Positions 1 through 64,000 of a stretch of DNA of 64,000 nt are shown here, piece after piece. The stretch lies in assembly GCF_009914755.1 (NCBI RefSeq), contig NC_060925.1, one strand, 5' to 3'. The stretch is from the human T2T-CHM13v2.0 reference genome, Homo sapiens. The notes beneath the pieces are model-generated. The model was not told where the DNA came from. It was given only the letters and a program-made list of their open reading frames with translations, and ran no database searches. Every line of letters begins with the position of its first letter. Position 1 is the first letter of the stretch. The position numbers and the translations under genes were made by a program.

Positions 1-419
1 GAAGGCTGAAAAGAACATATATTTTTTAAAAATCTACCATTGAAGTAGTTTAGGAAAAATGTCTGTGAGCTGCAAACCCCCAAAGGAAAAGAACTAACTG
101 AGAGGAATACCTCTGGAAGAACATGTTGAGATGACTAGGGTACAAATTGGGCCTGAAATTCAATGTTTATTCTGGAGAGACTAGATAAACACTTAGTACT
201 TTAGCAGTAGTAGAACTAAAAGAAGGTACTTAAATTGGCTTAGGGTAGAAGTAGATTGCAAGAGCTCAGCCTTGAATAAATTAAATTAGTCAATTGTTTT
301 ACTTACTTATACATAATATGTACCCTGTATTTCTTCATGCTAATAGATAATATGATTTTTGCAATTTATCTGCCCTATGAAACATTTTATGGAAGACCTC
401 AGGTAGGAAGGTTATTTAA

Positions 420-938
<519 letters not shown>

Positions 939-1007
939 CAAGGCCTATTTCTTTGCAATAATTTACACAGTAAAATCCAAGATTAACACTTGAATTATTG
1001 CAACGCA

Positions 1008-1212
1008 TTCCTTCCATTTTTCCTTCCTTCCTTCTTTTTTGCCCTCACTCCTTTTCTTCTTTCCTTCCTTTCTTTCCTTTCTTTCTCTCCTCCCTCCCTC
1101 CTTCCCTCCCTTCTTTCCTTCCTCCCTTCTTACCCCTATCCTTTTCTCTTCCCTTCCCTTCCCTTTCCTTCTTTCCTTCTTTCCTTTCTCTCCTCTTTCC
1201 TTTTTTTTTCCT
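1008..1212. repeat. CT-rich low-complexity polypyrimidine tract
   Basis: Near-pure C/T run on + strand. Confidence 0.9.
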
Positions 1213-1740
1213 CAAAAAAATTTAAAGAAGGTTTAGGGGCACCTATGTACTATTTAAAAAAATGATAAAGAATGTGAGGAAGAAAATGTCCATGAACACT
1301 ATTTTAAATGCCATGTCTTAATATCAGTTTCCCTTGTTATTTTCCTAGCCAGTCTTTGTCAGGGAAATAGCAGTCATTTTCCTAAGCCTAAATTTAACAG
1401 ACACCTGATAACTCTGTATAGTACTTGCTGATAGGAACCGAAGTAAACAAGAGTGACGCATAGCAATGTTGTCATTTCTACTCTACCGAGTCCATGTGGG
1501 TATGGAGATAGAAAGAATGTGACTTGATTGAAAAGGAATTTGTTGTTGAATGAGAGGTTAAACTATGTTCTTAACTTTTAATCCTATGTGCAAAGCCTTT
1601 TAAATAATTTGGAAATAATATTACAAAAGGAACAATTTAACCTAAGTTAGTTGTACTCTACCATTTCTTTTTCAGAGAGAAGAATCAGTAGAGCTACATT
1701 TTCTTGGCACTCCAAAATGTGGATTTCAAAACTGTTAGTT

Positions 1741-1908
1741 CAGAAGTGTTCAACTTTTGCTGCCCACTGGAATTATCTGGAGAGCTGCAAAAGGACACTG
1801 ATGCCTGGGCTGCACCTCCTAGAGGTCTTGATTTGATCAATCCAAAGGAAGGCCTGGGCAGTAAATTTTTAAAAGTTCCACAGGTAATTCCAAGTTGGGA
1901 ACCATTGG
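1741..1908 (+). mobile_element. MER5A1-like hAT-Charlie MITE
   Basis: ttcaacttttgctgcccactggaattatctggagagct...gatgcctgggctgcacc...aaaagttccacaggtaattc...gggaaccattg follows the MER5A1 layout. Confidence 0.7.
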
Positions 1909-2367
1909 TAGCTGGAGTAGAAGACATTTATTAAGTAATGACACAAAATGAGGTTTGGGACAAACTTTGTATATCAAGTGAAGAAATTTATCCTGTAGGT
2001 AATGGTCAACCTTTGGGGTAGACAGATAAGTGCCATAATTTTGTTAGTTTTTAAAGTGGATTGACATGGGGAGCATTGAACAGCAGGCTTCAAGTGTTGC
2101 CCCCACAGTTCATGATCCTGCAATTTGCAGGCTTGCTCTCATTTCTGCAGTCGCTTTCACATTTTGATTCTGTCTTCCCTCCCTTGTCTCTTAAACTCTG
2201 GTAGTCTTGTTAGTATGCCCTACTGTGGCATCTCCATTAAGCATGATTTGTTCTATTCAGGACTTTCTCTAAGTTATACCATTAAAGAAGTTTCCTAAAC
2301 CTCAATAATTGTTTGATAATAAAGGTAAAGCCTTAAGTCTATTTAGTCTCTAAGTCTCTTCAGTTTT

Positions 2368-2626
2368 GAATATGTATATATGTGCGTGTGTGTATATATA
2401 TATGTGTGTGTATATATAGATGTGTATATATATGTGTGTATATATGTATATATATGTGTATATATGTATATATATGTGTATATATGTGTGTATATATATG
2501 TGTATATATATGTGTATATATGTGTATATATATGTGTGTATATATGTGTATATATGTGTGTATATATGTGTATATATGTGTGTATATATGTGTATATATA
2601 TGTGTGCGTGTATATATATATATATG
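2368..2626. repeat. (TATATGTG/TA)n microsatellite
   Basis: Alternating TA/TG repeat, ~260 bp. Confidence 0.97.
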
Positions 2627-3149
2627 CTACTCTTTTAGAAACACGTTTCTTTTTCAAATAACCTAAAACTGACTCCTTTTCAAGAAAAATACAGTGAATA
2701 GATTTTTATTTTACATTAGGAAATGTATGGTTTATAAACTGGAAAATCAAATGGCATTGATTTTATCAAATACATTACAATGAGAATCACCTTTAAAAAA
2801 TAACTACTCTACTTAATTTAAGCCTCGAGAGAGTCCTCATTGCCTGGACCAGGGACTTCCTTAAGAAATATTGGTTAAATAAATGTGTCAGAAAAAATTA
2901 TGAAAGTCTTTAAAATGAGCAAAAAGGGTTATTTGTGTCTATAAAGGTCTATATCTTTCCAGAGTTATTTGAGTCTATAAAGGTCTATATCTTTCATTGT
3001 TTTGGATCCATTTTACAACTCTGTAAATTGAAAAAAAAAACTGATAGTAATGCAAATTATTTTGTCCAATGGAAATGAAAATGAACTTCATCCATCCTGT
3101 AAAAGGCATCTCATTTGCATCTTTAATAGATGTAAATTCATTTTCAGCA

Positions 3150-3720
3150 TTTCTGATGGCCTCACGGATCAGGAGTCTGCAAGACCACCCTCAGGCTTCA
3201 TGCACTAAAAGGACTCACAGGACTCAGAAAAAGCTGTCATACTCATGTTTGTGGTTTATTAGAGTGAAAGACTACAGATTAGAGTCAGCAAAAGGAAAAG
3301 GTGGGTAGGGCAGAGTCTAGGAGAAACAGGACACAAGCTTCCAGTTGGCTTCTCCCAAAGGTGTTGCATGAACAGCACTTAATTATCTTAGCAACAATGT
3401 AACACACATGTAAATTTTTGCATCCTATGAATCTCATCTGAGCCTTGGTGTCCAAGGATTTTTATTGGGGTTAGTGACAAAGGCATGCAGCGGCTATGGG
3501 ACAACATTAACTACTCAGTCTCCAGCCCCCAGAGGTCAGTGTGGTTCAACAACTGATGCAGTGCGGTTCAACAACTTAGACGACAAAAACACTCCTGGCA
3601 GGCAGGAGATTTCAAGAGAGCTCAGAGGTCACCTCCTGGATGTCAGCCAAGGACCAGTCCTTTTTTTTTTGAATGTGCAGGGTTTGAGTAACCCAAGACT
3701 GCTGTGTTAACCTTTTTCTG
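3150..3720 (-). mobile_element. MER77-like ERVL LTR
   Basis: aagaccaccctcagg...ggactcacaggactcagaaaaagctgtcatactc...gagccttggtgtccaaggatttttattgggg matches the MER77/MER21 group; AATAAA on - strand. Confidence 0.7.
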
Positions 3721-3869
3721 GACACCTATATACATATATTTGTCTGTTCTTTGGATTCTCCATTGAACTGGGTATTGCTGTTACTGTTTTTGCCTTCCTA
3801 GTTCCTCATTAATGGGCTAAAATAAATCTTTGACACGTTTATGTTTGCATATGAGTCATGATTTTACTT

Positions 3870-4142
3870 TGTTTTTGTTTGTTTGTTTGTTTGTGTTTGT
3901 TTTTTTTTTTGAGGCAGGGTCTCACTCTCGGTCAGGCTGCGGGGTAGTGGTGTGCACTCACGGCTCATTGCAGCCTCGACCTCGTGGGCTCAAGTGATCC
4001 TCCCCCCTCATTTTTTGATTTTTTGTAGAGAAGAGGTCTCACTATGTTGTCCAGGCTGGTCTTGAACTCTTGGGCTTAAGTGATTCTCCCTCCTTGGTCT
4101 CTTAAAGTACTGAGATTACAGGCACGTGCCACCATGCCCAGC
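3870..4142 (-). mobile_element. AluJ with internal deletion near the arm junction
   Basis: J diagnostics (gcagcctcgacctc, gggctcaagtgatcctccc); gcctcccaagtagctgggactacagg segment missing; (GTTT)n tail. Confidence 0.88.
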
Positions 4143-4227
4143 AATTTTCCTTTTTTTCTTAAAAGTCAACCTTTAACAAATATGTGAGCATAAAAATTGC
4201 TAATACTTTTTTTTTGCTTATTTCTCC

Positions 4228-4490
4228 TGCCTACCGCCTTTCTTTCTTCTCCCTCTCCCCTTTTCCCTTCTCCCTTTCCCCTCTTCCCCCTTCTCCCCTC
4301 CCCACCCCTCTCCTCTCCTCCCCTACCCTCCCCTTCCTCCCTCCCTCACTCCCTCCATCCCTTCCTTCCTGCCTTGCTTTTCTTTTCTTTTTTCTCTCTC
4401 CATCCCTCTCTCTCTTTCTCTCTCTCTTTCTCCTTCCTTCCTTCCTTCCTTCCTTCCTTCCTTCCTTCCTTCCTTCCTCCCTTCCTTCCA
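4228..4490. repeat. CT-rich/(TTCC)n tract
   Basis: Polypyrimidine run ending in (ttcc)n. Confidence 0.92.
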
Positions 4491-4679
4491 TAAATGAATG
4501 TATATTTGCCAATTGGGGCATATGGAAATGCTGAAACTTAATGTATGCCCTTATTTCACATTTCCTTTATCAACGTGAAAAGTTATCTGTGACTAAGTGC
4601 TCTTGCATGTCTATACTGAATTATAGTTTAGAGAGGCCATTCATAGATGCTGCCTCATCTGTCTTTCCCTCTATCCTAT

Positions 4680-4770
4680 TGAGGCAGACAGATGATGGGT
4701 TTCATTTTGCAGATAATGAAATGGAGGCTTAGAGTTATAAGTGATTTGTCCAAAGTTTCCAACTGAAAAG
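4680..4770 (-). mobile_element. MIR core fragment
   Basis: ttcattttgcagataatgaaatggaggcttagag...gtgatttgtccaaag. Confidence 0.65.
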
Positions 4771-4809
4771 GAGCCAGACTTTTCTTTCTAGGTACACATA
4801 CTCAGCAGC

Positions 4810-5745
4810 TTTCTAGTGTTTACCTGAATGTCCTGCAGACATCACAAATTTAATGTACAAAATGGAAAATTTTCTCTTTCTCTGTCCTCCTCCTCAATTT
4901 CTTTCTGCTCCAACTTTTAGTCATCTATTAAGTAGCACTTCCTACTCAGTTTCTTATGCCACAAACCTGGGAGCATTCCCTGACTACCCTTTCCTTCTCT
5001 CTTACTTCCCATATCCAATCTATCACCAAGTCATTTGGATTCTATCTTTACAATAATATCTCTACTCCATCTCCTTCTTTCCATCTCCACTGTGTCCACT
5101 GTAGTTCCAGACACCAGGTTCTTCTGCAGTTTTCCTTATTTTTTACCTTTAATTGTTACTGTACTGCAACCAGAGTGCTCTTTTACTAAAAATAAATCTC
5201 ATCGTTATACTTTAAATCCTTCCATGCCACAATAACTCACAGCCTGATATGCTCAAAAGTCTGTGTGGTTTACTTCTTCAACTCTCCACCCTCATTCTGT
5301 CTACCATGTTCTAACCCATGAACCTCTCTGTTCCTCAAACGTGCCAAGCTTCTTTCGGCTTTAAAGCCTTTGCCATGCTGTTTTCTCTGATTGAATATTC
5401 CTCCCCGCTGCTCTTCGTCACCCAGTTGCCTGGCTAACTCATGTCCATCCTTCAGTTTAAATGTCACTTCCTCAGACAGGCTTTCCTTAAACCCTCCAAT
5501 TCAGTGTAAGTACCTCCTGTCATTTTCTAATTACACCCTGTAATTTTCCTTGTGGTACTTACTATAATTGTAATTAAATATGCTTTTGTTTCATGTTCCA
5601 CTAGCTCCATGAAGGCAACAATTAAGTCTGTTTTGTCCACAACAAAACAGACTTCCAATGATAGGCCCAGAAACTAGAGAGTTAGAAAAGGGCTTGGCAT
5701 ACAGTAGGTACTCAATACATCTTTTTTGAAAGAATGAAAGCAAAG
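4810..5745 (+). mobile_element. L2 (L2a-like) 3' portion
   Basis: Typical L2 3' UTR motifs (aaatgtcacttcctcagacaggc; ttggcatacagtaggtactcaata...gaatgaa). Confidence 0.8.
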
Positions 5746-5968
5746 CAAATCCCAGAACTTCTCATTCCAAATTCAGGGATGTTTTCCTGATGTTATACTG
5801 CCTTTCTGAGTAGCCCTTTTCACATTTTTACTATCTCTCCTTCAGTTTTCCTTTTGTAAATTTAATTTTTTACTACCTCAAGTAAATTATAATTAACTCT
5901 TTTATCATTAATATTTTCAACTACTGTATTAACGGTTTGAAAATGACCATGCCCTGAAAGGTTGTTAA

Positions 5969-6289
<321 letters not shown>

Positions 6290-6677
6290 CCAAGGATCTT
6301 ATTCTTAAGGCATTAAATACTAGTCCAATTGGACATTCCCATTTTCCATACAACCCTGTTTTCTTCCTTTATTGCCTCAATGGAGTCTACACTTTTCAAA
6401 TATCTGCCAGTTGGCCTTTCCACACAAAACAATTCCCTTCTTTTCAAATTTCTTTTAATTTGAGGTTGAAGGTGACCATTTTTTCTCTAACCTATGCTGT
6501 ATTAAAAAATATAGATATGTAAGTGATGCAGAGAGTAGCCCCCCCCACATAGAGGAGGCTTGGTAATAGTGAGAGCTACCATTTCTTAAGGAGAGGCTCT
6601 GTGACAGACATAAGGTATACATACATCATCTCCAACCCTCACAACAATCTTGGAATAGAAGTGTTATTATTTTTATT

Positions 6678-6978
6678 TGTATTAAGTTATTTTCTGCTAT
6701 GTAACACCCACCCACTCCCCAGTTTCCAATTTAGCAGCTTAAACAACACACATTCTTAAAACTCACAGCTTCTGTGGGTCAGAAATGCAGGCCCTGCTTA
6801 GCTGGGTCCTCTGCTTCAAGGTCTCCCACAAAGCTGCACCGAAGATGTGGGCTGATGCTGCAGCCATCTCAAGGCTCAACTAGGGAAGGTCCACTTCCAA
6901 GCTTTCAGTAAATTGTATTTCCATCTTATGTGGCTGTTGGCAGGCCTCAGGTCCTTACTGGCTATTGGTCAGAGACAT

Positions 6979-7058
<80 letters not shown>

Positions 7059-7247
7059 CAGCACTAGATGGAAGTTACATTACTTATGTGACCTAAGCTT
7101 GCAAGTGATAGCTCATCACTTTTGCCATATTCTATTCATTAGAAGGAATGCACTAGGTCCAACCAACCCACAGTGGTAGGGAATTACACAAGGGCATGAA
7201 TACCAGAAGGTATGCATTGGGAACTATCTTAGAGGCTGCCCACAACA
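6678..7247 (-). mobile_element. MLT1F-like MaLR solo LTR
   Basis: Starts tgtattaagttat; aaggctcaactagggaaggtccacttccaagc; ends gggcatgaataccagaagg...cttagaggctgcccacaaca. Confidence 0.75.
6981..7057. repeat. (TG)n(AG)n compound microsatellite
   Basis: Direct read. Confidence 0.97.
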
Positions 7248-7764
7248 TCCCTGGACAGAAAAAAACAAAAGAGGTGCAGATAAATTGATTAATGATGAGG
7301 CTGGAATTCAAGCCTAAATCCATCAGATCCAGACCCCTCATTCTTTCTATTGCATTTTGAAGTCTTATGATGTTCAAAAAATGATTGTTGTTGAAGATGA
7401 TTCTAACATCACAAATTGATGCCATAAAATAAAACCAGGTATTTTTCATACCCATAGACTAAACTTGTAGGCCATTCATTTAATAATGGCCTACATCTGT
7501 TCTGAAGAAATACCGGGTTAGATTATCAATATAGGGGAGAAACATGGGCAACAATGCAGAGGGTGCAACCTAAGAGTGGTGGGTGGTGTCGGGAGTGACA
7601 GACATAGCTAATGATTAATGCAGGATCATAGAAGATTGACACAGCTTCTACCCAAATAAATGGTAAATGTAGTCAGGGTTATTGGCCTAAGTAATCAAGT
7701 ATCTAGTAATTCCATAGGTTCCTGCTTGGTGCAGAAATAAGTCTCCCAGGCCTAAGATTATTTC

Positions 7765-7921
7765 TTTCTTTCTTTCTTTTTTTTACATAATTTAAAAAAT
7801 TTGTGTAGAGATGGGGTGTCGCTACATTGCACAGGCTAGTCTCGAACTCCCGGGCTCAGGTGATCTTCCTGCCTTGGCCTCTCAAAGTGTTGGGATTACA
7901 CGCATGAGCCACTGCACCCTA
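7765..7921 (-). mobile_element. FLAM_C-like Alu monomer
   Basis: Single left-arm Alu; TSD cctaagattatttc at 7751-7764 and 7922-7935. Confidence 0.85.
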
Positions 7922-8151
7922 CCTAAGATTATTTCATTTATTTCTATTTTTTTCTGTTCAGCTGTTGAGTGCTGTCCATTCTGTATTTTCTGTACTCCAA
8001 CTTTTCAGATGGATAATAAAGTCACCCTTGCATATTCCCCCCTTCCTTTTCTTTTAACCTGTGTTCGATTCATTCAGAACCTTTTTTTTTAACCTGTGTT
8101 CAGATTCTCTGTGTTCGATTTCTGCCTTTACTCAGGCAGAAAAAAAGGTCA

Positions 8152-8643
<492 letters not shown>

Positions 8644-10009
8644 TCAAGATTTTCGAGGGCTTTAAATCCTAATTGTAAAGGTTATTCTTCATATCACTAA
8701 AGCTAGTGCTGAAACAAAATGGGCATAACATTGCTTGATGTCCACTAACTGGTCATTGACTGTCATGCAAAGCTGGTTGTTTTGTTATTCTTTAGAATCT
8801 GGGGATGAGAATCTGAATAGACTAGCATTTTGTAGTTCACATACTTCCTCCTAACCCTTTTTAGAGCAAAAATGAAAAAAGGGGGAAGTACATTTTTTAA
8901 ATGAATAATATTCTTCTCTACATGTAAAAAAAGTTTGGGAAATATGCTATTTAGAATATATGATTCTGTCTTCTTGGCGCTCCTATGAATTAATTACAGG
9001 TCACAGAATATAACTCACTCTGCATGAAACTTAGAGAACAGCTTGGTCTTCATAATAACCCTTCCAAGGTGCTCTCTCAATGTCAAATTGCAAAGAAAGT
9101 GCTCTTATCAGATCCGTTGAATGCTTCTAGATCATAGAAATAGAAGAAAGGCCAAGGATTTTATGCTAATCTCGTGTTTAAATCTCATCTAGAAGAAATA
9201 GCTTATGTGTAAGTGAAAAGAAAATTAGCACCTTTTCTCAATAAGCGTCAAAGTACATGAGCCCTTTGTTAGCATAAAGTCTAGGGAAACAAAATAACCA
9301 TAGCCAGCTTGATGACAGGTAACCAGCCCTGTGTAATTTGGCTTTCTTTGAAATTTCCTTTTACATAAATGCTAAACAAACAAACAAACAAAAAACAAAA
9401 AACTCTTGGCAATTGTGCAACTGAATTGCCAGTGTCTTTCTCTCTTAGACAAGAACGACTTCTCATTCATGTGACAGTCATGAATAAGAAGGGAATACAC
9501 TCTGGTACACTTAACTCCCTTGAGGGCACTTTAGCAAATAGCTCTACAGATCATTATTAAGTTAAGTTCGAAGAACATCTTTCTCCCTCAACTCAGTAAC
9601 ACATTTAGTGGTATATGTGATGCAGTCAGCTGATGGTCTATGGATGTTTTACAATTCTCAGGGTTGGCCTTAATATAATTTATATCACAAAAAATCCAGA
9701 ACTTCTCTACTGACCAAAGTTCTTAAAAGACAACAGCAGCACTGTAAAAATTGTGGTGTCTGATCTTTTCATCTGGAAGGCACACATACATGTTTGTTGA
9801 CAAATGAATGAGAAACGCGGCTATTGGATTAACATGGTATTTATATGCTTTACTGAAACTGCCCTAATGGAATCAAATAATTTTAGAGCCAGAAGGAAGT
9901 TTAGACATATAGTCAAAAATGGTGATGTTTATAAAGAAATAATCTTTTAAAATCTCATAGTACTTAGGTGAGCCTGCCATTCTATTGAAAAGTGGTGAAG
10001 CCCAACTGG

Positions 10010-10485
10010 ACTCAGAAGGATTCTAGTTATGGGTACAGAAATAAATCTTGGGTGATTTAGGCAGAAAAAAAGATTGGCAACTCACAGCTCACATCTCCAG
10101 GAAGGCTAGAGAGCCAGGATCAGAAAGAAGGGATTGCTGAGCCACAGACAGCACCACATTTCACAACCAGTCCTGTGAGGTCACTGGTGTAACTCTCACA
10201 GACCTCTGGACCCTGTGGGGTAGATGATGCTGGTGGCACTGCCCCTCTTGGAGAATGAATGTGTCAGTCAAGTCTGCCTCTGCCACCAACATGATGGATT
10301 CCCCCGTGTCTCTGCTGGTCAGTGTCATGATATCCCAATTTGAAAGTTGTGGCTTATTGGGAGATCAGGTTACAAGGGGCTCAGAGAGGTGAGTATCTAG
10401 CTTTATACAGAGGGACATTCTTTAAACATATGAAGAAGGTTTAGATGATTGGAAATAAAAAAAAAATTGATAAATGTCCAGTATA
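10010..10485 (-). mobile_element. Old MaLR LTR (MLT1K/L/N-like)
   Basis: acagaaataaatcttgggtgatttaggcagaaa...ggaaggctagagagccagg...gagaggtgagtatctagc...aaatgtccagtata resembles late MLT1 LTRs. Confidence 0.5.
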
Positions 10486-10844
10486 CCAGGTCCCTTGTCT
10501 TGCAGTTTTCCTGAGCTTCACTTTATGGTTTTATACATAGTTCATTCAACAAAAATTTATTGAGAGGCTAGAGGGTTCTGAGAATATAACCATCAATGAG
10601 GTACTTCCTGTTCTTCAGGATCTTACGGATACTCAGCCCTGTAAAGAGATAAATCATAATAAAACTGAAAGAATGTAGTAATACAGATATGAGCCAATGG
10701 TTCAAGAAAGTAAATTCCTCCCTAATCTAGTAAATAGACTATATTCTTCCAGTTACCCAGGAAATTAAATTATTCTACAATAATTTTCTAGGTTAAATAA
10801 ATTATATAGTTATTTGTCTGCTTAGTAGTAGTTTAGGAGTTCTG

Positions 10845-10878
<34 letters not shown>
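10845..10878. repeat. (CA)n microsatellite
   Basis: Direct read. Confidence 0.95.
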
Positions 10879-11322
10879 CCTAGAGGAACAGGCATTGTAT
10901 TCTTACTGGAAATAAACTTCTCATTTTCATGCCTGGTAGAATAAACATTATTATTTTTCTCTTCTTGTCCAATAAACATTTAACAAATGAAAATACTGGA
11001 TTGTAGTGAATTTGCTTGGTTTGAAAATATAAATTTGGATTTATTTTATTCTTATCTTGAAATTTAACAATGAAGGTTAAAAGTAAACTTTCACTTTTTC
11101 TTTTCTTTCTTTCTGTACAAAGATATGTACGTAATAAAATATTCTTCAATTGTGGTCTTTGCTCAGACATATATATTAGAAATAATAAGATCAGACATGT
11201 TTTTAATATACTGAAAGGAAATACGTTTTAGTTGCTGAAGTCCCATGGGAAAATTGTGAAAGGAAGTTTGTTTTCAGTTCCACTGTACACGGACCCTGTC
11301 CCGGCTTTTAAAAGCCTTTCCT

Positions 11323-11612
11323 GGCTGGGCGCGGTGGCTCACGCCTGTAATCCCAGCACTTTGGGAGGCCGAGGTGGGCGGATCACGAGGTCAGGAGATC
11401 GAGACCATCCTGGCTAACACGGTGAAACCCCGTCTCTACTAAAAATACAAAAAATTAGCCGAGCGTGGTGGCGGGCGCCTGTAGTCCCAGCTACTCAGGA
11501 GGCTGAGGCGGGAGAATGGCGTGAACCCGGGAGGCAGAGCTTGCAGTGAGCCAAGAACATGCCTGGGCGACAGAGCGAGACTCCTTCTCAAAAAAAAAAC
11601 AAAAAGAAAAAG
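11323..11612 (+). mobile_element. AluY with a short right-arm deletion
   Basis: Y diagnostics gagatcgagaccatcctggctaacacgg, gaatggcgtgaacc, gagcttgcag; ccactgcactcca missing; TSD aaagcctttcc (11311-11321/11613-11623). Confidence 0.95.
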
Positions 11613-11727
11613 AAAGCCTTTCCCTCCCGCCAGGCGCTACTCCCTTGTGCTCTGTGTCCTGGGCTTGACTGCAATGGCGCAGGCTGGGGTAGCTCGAGGG
11701 CTCCTCTTCTCTGTGGTGTTTGCTGCT

Positions 11728-12315
<588 letters not shown>

Positions 12316-12679
12316 TGTATTTCTGTTAAGAAATAACTTCATTTCTGCAAACTCCTGTGCCTTCCCTCTAATTTGAGATTATTCATAATAAACTATGTGT
12401 CTGTATATTTTCTTTTCTTTTCTGGGGTTTTAAGTTTCCCTCTTTTCCTTCATTCATTTTTCAGAACTCTTTTCATTCATTTGTTTCTTCTTTTACTTTA
12501 TAATTCCTTTCCTTGCTATCTGTAATAGTAAACCATGCACCAAATTTGAGGTAGCTGTGGTTAGACCAATTTAGTTTTATATATAGGCAGTGGCCTGCAT
12601 GTCCTGGATGCAAAAATGAATCAAAATAAAACAAACCTGCCCCCAAAAAACCCTAGCCTATGTAAAAGTATAAGAAGAT

Positions 12680-13140
12680 AGGCTGTCTAGGGCTGTCATA
12701 ACAAATTATTACAAACAGCATGGCTTAAAACAACCGAAATTTATTCCCTCACAGTTCTTGAGGCTAGCGGTTTGAAATCAAGGTATTGACAGGGCCAGGC
12801 TTCCTCTGAAGGCTCTAGGGAAGAATCTTTCTTTGCTTCTTCTTAGCTTCTTGTGGTTCCTTAGCCTCTGACGTTCCTTGGACTGTAGATGCATCAGTAC
12901 CATCTTTGCCTTTGTTGTTACATGGCCCTGTGTGTGTGTCTCTGTGTTTCTTCTCCTCTTCTTGTAAGGAAATCCAAATGTAATTTGGATTAAGGGCCCA
13001 CGCTGCTCCAATATGACCTCATCTTAACTTAACTAATTATATCTGCAATTACATTTATTTTCAAATAAGATCACATTCTGAGGTTCCAGGGGTTAGGACT
13101 TCAACATATCTTTTGAGGGGACACAATTCAACACGTAACA
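12680..13140 (-). mobile_element. MLT1C-like MaLR solo LTR
   Basis: ctagggctgtcataacaaatt...gaaggctctagggaagaatc...ggttaggacttcaacatatcttttgaggggacacaattcaac. Confidence 0.85.
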
Positions 13141-13369
13141 GCCTGCTACCATTTATGTTAACATTAATTTTCCTTCTTGTGATTCCTTAGAGGTTTGAGT
13201 TTGTGCTGTCATTAAAAAAAAAAAGTGTGAAAAGTAGCCATAACATATAATTATATTGAGGAAAAAAGTAGGTAGGCCTTGAAAAATTATTTACTGAGCA
13301 TCTAATTGTGCCTGGAGCTAGGCATTGTGGAAGATATAAGAGTAATAAAATCACACCATTGTTAGAAAA

Positions 13370-13750
13370 GCGAATTCTCAGGATCCAGCACAGATCAAAT
13401 GACTCCGAATCCACATTTTAGCAAGAGCCTAGGCTGCAAGGATCAAAATGGCTGGGTAGCTTCACTGACTGAAGGGCAGCTGTTCTTATACTCTGTTGCA
13501 CTTTAGAAGAGTCATGATGGCTGGGCTGCACCCCCATGAAAATTAAATAAAAATTTCTGGGACTGGGATCCAGGTAACAGTATTAAAAAACAAAAACAAA
13601 ACCCTATATGCAGTTATAATATTGCTTCTCAAATTACAAAGCACATACAAATCACCTGGGATCTTGCTAAAATGCAGATTCTGATTCATAGGTCTGGGTG
13701 GACCCTAATAACTTGCATTTTTAACCAGTTCTCAGTTGATGCTGTTGTAA
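13370..13750. mobile_element. Cluster of MER5A/5B fragments
   Basis: aatcacctgggatcttgctaaaatgcagattctgattcataggtctggg...ttgcatttttaaccag plus two shorter upstream pieces. Confidence 0.65.
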
Positions 13751-14494
13751 TTTTATTTCTCTTGTATTCCCCACAATGTCTAGTTCATGAACAAGTAGAT
13801 GCTAATTAAATATATTTTGAAAGGCGAAATTTTCTGATTTCAGAATTAGTAAATATTTCAGATGTAAAGGAAGAAATAGGCTTCACAATGTTTAATTTGA
13901 AAGTACTTCAAAGGAAAAAAATTTTTTTTCTCAGACTTGAAGAAGGCAAAAACACTTCAAACAAAATGTCCTTTGTTTTCTCAGGATTCTCTATGAGAAA
14001 ATAGACTCAATAAGAGATAACAGCTTGGGTTGTTTTTCTGTTTCTCTTACACAGTTGCTTCAAGTCTCATTATTAGGTTCCCTGGGTACAACACTCAAAG
14101 ATCATTCCCAGACTGTATTAAGTTCCTGTGGAGTGATTATTTCATTACAAGCGATGTATACAGACTGATGGCTTGATAAACAATAGATCACCCAGAACTC
14201 TATTATGGTTCACACCGCTAATGTATTGTTTTCTGTTTCATAGGAAATACATCCCAGATTTGTCTGAGAGATGCTGTTTAGGATAAGAGTTATGTGATTT
14301 CTCAGTTCCCGATCAAAGTTTAAAGTGTTTGACTTGATTAAAAACCATTCTTCTTTAAAACAGAATCCATTGCAGACAATTTCAGATATTTGTTCTTAGA
14401 CATTCTAGGAGTAAGACTATAAAACATACTACTCTGTAGATGTGGCTTATCATTCTTACTTCCCTTATCCTCTTTGCTGTAAACCTCCACACGC

Positions 14495-14615
14495 TTTTTT
14501 TTTTTAAGAGACTGGGTCTTGCTATTTTGTCCAGGCTCGTCTTGAACTCCTGGGCTCACGATATCCTCCCTCCTCAGCTTCTGGAGTAGCTGGGACTACA
14601 GGCGCATATACCACT
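14495..14615 (-). mobile_element. FLAM_A-like Alu monomer
   Basis: gggtcttgctattttgtccaggctcgtcttgaactcctgggctc...gtagctgggactacagg. Confidence 0.8.
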
Positions 14616-16169
14616 TTGTGGTTGATTTTTTCCTATCCTCTTTTTAAAAGGTGTTTTTTACCTCTGCTTTAGAGCAAAGATGGTATAATTCATCTAGTTT
14701 TATAACAAATGTAAACCAGATACAATAATAATCTACTCAGACCTGTGTGTTCAAATGCAGTTCACACTCAGCATTGCACTAGATGTCCCTGCCCTCCATT
14801 CCTCCCTCTATTTTTCCCTCCATCCCTTGGGCATTTTTCCAAGTCCACATTATTCTATTTGATTGTCTGGGTATTGATATGTGTTATCTCTATGTTCTAG
14901 GCACTGAGCCCAGGGCTAAGTATACTGTGATGAATAAAACACACCATTCCCTAAAACCTTCCTTAATTTTCTCTTTTGTTGAACTCCTCATGTACTTTTA
15001 GTGAGTACAATGACATTTAGGATTAAATTGTTCTCTAATTTTTCTCCTGTGATCTATTTTTGACTTGCTAAGTAGATCAAAGCCTTATTGAAGATTTTGC
15101 ATTGGTAATATTCACAGAGAAAATGTATACCTGAACTGCTGGAGAGGCTCTGGAAAAGTATAGGAGCACCTGTCCTAACTTTTAGGGTCATGGAAGACTT
15201 AGGAGAGGACATCTAAGCTAAGTAGGATAAGTAGAATGTAATCAGGTGAAGATTGAAAGTGGGGAAAAGGCTGGCAGAGTGTAGGATCCCATTCCATATT
15301 CAAGAAGTGGTTTTGCAAAGAGAAGATAAAGTATAGCATATTTAAAAGATGCATAGGTACTTCAGAATCACCAAACACAAACTGCAAGGGGGTAGATGTG
15401 GAGAATAAGGTACACCATGAAAAATATACAGGGACAATACAAAAGAGCAAGATGAAGGGTCAACATTGTGCTATAGAAACAAAATTCCCTAAAGTAAGTT
15501 TTCTGGTTTTGTCAGTGACTTTATAGGCTGTGAGATAGAGGAGGTCAACCCTAGTTGGAGCAGTATGCAAAGCAGAGATGGCCTTATATTGCGGAGTGCT
15601 TTGGATAGCCAGAGAGGTGGAGGGATCGACTTCAGTCTGGGAAGACCCCCTGAAAAAATGCCCAGTGGCTGGCAGTCATTTTGATGGGCTTTCTGCCTGA
15701 AACAGGGATTTCTCCTCAAAGGCAAATGAGATACAAATTTACCCAATGGCACATCCTAATAACTGAAGCAGGAAGACAAAACAGGTTCCTCAGGTCCCCA
15801 CTCAACCAGCCATTTGCTAGAACACAAAATTATCTGCATTCAAATGCCAATTTTTTTTGAGTCACTGAATATGCTTTCTTTGCCTTTTCATTATTTCTTA
15901 ATAATAATCATATAGCACTGACATCATTTATATCCAAGTTTGCAGTTAAATAGATCAGTTAATAAGTTGTACAAAGAACGGTGTGTTCTATACTGAAATA
16001 AGTGGCAATGATCTTATCTTCAGAGTATATCATCATCTATTTGGTTCTCAAAAACATCATCATCATTATAATTACTTTATTAATTCTTTTAGCTACTATT
16101 TTTTAAAGTTCTTTTTATGTTCCAAGCACTGTGGTAAGTGCTTTACAAACTGTAAGAGACATAAAGCTT

Positions 16170-16716
16170 TTCTGTATGTCTAGCCTCCCTTCCTTCTTTC
16201 AGAAATAATGTCTTTTTTTGTTTGTTTGTTTGTTTTGCTTTTAGGAGACCAGCCGTTTCTCATTCTCACTCTACGCAGTCAACTCCATGCATTCACAGTT
16301 TTACCCTTCTCTCTCTCCAGGCTTTATAGTGGTGGTAGTCATGGGACAGCACAGGACGCAGGCCTGGCTTAGGTGGGCACATGTCCTAAAGTGGTCTGAG
16401 CCATACTGAGGCCTGCACTTTTGCTGGAGCTATTGGAAAAGAGGTCCCTGGGTATAAGAGCCACTTAAATCTGGAGCGGGCTGAGCCCACCTGGTACCAT
16501 GAGAAGAAAATCTGCCAGATATTGAAGTCAACACACAAGAAAGCAGAGCCAGGAGATGGAGACAAGGCAATAGCATCCTCAATATATTAAATTCCAAAGC
16601 TGGCTGTTCCTGAAGAGAGTATGTATCTGGACCTTTCAGCTATGTGATCCAATATATGTCTCTATCTTTACAAAACTACTTTGAGTTGGGCTTTTGTTCT
16701 TGGCTGCTGAAACAGG
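16170..16716 (+). mobile_element. MLT1K/J-like MaLR LTR
   Basis: gaagtcaacacacaagaaagcagagccaggagatggaga...ctggacctttcagctatgtgatccaata...tttgagttgggcttttg. Confidence 0.65.
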
Positions 16717-17896
16717 CAGAGCCATTATATGACTAAAAAGCTCCTGTTCTTAACGACCAATATCTCCAAGGATATTGGAGAAATGCTGGTGAAATAATGT
16801 GAGTAAATTTAAAAAGGAATCCCTCTTCACCTGCCCCCAAGTTTCGTGAGCTTTTTTAAGGGTACGTTTTCCATAAGGAATGTGCTTACTATTGCAGATT
16901 AGCAATGTGTTAGTTTGTCCATACGAAAGCAAGTAGCACTTATTTCCTTGTGGACAAGTGCATCCCCTGTGGTCCTGCTAGTACTATTTCAGTCCTAACG
17001 GGGTGATCAAGGGTTTGAGGCACCCTCTCAATACAAGCCCCAACCAAGGGAGGGTCCTAGCTCTTCTCATTTGAAAATGGTAAGCAAGCACTTCTCACTT
17101 CTAGATGGGAAGCCTGCCGATAACAAAAAATAGTTTTGCTTAAATATAGGCAGGCTTGAATTTGATGAAATGGCCCCCTCCGGTGGTTAGAGCAGCTGCT
17201 ATAGTCTCCTTCCTCCTTAAGGTGGGAGACCTAAAATGAACCTTACTTAGTCTATTGCTTGTAAAGCCCACTGTTCTCTGAAATTTACTGCTTTGGTAAA
17301 ATCTGCACAACTTAGAGTGCAGTGACAGCTGTATAACCGCATCGTTCAAGAAATCCTCAGTGTGAATGACTTTTAAATATTGGATGGATTGCCTTACATT
17401 CTGGGAGTGTTACTTTCACCCTCATTTATAAGGGGAAGCTCATAAAATAAGCTTCTCAGGAGTATACATTAATAAGAACAAAACAACCTTAACACAGCAG
17501 ACTAATTTATCTATGTTTAATCTGTCTTGTAAAATAGCAAGATTAAAATGGAGGTACGTCACAGAAGATCAAAACATGTAGGCTCCTTGAAGTCCCTGCA
17601 CATTTGGCCTAAATGCTTCCTAGCTCGTTTTTAAATCAGCTGATGTGAATGAGAAGTTATTTTTAAAAAATCAGACAATCAGAGTGCCCTGTACTAGAAA
17701 GAGACGACCTGTATGTTTGCTGACCATTGTTCTAGTGCTTGCTAGGGAAAGTTACCTGGAATTAGTAATAGAAAGAAAAGAACACATTATGGATGCTAAG
17801 GATAATTCTTCTTCTCTCTCTTAAATTTCATGAGACTTAAAAGGTGATTCTACAGTTTTTGACATGATTCTTTAAAATATTTTTAGAAATATTTTA

Positions 17897-18196
17897 TTTT
17901 ATTTATTTATTTTTGAGATGGAGTCTCGCTCTGTCACCCAGGCTGGAGTGCAGTGACACGATCTTGGCTCCCTGCAATCTCCACCTCCTAGGTTCAAGTG
18001 ATTCTTCTCTCTCAGCCTCCTGAGTAGCTGGGAGTACAGGCATGCACCACCATGCCTGGCTAATTTTTTATATTTTTAGTAGAGACAAGTTTCACTGTGT
18101 TGGCAAGGTTGGTCTCAAAGTCCTGACCTCAAATGATCCACCCTCCTTGGCCTCCCAAAGTGCTGGGATTACAGGCATGAGCCACTGTGTCTGGCC
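17897..18196 (-). mobile_element. AluSx/Sz
   Basis: Full antisense Alu; TSD agaaatatttta (17885-17896/18198-18209). Confidence 0.93.
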
Positions 18197-18499
18197 CAGA
18201 AATATTTTAACTTAGCACTTTGGTGTCAGATTCATAGGAGCCAATGCATACAAAATTATTTATTTCGTTTGAAAAATAATTCTGTAGAGGTCATTGCAAT
18301 GTTGAGTTCTTGATCTTTAAATCCTTTTAAAATTTTAGATGGGCATTGCTAACGGGAGAGATACAGTTCACACCAAATAGATACCACGGATCATTCTCTT
18401 TTTAAAGTGTTCCTCTTTGAGATTCCCCACCCCACCTCCCCCCACTTTGCTGTGCCTCCATTCTCAACAAGCATCTTAAACATTGTTTATCCCCCATCC

Positions 18500-19390
18500 T
18501 CTGTCTTTGGCCATCTTCTCAATATATACCCTCCTTCTGAGTGTTCTCATCCAAACTCATGGCTGTATTTACTATCCATCACTGTAGTTTCCTAAATTAA
18601 TATTGCTATTTAAAATTGAGCTGTACCCTGACCTTCAGAGCTATACATAAAATGGGCTGCCCAACATCTACTTGAATGTCCCATAAGGATTCAAATTCAG
18701 TATAGCAAAACTGAGCTTAATATATCTTCTCCCTGAATTTAGTTCCAGTTCATTTCATGGCCTCAAAACCCCGTATCTGGGAAACATACCAGAATCTTTC
18801 CTTACCTTCTTCCACAACCAACCGGTTACTATATGCTATAATATTTACCTTTTTGGCATTTCTGGTATTCGTCTTCTCGTTACCATCTTCACTGCTGTTG
18901 CCCTCATTGAGGCACTCATCTCTTACCTGGACTATTATAAGAGATTCTACTTTCAACTGAACAAACACATTGTAGCCAGAATTGCTTTTCCTAAATGCAA
19001 ATCAAATCACGTTCTTCCCCATATCCCTCTTTTTTTTTTGAGACAGAGTCTCATTCTGTCAAGTGATTCTCCTGCCTTAGCCTCCCAAGTAGCTGGGATT
19101 ACAGGCACACACCACCATGCCTGGCTAATTTTTGTATTTTTAGTAGAGACGGAGTTTCACCATGTTGGCCAGGCTGGTCTTAAACTCCCGACCTCAGGTG
19201 ATCTGCCCGCCTCGGCCTCCCAATGTGTTGGTATTAGAGGTGTGAGCCACCATGCCCAGCCTATGTTCTTCCCCTTTTAAGACACTTCAGGGTTGTTGTT
19301 GTGTGTTTTTTTTTTTTGTAAGCATAAATTTAAATTTCTTGATGCATCATACATGATCCTCTACATCTGGCTACTGACCACTTCTCTATA
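18500..19390 (+). mobile_element. L2 fragment interrupted by an Alu
   Basis: catctacttgaatgtccc...tcatctcttacctggactatt...ttttcctaaatgcaaatcaaatcac. Confidence 0.6.
19028..19261 (-). mobile_element. AluSx with ~60-bp right-arm deletion
   Basis: tctcattctgtc|aagtgattct junction; TSD gttcttcccc (19011-19020/19265-19274). Confidence 0.88.
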
Positions 19391-19900
19391 TCAGTTGTCT
19401 ATTGCCCTGATAACACTGTGTAACCAACAACCACAAAATCTCAAGGACATACTTAAGAAACATTTATTATTCCCTTGTCTAGGCTGGTCTGCTGTGGACT
19501 TTGCTTGATCTTGGCTGGAGTTGCTCTTATGTCTGGAGGTTGGCTGGCCTTGGCTGGTCTAGAGTAGACTTAGCTGGAATAACTGGGGCAACTTGGCTCT
19601 GCTCTATGTGTTCCTTGTCCTCTGGCTGACTAGCCTGGGCATGGTTAATGGGGATGACAGAGATGCAAGAGAGAGCATAAGCAGAAATATACAAAGTTTC
19701 TTGAGGCCTAGGTTCAGAATTGGCACATCGTCATGTTTGCTAAGTTGTATTAGCCAAAGGAAGTCCTAAGACTGGCTCAGATTCAAGGGTTCGGGAGACA
19801 GATTCTGCCTCCAATTAGGGGAACTGCAAAGTCACATGACAATGGGTTGACTACAGGAAGTGGGGGAGAATTAGAGTTTTTATTGCACTGTCCATCATAT
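19388..19900 (-). mobile_element. MLT1H/I-like MaLR LTR
   Basis: ctgtgtaaccaacaaccacaaaatctc...cttgaggcctaggttcagaattggcaca...actgcaaagtcacatgac. Confidence 0.7.
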
Positions 19901-20019
19901 ATTTCAAGAAAGCTTCCACTTTCTTCCTTCCTCAGGACAAACAAGGAACAAAGAAACTCTCCACTGAAATTTTCAAATTTCATTACGGATAATGCAAGGA
20001 AAAGGAGAAAACGTCAAAG

Positions 20020-20612
<593 letters not shown>

Positions 20613-22284
20613 CCTGATTATAAAAGTTTTAAATAAGGAAAGGCAATTATTTAAAAAATAAGAAAATGCAGATGCCCAGGGTTTGCTACTGGAGAGATCT
20701 GATTCAGAAGGTCAGTAAATTGAATTAATACATTAATTTTGTATCTTTCCTTCAGCTTCTTTGGAACACTGAATATGAAACACAAAGTAGAACTTCAGAA
20801 CTGATGAACTATTATTAGAAGTGGTTTGATTTGAAAATGTGGAAGTCAATTGTGGGAAGAGGGCATAAGGATGGAGATAACTATGTTTAAAACTTATTTT
20901 GAAAGTAGACAACAGCTAACATTAGTGTTCCGTGATGACGGGAAGTGGAGACAATGCAGCTGCTAAATGAGTCCCTTTAAATATTGACATGACTGACTCT
21001 AGTGCGACATGTTTAGTAGGAAGTGGGAGAGGAAGTAAAAATAGACCAAAGCAAACATTTGCTCAAGATAGACGAAGAGCAATACATCCTCTCTGTGCCC
21101 CTCCACCCCTATGAAAACATGGCTCTAAGCTTCTGACAACTTTTTTTCTCCCGTTTCTATTGTTATGGTCATGGTCATGATTTAGCACATTCTGGTGACT
21201 TTCATATATGCTCCTCTGACCAAATTCTAGATAAATGTTTTATGTTTACATTGTCACAACTCTTCAGGAATGAAGGTTACTCTCTCCCTTCATTAGAGAC
21301 CGAAAATAAATGTTCAGCAGTAGAATCTTTTTCAACATTACTTTAAAAACGCAATCTCAAGGGGTCTCAGTTTTAAAGATTATGGAATTATGTATAGACT
21401 CCTACAAAATAAATGGGAGAAGTGGAGGCAACTGCTTAGGTTCCTGAGGACAGATATTGTTTTTCTGAAAGTTTTAGTTAATTGAAGCAACAGTCAGTAA
21501 GATCTGATGCAGTTGGACGATAGCTCTGTTCTCTACTGTGTCTTTCATGCATGATGTGGACAAAAATTCCTGTAGAGAAATTGAAAAACAGAGGAATGAA
21601 CAGAACATGAAAGAAGTTTCTTTTATCTCTCTTTTAATAAGTGAAAATAATGGGCTATGAAAGTTAACTCACTCAAACTATATAGGATGTTAGGCAACAA
21701 TTTTTCTATGTAAAGTAACTGAATTCATTGCATCTCAGTTTCTGTTGTCTGAGAAAATATTCCTAGAGGCATGTCAGGTAGGATTTGTAGAAAGATGGTA
21801 AACACTTTAAGAAGGGTCCACTTATTTCTCTCTGTCTCTTCTCATTGTGCTGAGTAGATGCATTTAGAATTAGATTGCATTAAAAATTTTTAAATGGTAG
21901 GCATTCATTGAGCGAAATGATAAAAATTCTTATTCTCTACTTAACTTTCTGCTTCATTCTTATTTAAACTGCACATTTTATTTAAAACTAAGTACCTAAA
22001 AATGAACAATGTGCTGGTGAGTGTATCCGTTCTTCTGCCTAAGCACACCTTGGTAAGGAATGATAGTAATAAACCCTGAGAATATATGGGAAGTGCTGTT
22101 CTAAAATGAAATCATAAAACTTACACAAAATGACAAGCAGGCAGCTTGAAGGAGAGGGAAATGGTTCTGAAATATGGGCAGAATTCTGGCTTACATCTTG
22201 GCACTTTCAGGAGTTGCAGTATGGAAGAAAAAGCAGAGTTCATGTGAATTATTTGAATTTTGCTAACTGGGATAGGCTGGGGAA

Positions 22285-22430
22285 GGTGTGTCATAGTCAG
22301 ATTAATAGCATAGGCTTTGAAACTTGACCAGCTTGGGTTTGAATTGTAATAGGCTCTACCCTTCTAGAGCTGGTGTAAATAAAGTGCTTAGCACAGTGTA
22401 GCATGCAGCAAGTGCTGAATAAATGGTACC
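22285..22430 (+). mobile_element. MIR fragment
   Basis: gcataggctttgaaacttgaccagcttgggtttgaat...aaagtgcttagcacagtg. Confidence 0.55.
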
Positions 22431-22771
22431 TCTATTCACAAGGGAGCAGATACCGACGTGAAGTAATCTGATGTTAACTGGTAGAGTTCTCCTGTCATCC
22501 ACCCTCAGCATCTCATTTCACAGTATATGAAGTGCCATCTTAAGTTTTAATTTCTTCACATCTTAAAGCCTTTTTAATCTTCCAAAAGTCAATTTTAAAA
22601 GGCTCTGGATCTCTTCTTATCATTAGCTAGTATAAATAGAGGTCAGTTTAATTTTCTACTATGTATTTTAAATGATCAAAATGACAATTCATTTTATTAA
22701 TAATTACTAAAAGTACCTATATTTTTGGAAAGTATACATCCAAGATAAGCTTATTAGGAATTAGCTGTGTC

Positions 22772-23030
22772 ACAGTGTTTTTCAAATTGTGTTTCACTTT
22801 ATTATACTATCTATGATATCTGCTTTGTAAAAAAAAGTTGCCATAATCTAATAAGGTTGAGATATGCATACCTGAAGACTCACAATGCACATCAGCATAT
22901 TAAAGTTCTGAAACTATTCTACAGAAAAGAAACCTTTGCTTAACCTAGAATTTTCCAAACCAATTTGACTAGAGACTACTGTTGTTAGACAACATCTGTT
23001 AATATGCCATAGTTACATTTTGGTTTAAGA
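22772..23030. mobile_element. MER103C-like hAT-Charlie element
   Basis: cagtgtttttcaaattgtgtttc...gactcacaatgcacatcagcatattaaag...ttccaaaccaatttgac. Confidence 0.65.
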
Positions 23031-26000
23031 CTACATTCTAGTTTAAGAGATTATTTTCCAAACTTAATAGTTAACTGGGAAAGTCAGACTCTTTAGGAAT
23101 AGAGCATAGATTAGGCACTTGTGACAAGTGGATAGCAGAGAGGATCCTAAAAGGGAAGGCAAGAGGATGACAGTGAACTCTGTCCTACATAAAAAGAGCA
23201 GAGAAGAGATTCATGCAACTATTAGTCTACTTATAGTTTAGTTACATGCTTAGCCACTGACCTGTGTCTAACTTAAATCAGTGAACTATCTGCTTCCCAG
23301 TTTTTTCTCCATCAAATGTCAGGGGGCAAGGTGAGATACCTTCTAGGGTTCCTTCTAGATCAGCTATCCTAGTCTTTAACTATTTTGTTTTGAAAAAAAG
23401 TATGGTATTTTTTACTTTGGTGGCAGTAGTGGTGGTATACATTTATGTTACCTTTATAGAGGTCTATTTGTTTTCTTTCAGGAAATCTAGACTGTCCTAT
23501 ACATCAGTGAAAAACTTTGATATAAAGAATTTTAGTCTTTTTTATAGTTTGAAGAATACTGCTTATTATAGCTCGAAGTTTCCATTTAAATATGTTTTAT
23601 TAAAGCAAAAACTGAATTAATTTAAGTTTTTTTTAAGTAGTGGGAGTTATTTTAGGTGGACCAGATCAACTCATGATTTCATTGTTTCATCTTTTATGTC
23701 CACTTGGCTTACTGGCAAACAAATGGAATTAATCTTTAAACAATGGAAGAATTAGAAGATACCTCATGCTCAGTGGCTAACTGGAATTACTCCATAAGCC
23801 AACAATTGTATTTCACTAATGTGTTCGCTGTTGACTCAGGTTATCATGGTCTTGGAGAGGGATTGTTGTATTTTCATACAACCAGCCCTGCATGTCAGGT
23901 GGTTAGCTTTTGTTTTGAGATGAGCTGTAGAGGATTCAGAAGCTTTAGGGACTTAATAGCCATAAAGTGGGTTGGTTGACAAAGGTGCAGAATAAAAAGA
24001 GAGATCTAGAGGGCATTACTAACTTCTGAATGAAAGGTATGCATATCACTGGATTTTTACAGTAGCAGGTGATCATGAGTTACTGTTTTTAAACTTGCTC
24101 ACTTTTGCCTTACGTAAGGGAGGTATTTTGATAAAATCCATGGTTACATTGTAAAATAATTATTCATCCATTAAAGCAATTCCAATGGTACTATTTTAGA
24201 CATAAAGCATACCAATACTGTTTGTAGCCAAATTTAATAATGATACTACAAGAATTATTTTTCTACCCAAGAACTTTTTTTTTTCTCTTTTCCCTCCTTC
24301 AATTCCTGGCATGGGAGAGAGAATAATTTCTGTAAAACCGAAGTCTTTTCTCAAGACAACGTGATTATGCAGAACATTAGGTCTCCTTTTTTACCAAACA
24401 GGAAGTGCTTTGAACTTGTTGGATGATAACATGTCAGCATTTATTTTTGATGAACAACTCAAGAATATGAAATTGATTTGAATTAAAAATTATTTAATAA
24501 GTTTCATTTAATATTCATCCTTTGGAGCTGTAGTCAGCTCCAAATGAACTCTAATAATCTTTAAATCTGTTAAATCACTTTAATAATCTTCATCTTTTTA
24601 ATTTAATTGATGTATTTATTGTCTTTTAATATCCAGAAAGATGACCATTTCTTACCTTGGAGAAAGGACATTAGGATTATATACCTCACTGGCTGAGTTT
24701 AGAAAAGTAGTAATTATCTTTCAGTGATAACAAGTGTATAGCTCATAATAGAAGAATTCATATTTCCTAAGATTTTTAAAGAAGTACTGCTCAATTTAGC
24801 AAAATTGTTACAGTTTTACAATTGCACCTCTTCTCTTTTTAGGTGTTAAATTGCATTTGGACTTTTATGGCTAAACAAAACAAATATTTCAAGAGGTAAG
24901 AAGGTACATGATGAACACACTTCCTTAGTTAAATGAAAATAAAGGAGTTTTAAAGAGGAAAATTGAACTAACCAAGTTGAAATAAGGTCTGAGGAAAATC
25001 TAGATCTCAGACACAAAGGAAATCTTTATCTTTTAAAAAATTCCAAAAGGCTTGCACTTATACCAAGCTTTTGAGTTGAGAATAAAGGCCAAATGCAATA
25101 AATTTAAAAAAAAAACCTGTTGGAAATGTTTAACGATATGCATGGAGACATATTCTTCAATCCAGATATGAGCTTGGAAATTTAATATGAAGCTTGTATT
25201 ACTAAATGTGCAATTATAAAAGGGAGGATGTGCAGTGGCCTAGAATTTTCTGTACATGGGCTTGGACTTTGGGGAATGGAAGATTCGTGTTTGAATTCAT
25301 GAATTCATGAGTTTTGTCATCATGTACACATCATGTCATTTGAGCAGCCTTAGCTTCCTCATCTGCAAAGGGACAAGACTATCAATTATTGCACTGACCT
25401 TTAAGACCATTTTCACCTTATTATTTTATAATTCTATGATTTATAATGGTAGTTTTTCTCTAGATAGCATTTTTCTGAGATCCAATTGGATCCTTTGATC
25501 CTTTGAGATACAATATTTTTGCATTTAAAATAACATATGGCATCCTTTCAATTACCTGAAGAAACAGAAAAAGGTTTATTTCAACTTTAAGAAGACTTAT
25601 TTTTAATAATCCTGAAATTTTGAGGCATTAACTATTACTAGACACAGACCAGATTAGGAACTGGGGCTTATTAACATTTTGCTCTTCTGAAATTTTTATC
25701 ATTAAGTCATTTTTGTGAAGAAGTTTCAAATAACATGGTTAAAATTCTCAGAGAATAACAGAAATGAAAATGAGTAAGATCAACATCAAACCACCACTAT
25801 CCATCCTGACAAATGCCTTATAGTTCCAAAAATTCTCACAAACTGTTTCATAGATTTGGGCCTTGATCCCATCACCATTCCAGGAAAAAACAAATACCTA
25901 CGTGAAGCAAGTTGGTAACTTAGTCATAACTCTTAAGATAGCTCTTGCGTTAGGGAAGCTGAAGTGTGAAAAGACAATGAGGATTTCCTTTCATTTGGCA

Positions 26001-27662
26001 GGACAAATAGGATTATAGAGTAAATCCATTGAAGAGGAAGAGAAACAAGGCACCTTGACCCTGACTGAACTTCCTTGTGTGATTCCCCCCAGGGGTGAGG
26101 AGAATGAGCTGACAGATTCTCAGTAATGCAGCCAAGGATGTGAAGAGGCAGGTCCGGAGCTTGCTGGAAGGACCAACTGTGCACACTCACGTTGGCAAGG
26201 TAATGAGTGGGAAGACAATACGTGCTCCAAAGCATCAAATGGCCTTGCTGTCCCTCTAAGCTTCTTCCTCTATTATATAACATCCTAACAAGGTTTTAAT
26301 GAGAACCCAAATAGTGTTTTATTTAGCTGTGAACTGTAAACCACTTGGATACACTCTCCACTGGCAAAGTAAAATAACAGTTTTTATTACACCTGTGGTA
26401 TAGATAGAAGGATAATGTAGCCAAATGAAAATCTAAAACAATCGATTGTTTCTGCAGCAAGTCTTTTGCTATGATTTGCCCCAAATATGCAACTTGATGG
26501 CTCAGCTTCACTCCCTTTCCTTTCTTTGACTCATGAGATTCAAAGAGCTCTAGAATGTTAAGGAGAGTCAGAAGGAACAGGACAGGAAATAGAGCAGTAA
26601 AAAGAAGAAAAGGTGCTAGATTTTATACAACCTGGGCAATCAGGACAGAAGTTTCTAAGACTTACTGCTTCAAATACTCTTCAAGGATCAAACTAATTAA
26701 ATCAAACAATGTGAAAGGGAGGACAGTCATATTCATTCATTCATTCATTCATTCATCATTTGTTAAGTTACTCAACAAATGAATGTTTTATCGCCCACTG
26801 TGTCCTTGCTACAGCCTAGAGGTGAACTTGTGTCCATGACTCTTTCCTTCCTCTATAAACAGGTTCAGCTCCTCACCTGCCCTCCCCCTTGGGCTCAGAC
26901 ACCTGAAGCACACACTTCGCTGCATGCACTGCTACCTCTGCCTATCTTCCCAGGCTGGCTTCCTGAATGCCACTGGCTCTTCTTATCAGTTCACTGAATC
27001 TTTGCTCCTACCCTTGGTTTGGGTCCCATTCTTGTCTTCGTCATCTCCTTGAACTTAACCACTAGCTGAGCAACCCCTGATGAACATGATCTTCAAAATT
27101 CTGTTTTTTACTTCTCTAACACTCTCTCACTTATGAAGGCTCTCTTTCACCATGAGGTCACACGGCTCTGGCACAGTGCTTAGCACACATTAAGCCCTTA
27201 CTCTATGTTTATTGAATAAATGAATGAGGGCCTTGGAGCCTCTTTGGCTCCTTCTACCCTTTCTCTGAGCCACAGATGTCACTTCCCCTCTGCTGTCACC
27301 TACAGCAACCAGCGTGCCCCACAGACTCACTTCCTATGTACTTTCAGCTCCGGAATCCCAGCTGAGCCAAGGCCCTGGCTTTACTTTACCTGGGAGAAGA
27401 GATCAGACCTCTACCCTCCGAAATAGCTGACCATTCATCTGGCAAATAATGGAACACCCTGACTGATTTCCTTGTGTTGGCTGTGTTAAAATAGCTTAAT
27501 AATCTCCATGCAACAGAACTCCCTTGAGTAAATGTGAGTTTCAGACCCATCAGTGTTTGTGGCAATTATTCTGAACTGTTTTCCTTTAGCTAACCTGCTC
27601 GCATTTCTATCCTTCCCCTCACTTCCCAGATCTTACTTAGCTCAGCCTTCCAGGTACCCTTT

Positions 27663-27808
27663 CTTTTTTTTTCCTGAAAATTTTTTTTTTATTTTATTTT
27701 ATTATTATTATACTTTAAGTTTTAGGGTACATGTGCACAATGTGCAGTTTAGTTACATATGTATACATGTGCCATGCTTGTGTGCTGCACCCATTAACTA
27801 GTCATTTA
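27663..27808 (-). mobile_element. Short 5'-truncated L1PA (L1PA3-like) 3' end
   Basis: ttatactttaagttttagggtacatgtgcacaatgtgcag...cacccattaactagtcattta; TSD tacccttt (27655-27662/27807-27814) ending at a TTTT/AA site. Confidence 0.9.
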
Positions 27809-30201
27809 CCCTTTTAATCTGATCTCTTGGAGCTAGTGTTTGTTTCTGACCTCTGATTCCTGATTTATGGCTCCCTCTTGTGGATATTGGCTTGGGTTTG
27901 CTCCACCAATGTATTCAGCCGAATTGGTTCTGAACAGCCCCTTCCCAAGCAAGGAGAGGTTTGAATAATTATAATATAATGATATAGTAATATGATACAA
28001 CAGAAGTATGGCTAAGGTATATTACACATAAGGAAGGCCTAAGTCTGTCTGGGAGAGTCAGGTTAGCTATACAGAATTGTGAATTGGAAGGAGAAGTGGG
28101 AGGTTTCCAGGTAGACAAAAGGAAAAGATTGTTGGGTCATAGGACAATATACTTTGGTAATTAGGGTAATGGAGCCAGGAAAAAAGGGAGTCCAAGATAG
28201 GGTTCAAGCCAGGTTTCTGACTTCAGCAGCTAGGTGCCGGCCCCATATTAGAGAAAGCTGCAAGTTTAGAGTTGGTAGGTACTTATCTTGGTTTAATATG
28301 ATACTTCATAGATAATGGAAATTACTACTAATACTATAAATTACTAGCCTTAAATATTCTTAAATATTTTGAACACATAGTTGAATATTTATAAGTGTCA
28401 TTTACATTCAGGTAATTGATCAAAATATTATTTTGGCCACCATTAAAAGAGTTTTCCCAGTTTTTTTTTTTTTCTGTAGACCTCCGTGGTCATCCAAAGT
28501 CATTGATCAAGATACATATTTTGGCTTTAATGTACTCTTAGAAAAATGAAACTATATATGGATGCCCTTGTATATTATAGGCTTTTAGTATTTGACCCTG
28601 TTTCATTAGTCCAAACTTATGAGATTTATTCACGTGTTCATTTCATAAGAACGTTTTCGGCTTCTTCAAGGTGCAGGCCCTGTGTAATACCATGATGGTG
28701 AAGATCATATAAAATTGGGCCTATCTAGTGCGGCTATACTGGAAAATTTGCAACAGTGATCTTCCCTTCTGCTTCGTTATGCTCTATGAATTGTTAGTAG
28801 CTTTTGCAAAGTATACTTTACCTTAAAATTGATGGAATTAAATGTGTTGAAGGATAGCTCTAGCTATTGGGCTGTGTCATCACTGAGCAAGATTTTCATA
28901 GGTTCTGAAATATTGTCACTGCAGTGGCACCAATAAAATTAAGTTCAAAGTTATGGTAAAAGAGCAAAGTGAGTTAAGTGTATATTCTTTGAAAATACTC
29001 TTTATTTGATGTGAATTCTTCTTGACAGACAATGTAATTTTACTCAAAATTGAGGTCGTAATCTGCCTCGAAGAGAAAAATGCCACAAAACTAGAGCATA
29101 TTATTCATCTTACCTTATCATGAGGTTGATTTGTTTATCTGTACTTAATTTTGGATTGGGAGAAGGTGAGTAGAGACCCATGTCACCTACTACTTACTTA
29201 AACCTGTCAGAATTTACAACTTTCATATCATTAGTAGAACAAATAATATGCATATATATTTTGCTTTTAACTTTTTAAAAATGGAAATAAGCCCCAGGGA
29301 AGAAACAAAAGTTGTTTTATCTTCAGTTAACTTAATATTTAACTTAAATGGGCCTAGCAACCATTTAAAATATCAATGCATTTAATTTCATTTATGAATA
29401 CGGTATGTAAAATGAACACACAAATGCTAGATTACTACAGGGATACTAACTTTGTTGTTTATTTCAACTGGATCCTAAAGGGAATAATAATAAGAAAATA
29501 ATTTTATGTGTGTGCGCACATGTGCATAGCCATCCTTGCGTTTTCTCCTGGTCTTTCATGGAGACCCCAAAGAATGAAGACAGTTGTTAATAGGGAGCAT
29601 ATGGTACCCAGCACAGTGTCTCTCACACAGTGGGGGACTCAACAAATATATGTTGAACCAGTGGAATTGCATCTGTCAGATCATTTTGCTTAGTAGAGAA
29701 GGCAGCTACCAAGCTTCTGTTCTGCTGAAATTAATGTTGCTTTCATTGAAATCTGATTTTCATAGGCTTTGGTTTTTCATTTGCAGAGATGATGTACAGT
29801 GTCTATTTTTTCACCAGGCATTGTAATTGTAGCTGATGAAAGAATGATTAGACAGACACACACAGTCCTTGCCCTTAATTGGCTGTCTCATTGGGGTGAT
29901 ATAGACCAACAGTGGCAAAATGATGTGATGATGGAATGAGTCAAGTGACTGGGAAAGCAAGCAGGCCACTTGAGTTCCAGAGAATGGGCCTGGGAGTAGG
30001 GACCCCAGAAAAGACTTGATGGAGGGCAGGAGTCCAAATGCATCTTGACATTTTTCTTTTCTTCCTTTTTAAAAACCTTTTGTAATGGAAATTTTCAAAC
30101 ATATACAAAGTAGAGAGATAATTTAACAGCTATCCTCACATAACCAATCTTGTTTTATCTATACTTCCTCACTCCCTACAACCCCTCAATAGGCTACTTT
30201 A

Positions 30202-30395
30202 TTTTAATTAATTAATTTAAAGGAATTTATTTCTTACAGTTCTAGAGCCTGAGAAGTTCAAGGTCAAGGGGTCACATCTAATGAAAGCCTTCTTGCTGGT
30301 GGGGACTCTGCAGAGTCCTGAGGTGGTCCAAGGGGGTATCACATGGTAAGGGGGCTGAGCATACTACTGTGTTAGCTCAGGTCTCCCTTCTTTCT
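30202..30395 (-). mobile_element. MSTC/MSTD MaLR LTR fragment (R region only) plus A-rich tail
   Basis: On - strand: gagacctgagct...ggactctgcagagtccccaccagcaagaagg...actgtaagaaataaattcc. Confidence 0.8.
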
Positions 30396-30525
30396 TTTCT
30401 TTGATGACATGAAACAGAGTCTTGCTACATTGCCCAGCCTGGACTTGAACTTCTGGGATCAAATGATCCTCCTGCCGCAGCCTCCGAGTAGCTGAGACCA
30501 CAGTTGCTTGCCATAGAGCCCAGCT
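30396..30525 (-). mobile_element. FLAM_A-like Alu monomer
   Basis: gagtcttgctacattgcccagcctggacttgaacttctggg...cctccgagtagctgagaccacag. Confidence 0.8.
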
Positions 30526-30889
30526 AAATAGACTATTTTAAATCCAATTTCATCTTATTTCATATTATTTCATCCATAAATATTTTAGTATGTATCCATA
30601 AAAGATCATCTCATTTTTACAAATAATTACAATACTATTCTCACCTAGAAATTAATAACAATTTCTTAATATTTTCAAATATCCAGTAAGATTCAAATTT
30701 CTTCTGTTGTTTCATGATTTTTTAAAAGGTAGTGTGCTTGAAACAAGATTTAAACAAGGCCCACACCCTACCTTTTGTTACTATCATATCAGAGTGTGTT
30801 TTGAATAGCATGAAGAACTATCCAAGGGAGTGTATGCCTTATGTAGGCAGGTGCTTATTTTGTGTTTCATTCACTGTTTCGTTATTGTT

Positions 30890-31250
30890 GTTGTCATGGT
30901 TGTTTACTGCTTTGGTTACTTATAACCTAGAACAGTGCTTAACACATAATAGGTGCTCAAAAATGTTTGTTGTATGAAAGGATGAATAAAAGAATGAGGT
31001 AGGGAGGCATTTCAAGCTGAGGGAGCAGTGTGAGTGTGAAGGTCTGAAGACCTGTGAGATCATAATGCATCTGCAGAACTATCCATTATATGTATGGCTG
31101 GAGCATAGAATCAAGGTGATAGTAGGACATGTGACTGAACCTAATTAGGGACCAGCTCATCCAGTGCTAAGCAGACTGATTTGGAACTTTTGAAGAATTT
31201 TCAGGAGAGGAGTGACATGATCAGATTTGCATTTTGGAAAGATAGTGGTT
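30890..31250. mobile_element. L2 fragments (3' end on +, adjacent piece on -)
   Basis: cctagaacagtgcttaacacataataggtgctcaaaaatg; gagtgacatgatcagatttgcattttggaaagat. Confidence 0.6.
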
Positions 31251-31377
31251 TCAAGTTGTGCCTGAGAGACCAGGAGATCCCTTGTAGATGGTGTCACATT
31301 CAAAACAACACCAATCAGGCAATGAAAATTAATTCAACGGAGTTTAAATGTTTATTGCAATGTCCCAAGAAAATTCC

Positions 31378-31640
31378 TTGCTATGTCGCCCATGCTGGAG
31401 TGCAGTGGTGCGATCTCAGCTCACTGCAACCTACAACTCCCAGGTTCAAGTGATTCTTGAGCCTCAGCCTCCTGAGTAGCTGGGACTGCAGGCACACACC
31501 ACCAGGACCAGATAATTTTGTATTTTTAGTAGAGACAGGGTTTCATCATGTCGGCCAGGCTAGTCTCAAACTCCTGATATCAGGTGGTCTGCCCACCTCG
31601 GCCTCCCAGACTACTGGGATTACAGGGGTGAGCCACCATT
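31378..31640 (-). mobile_element. AluSx lacking its tail
   Basis: Antisense Alu starting abruptly at ttgctatgtcgccc. Confidence 0.88.
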
Positions 31641-34056
31641 CTTGTCATAGTAAACCTCTTCAAATTTTCTCCCTGACATCTCTTTCCTGCCAAAATCTGT
31701 CATGTGAACTTCATTCACGTACGCTGTCTTGAATTCGTCACCTTTTATCCTTTGCTCATCTATTTTGTATTCCTGCTTCTGGCCAGTAGTCCTGTAATAT
31801 AAATCCAGATAAACTTCAGGCTTTTTCCATTTCCTCTTGGCCCATCAGGCCAGATGGAAGTCTTCTCAGTTCCATGGGGGCAGGAAGAAAGTTATATAGT
31901 AATGTCCATTCTTTGTTACTCTTACATGATGCAAACTTCCATAGGTCCTGCAGCATCTATTTGGATGATAGTGAGATTCTGCCCAATGCTGTTCCCCAAG
32001 AGTGCAAATCCTAATTATTACAGTTGAAATTGGTCTTTCTCCTTTTTCTGCCAGAACACAGTTCTGCCACATACTTCAAAATTCCATCATCAGTGCCTTG
32101 ACAATGTGTACAGTTAATTGGAATGCCAATGCCACTGTTTAAGACTCAGAATTTTGCCTGGGTGCTTCATACACAGTAGGCAGCATTCTGGGGCTTTTTG
32201 ATGAATATAGGTCCTCAGTGAAAGAAACCGCTGGGTGGGAGGGGAGGCAATATGAAAAGATGTGGGGCTGGAAGCCACCAGGGTACTGCAGAAAGCTGAT
32301 TTCTTGTAGAATTCAGATTTTAGAAATGCATAAAAGTATATCCTCTTGGGATTAAATTGGAGACTGGATTGCTTTGGGTGAAATTTAGAGTAGCTAATGG
32401 GAGTATTGTGATTATACATTCTGAGCCAGTCATTTTAGATTTGTGTACATATTTTATAGTCTACTAATTTGCATAGAAGTATTGAAATCTTGATACTTTT
32501 AGAATTTCATTTAAGCAGCATGGACTTCCCAAAAGAAACCTTTATAGACCAATTATGATGGCTTTTTTCTCCCAAGTAGCTGCTGTCATACTATCTTTGC
32601 TTTTATTGGATTTCTTTTGAAAGTTTATTTAGAAACACACTTCTTTTGAAAAAGCCTTGGGGAGAACTCATGTACTAAAAGTATTAGTATCACTGTGAAA
32701 GACACCAAAAATGTCCTCTAATAAATTGCTAGAAGGAGGGTTTCTTTATATTTAGAATTAGGACAAACTTGAATTGCTTCAATGTGATAAATTGTTAAAA
32801 TGAACTTTTTGCAGCTCAGTTGAAATTTAAAAGACTTTTCTCAAATGAATGTTCAAGGAAACAGATGGGGAAAGTACTAGGAGTTTTAAAAACTTATGTT
32901 CCCATAAAATAAAAGAGAGCATGAGTTTCACTGCTTGCTTTCCACTGCCAAAAATTCCCTTTTCCACTCTAAAAGGATATCAATATTCAAACTACTAGCA
33001 GTTACTTCTTAAATTTATGTTAATCCAGGACACAATTCATAAAAAAATGATGTGAAACAGACCAATGATAAGCCTTGTTGACATACTGAGCAATTCCATC
33101 AATGAAGTAAAAATTCTAGCAGATTAATGGATTGTTAGCACCAGCTACCATCTAGTTTCTCTCATAATTTCACAGATGACCAAAGTAACTTGTACAAAGT
33201 CAGTGGCAAAGTGGACACTAGAACTTCATTCCTTCCATCTCTCAGAGCAGTGCTTTCTTTTCCTTTTTTGTGATATTATGCTTCCACATGCTTTGCTATG
33301 CTTTTCAAATAAGTGCTCAAAATATGTTAAGATTTGTCAGTTTTCAAAAGGTCAGAATGTGAAAGGAGTTGCAGGACATGTCAAGGAACTTGAATTTTAA
33401 CCTAAAGATGATAGGAGTTACTGATCACATTTGTATTTTAGAAAGTTTATTTTCTACACCTCACTATTCTTTGCTTGTGTAATTTATGTCTTCTCTCCAT
33501 CTCTAATTCTTGTTACTTTTATATTATCTTGCAAGATAAATTATAGAATTGCCAATTGTATCATGTGGAAGTGGGTTCAGACTTCCTACATTTAGATTTT
33601 AGACATGCTTGCAGCATATGTGTATACTTATGGCTTTGAAGTTCTTTCTTCTATTGAGAAGGAAATAAATTGCAGAATGGCATATAGCTTCTGGCAAGAA
33701 TACCATTTCAACTGCATTTTTGGAGCAAGGATTTTTTTACCCCAAGTCTGGTACAAATTATGATTTCTAACACTGGGTTTATTTTTATAGAAAGCATAAT
33801 TTGTCTTAAAAACTACTGTTAACAGCCATGAAAGCTAAGGCCAAATATTAATGCACAGTGTTTCAATGACAAGCACTCTATCTTCCCAACTTTCAGTAAA
33901 ATTTTGTGTAATTCATGAATAGTTTTTTCTCAGCTTTACTGAATTGAGAAATAATAAATTGTGTATATTCAAGATGTACACCTTGATGTTTTTATATACA
34001 TCTACATTGTGAAAATAAAGCCAATTAACATACCAATCACTTCATGTAGTTACTAT

Positions 34057-34205
34057 TTCCTTCCTTCCTTCCCTCTCTCCCTCTTTCCCTCCCTCCCTTC
34101 CTCCTTTTCTTTTCTCTCCCTCCCTCCCTCCCTCCCTTCCTTCCTTCCTTCCTTCCTTCCTTCCTTCCTTCCTTCCTTCCTTCCTTCCCTCCCTCCCTCC
34201 CTCCC

Positions 34206-34240
<35 letters not shown>

Positions 34241-34270
34241 CTGTCTCTCTTCTTTTTCTTTCTTTCTTTC
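34057..34270. repeat. (TTCC)n/(TC)n tract following an L1MA 3' fragment (~33930-34055, -)
   Basis: Direct read; upstream aaattgtgtatattcaagatgtacacc...aagccaattaacatacc. Confidence 0.9.
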
Positions 34271-34699
34271 AAAAGTTTAATGTTGTTAGTGATGATGATG
34301 GAAAGTTGATGAGGAATTCTGGTCTAACAGATACTGGACTTTCCTGAAGTCAAGAGGTTTCATGCCAACTTTGTAAGTTAAGAAAGGTGATATCACACTT
34401 CTTCCATTGTTTTTTTCACTCTACATTGTGTTCAAATTGGCAAGCCCCAGGAAAAATATAATCATTATAATTAATCCTCCTCTATCATTTATTTTCATTG
34501 ATCAAATCAATGTAAATCTGAAACTCCTAGAGCTATCTAGAATAAAACAAGCACTATGCTATGAACTTTATGTACATTCTCTTCAACAACATAGAAATAC
34601 ACATACTAAACTCAGTGTGTAAGAAAAAGAGAGGATTCTGTGCCAGATATCAAATATCTGTATCCAAATTCATGATAGAGGCATTAAGACTGAGGAATT

Positions 34700-34905
34700 T
34701 AATTCTCAACCTAGGGTATTATTGACATTTGGGCAGCACAATTCTTTTTTATGTGAGAGGTCACCCAAAGGCAGGACGTTTAGCATCTTAGACCCCTGAC
34801 CACCAAGTGCCCACAGCACCCATCAGTCAGCAATGTGACTCTCTCCCTCACCTCTGACATTTCCAAATGCCCACTACAGCGGTAGCTCCATCTATGTGGA
34901 GACTA
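34700..34905 (-). mobile_element. MER20-like hAT-Charlie element
   Basis: ttctcaacctagggtattattgacatttggg...aattcttt...aggacgtttagcatc...gacatttccaaatgccc. Confidence 0.65.
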
Positions 34906-35883
34906 GATGATAATCAGCCTCCCTTTACTCAAATTTCACTCCTAAAATAATTTAAGAGAAATTATTTTAACCTTTTTGACCAAGACAAAATTCTGGACCA
35001 ACCTACTTGACTAACCAAATGAATGGAACACTTTAGGCTGCTTCATGAATGAAGGCGGCTGAGGGTTATACACACCCCACTCCCTTCCCTCCCACTAACA
35101 TGAAATAGAGCAGTGCATCCGTATAGTGCTGTAACATAGCTACAATACAGCAGGAATTGCTTGGAGTGTTTATCACAATATAGATTTTAATCCAGTAGGT
35201 TTGGACCAGGGTCAGTACCTGCATTTTTACCTGCCAGTGAACAGGTGACAATTTGAATCACATTTATCTGGAGTGATTTTACAGGATCGCTCCAGATAAA
35301 AGTGGTTCAAGTTGTTCCCTGTTCACTGCCTTAGAAGGTTTTTAACTCCAGGAAAACTCTTATAGACCCACTGGCAATAAAATTCCCTATAATAACAGCA
35401 TGCAGAAGACAAGAAAGGTTCTCAGTAGAAGTTGAGAGAAATATTAGAGGAAGTAAAGCAGTGGTTTTGTCTTAGGTATAAGTCTTTTGAATAAAACAAG
35501 CACTATGTACAATCTCTTCAACAACATAGAAATATACATACTAAACTCAGTGTATAAGAAAAAGAGAGGATTCTTTTTTTATCTTTTTAAATCAAATATC
35601 TGTATCCAAATTAATGATAGAGGCATTAAAACTGAGGAATTTAATTCTCAACCTAGAGTATTTTGACAGTGGGTCAGGGTTCAGATGTACCTGAAGGGAG
35701 AGAAAATAAACAGCCTGATCCCTTGGGAGTGGCCACAGTTTTGGGGACTTGTGTATCACCTTCAAAAGAGATGAACCATGAGAATCCTCTCACCACAGGA
35801 ACAAATCGAAAGGGAGGAGTAGTGACCTTCTGAACTGTTGTGGGGAAGAAGTCCATGTTCGTGAGCACATCCTTCCCTCTGTC

Positions 35884-35958
35884 TCCTGGGCTCAAGCAAT
35901 CCTCCTGCCTCAGTCTCCTGAGTAGGTGGGACTACAGGTGTATGCCACTATGCCTAGC
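35884..35958 (-). mobile_element. Alu/FLAM fragment
   Basis: ctcctgggctcaagcaatcctcctgcctcagtctcctgagtaggtgggactacagg. Confidence 0.8.
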
Positions 35959-36611
35959 TTCTGTTTTTACTGAGATTGCTTTCAATAATGAAGAGTCTAA
36001 TTAGAATATATATGGCTGGGATTTATTCTCATTCTTGGCTGATCTTCTATAGAGGGAAGGCATCGTGTAAAACCAATTAAAAATGACAGCATACTTCCTG
36101 TAGCAACCTCCCATAACTCCTCATTCGCAGGGATGGCAAACTTGAGGAAAGAGGTGAAATTTGTCTTTAGTGTCTCGTTCTCTCTTTACCTATTCTATTT
36201 TGCACCCCTCCCTCTTCTGCCACATAGGCCTACTAAGGAAGGGTTGGATCATAATCCCCAAAAACACAATTCCAAACAGCATAATTCTGAATGTTGAAAT
36301 CCCAAAAGATCAAAATCCCTAAGCAGAAGATGGTAAAATTTAATAGGGAATGTTCATGTCAATGTATATGTAGAATCACAGAAGAATTTCCCAAGGAGCA
36401 GCACCATATAGAAAATGAATGTAAATGTATTCTCCAAGGAGAGCCTTAAAAGAAAAAAGCAGCTATTTATTGTGATGCCAGACTTCAAAATATAGTTAAT
36501 AATCATGAAAGTTGGCTAACTCTTATGGACTATATCCATGCAATTGCCCATAATCTATTCCTGTAATTCACTTTTTCATATGTCAAGTTTTGTTTTTAAT
36601 TGCTTTTTCTT

Positions 36612-36941
<330 letters not shown>

Positions 36942-37544
36942 CTACTGTTTTAAATTGTATTATTTTTTATCATTCTATATGCTATGTATTTCATGTTCAT
37001 ATCATTTCCCATACTGGAGGTATAAACTGTGTAGAATTTTTTAGAGACTTCTGATTCTGATTCATTTCATGCATTTTTTTTTTAAAAAATTTGACTCCAT
37101 GAAAGTGTGTTATAATGTTCACTTTGCGGATAAGTATTGTGCATGTATGTAAAAACATTGAAACTTTCTCAATACATGAAGAGATGTCCTTTTTGTACAT
37201 CTGCATTTGTGAAAGATAAAATTTTTCAAGATCTCTGATCTTTGGGCAACTGCATATGTGGTGGTGACCCATTGCACGTTCTGACTGATCTCATCAAACA
37301 ACTTACATTGTTTGTCACAGTATTGCAGATGACTGCAGTTATAAAGCTGGGAGCACAAAATTACCAACCGTAGTCATATGGTTTATACATTTCTCTTTTG
37401 ACCTGTTTCTTTATGAATATGATTTGTCTGCTCATAACTGATATATCTATGTGACTGTTAGCATACCTGAGTGTTCATGCTTGCAAAAATAGTTATGTTA
37501 TTATTGCCTCTCTTATTGTGTAAAGTGGCCTATGAAGTGTTTTA

Positions 37545-37838
37545 TTTTCTCAGGGGACAGGATCTTACTCTGTCTTCCAGGCTGGAGTGCAGTGGCTCGC
37601 TCGATCATGGCTCACTGCAACCTTGACCTCCAGGGTTCAATTGATCCTCCCACCTCAACCTCCCAAGTAGCTGAGACAACAGGTACATGCCATCATGTGT
37701 GGCTAATTTTTGTATTTTTTGTAGAGATGGGGTTTTGTTATGTTGCCCAGGCTGGTCTCAAACTCCTGAACTCAAGTGACCTGCCCGCCTTGGCCTCTCA
37801 GAGTGTTGGGATTACAGTCGTGAGATACTGCACCTGGC
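37545..37838 (-). mobile_element. AluJ
   Basis: gatcatggctcactgcaaccttgacctcc...gatcctcccacctc...ttttgtagagatgggg. Confidence 0.9.
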
Positions 37839-38479
37839 CTGTTATTTTTTAAATATGTTTTTCAAGTAAATCCCATTTTAAAAATGTAAATAAATATCTT
37901 TGAAAGAATTAAAATTTTTTTCCAGAATTATATTTTTGGGATTTTGATTTTTAAGGATTTCAACATTTGGGATTATGACATTTGAGATGGTATCTTTCAG
38001 GATTATGATTATAATAAATTCCTCCCCAGGGAAGATCCTCAGTCCTATTTTTCCAAAGGTTTGTTCTTAGCTAGTTCTTTTCTAATCCTCATTGGTGTCT
38101 TACCTAGAAAACATTTTCCTCTGGGAAATATTTATTCAAGTGGTTCCCGAGAAATGATAAGCCTTTATCACACAAAAATGAAATATCAAATGGTGAGTTC
38201 AGACACCCATGTGAATGGATCTTTTGGGCCATCTATTTGGTAGCCTCAAAACAAAACAAAGTATCACTCTTAAGGCTGGTTGTGCGACAATGTGCGTTTG
38301 AAATTCTCTAAATCATGTCAAAGTATGGAAGGGAACTTCAACAATTATATGATCCATCTATAGGTTTTCAGGCACATCAATATTTTGACATCTGAAAAAA
38401 TGATATTTTTTTCTTTGCACAAATTTCCACTAAAGAAGGTTACAATGAATAACTAAGCTATTTCATCACAACAAAGTAC

Positions 38480-39110
38480 AATGTACCATCATCTCTCTCT
38501 CACCTGGGCTGTAACAGTAATGCCCTAAACTGCACGGACTCTTGTTACCATTCTTGCCATTCCTTCCCCCTTTTCTTTTATACTCCCCTACACCCAGCAA
38601 CCTATTTGGCACACTGAAGCCCAAGTGATCTTTTAAAAATGTGAATTAGATCATGCCAATTTTCTTCTTCAAATCCTTTGGTGGCTTCTCTTCCTTCCTG
38701 GGAAGAAGACTCATACGGTCGACAGGACACTCCGTGATCCTGACTTAGCCATCCTTCCTCCTCACTGTCACCTCCAGCATGTCTGGTCTTCTTTAATATC
38801 TTCCAATGTACCATCATGCTCCTGTCACTTCATGGCCTTTGCATAGCATCTGGGGACTTTTATCTGTGCTGCTCCAACCCCCACTGTCCCTGTGTTACTT
38901 AACCTGTATTTTTGGTCCATTGCACCTATCACTGTTTCTCTTTATTTATATATTTGTGTGCTTATTTGATTAATGTTTGTTTTCCCAACTAGACTATAAA
39001 GCCCCATGAAGTAAGGCCTTTGGGCTCTTCTACTTACCAGTATATCCCCAGTGTCACAGAAAGAGGCACATAGTAAGCTCCCAGTGAATATTTGCCTGAT
39101 ACAGGAATGA
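38480..39110 (+). mobile_element. L2 3' portion
   Basis: gtgatcttttaaaaatgtgaattagatcatg...actagactataaagccccatgaag...ggcacatagtaagctcccagtgaatatttg. Confidence 0.78.
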
Positions 39111-39804
39111 ACTATCCGTTTTATCAGCAAACATGTCTCATGCATTAAGTTGAACCCATTTCTAATCATTAGAAGAGATGGAGAATTGCTGTTCACTTTC
39201 TTCTAGTTCTGACTTTGCTTTGGGATGCAATATACTATTACTTTGGTGAAAATGCACAGATGTCTCATTAACAATGAAATTGGGCAGTATACATTAATTT
39301 AAATATCATCAGTTTAGTTAACAACAGGTGTTGTTAATTTTATTCTTTTTTTCAGTTGATTAGTTATTCTTTGTGTTCAAATTCTGATTTGGTGGTAACT
39401 GGAAAGTGTTAACTCCACTACTTTTTCTTCTTGCTAGAAGAAAATTGCTAGAAGAAAAAGTTTAGTGTTTTTTTTTTTTTTTTTTTTTTTTGGTGTAAAT
39501 AGCAGCATAGAGAAATAAAGCAGCAAGGGACAGAATAAAGAAATAAATGTTAGAATAAACTTTAAAATGGCAATAAAGAAATGGGAATCAGGGATAGGTT
39601 TCAAGAAAGAACCAGGGATCTTATGAGAGTTATTTATTTGAAAGGACAAAGATTGTTCTTTAAGCTGTATCAATCTCTTTTCATTTAATCTAAATCCAAA
39701 ACAAATACAGATTGTATTTTGACTAAACTTTCTCCCATCACTAGATCTCAGAAAGTATTGCCTACATATGACCATTTTTTCTAATACTGTCTGTAATCTT
39801 AAAA

Positions 39805-40015
39805 ATAATAATCATTTATGGGGTACCATATGCCAGACACCTACATAGAATACTTTATTTGGTTCTCAGCGACAGATATGATTATTATTTCACATTCTAG
39901 ATAAGGAAACTGTGGTTCAGGGAGGTTAAGCAATTTGCCCAGACTCATGGCTTTGGACAGATCCAGATTCAAATCCCAAGTGTTGCTGATTCTAAACCCT
40001 ATGCTCCTAACTCTT
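39805..40015 (-). mobile_element. MIR
   Basis: agataaggaaactgtggttcagggaggttaagcaatttgccc. Confidence 0.75.
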
Positions 40016-40100
40016 TTGTCTTATTTCCTCTTTAAAATGAGATCCCAACATTTGATAAAGTTTAAGATGTTTTCCCATTTTCACAGGCAAATTACTTAGA

Positions 40101-40300
40101 GCAGTGGTTCTCCAAATGTAGTCTTCAGATCAGCAGAATCAGCAACACCTAGGAATTTACTAGAAATGTTAATTTTCTGACCCAACACCAAATTTACTAA
40201 AATTAGAAACTGGGGGGTGAGGGTGGGATGGGTACAGCAATTTGCATTTTAAGGAGCCCTCCGTGTGATTCTGATGCATACAAAATTTGAGTACAACTAC
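40101..40300 (-). mobile_element. MER5A
   Basis: cagtggttctccaaatgtagtc...atcagcaacacctaggaatttactagaaatg...ccctccgtgtgattctgatgcatac. Confidence 0.75.
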
Positions 40301-40467
40301 CTAGAAAAATGAAAAATTGAACAGCCCCTATTGCCATCTAAGCTAGTAACTGATCATCTGGCCCAACCATCCTACTTGCACTCCAGGAATCACTTCTGGA
40401 TAATGTTTCTCACTCTCTCAGGTTCCTCTGCAAATCAGTCATGGTGATCTGAAAGCTTCCTACACAT

Positions 40468-40645
40468 TTTTGTTTTGAGCCGGTGTTGCTATTTTTGCAC
40501 AGGCTGGGCTGGGACTCCCAATCCTCCCGCCTCAGCCCCCTAGTAGCTGAAACTACAGGCCTGTGTCACTGCACCCGGTTCAAGGATAGATTTTTATTTG
40601 TTTGCTTTGTTTTTAGAGATAGGGTCTCTCAACGTCGCCCGGGCT
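40468..40645 (-). mobile_element. FLAM-like monomer plus short Alu 3' fragment
   Basis: atcctcccgcctcagccccctagtagctgaaactacagg; ttttagagatagggtctctcaacgtcgcccgggct. Confidence 0.65.
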
Positions 40646-40809
40646 ATTTCTACAGATGTTGTTTTGGTTTAATATGGTGTCACATAAACTTACACTGGTT
40701 AAGTAAACAGGCAACATTTGAACTAAATTTAACTTCAATGTTTTGGTGGTCTGCAAAAGGATATTGTGCTTCTTGGTTAACATTTTCATGTTTCTCCACT
40801 TCTGCTTTC

Positions 40810-40900
40810 GTCCAGAACAGGAAGCGGAAGTTCTAAACTACTGCGAAGTCCTCTCTTGGTATTTCCGGCCTCGCTGAGACCAGAAAGCAGCGGAAGGGAC
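40810..40900. promoter_or_regulatory. ETS (GABPA/ELK-type) motif cluster, promoter/enhancer-like
   Basis: CAGGAAGCGGAAGT (40818-40831), ATTTCCGG (40861-40868), GCGGAAG (40890-40896) with locally retained CpGs. Confidence 0.55.
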
Positions 40901-42949
40901 AAATGTTTCTTGTTAGAGTCCCAATTTGATTTCTAAATCAAGGTGTACAGGATCAAAGGTCTCTTAAGTGCAGGTCCCAAACTTTGATCGTTATGTAAAT
41001 AAGCAACTTGGAGCTCTCCTTCACGACTTGTAACACAGGCAGGTGACTGAGATGAGATCAATCAGAGCTGAGGAATGAGGGGAAATTCCCACCTAATAGC
41101 TGAAAGCAACAATACTTGAGTTTGTGCTTGCCTTCCCTTTCAATTTTCTAAGGTATAGGTGATCAAAATTCTTAATAAATTGAAGATTGAAGGCCTTAGA
41201 ATCTGAGTAAGCTAAGAGGATATACAGTTTCCACAAATGAGTTCTTTCATTACAATAAAAAATAACAGAGGAACTTTAAGGCATTCGTTTGCTGCCAGGA
41301 ATTTCAGCTGAGGTTGTGGGTTGGGGAAGAGGGTAGTTAATTTAATTAACTTCTGTTTTATGATCTCTTAAGATAAGTAAAGGCACCTGGAAGTAGAAGA
41401 AGCCGAGAGAAAAGATCGTACCATGTTTTCTATCTGTTATTTAGCTTAGATTTTCTGTTTCGATTGTTGTTTGTTTCTATAGGAAAGAATACTTATTGAC
41501 AGTGAAAGAAAGCAAAAGAAATGGATTTTTTTAAAATAATGAAACTTCTAGATGAGCAAACCTGGAGGATAGTTTGTGAATTAAACAAATGTGTTTGGTG
41601 TATAATCAGGGAAACTGATAAAACCCACTCATCTAAAAAGAAGGTGAGAGTTTTCGGCTGTCACCAGGGTCTAACTTGGTAAGTCAGTCCCATTACCACA
41701 TACCAATGAAGTAAAAAAAAAAAAGATTCATTCGGTTTAGAATCTTTAGAACCACTAGTCTGGTAGTGCTGTCAGGTTAAAGGATTAGTTGTTCAATATA
41801 AACCATATATTTGGACTAAAATAATCACATTAGCCTTTGTTAAATGTACTCATGATCAAGTGAGGTAACAATAGTGTTCTTCCTACTTTAGATTTAAAAC
41901 TTGACATTTCTAATATGATCGATGTCTCCACTTTGCTGTCTGACATAGTACTGCTTAAACCTTCCTCAAATACTTGTATGCCATATATGTTTCTAATCTA
42001 TATAAAATAATACTGATATATAAGCACTGTGTTTTCTTCTAGCTTAAAATAATAAGTCAATTTCTTGAGGATAGGTACAACTCTAACCTTAGATAAGAAG
42101 TTCTGGATTCTAAATTGAGCCCTGCTGTGAAAACTAATCTTTGCTTTAGATCTCCACCTTGTGGTTACATGTTTAAAATGTAAATTCTTGTGATTTTATG
42201 ATCCTGGCTTATAGATTCTTTCAAAAAGAAAGGTAGAATGGATGAACATTGTCTGAAAATAACTTGAGACTTATGATTGGATATTTAGAAATTTATAATT
42301 CAGATTCAGTGCACTTCAGAATGTTTTCTCTCTGAGACCCTTGTTTACCACTTTTTGTTCAACTACCTTGAAAAATTAGTTTTGGGTTTCTTAAGGATTG
42401 AAGAGACTTTCAGAGACCATCTTTTGGGTTAGTGCTAGTACAGAAGGGGCTAATAGGAGGAACCTCATTAGTGTATCTTTAGTAAACTTGAATGAAGGGA
42501 ACATATGGGTTTAGAACTTACAACTTCAGAACGCTGGGGAAATCTGTAAGAAATACTCCAACATTTACCTACCATCATGTGGTTTTTAAAAAAAGAAAAG
42601 AAGAACTACCCCAACGTGGGGTTTACCTTGGTCCAAGAAAAGAAGACAGTTTTCAACTATAACATCCTGTGACTTCATTTTCCAAGTTTCCTCATCACAA
42701 TATAGAAAAGCTATATGATGTCCGCTGGGTATACAGCAGTGCTCTGTGTAGCTTAAAGAACATGTAGTTCCAGCATGAAGTTCTGCAAGAGTGGGCCTGG
42801 TGTGCTGTGTGTGAATCAACTCTAGAGCTCTTTGGATTTATATAAGTCTTGATTTACAGAATTTAGTTACAAAGCACAATAATATTTTATTATGTTCATT
42901 TGCTTATATATTATCTTTTTTTTTTTACATTCAATAGCAAATATTGGTG

Positions 42950-43690
42950 ACTCCACCTTACAAACAGACTCAGAATCTAACAACTTGTAATTTCCTTTCA
43001 TAGCAACCAGCTTTATCCTATTAGAACATGAATCAGATTACTGTTATTCCCCTGCTTAAAAACAGGGATTTTCCGTCACTCAGAGGAAAAGCTTAAGTTC
43101 TCATGGTGGCCATCAAGACCTGCTCTAACTGGCCTGTGTTACCGCTCCAACCTCAACTCCTCTACCACCCGTCCTCCTTCTGCTGCAGCTACATGGCCTT
43201 CTCAATGGTCTTGGTACAGAAAGGCCTTTGAATTACAGCTCAGTCGGCTTGGAGTACTCTCCTTCCATACACCCACATGGTGTGCTCCCTCCCTCCTTCA
43301 GGGTTAGTCAAAACTCATACTTCTTTCTGGCCACACATCTAAAATTGCAACACTCTTCCTACACTTCCAATCCTACTTCACTACTTTACTTTCTTAGCTT
43401 TATCCCACATACTATACCTTTTTCTTATGTGTTTCATGTATCATCTGCCTTCCCCCCTACCATGTAAACACCACACATAGTGATTATGCTTGTGTTTTTC
43501 ACTCTTATTTCTCAGCCCTCACAAGAGTGCCTGGCTCAATAAATAAATATTTGCCAAGTGAATGACTGTCTCACCCATTACATCTTTAAGTCCCTTAGGG
43601 CCATGTCTTGTTTGTTTGCATTTCTAGCACCTAGCATAGTGCCTGGCATTTAAAAGAGTTTAAATAAATGTTTGCCAGTTAAACAAATCA
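42950..43690 (+). mobile_element. L2 fragments
   Basis: L2 3' motifs incl. ctagcacctagcatagtgcctggca...aataaatgtttg. Confidence 0.65.
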
Positions 43691-43889
43691 CTGTTGAAGT
43701 ACCCTCTTAAGGACTGTCAACATATTGTAATATAAATATGGGATGATTGTATTTATTCTTACTGATTTTAAATATGTGTGCTGTCATTTAAAAATTGTAA
43801 AATTATCTTGGCTACATTTCATGTTATTTTTATTGATTTGATTATTGAGTCAGTCTTATTTGAGTACTTAAGACTGTTCATTTGAAAAC

Positions 43890-44190
43890 TTTTTCTTTTT
43901 CTTTTTTGATGAGGTCTTGCTCTGTCACCCAGGCTGGTGGCAATGGGGCTATCATAGCTCACTGCAGCCTTGAACTCCTGGGCTCAAGTGATCCCCCTCC
44001 TTAGTCTCTCAAGTAGCTAGTACTGTAGGCACGTGCTACCACACTTGGCTAATTTTTTTGTTTTTGGTTTTGTGAAGATGGAGTCTCTCTGTGTTGCTCA
44101 GGCTGGCCTCAAACTTCTGGCCTCAAGTGAACAATCCTCCTGTCTTGGCCTTCCAAAATGCCGGGGTTATAGACACAAGCCACCAGGCCC
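43890..44190 (-). mobile_element. AluJ (Jo-like)
   Basis: atcatagctcactgcagccttgaactcctgggctcaag; flanks aaaactt. Confidence 0.9.
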
Positions 44191-44285
44191 AACCAAAACT
44201 TCATTCTTAAATATTATCTAAGACTTCTTCCCTTTCCTTTCCTTAATACTTTCTACTTGGTGATCTGAAATTTGATGTATGTAGA

Positions 44286-44578
44286 TTTTTTTTTCTTTTT
44301 GAGACAGGATCGTGTTCTATTGCCCATGCTGGAGGGCAGTGGCACCATCATGGCTCACTGCAGCCTTGACCTCCCAGGCTAAAGCAATCCTTCCACCTCA
44401 GCCTCCCAAGTAGCTGGTACCACAGGTGCATGCCACCTGTGGCTAATTTATTTTTTATTTTTAAATTTTTTGTAGAGATAGGGTCTCCCTATGTTACTCA
44501 GGCTGGTCTTGAACTACTGGGCTCAAGCAATCCTCCCATCTTCGTCTCCCAAAATGATGGGATTACAGGTGTTTAGCC
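44286..44578 (-). mobile_element. AluJ
   Basis: catggctcactgcagccttgacctcccaggctaaagcaatcc. Confidence 0.9.
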
Positions 44579-45089
44579 TTTCTGTCTCTCTCTTTTATAA
44601 AAATAAATTTTATTATATATATTTGAGGTTTATAGCATGTTATAGGATACATACAAATAGCAAAATGCTTACTATAGTGAAACAAATGAACATATCTATC
44701 ATTTTACATAGTTTATTTTGTGTGTGATAAGAGCAATTAAAATCTACTTACTTAGCAAAAATCCCAAATACCATGCAATTTAATTAACAAGAGTCTTCAT
44801 GTTATATGTTAGATTTCTAGGCTTTATCCTACATATTTACTACTTTGTGTCTTTTAACCTGTATCTTCTTTTATCCCCCACTGCTGTCCTTGGTAACCAC
44901 TGTTTTATTCTGTCTTATAGTTGACCTTTTTTTCTTTTTTTTTTTAAAAAGGATTCCACATATAAGTGAGGTCATGCAATATTTTTCTTTCTGTGTCTGG
45001 CTTATTTCACTTAGCATAATGTCATCCAGGTCTATCAATGTTGTGGCAAATAGCAAGATATCCTTCTTTGTTAAGGCTGAATGATATTC

Positions 45090-45092
<3 letters not shown>

Positions 45093-45141
<49 letters not shown>

Positions 45142-45148
45142 CTGTGTG
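45093..45148. repeat. (TG)n microsatellite
   Basis: Direct read. Confidence 0.95.
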
Positions 45149-45165
45149 TTTGGCACATTTTCTTT

Positions 45166-45316
45166 TCTTTTTCTTTTTTTTTTTTTGAGATGGAGTCTTG
45201 CTCTGTCGCCCAGGCTGGAGTGAGGTGGCACGATCTCGGCTCACGGCAACCTCTGCCTTCTGGGTTCAAGTGATTCTCCTGCTTCAGCCTCCCGAGTAGC
45301 TGGGACTACAGGCATG
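45166..45316 (-). mobile_element. 5'-truncated AluS (right arm only)
   Basis: TSD tgg(c/t)acattttcttt at 45151-45165 and 45317-45331. Confidence 0.9.
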
Positions 45317-46726
45317 TGGTACATTTTCTTTATCCATTCCTCTTTAGACAGACATTTAAGTTGTTTCCAGATCATGGCTACTGTGAATAATGCTGCAAAA
45401 AACATGGATATCTTTATGAAGTGGTGACTTCATCTCCTTTGGATATATACCCAGAAGAGGGATTGCTGGGTTATATGGTAGTTCCATTTTTAATTTATTT
45501 AGGAACTTCTATACTGTTTTCAACAATGGCTGTACCAATCTACATTACCGATAACGCTGTACTAGGGCTCCCTTTTCTCTGCACCCTCATCGACATTTGT
45601 TATCTCTTGTCTTTTTGATAATAGCCACCTTAGTGAGTGTGAGATCATATCTCATGGTGATTTTAATTTGCATTCCCTAATGATGTTTCCCTAGTGATTA
45701 GTGATGTTGACCACGTTTTCATATACTTGTTGGCCGTTTGTATGTCTTCTCTGGAGAAATGTCTGTTCAGGTCCTTTGCCCATTTTTAAATAAGGTTATT
45801 TGTTGTTTTGCTATTGAATTGTTAGAGTTCTCTATAAACTTTGGGTATAAACCCCTCATCAGCTACGTGGTTTGCAAATATTTTTTTCCCAGTCCATAGA
45901 TTGCCTTTCCATTTCGTTGTTGTTACCTAAATGGACAAATATCCTGTGTATATGGATTGAAAGAATTAATATCGTTAAAATCTTCCTACTGCCCAAAAAA
46001 TATATATATAGATTTAACACAGTCTCTATCAAAATTCCAATGGCATTCTTCTGAAATAGATAAAACAATGTTAAAATTTGCATGGAACCACAAATAATCC
46101 TGAAGAACCAAAACAATACTGAGAAAGAAAAACAAACTTAAAGCCACTCCACTTCCTGAATGTAAATTATATTACAAAACTATATGGTACTGGCATAAGA
46201 ACAGAGACATAGACCAATGGAACGGAGAGTACAGAGTCCAGAAACAAATCTAAACATATATAGTCAATTTATTTTTAACAAGGCCTCTAAGAGGACACAA
46301 TGGGGAAAGGATAATCCCGTCCATAAATGGTGCTGGGAAAACTAGATTTCCACAAGCAAAAGTGTGAAATTAGAGCCTTATCTTACACTATATACAAAAA
46401 TGAACTCAAAATGGATAAAAGACCTACATGTAAGACCTGAAACCATAAAACTAGAATACAACATAGGGGAAAGTTCCTTGACATTCGCCTTGGCAATGAT
46501 TTTTTGAATATCACACCAAAAGCCTAGGCTACAACAGCAAAAGTAAATAAATGGGATTATGTGCACTTTTTTATACGCTCTTTCTTCTTTTTCTTCCCTT
46601 TGGAACTTTCCTCCCACCTCTCCTCAGACCCTAGGTTCCTATGTGTCCTCACAGTGCCTGCTGGAGGCAACTCAGTGGAAACGGAGAGCAAGCTCTGCTC
46701 CCCTAACTGATGACAGCCGTAGTTTA

Positions 46727-46895
46727 CAGCATTGTTTCTCAGACTTTCATATGCATATGAAACCCCTACTGGTCTTGACAAAATGCAGATTCTGATTCAG
46801 GAGGTTGATGGGTGGGGCCTGAGACTCTGCACTGCCAATAATTCCAAGGTGATGCTGATACTGCGTTTTGGAGGGTCAGACTTGAATAGCAAGTG
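46727..46895 (+). mobile_element. MER5B-like element
   Basis: aaaatgcagattctgattcaggagg...ggggcctgagactctgca...ggtgatgctgat. Confidence 0.7.
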
Positions 46896-48594
46896 ATAGA
46901 GGAGTCCTCTCCTCATTCTGGTTTAGCCTGTTTCTGTCTGATGCTGCTAGCCTTTGCTGACATAGTAGTCTCTGTATAGAGACTTATAGGTGGCTTTTAG
47001 GGGTCACTGTTCGTCTTCATTTTGATATCTTTATTGCTGCCAGAGGAAAAGTTCTAAACTCTTCTCTGGGTCAGGCTGTCTGGGCATCCCCTGGTGTTCC
47101 TGCTCTTCTGCTAATCTCTGTGCACCTTCATATGAAGCCAAAGGAATGAGAGGAGTGATACTGTGTTATATATCCTCCAAGGGCAATGGAAAACTGGGAT
47201 GGAGTTGGGGTTTTCCCTGTTTTCTTCCTAGACACATCACAAAACAATCCCATCAAGCCTTGCAGATGTGGTTTCCTACTTCTGGGATCTCTTAATCTAG
47301 GAACAGATGTTAAGTAACCCTCCCTTCTTCCCCAGATTGGGAAGCAGAATGTAAAGGCAAACATGCCACATGCTTTTTTGCTGAGAATGCTCTTTATTCA
47401 AGGATGGCCTCAACAAGCCTGGCTCCTGTGCCAGGATGAATGTGAACTTGTGGTCTCTACAGCCCAGGGTGGATCTTGCCAGAAAATAATGCCCATTCCT
47501 GCAGGCACCTTTAAGGATTTTCTCAGAGTTTCTTTCACTTGCCTTCTGGAAGGAAAATCTCCCACTACCTCCCCAGTAGAAGGTGGGGTTATAGCACTCT
47601 TTTCACAGACATTTGCTCCTTGAAACCGTAGATGACGATTTCTCTGAGTCTTCTTATAAGACCTGGCAGTGCCCTCACCCCATGACCTTTGCTTCCATTT
47701 GTTGCTCCTCCTTTTTCTCTTTGTTTCTCTCTGGCTTCAGCCTGGACTCAAAACTGGGTCCAAGGGGCAGGGGTGCTTCCTTGGTCCTCTTCCCCAAGAA
47801 TGAAGCAATAACTCATCACCCCTTCTCTCACCTACTGATCTTTTCCTCCTTTCTCTCCATACAAGTGACGTGAGCTCTGCCCTTCTTCCTCCAATCCAGT
47901 TTCAAATGACAAAGTGCCACCACTTCCCCTGGCTCAGAACCTACTTTCACTAAAATTCAAATCCTTACTATCACCACCACCACCCCATAGTCATCAGTTC
48001 TGCATCACCTACAGCCTGACTCTCCAACTGCAGTCTCACCCCAAGATTTTACATAGGTTGATGCCAGTTATGTCCTGCTCTGAAACCTTTCAATAACTTC
48101 CCCTTACCCAAATCTAAAATAAAGCCCAACTTCAAATCTACTGCTAGGATTATGCTTTCCCCTTCCCCAGCCCTCAGTCATTCCCTTTAGGGCCTCCATG
48201 ACACTCCATCAAAAGAAGGTCTGGCACACAGGACAGTTGAATAAAGGGATGGATTTTTAAAGATTATGATATCAATACTCTCTGCAATTTGGTGGTGACA
48301 GGGATTATGCCAAATGCTGGTAGGAAGTTGGAATGTAGAACATATGAGGTGTCTTCTACCCTCAGTTCTGGACTTAAGACTTAGACAGTATTGTGGGATG
48401 ACAGGAAAGATCACATTCCATATGCTAGCACAGTTGAATAAATGAACTGGAGCAACCCAGCTCTCTCTCTTCTCATTTTCCCCTCCTCTCTCAGAGATGA
48501 GCCAGAAGATACAGCTTGTGACAGGTATGCGGGTAGAGTGGAAATGCAGATGAGAGGTTCCAGAGCTTTGCCGTAATCTATTAAAGAAGAATGT

Positions 48595-48830
48595 AAAGAG
48601 AGAATAGACTTTAGGTCAAAAATACTCTCTGCCTTGTCATTTGAAAACTTTGTAGCTGTGGGCAAGTAACCAAACTTCCTGTCTTGTTTTCTTATCTGAT
48701 AAATGGGGAAAATAATTTTTATCTTCCATGGTTGTTCACCAAGTATGGAAATATTAACATAAATGCTCATGTACTTAATATCTGACTCATAGTGAGTGCT
48801 CAATAAGAGGTAAATATTCAAAAAATTGTA
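48595..48830 (+). mobile_element. MIR
   Basis: gctgtgggcaagtaaccaaac...ttttcttatctgataaatgggg...catagtgagtgctcaataa. Confidence 0.7.
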
Positions 48831-49719
48831 GTATTGTCATTTTCACCACCTGTTTTTATGATTTTGAAGATTTATTTTATTCTTAAAATCTAAATGTTCT
48901 TTGGACACAATGCACTTAAGAGGGATTTTTTTTCCCCTTCACAACAGTAGTAAGTTCCGTAATAGAGTCAGGCATTAGAGAGTGATAAATTACTGATACA
49001 CTCTTAAATGAAAATAACTATACAGTAACTAAAGCTGAAATGTTACCAATGTTAAGCTTAGAGTTATTTATTTTGGACTTTGGACAAAAGTCATAATAAA
49101 CTTTTATGAATCAATTTATAAAATTGGACAATTCTTAGCTAATGTGCATTTCACATTTCTTGAGATCTTAGGCTTAATGCTTAAATTTTAAAAATTGAAA
49201 CTCAAATCGGCTTCTAAAAGTCCACACCACCCACATTTTTCAGGGCCTATAAACAATAATACATCATTGAATTAATATTAATACTGACATTATGCAAACA
49301 TTATTTTGAAACATTTATTTCAACTGAAGAGACTTTACAGTTTGCTTAGGGAACATTCTTCTTCAACAGTTCAACCCTAATCCTCTCTTATTGTCATCCT
49401 ATATAATTGTCAATGAAAACATTTAGCTTAGTGACTTAAAAAAATACTATGAAAAGCCACAGACAGGTATGTAGTATTTTCCATTTGCAGCTAATAAAAT
49501 ATTACAAACGTATTATTAAATCTTTGTACACTCATGAAACAGAATTATTGTGACAGCCAAAATTTAATTTCAATTCTAGACAGAGTATCTTGAATTTACA
49601 AGCGAGTTGCACTGAATCAAAAAGAGTATAAACAGTTTGAAGATAGAGTTTAAAACATAATTATGCAACATTTTTTCTTCAGCTCAGAAGTCTTACCATA
49701 ACTTGGCTGTAACATTGAA

Positions 49720-49935
49720 AACAACTACTGCTTATTGAGTGAAAACTACATACTAGTTACCGTATCAGGCAGTTTAAATAACTTAGCCATTTAATCTTTA
49801 AAATATATGCTATAGATAGCATCTTTGTTCTCATTTTACAGATGAGGAAGCTGAGGGTCTACAAATTTAATTGATTTGCCCAAAGTTATAAGGCTTGTAA
49901 GCATCAGAGCTGGGATTCATGTGTCTAAAGCCTAC
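49720..49935 (-). mobile_element. MIR
   Basis: cattttacagatgaggaagctgagg...ttgcccaaag...agagctgggattc. Confidence 0.75.
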
Positions 49936-52034
49936 TAGCAGTGTCAGTAAATGGAAAATATAGGCTAGATCTAGCTACCCCTGCAACTAACTAAATACCT
50001 TTCGATTGAGTAGACAATGAAAATTAGTGCTGGAAGAGAGAATTAGTTTAAGTCTTCATTTTGTAAGAGGCAAAGTGACATGCCCAAGACCAAACAACTA
50101 GTCATTGGTAAAGCTCTAATTAAGACCCTTAAAACTTGCTTCATTTGGTGTTCTTTTTCTATTCTGTCTGTTAGACAAAAGGAGTTAGCAGCATGAGTAG
50201 ATCTATCACAGGACATGGTCCTTTCTCCTTAAGTCAAATGAGTTGACCCTATGGACATCCTCTGGCAATTGTTTTCCTCACATTACTTCAGGAATATATT
50301 ATTTTATGTAATGTGTCCTCTCAAAAAGCTGTCTGTAAGTCATAAAATGGAACTTGCTGGTGTCTTAGAGTTCTACTAGGTCTGCTTCTTTATTCCTTGG
50401 ATAAGGAAATCCTATCCGAGTGAGATGAATAGGTTTCTCTAAGGTGGCACACTACTAATTGTGCCAAAGTCTTGCTTAATGTACCACACTGCTTTAAGCA
50501 TTTGTGTTGAGAAAAAGAAAAGTTTAGAGTATTAGGGGGTTTTGCTCCTTAAAAGGTCTTTTATGAATTATTTTTTACCATGGAGAATCCTTCTGTGAAG
50601 AGAATAACTTTCCCTTTTATACCTTTTCTGTTCTTACTATTTTGAATCTATAGAATTCATCATATACCTCAACTTTTTTGTCCATGAAAATATGCATCAT
50701 CTGACTTTGAATAAGTCACACAATAATAAATTCAGATTAGAATTGTCCACACCTTTGTTTCTTCTAAATTTTGGGTATGTAAGCCTCTGATAATTCACAT
50801 GACTTAATTAAGCAGAAATCTGGCTCCAAGTGTTGCCAGATGGTCACTATATGGATGAGTAAGACATTAACAAGGTGCAAAATGGGCTAAACCAACAAGC
50901 CCATTCCTTCAGAGTCCAACTTTGTTGTTTATTTCCCCTGGTGGCAGGAAAACTGGAATGAAACCATATCTCGTATGTGCGATGCTAGCCAGACATTGTG
51001 TGCATGTGGTAACAGGAGCCTTATCTCTCAGACCATTAATAAGGATTGGAATAAGCAAAGAAAGGGAAGCCAATAGCAATTGTTAGAGTGATTTTTGAAC
51101 TCATTACTCATACAGCTGTATAAGAGACTTTAGAACTTCAGCCGACTTATCTTGCTGCAGCAAGTGGCAGTTGTACTTGCTCATGCCAGTGGCCTGAACA
51201 CAAGAATGCTCAGGTATGAGAAAACACATAGAAAAGGCTGCTATAAGAGATTAATTAGAAAGTGATCATTCATGTTGCTAAATAATTTTTCACTTTCTAA
51301 AATATTAACTATGGTAATTATTTTTTCTACTAAGCTTTCTCAAAGCTACTAACATAATTTTAAGAAAATGAAAACCATGAGTTGCATGCAAATATAAAAT
51401 AAACAAGTCAAAGATTCTATTCAGCTTATCTATTAAAGAAGGAATCAGTAAGATGTTTATGCTGGTTGCAAAAGCATTTGAGGACTTAGGCATTTATAAG
51501 CAATTTAATAAAGGAATGTCAGGATAAGATTGCTACACTGCATTAAAAAATTCTGGTTAATATCCTACAGGATACCATTACCTTTGGGATAATCTGTTCC
51601 ACAAGCCAGACTTTATTTTCATTTTTACTGGACAAAAATTTATAAGTTTCGTGGTAATGTCACTACGTTTGAGACTTTTAATCAGTAGTATATAGTAAAT
51701 CAAATTATATTCTCCTGGATAATCCCTTGGGAAATCCCTTGGGTAATCCCTTGGGTAAATCTTAAACCCATAAAATATTGGAAGAACTTGCAATCTACTT
51801 TTTTGTTTCTTCCTTTTTTCAATTTTGGATGCGTTTCCTTATCAGGGCATTTAATACATTTAAAAAATTAATTATGTGCTTTTTTACGAACATAGGCATT
51901 ATATAAATATGTAATAACCATCTGGGGAAAATCAAATTATTAGATAAAAATAAGAGTTGTATACAGAATGACAAGTACTTAGAGGAATCCTTTGAGATGA
52001 GGTAATATGGACTGAAGCCCCCCTTGGATTTACT

Positions 52035-52245
52035 GCTACTATTTATTGAATGCTTACTATGTGTTGGTTGTCACATTAGGTGCTTTATAAACACTATCTC
52101 TAATGACTTTGAAAATAATTCTTTAATGATAACTGAAGAGCTGGGAGTCAGATAACTTCCTGAGGTCATACAGTTACTGAGTATAACAGCCATGGCCCAA
52201 ACTCTGACTGTTGAGCTCTAAAGCTTGTGCTAACTTCTGTGCTCT
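52035..52245 (-). mobile_element. MIR
   Basis: atttattgaatgcttactatgtg...taacttcctgaggtcatacag. Confidence 0.6.
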
Positions 52246-53397
52246 GCCTCTTCTCACCATATCACTACAGGGGTAAGAATCTTACAATTTTGCATATTTA
52301 ATTTTAAGCATAAATATTGACCCCTAATACTTGTTTCAGTATCAAACCTGGAGCTGATATTTAATGGAGATTTACTGATTGCTAGACACCGTGCTAGTGC
52401 CTTGCCCTAGCTGTCATATTTAATCATCCCAACAACCCCATGAGGGGGATCAAAAAGCACTATTAGTTGCAGGTTATGACAAAACACAATAACATTTAAC
52501 TAAAGCACTATTTACTATATTTAAAAATTCTCCAAGTATCTTGTGTCATGTTGTATCTATAAAAGAGAGTCTCTTTCTCTCTCATAGTTTACAATTCAAG
52601 AGAGACTCTGTAAAAGTGAGAACATATTGACATACATAAAACTATGTAAACATGAAACAGAAACATAGATTAAACAGAGATGTAGATCATGTACCATTAA
52701 AAGCTTTCCTAAAACATTGTGAACGTTTCATAGAAAAAAAATGTATCAATGGTACCTTCTATCTTTTGGGAAATCATGAGCTTGCTTTATTATGATAGTG
52801 CAGAGAATAGTTGAATAATTTGGACTCTATGACTCTCAGCCCTAAATTCAGAAAGTGTAGTTATATACCCCAGTGTTTTTTATTTTTTTAAAAAAACCTC
52901 TAGGCAGGAGATATTTTGGTAGGACACAAGACCACAAATTTGTCATACTATTCATATTTTATTTTCTATTTTTACTATAGTGGATAATCCCCAAATAACT
53001 ATTATGGAGTTAATCTATCACCATCTCCTTCCTATATCTTTTCTGAGGGAAGGTTGGAATTAATGGATGAAGATATGTAGACATCTATGGTGTTCTGGGA
53101 AGCTGAGCATGTCTGATATAAGGCATGTGAGGTTTAAATGCATGCATGTGTTAGATATGTTGTCTAGCCTTTCTAGCCCACTAACTATAAACTACATATC
53201 TATCTTATGTATCTATTGGTGTGGAAACTTTACTGTATGGGAATTTGGAGAATCTTAGAGTCAGGAGAGATCTTTAGAGATCATCACATCCAAATGCTTT
53301 TTCGAAGAAGATATTTGTTTCACACCATTGCTGATGTACAGTTGTCCATTCAGTCATAGAGAACTAGCTATCCCTCCTTGGGCTCTTTATGACTTAC

Positions 53398-53849
53398 AGT
53401 ATATTTGTTTCCGGGAGCTGCCATAACAAATTCCCACAAACTGGGTGACTTAGAACAACAGAAATTTATTATCTCACAGTTCTGGAGGCTAGAAGTTTGA
53501 AATCAAGGTGTTGGTAGGGCCACGTTACCTTGAAAGCCTCTAGGGGAGGATCTTTCCTTGCTTCTTCAAACTTCTGATAGCCCCAGGTTTTCCCTAGTTT
53601 ATGGCAGCATAACTCCAATCTCTGCCTCCCTCTCTACAGAGCGTTCTTCCTGTGTGTCTACCTCTTCACATGGTCATCTTTTCCTCTCATAAGAACATCT
53701 GTCATATTGAATTAAGGGCCCACCCTAATGACCTCCTCTTAATTTGTTTACATCTGCAAAGATTTTATTTCCACATAAGGTCACATTACAGGAACCACAG
53801 GTTAGGGCTGCAACATATGCTTTTGGAGGTCACAATTCAACCCATAACG
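53398..53849 (-). mobile_element. MLT1C-like MaLR solo LTR
   Basis: gctgccataacaaattcccacaaactgggtgacttagaacaacagaaatttatt...cacaattcaacccataac. Confidence 0.85.
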
Positions 53850-53875
53850 CTCAGTATAACCAGAAGAGCTAAGTG

Positions 53876-54012
53876 GAGACTGGCTTAACCTCCTAGCCTT
53901 ACATCTTTCTCTCATGCTGGATGCTTCCTGCCCTGGAACATCAGACTCCAGGTTCTTCAGCTTTTGGGACTCAGACTGGCTACCTTGGCCTATTGTGGGA
54001 CCTTGTGATCAT
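53876..54012 (+). mobile_element. MLT2A (HERV-L LTR) R-region fragment carried inside the L1 insertion
   Basis: agactggcttaacctcctagccttacatctttctctcatgctggatgcttcctgccctggaacatcagactccagg...ggcctattgtgggaccttgtgatcat. Confidence 0.85.
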
Positions 54013-54488
54013 TCGGATTCAGGGCAAGGGGAGGCTGAACAAAAAAAAAGATGGCCAAATAGGAACAGCTCCAGTCTACAGCTCCCAGCATGAGTGATGC
54101 AGAAGACAGGTGATTTCTGCATTTCCATCTGAGCTACCGGGTTCATCTCACTAGGGAGTGCCAGACAGTGGGCACAGGACAGTGGGTGCAGTGTACCCTG
54201 CGCAAGCCGAAACAGGGCGAGGCATTGCCTCACTCGGGAAGTGCAAGGGGTCAGGGAGTTCCCTTTCCTAGTCAAAGAAAGGGGTGACAGACGGCACCTG
54301 GAAAATCGGGTCACTCTCACCCTAATACTGCGCTTTTCCGACGGGCTTAAAAAACGGCGCACCAGGAGATTATATGCCGCACATGGCTCGGAGGGTCCTA
54401 CGCCCACGGAGCCTCGCTGATTGCTAGCACAGCAGTCTGAGACCAAACTGCAAGGTGGCAGCGAGGCTGGGGGAGGGGTGCCTGCCAT
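54009..54488 (-). CDS. L1 antisense ORF0-like frame, open for 159 codons
   Basis: MAGTPPPASLPPCSLVSDCCASNQRGSVGVGPSEP... matches the L1 ORF0 N-terminus; GCAATGG context; expression unknown. Confidence 0.4.
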   Translation of the reverse strand: MAGTPPPASLPPCSLVSDCCASNQRGSVGVGPSEPCAAYNLLVRRFLSPSEKRSIRVRVTRFSRCRLSPLSLTRKGNSLTPCTSRVRQCLALFRLAQGTLHPLSCAHCLALPSEMNPVAQMEMQKSPVFCITHAGSCRLELFLFGHLFFCSASPCPESE

Positions 54489-55071
54489 TGCCCAGGCTTG
54501 CTTAGGTAAACAAAACAGCCAGGAAGATCGAACTGGGTGGAGCCCACCACAGCTCAAGGAGGCCTGCCTGCCTCTGTAGGCTCCACTTCTGGGGCCAGGG
54601 CACAGACAAACAAAAAGACAGCAGTAACCTCTGCAGACTTAAATGTCCCTGTCTGACAGCTTTGAAGAGAGCAGTGGTTCTCCCAGCACGCAGCTGGAGA
54701 TCTGAGAACCGGCAGACTGCCTCCTCAAGTGGGTCCCTGACCCCTGGCCCCCGAGCAGCCTAACTGGGAGGCACCCCCCAGTAGGGACAGACTGACACCT
54801 CACATGGCGGGGTACTCCTCTAAGACAAAACTTCCAGAGGAACGATCAGACAGCAGCATTCGCGGTTCACAAAAATCCGCTGTTCTGCAGCCACCGCTGC
54901 TGATACCCAGGCAAAAGGGTCTGGAGTGGACCTCTAGCAAACTCCAACAGACCTGCAGCTGAGGGTCCTGTCTGTTAGAAGGAAAAGTAACAAACAGAAA
55001 GGACATCCACACCAAAAACCCATCTGTACATCACCATCATCAAAGACCACAAAGTAGATAAAACCACAAAG

Positions 55072-56125
55072 ATGGGGAAAAAGCAGAGCAGAAAAACTGG
55101 AAACTCTAAAAAGCAGAGCACCTCTCCTCCCCCAAAGGAACGCAGTTCCTCACCAGGAACAGAACAAACCTGGATGGAGAATGACTTTGATGAGTTGAGA
55201 GAAGAAGGCTTCAGACGATCAAACTACTCCGAGCTACGGGAGTACATTCAAACCAAAGGCAAAGAAGTTAAAAACTTTGAAAAAAATTTAGATGAATGTA
55301 TAACTAGAATAACCAATATAGAGAAGTGCTTAAAGGAGCTGATGGAGCTGAAAGCCAAGGCTTGAGAACTACGTGAAGAATGCAGAAGCCTCAGTAGCCG
55401 ATGCAATAAACTGGAAGAAAGAGTATTAGTGATGGAAGATGAAATGAGTGAAATGAAGCGAGAAGGGAAGTTTAGAGAAAAAAGAATAAAAAGAAATGAA
55501 AAAAGCCTCCAAGAAATATGGGACTATGTGAAAAGACCAAATCTACATCTGATTGGTGTACCTGAAAGTGACGGGGAGAATGGAACCAAGTTGGAAAACA
55601 CTCTGCAGGATATTATCCAGGAGAACTTCCCCAATCTAGCAAGGCAGGCCAACATTCAGATTCAGGAAATACAGAGAACGCCACAAAGATACTCCTCAAG
55701 AAGAGCAACTCCAAGACACATAATTGTCAGATTCACCAAAGTTGAAATGAAGGAAAAAATGTTTTCCTTCATTTCAAGCCAGAGAGAAAGGTGGGATTTC
55801 TCCTTCAAGCCAGAGAGAAAGGTCGGGTTACCCTCAAAGGGAAGCCCATCAGACTAACAGCAGATCTCTCAGCAGAAACTCTACAAGCCAGAAGAGAGTG
55901 GGGGCCAATATTCAACTTTCTTAAAGAAAAGAATTTTCAACCCAGAATTTCATATCCAGCCAAACTAAGCTTCATAAGTGAAGGAGAAATAAAATACTTT
56001 ACAGACAAGCAAATGCTGAGAGATTTTGTCACCACCAGCCCTGCCCTAAAAGAGCTCCTGAAGGAAGCACTAAACATGAAAGGAACAACCGGTACCAGCC
56101 GCTGCAAAATCATGCCAAAATGTAA
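55072..56125 (+). pseudogene. L1 ORF1p, disrupted
   Basis: MGKKQSRKTGNSK...; premature TGA 55363-55365 (CGA>TGA), +38-nt insertion at ~55762, further frameshift near the end. Confidence 0.95.
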
Positions 56126-56188
56126 AGAACATCGAGACTAGCAAGAAACTGCATCAACTAATGAGCAAAATAACCAGCTAACATCATA

Positions 56189-60012
<3,824 letters not shown>

Positions 60013-60869
60013 ACAATGAGAACACATGGACACAGGAAGGGGAATATCACACTCTGGAGACTGTTGTGGGGTGGGGGGATGGGGGAGGGATAGCATTAGG
60101 AGATATACCTAATGCTAAATGACGAGTTAATGGTTGCAGCACACCAGCATGGCACATGTATACATATGTAACTAACCTGCACAATGTGCACATGAACCCT
60201 AAAACTTAAAGTATAATAATAATAAAATTAAAGAAAAGAGCTAAGTGATTTGCCTGAATATATTTCATTACTTACGCCCTTATTCTTGGCTTTTTGGCTA
60301 AGAATCTTCCATATCTTCTCAGGCTTGAAGCCCAGCCCATCGTTTTCTCTTTGTGACTTTTATCTGCCCAACCTCATTTTTCAGGAAGATCTCAGACCCT
60401 CACAGATCAGCCATAATGCAGACCCATCTTGACTCGGCCACTCCAGGAAGCTTGTTCTGTTGTTGGATATGTTAAATTGTTTAAAGTTTGCTTTTGTCTT
60501 TGGTCAAAATCTGAGTCACTGTACTTTCTGCTCTTTGGTCTGAATTGTTTTTTTTTTCCTTGTAGTAACACAAAAACAACACATCTATTCTTAATAATAA
60601 TGTCATATTTTTATAGCGCTTTAGATTGCAAAGAGATTTCACATTATCTGATTAAATCTCAACAAAAATTTCTTGTAAATTGATATGCAATAAATTGTCT
60701 GTGATATTACAATCTTTGAGCTGTGAAACTTGGAATTCCTCTCAAAGTCATCTGACTCCAGGGCTAGGTTTTTACATTGTACCTGCATTGTAGTTCTCTT
60801 CCTTACCACACTCTTTTAAACATTTGACCAAGCACTTACATAGCCTACCTTCTAGTAGTCCCATTCTCA

Positions 60870-62000
60870 CTGACATGCCCAAGATAAATTCATACAAGTA
60901 CTCCAGGAGACCTATGTTAGAATGCTCACAGTAGCACTATTCACATTAGCAAAAACCTATGACAGCCTAACAGCCCATTGACAGGAGAGTAGATGATCAA
61001 CTATTGCATATTAATTCAATGAAATAGTATTTAGCAGTCAAAACTATTAAAAAACAAGGATGGATATTACAAATATAATATTAAGTAAAAAATAAGTTCC
61101 AAAAGAATACATTAAATATGATACTTTTAAAATAAAGCCAGAAAAAATTAAAATGAAAAACATACTTTTAAGCTTATATGGAGATGAGATCAAACTATAC
61201 ACAATGAAAGGAAGCAATAGATAATCACAGGATTCAAGATGGTGGTTACTTTAGGTTGAGTGAGATAGGAAAATGCAGTGGTGCTGACCACGTATTGGTC
61301 TTCAGTTATTATTGCTGTATAAGAAACAAACCAAAACTTAGTGCCATAAAATAACCATTTACTTATTTTCACAGATTCACTGGGGGATGTAGACAAGGAA
61401 CTATGAGGATAACTTGTGTTTGCTCCATGACATCACTGCCTCAGCTGGGAGGACTTGAAGCATGAGGCTGGCTAGAATCATCTGGAGATGTCTAGCAGTT
61501 GATGCTGGCTGATGGCTGGAATGCCTATATGTGGCTTCTCCACATAGATTTTCAGGGTGGGCTAGTTTGAGCTTCCTCACAGAATGATGGCTAGATTTTT
61601 AGAGTGAGTATCCCTGGAGAGAAAGGCAGAGGGCATGGCATCTTTATGATCTACCTAGTTGCATAGTGTTCCTTTTGCAAACTCTGTTGGTAAAGTCAGT
61701 TACAATGGTCCTTTCAGTTTCAAGAGGAGGGTACATAAGTTCCATCATTCAGTGGGTAGGCGGTCATTGTCACATTGTAAGAAGGGCATGTGGGATGGGA
61801 GTTATCTCTGTGGTCTCTGCCAGAAGCGGAAGTAAGTTATTGTCAACGTTTTGGTTTTTTGTTGGGTGGTGGGTTCATGGGATCTTACTGCATTATCGAA
61901 AATAGACATCAAACAATCATATAAAAATAAGTTAAAACATTCATGGATCAGTGATGAGAATGTGTCTTAAAGCAACTATTATGATTATTATATGTTGGTG
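60870..62000 (+). mobile_element. Old L1ME 3' fragment split by an LTR
   Basis: agaatgctcacagtagcactattcacattagcaaaaacc...cacaggattcaagatggtggttac; resumes ~61830. Confidence 0.6.
61292..61820 (-). mobile_element. MLT1G/H-like MaLR LTR
   Basis: attgctgtataagaaacaaaccaaaacttagtg...gctagaatcatctggag...tgtgggatgggag. Confidence 0.7.
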
Positions 62001-62767
62001 TACTTGAAGTACAATAGAAACTTGAAGGTTCATATTCATCTCCTTCACTTTGGATGCCCCAGCTTTCTTAAATGTTCTTCATACAATGGGCCTTTAGACC
62101 CTCTCATCATCTTGGTCTTGCTTTTCTCAAAGTTCTCCAGTTGGCCAGCAGTTCTCTTAAAGAATCACAGCAGAGGGCAAAGATGGATTACGTCCATTCT
62201 ATCAGTGGACTATTTGCTTTTATAATCTGTATATAATATGACTTTTAATATTAAAATTTATACTCACTTTTTAGTACTCATATCACATTATTGGCTTGTA
62301 CTGAGTTATGGTCAGTTGAAAACCCCTGCATTATTTTTCAAGCCATACCATACTATATTTTTTATACCATTGAGTCCAAATTTTCTCATCTTAAGTTTTC
62401 AGATTGTTTTCATGAGTCTCAATATAGTCATTTACATTTATCCTTGTAAAATTTCAAATGGATTATTTTCAGTTCATTTTTCTGAACTTTGACATAAATT
62501 AGAATCTCTATTTTGTTATCTAGTATATTGACTGTCCTTACCACTCTTGTAATATTCACAAATTTGATTAGCATGCTGATTATGTTTTGATCTAAGTTGA
62601 TCAGGGCAGGGCAAAGAACAGAATCCTGGTGAGGTTAACCTGACATGATTTGTTTTTAGTGAATCCAGGCTCTCTTTTAAAGGGACCCAAATTTATCAAC
62701 TTATTTCTCATTTCAATAGAATGTAGATGCTATATTTGCCAGGGTTTTTAGAACCTATTTAAATGGA

Positions 62768-62836
62768 TTTCCTTCCTTCCTTCCTTCCTTCCTTCCTTCC
62801 TTCCTTCCTTCCTTCCTTCCTTCCTTCCTTCCTTCC
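62768..62836. repeat. (TTCC)n microsatellite
   Basis: Pure tetranucleotide repeat. Confidence 0.97.
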
Positions 62837-63674
62837 TGTTACAGAACCTATACTAGGTACTGCTAGTCATAAAGTGAATAAGATGTAGTCTTTAATTTGA
62901 AAGATCTACTTTTGTTTCTCCTGTTCTCCACCCCTTTGAAAATCACGGCTTTGCCTATCTTTGGCCTTCTGGCACAGCTCCATTATTTCCATAAAATTGC
63001 TGACAAGGGTCAGATTTATGAATGTCATATTGAAAAAATGAGGATACGGTGAGAGGGCAGGAAATTACCACCTTACGCAGAAAAGTTTTTGTGAAGGAGA
63101 TAGAATTTCAGGATGTCTTAGAACACTTGATGAATTTTGTTTAAATCTTGACTGAATTTTGTTAGATTTGACATATACAGAAGTATAGTAGAATTCAGAA
63201 CAAATTATTAACTTGTCCCAAACTGTATAGTAAATATGAATATTTTTACTGTTGCTAGAATAAATCTTAGCATGAGAGGACTATTAGCATGCAACTCACA
63301 CTAAAACTAGTTTCTTTTTTAAAAAATAACCTTACTAAAATTTTCACTTGAAGTTTTATTTTGATATTCTGTATGTGCACATAATGCTAGGGTAGAAAAG
63401 CTGGAAACAGTGCCTCAGGCATTGAAAAGACAAAGTATACAAATTTTATTGTAGAACCCACCTTTTTTTTTCAAAGCAGTAACTTTTTAATGCCTAGTTG
63501 TGTTCCATTATTGTGCTAATAAATCTATAGGCATAAGAAATTGGGATTTTACTAGAAGTAAGCGGAGTGTAACTTTTTTTCCAAAACTAGGTTGCTAAAA
63601 TTGTCATTTGATGATTAAGAGGGACCTCATTTTACCATTGTTAGTCTCTTCAACCAAAATGTTGCCCATAATGC

Positions 63675-63713
63675 TGTATGTGTGTGTGTGTATGTGTGTG
63701 TGTGTGTGCGCGC
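63675..63713. repeat. (TG)n microsatellite
   Basis: Direct read. Confidence 0.93.
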
Positions 63714-63817
63714 ACATTTTACTGCCACTGCTTTACTTGTCATCCCCTTACCCCTTGCCTAACAGTTTCTGTCTTCTTTCAGGATGGAAAAGGGGGAAAA
63801 ATATAAACATTTTTCAG

Positions 63818-64000
63818 TTTTCTTTTGTTTCTTTTTTCTTTTCTTTTGAGACAGGGTCTTGCTCTGTCAGTCAGGCTGGAGTGTAGTGGCACAATCTCGC
63901 CTCACCGTAGCCTCTGCCTCCCAGACTCAAGCAATCCTTCCACCTCAGTCACTGGAGTAGCTGGGACCACAGGTGTGTGCCACCACACCCAGCTAATGTT
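63818..64000 (-). mobile_element. AluJ, cut by the window end
   Basis: gagacagggtcttgctctgtc...ctcaagcaatccttccacctcag. Confidence 0.88.

What the first reader, a model, noticed from the sequence alone, without database searches (positions are those of the whole stretch)
53864..54056. L1PA3 with a 5' transduction from an MLT2A (HERV-L LTR)-promoted spliced RNA
Seen: the 12-bp TSD AAGAGCTAAGTG lies at 53864-53875 and 60236-60247, so 53876-54047 inserted together with the L1; joining the flanks restores a MIR-like agagctaagtgatttgcc. The extra DNA is an MLT2A fragment (53876-54012) plus a ~35-nt linker of unknown origin. From my recall of the MLT2A consensus, the fragment starts (G)AGACTGG about 30 nt after the TATA box and stops at GATC(G/A)T, immediately before the GTGAGT splice donor; that is a complete first exon with no U3 or downstream LTR. 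Established: MLT2A1/2 LTRs act as DUX4-responsive cleavage-stage promoters that splice from this donor. Inference: the source L1 was transcribed from an upstream ERVL LTR rather than its own KRAB-ZNF-targeted promoter, and the whole spliced RNA was reverse-transcribed (G53876 could be cap-derived). This would be a fossil of LTR-driven L1 mobilisation in the early embryo or germline.
Basis: partly seen in the sequence, partly recalled or inferred. Interest (0 to 1): 0.85.

Follow-up and report, generated by a model that had tools for sequence, protein, structure and literature searches.

The report
L1 insertion carrying an ERV-L LTR exon
A 6.2-kb L1 retrotransposon on human chromosome 1 was pasted in together with a copy of the first exon of a retroviral-LTR-started, spliced RNA, a rare fossil of a kind described in 2026 that may show an old viral promoter once drove a jumping gene.

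Summary
A 12-bp target-site duplication (53864-53875, 60236-60247) encloses three pieces. The first is a 137-nt piece of an ERV-L-type LTR (53876-54012). The second is a 28-nt sequence found nowhere else in T2T-CHM13, followed by an A run. The third is a near-full-length, decayed L1 (54048-60235).

I aligned the LTR piece with 29 genomic copies of the family. It starts 29-31 nt after their TATA-like box. It ends exactly where 28 of 29 copies continue with a GT splice donor. It is therefore a cDNA copy of a first exon, not a resident LTR.

Whether the LTR drove the L1 is not shown. I found no donor locus and no sibling insertion. The A run at the junction also fits two rivals: reverse-transcriptase template switching, and an L1 landing later in the A tail of an older retrocopy. 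Primate orthologues, which would separate these, were not available.

The class is already in print. Law & Burns 2026 list 17 L1 insertions that carry foreign RNA at the 5' end, most of them spliced first exons on near-full-length L1s, including one proven cryptic acceptor 15 bp upstream of a source L1. This locus is not in their tables. Verdict: new member of a known kind, moderately interesting.

The parts
53864..53875 (+). 5' copy of the 12-bp target-site duplication (AAGAGCTAAGTG); top-strand context AG/AAGA
53876..53876 (+). First inserted base, G. Either templated (6 of 29 family copies have G here) or an untemplated, possibly cap-derived, G (21 of 29 have T)
53877..54012 (+). ERV-L-type (MLT2A-like) LTR first exon. 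It runs from the predicted transcription start, 29-31 nt after the family's TATA-like box, to the last base before the family's GT splice donor. It has no U3 and no sequence downstream of the donor
53986..53987 (+). Junction of a private 18-21-nt deletion relative to the family copies. No other genomic copy carries it
54013..54040 (+). 28-nt linker of unknown origin, unique in T2T-CHM13. It contains GGGGAGG (54028-54034), which resembles the G-rich 5' terminus of related L1s
54041..54049 (+). Run of nine A. The last two overlap the L1 motif AAGATGG
54048..60223 (+). L1PA-type element. It starts at AAGATGGCC and so lacks the usual 10-13 nt ending in AGCC. Its ORFs are broken. The nearest genomic relatives are 93-95% identical in the 5' UTR and 96-97% at the 3' end
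60224..60235 (+). Short A-rich tail (aaaattaaagaa) of the L1
60236..60247 (+). 3' copy of the target-site duplication

Best explanation
This is most likely one L1-mediated (target-primed reverse transcription) insertion whose template began with the first exon of an RNA started at an ERV-L (MLT2A-type) LTR.

The proposed steps are:
1. Transcription started about 30 nt after the LTR's TATA-like box.
2. The RNA was spliced from the LTR's own GTGAGT donor, which removed the rest of the LTR and the intron.
3. The splice went to a cryptic acceptor a few tens of nucleotides upstream of a near-full-length L1 lying downstream in the same orientation.
4. The L1 proteins copied this chimeric RNA to its 5' end, possibly adding one G, and integrated it at an AG/AAGA site with a 12-bp duplication.

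Shown: the exon copy is RNA-derived and lies within the L1's duplication.

Inferred: exon, linker and L1 were one RNA (an LTR-driven, spliced 5' transduction). The tissue and time of the event are also inferred.
For: - TSD encloses exon, linker and L1.
- Exon boundaries coincide with the TATA-directed start and the splice donor. An A/T box lies 29-31 nt upstream, and GT follows in 28 of 29 copies.
- The exon is in sense orientation and the L1 is near full length, starting at AAGATGG as 5 of 29 relatives do.
- This matches the published class. In 15 of 17 cases the 5' piece is sense to the L1, and the L1s are mostly longer than 5 kb (PMC13174262, section 13).
- A proven case exists of a donor spliced to a cryptic acceptor 15 bp upstream of a source L1, supported by RNA reads (PMC13174262, section 14).
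- Short unmapped stretches (2-12 nt in four sense first-exon rows) and 8-24-nt intronic pieces lie between exon and L1 in Table S5.
- MLT2A1 forms chimeric RNAs with LINE-1 at human genome activation (review passages in PMC13690279; PMC13579372).
- The L1 tail is only 12 nt, the shortest of 7 compared. There is no extra A tract of the kind a second, older tail would leave.
Against: - No donor locus. The 29-nt linker pattern with up to 3 mismatches, the 83-nt junction query, the deletion junction and the linker/L1 junction each found only this locus.
- No sibling carries exon and L1 together (40 of 2224 candidates scored).
- The flank of a source L1 is ordinary genomic DNA. It should survive even if the L1 allele was lost, so its absence from a complete assembly is unexplained.
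- The splice junction joins exon to linker, not exon to L1.
- Nine A's sit exactly at the linker/L1 junction. In this model they must be source flank, yet only 3 of 29 related L1s have such an A-rich 5' flank.
- Co-arrival of the two pieces in primates was not testable.
Confidence: 0.5

Rival explanations
1. One insertion event, but two RNAs. The L1 reverse transcriptase copied an ordinary L1 RNA almost to its 5' end. It then switched template onto the A-rich 3' end of a separate, short, LTR-initiated spliced RNA and copied that to its cap. This would be a Buzdin-type chimeric retrogene. The LTR would not have driven the L1.
For: - The A run (54041-54049) sits exactly at the junction, where a poly(A) or A-rich acceptor end would lie.
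- The L1 lacks its first 10-13 nt.
- The splice junction is internal to the 5' unit, so it does not argue against switching.
- Table S5 of PMC13174262 has an mRNA/L1 chimera with an A tract between the parts, and one row annotated as a template switch.
- U6/L1 and similar chimeras are well documented (PMC13174262, section 10).
Against: - Published template-switch chimeras usually carry strongly 5'-truncated L1s (section 10). The two such rows in Table S5 have L1 parts of about 450 nt. Here the L1 is 6.2 kb.
- By my reading, there is no AATAAA or ATTAAA in the 40 nt before the A run, so a polyadenylated 163-nt RNA with a 28-nt last exon is unlikely.
- The linker, which this model treats as exon 2 of a fixed locus, is absent from the assembly.
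Confidence: 0.22
2. Two sequential insertions. First, a short processed retrocopy of the LTR-initiated spliced RNA (exon 1, 28 nt and a poly(A) tail) inserted and made the 12-bp duplication. Later, an unrelated L1 inserted into that A tail. Its own duplication consists only of A's and so cannot be seen.
For: - The A run lies immediately 5' of the L1 start.
- 3 of 29 related full-length L1s (L037, L039, L056) sit directly behind long A runs. By eye these are tails of older retroposed elements, so L1s landing in A tails are common.
- The outer duplication would look the same as it does now.
Against: - The A-rich stretch between the L1 3' end and the duplication is only 12 nt, the shortest of 7 L1 tails compared. 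This model expects the L1 tail, a duplicated A stretch and the rest of the older tail together.
- An all-A duplication of 9 nt or less is on the short side.
- No poly(A) signal precedes the A run.
- By my rough estimate, a full-length L1 hitting one particular tail is rare, about 0.1% per tail. That figure rests on recalled copy numbers.
Confidence: 0.18
3. The LTR piece is the remnant of an old LTR resident at this site, beside which the L1 inserted. The 12-bp repeat would be coincidence.
For: Copies of this LTR family are numerous (1561 candidates).
Against: - The piece lies inside the duplication.
- Its two ends coincide with the transcription start and the splice donor.
- The sequence after the 3' duplication copy does not continue the LTR.
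- By my estimate the 12-mer has a chance of about 1e-4.
Confidence: 0.02

Closest known systems
5' transduction / exon-L1 chimeric insertions of Law & Burns 2026 (Cell Genomics, PMC13174262). The paper lists 17 hg38 loci, including MAP3K13/L1PA5, FHIT/L1PA4 and RAP1GDS1/L1PA2
   Same: - A TSD encloses a sense-oriented first exon plus a near-full-length L1.
- The exon ends at its splice donor.
- Short unmapped sequence lies at the junction.
- The source is usually not found.
- An extra 5' G is seen in several rows.
   Different: - Here the exon is a repeat, the R region of an ERV-L LTR, not a unique gene or lncRNA exon.
- The unmapped linker is longer (28 nt plus an A run).
- The locus is absent from their four readable tables. 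That check rests on my hg38 position, which I estimated from a recalled gene coordinate.
SVA_F1 (MAST2 exon 1) and chimpanzee pt_SVA_D6 (STK40 exon 1)
   Same: A first exon was captured by splicing onto the 5' end of a non-LTR retrotransposon and then retrotransposed (PMC6139936 passages).
   Different: - Those became expanding subfamilies of 84 and 94 copies, with the acceptor inside the element.
- Here there is a single copy with no siblings.
- Here the acceptor, if there was one, lay outside the L1.
U6/L1 and mRNA/L1 chimeric retrogenes made by template switching or RNA ligation (Buzdin type)
   Same: A bipartite insertion within one TSD, with the 5' part in sense and copied to its RNA 5' end.
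   Different: Those L1 parts are usually heavily 5'-truncated and the 5' part is a complete small RNA. Here the L1 is 6.2 kb and the 5' part is a spliced exon plus 28 nt.
MLT2A1-derived chimeric RNAs of the human 8-cell embryo
   Same: A common LTR-derived 5' head joined to variable tails that are often LINE-1 (review passages). DUX4 binds MLT2A1 (PMC6341076 passages).
   Different: Those are RNAs seen today. This is a DNA copy fixed millions of years ago. I saw no base-level start or donor positions in print to compare with, and I did not see the primary study.

Membership tests
Exon-L1 5' chimeric insertion (spliced 5' transduction) | One target-site duplication encloses the foreign 5' piece and the L1 | tested here: met
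   Exact 12-bp repeat at 53864-53875 and 60236-60247
Exon-L1 5' chimeric insertion (spliced 5' transduction) | The 5' piece is sense to the L1 and starts at the donor transcript's start site | tested here: met
   Same strand as the L1. The piece starts 29-31 nt after the family's TATA-like box. No CAGE data were available
Exon-L1 5' chimeric insertion (spliced 5' transduction) | The 5' piece ends at a splice donor | tested here: met
   28 of 29 family copies continue with GT, mostly GTGAGT, right after the column of 54012
Exon-L1 5' chimeric insertion (spliced 5' transduction) | The L1 is full length or nearly so | tested here: met
   6188 nt. It starts at AAGATGG, as 5 of 29 relatives do
Exon-L1 5' chimeric insertion (spliced 5' transduction) | Both pieces arrive together in a multi-species alignment | not testable with these tools
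   No primate genomes were on hand
Exon-L1 5' chimeric insertion (spliced 5' transduction) | A source locus ordered promoter, intron, acceptor, L1 | tested here: not met
   Only the locus itself was found. Most published cases also lack a source, so this feature supports the class but is not required for it
Template-switch chimeric retrogene | The 5' part ends at the 3' end of a complete RNA (poly(A) with a signal, or a small-RNA terminus), and the L1 is usually truncated | tested here: inconclusive
   An A run is present. No AATAAA or ATTAAA lies in the 40 nt before it. The L1 is not truncated
MLT2A / HERV-L LTR | Match to the named consensus in Dfam or RepeatMasker | not testable with these tools
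No named repeat library was on hand.
MLT2A / HERV-L LTR | LTR anatomy and linkage to retroviral internal sequence | tested here: met
   - A TATA-like box, a donor and a poly(A) signal are present.
- 7 of 29 copies share downstream sequence and 6 of 29 share upstream sequence.
- One extended copy (L066) has RVT_1, dUTPase and RVP frames on the LTR strand, though in an odd order.
- 22 frames close to the LTRs gave no Pfam match.
L1PA3 | Diagnostic positions of the subfamily consensus | not tested
   Only the distance to the nearest genomic copies is known: 93-95% in the 5' UTR and 96-97% at the 3' end. By eye the 5' UTR resembles the L1PA4 row of Table S5 in several stretches

The most novel reading that the evidence does not exclude
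A DUX4-responsive ERV-L LTR, active at the cleavage stage, drove and spliced onto a downstream L1, and that chimeric RNA produced a heritable insertion. If so, the MLT2A1-LINE-1 chimeric RNAs now seen at human genome activation are competent for retrotransposition. An L1 lineage could then borrow an embryonic retroviral promoter when its own is silenced.
Probability: 0.3. Interest if true: 0.7.

Novelty: new member of a known kind. Interest (0 to 1): 0.5.

Why it matters
L1s are thought to depend on their own internal promoter, which host KRAB zinc-finger proteins target. Exon-L1 chimeras show that foreign promoters can rescue or drive L1s. An ERV-L LTR exon at the head of an L1 would tie that mechanism to the one promoter family known to fire massively at human genome activation, a stage from which insertions are inherited.

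The locus also gives an independent, DNA-level record of where this LTR family started and spliced its RNA millions of years ago. It points to repeat-derived leaders as a class that catalogues restricted to unique 5' sequence may miss.

Tried and rejected
- Donor and sibling search. All four searches found only the locus itself: the 29-nt linker pattern with up to 3 mismatches, an 83-nt junction query, the 31-nt deletion junction and the 34-nt linker/L1 junction. A 201-nt query spanning exon, linker and L1 found no other place that covers both halves (40 of 2224 candidates scored, so this was not exhaustive).
- Best LTR match as donor. I rejected chrX C23:70803578-70803720 (87%). Its deletion is different, and it reads GGCC and TTTTGG where the window differs.
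- Linker origin. There was no match longer than 11 nt in the window or in 29 LTR loci with their flanks. The 10-11-nt hits fall in stretches masked as repeats and are at chance level.
- Restored MIR site. The right flank (165 nt) found no paralogue, so I did not pursue this.
- Naming the LTR family through neighbouring coding sequence. 22 frames next to LTR copies gave no Pfam match. One extended locus gave RT, dUTPase and protease frames in an order I could not interpret.
- Passing a window reference as a search pattern was not accepted.
- Literature. Searches listed no paper on an MLT2A-exon/L1 insertion. One search found nothing. I saw only listings and the passages cited.

Full report
**What is in the sequence**

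The 12-mer AAGAGCTAAGTG occurs at 53864-53875 and again at 60236-60247. The second copy follows directly on a 12-nt A-rich tail (60224-60235). That tail ends a 6.2-kb L1 whose homology to other genomic L1s begins at 54048 with AAGATGGCC. Between the first copy and the L1 lie 172 nt that are not L1. By my arithmetic, a 12-mer anchored at the tail end and found within a few hundred bases upstream of the L1 has a chance of about 1e-4. So everything from 53876 to 60235 lies within one target-site duplication. The L1 is old and dead. Its longest plus-strand frames are 520, 499 and 142 aa. Its nearest genomic relatives are 93-95% identical over 353 nt of the 5' UTR (40 of 4929 candidates scored) and 96-97% over the last 313 nt (40 of 1100 scored). 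This suits a hominoid-age L1PA element, but I could not check the label L1PA3 against a named consensus.

**The extra DNA is a first exon of an LTR-started RNA**

Positions 53876-54012 match a large repeat family (40 of 1561 candidates scored, all 40 matching). No match extends into 54013-54047. I aligned the window with the 29 fetched copies and 120 nt of their flanks and read the boundaries column by column.

- Upstream of the column of 53876, the copies continue with LTR sequence that the window lacks. This includes an A/T-rich box 29-31 nt upstream, which reads exactly TATAAA in 9 of 29 copies and a close variant such as AATAAA in the others.
- Downstream of the column of 54012, 28 of 29 copies continue with GT, mostly GTGAGT. 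A poly(A) signal follows about 12 nt later. The window continues with unrelated sequence instead.
- The intact copies have 153-161 nt between the two columns. The window has 137 because of a private 18-21-nt deletion at 53986/53987 that no other genomic copy shares.

The fragment is therefore the stretch of an LTR that an RNA would keep if it started at the TATA-directed site and was spliced at the LTR's own donor. An LTR resident at this site could not be trimmed to those two points by chance, and the sequence after the 3' duplication copy does not continue the LTR. Ungapped identity to individual copies is 88-93%.

The first base, G53876, is T in 21 copies, G in 6, C in 1 and A in 1. The six G copies all read GGCC where the window, like the T copies, reads GGCT. 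An untemplated, possibly cap-derived, G is therefore plausible but unproven. Similar extra 5' bases are listed in Table S5 of PMC13174262.

The family behaves as a retroviral LTR. Seven of 29 copies share downstream sequence and six share upstream sequence. One extended copy has reverse transcriptase, dUTPase and protease frames on the LTR strand, in an order I could not interpret.

**The linker**

Positions 54013-54040 (28 nt) are followed by nine A's (54041-54049), the last two of which overlap the L1 motif. The 29-nt pattern with up to 3 mismatches occurs once in the 3.1-Gb assembly, at this locus, with zero hits for the reversed control. An 83-nt query across the junction had a single candidate, itself. 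The linker/L1 junction is likewise unique. Within the window and the 29 LTR loci nothing longer than 11 nt matches.

The linker contains GGGGAGG (54028-54034). In 22 of 29 related L1s, a G-rich stretch ending in AGCC precedes AAGATGG. The same is seen in published L1 5' ends. So the true L1 terminus may lie at 54028, with 13 odd nucleotides replacing AGCC, and the real linker may be only 15 nt. I cannot decide this.

That a complete human assembly lacks the linker is unexplained under every model, because each model expects a genomic source.

**How it arose: three readings**

All three readings share a secure core: L1 machinery reverse-transcribed an LTR-initiated, spliced RNA and fixed it in the germ line. 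They differ on whether that RNA also contained the L1.

The LTR donor was spliced to a cryptic acceptor just upstream of a downstream L1, and the whole RNA was copied.
  - This mechanism is documented. Law & Burns (PMC13174262; I read sections 10, 13 and 14 and parts 1-2 of Table S5) describe 17 L1 insertions carrying mRNA or lncRNA sequence. Six of them end exactly at donors, and most sit on L1s longer than 5 kb.
  - One source is proven. The RAP1GDS1 exon 2 donor is spliced to an acceptor 15 bp upstream of an intronic L1PA2, supported by RNA reads.
  - Short unmapped or intronic pieces between exon and L1 are common in their table.
- M2. The reverse transcriptase finished an ordinary L1 RNA and jumped onto the A-rich end of a separate LTR-started RNA. 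The A run at the junction fits this. Against it, known switch chimeras carry strongly truncated L1s, and no poly(A) signal precedes the A run.
- M3. A short retrocopy inserted first and the L1 later landed in its A tail. This is not far-fetched: 3 of 29 related L1s sit directly behind long A runs that look like tails of older elements. Against it, the A-rich stretch 3' of the L1 is only 12 nt, the shortest of seven compared. M3 expects two tails and a duplicated A stretch there.

In M1 the A run must be source flank, which about one L1 in ten shows. My weights are M1 about 0.5, M2 about 0.2 and M3 about 0.2. They rest partly on rough priors of my own.

**What is known**

The kind is in print, from 2026. 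SVA_F1 (MAST2 exon 1) and chimpanzee pt_SVA_D6 (STK40 exon 1) are older examples of exon capture by splicing (PMC6139936 passages).

This locus is not in the four readable supplementary tables of PMC13174262.
- No coordinate begins with 1856, 1857 or 1858, and no MLT2 or ERVL term occurs.
- I read 16 of the 17 rows of Table S5.
- My hg38 position for the locus is estimated from a recalled gene coordinate.
- Three PDF supplements could not be read.

MLT2A1 is bound by DUX4 and opens at the 4- to 8-cell stage (PMC6341076 passages). It also forms chimeric RNAs, many of them with LINE-1, at genome activation (review passages in PMC13690279; commentary PMC13579372). I did not see the primary study. 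No listing or 58 describes an LTR-exon/L1 insertion.

**Verdict**

The claims about KRAB-ZNF escape and embryonic timing are untested. This is a new member of a recently described kind, notable because the captured exon is a retroviral LTR's. Primate orthologues and a wider search for the linker would settle it.

Noticed in passing
L037, L039, L056 (5' flanks of related full-length L1s): Three of 29 L1 relatives start directly behind A runs of 8 to more than 20 nt. By eye these runs follow Alu-like 3' ends, so insertion of full-length L1s into older A tails looks frequent in this subfamily.
   Followed up: partly
L066 (G000:C4:102504500-102513800), minus strand: Downstream of an LTR copy of the family lie frames matching RVT_1 (two pieces), dUTPase and RVP. 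Their order does not fit a simple ERV-L provirus, so this may be a mosaic of two elements.
   Followed up: no
L002 (G000:C23:70803578-70803720): The best-matching LTR copy has its own 14-nt deletion overlapping the window's private 18-21-nt deletion, and an Alu-like sequence right after its poly(A) signal. This stretch of the LTR may be prone to deletion.
   Followed up: no
window 53700-53860: From recall, the left flank of the insertion reads like the 3' part of an old MaLR-type LTR rather than a MIR. I did not check this against any library.
   Followed up: no
window 54009-54557, minus strand: A 182-aa open frame (TTG start, bacterial table) runs antisense through the L1 5' UTR and into the linker. 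The listing is mechanical and is not evidence of a gene.
   Followed up: no
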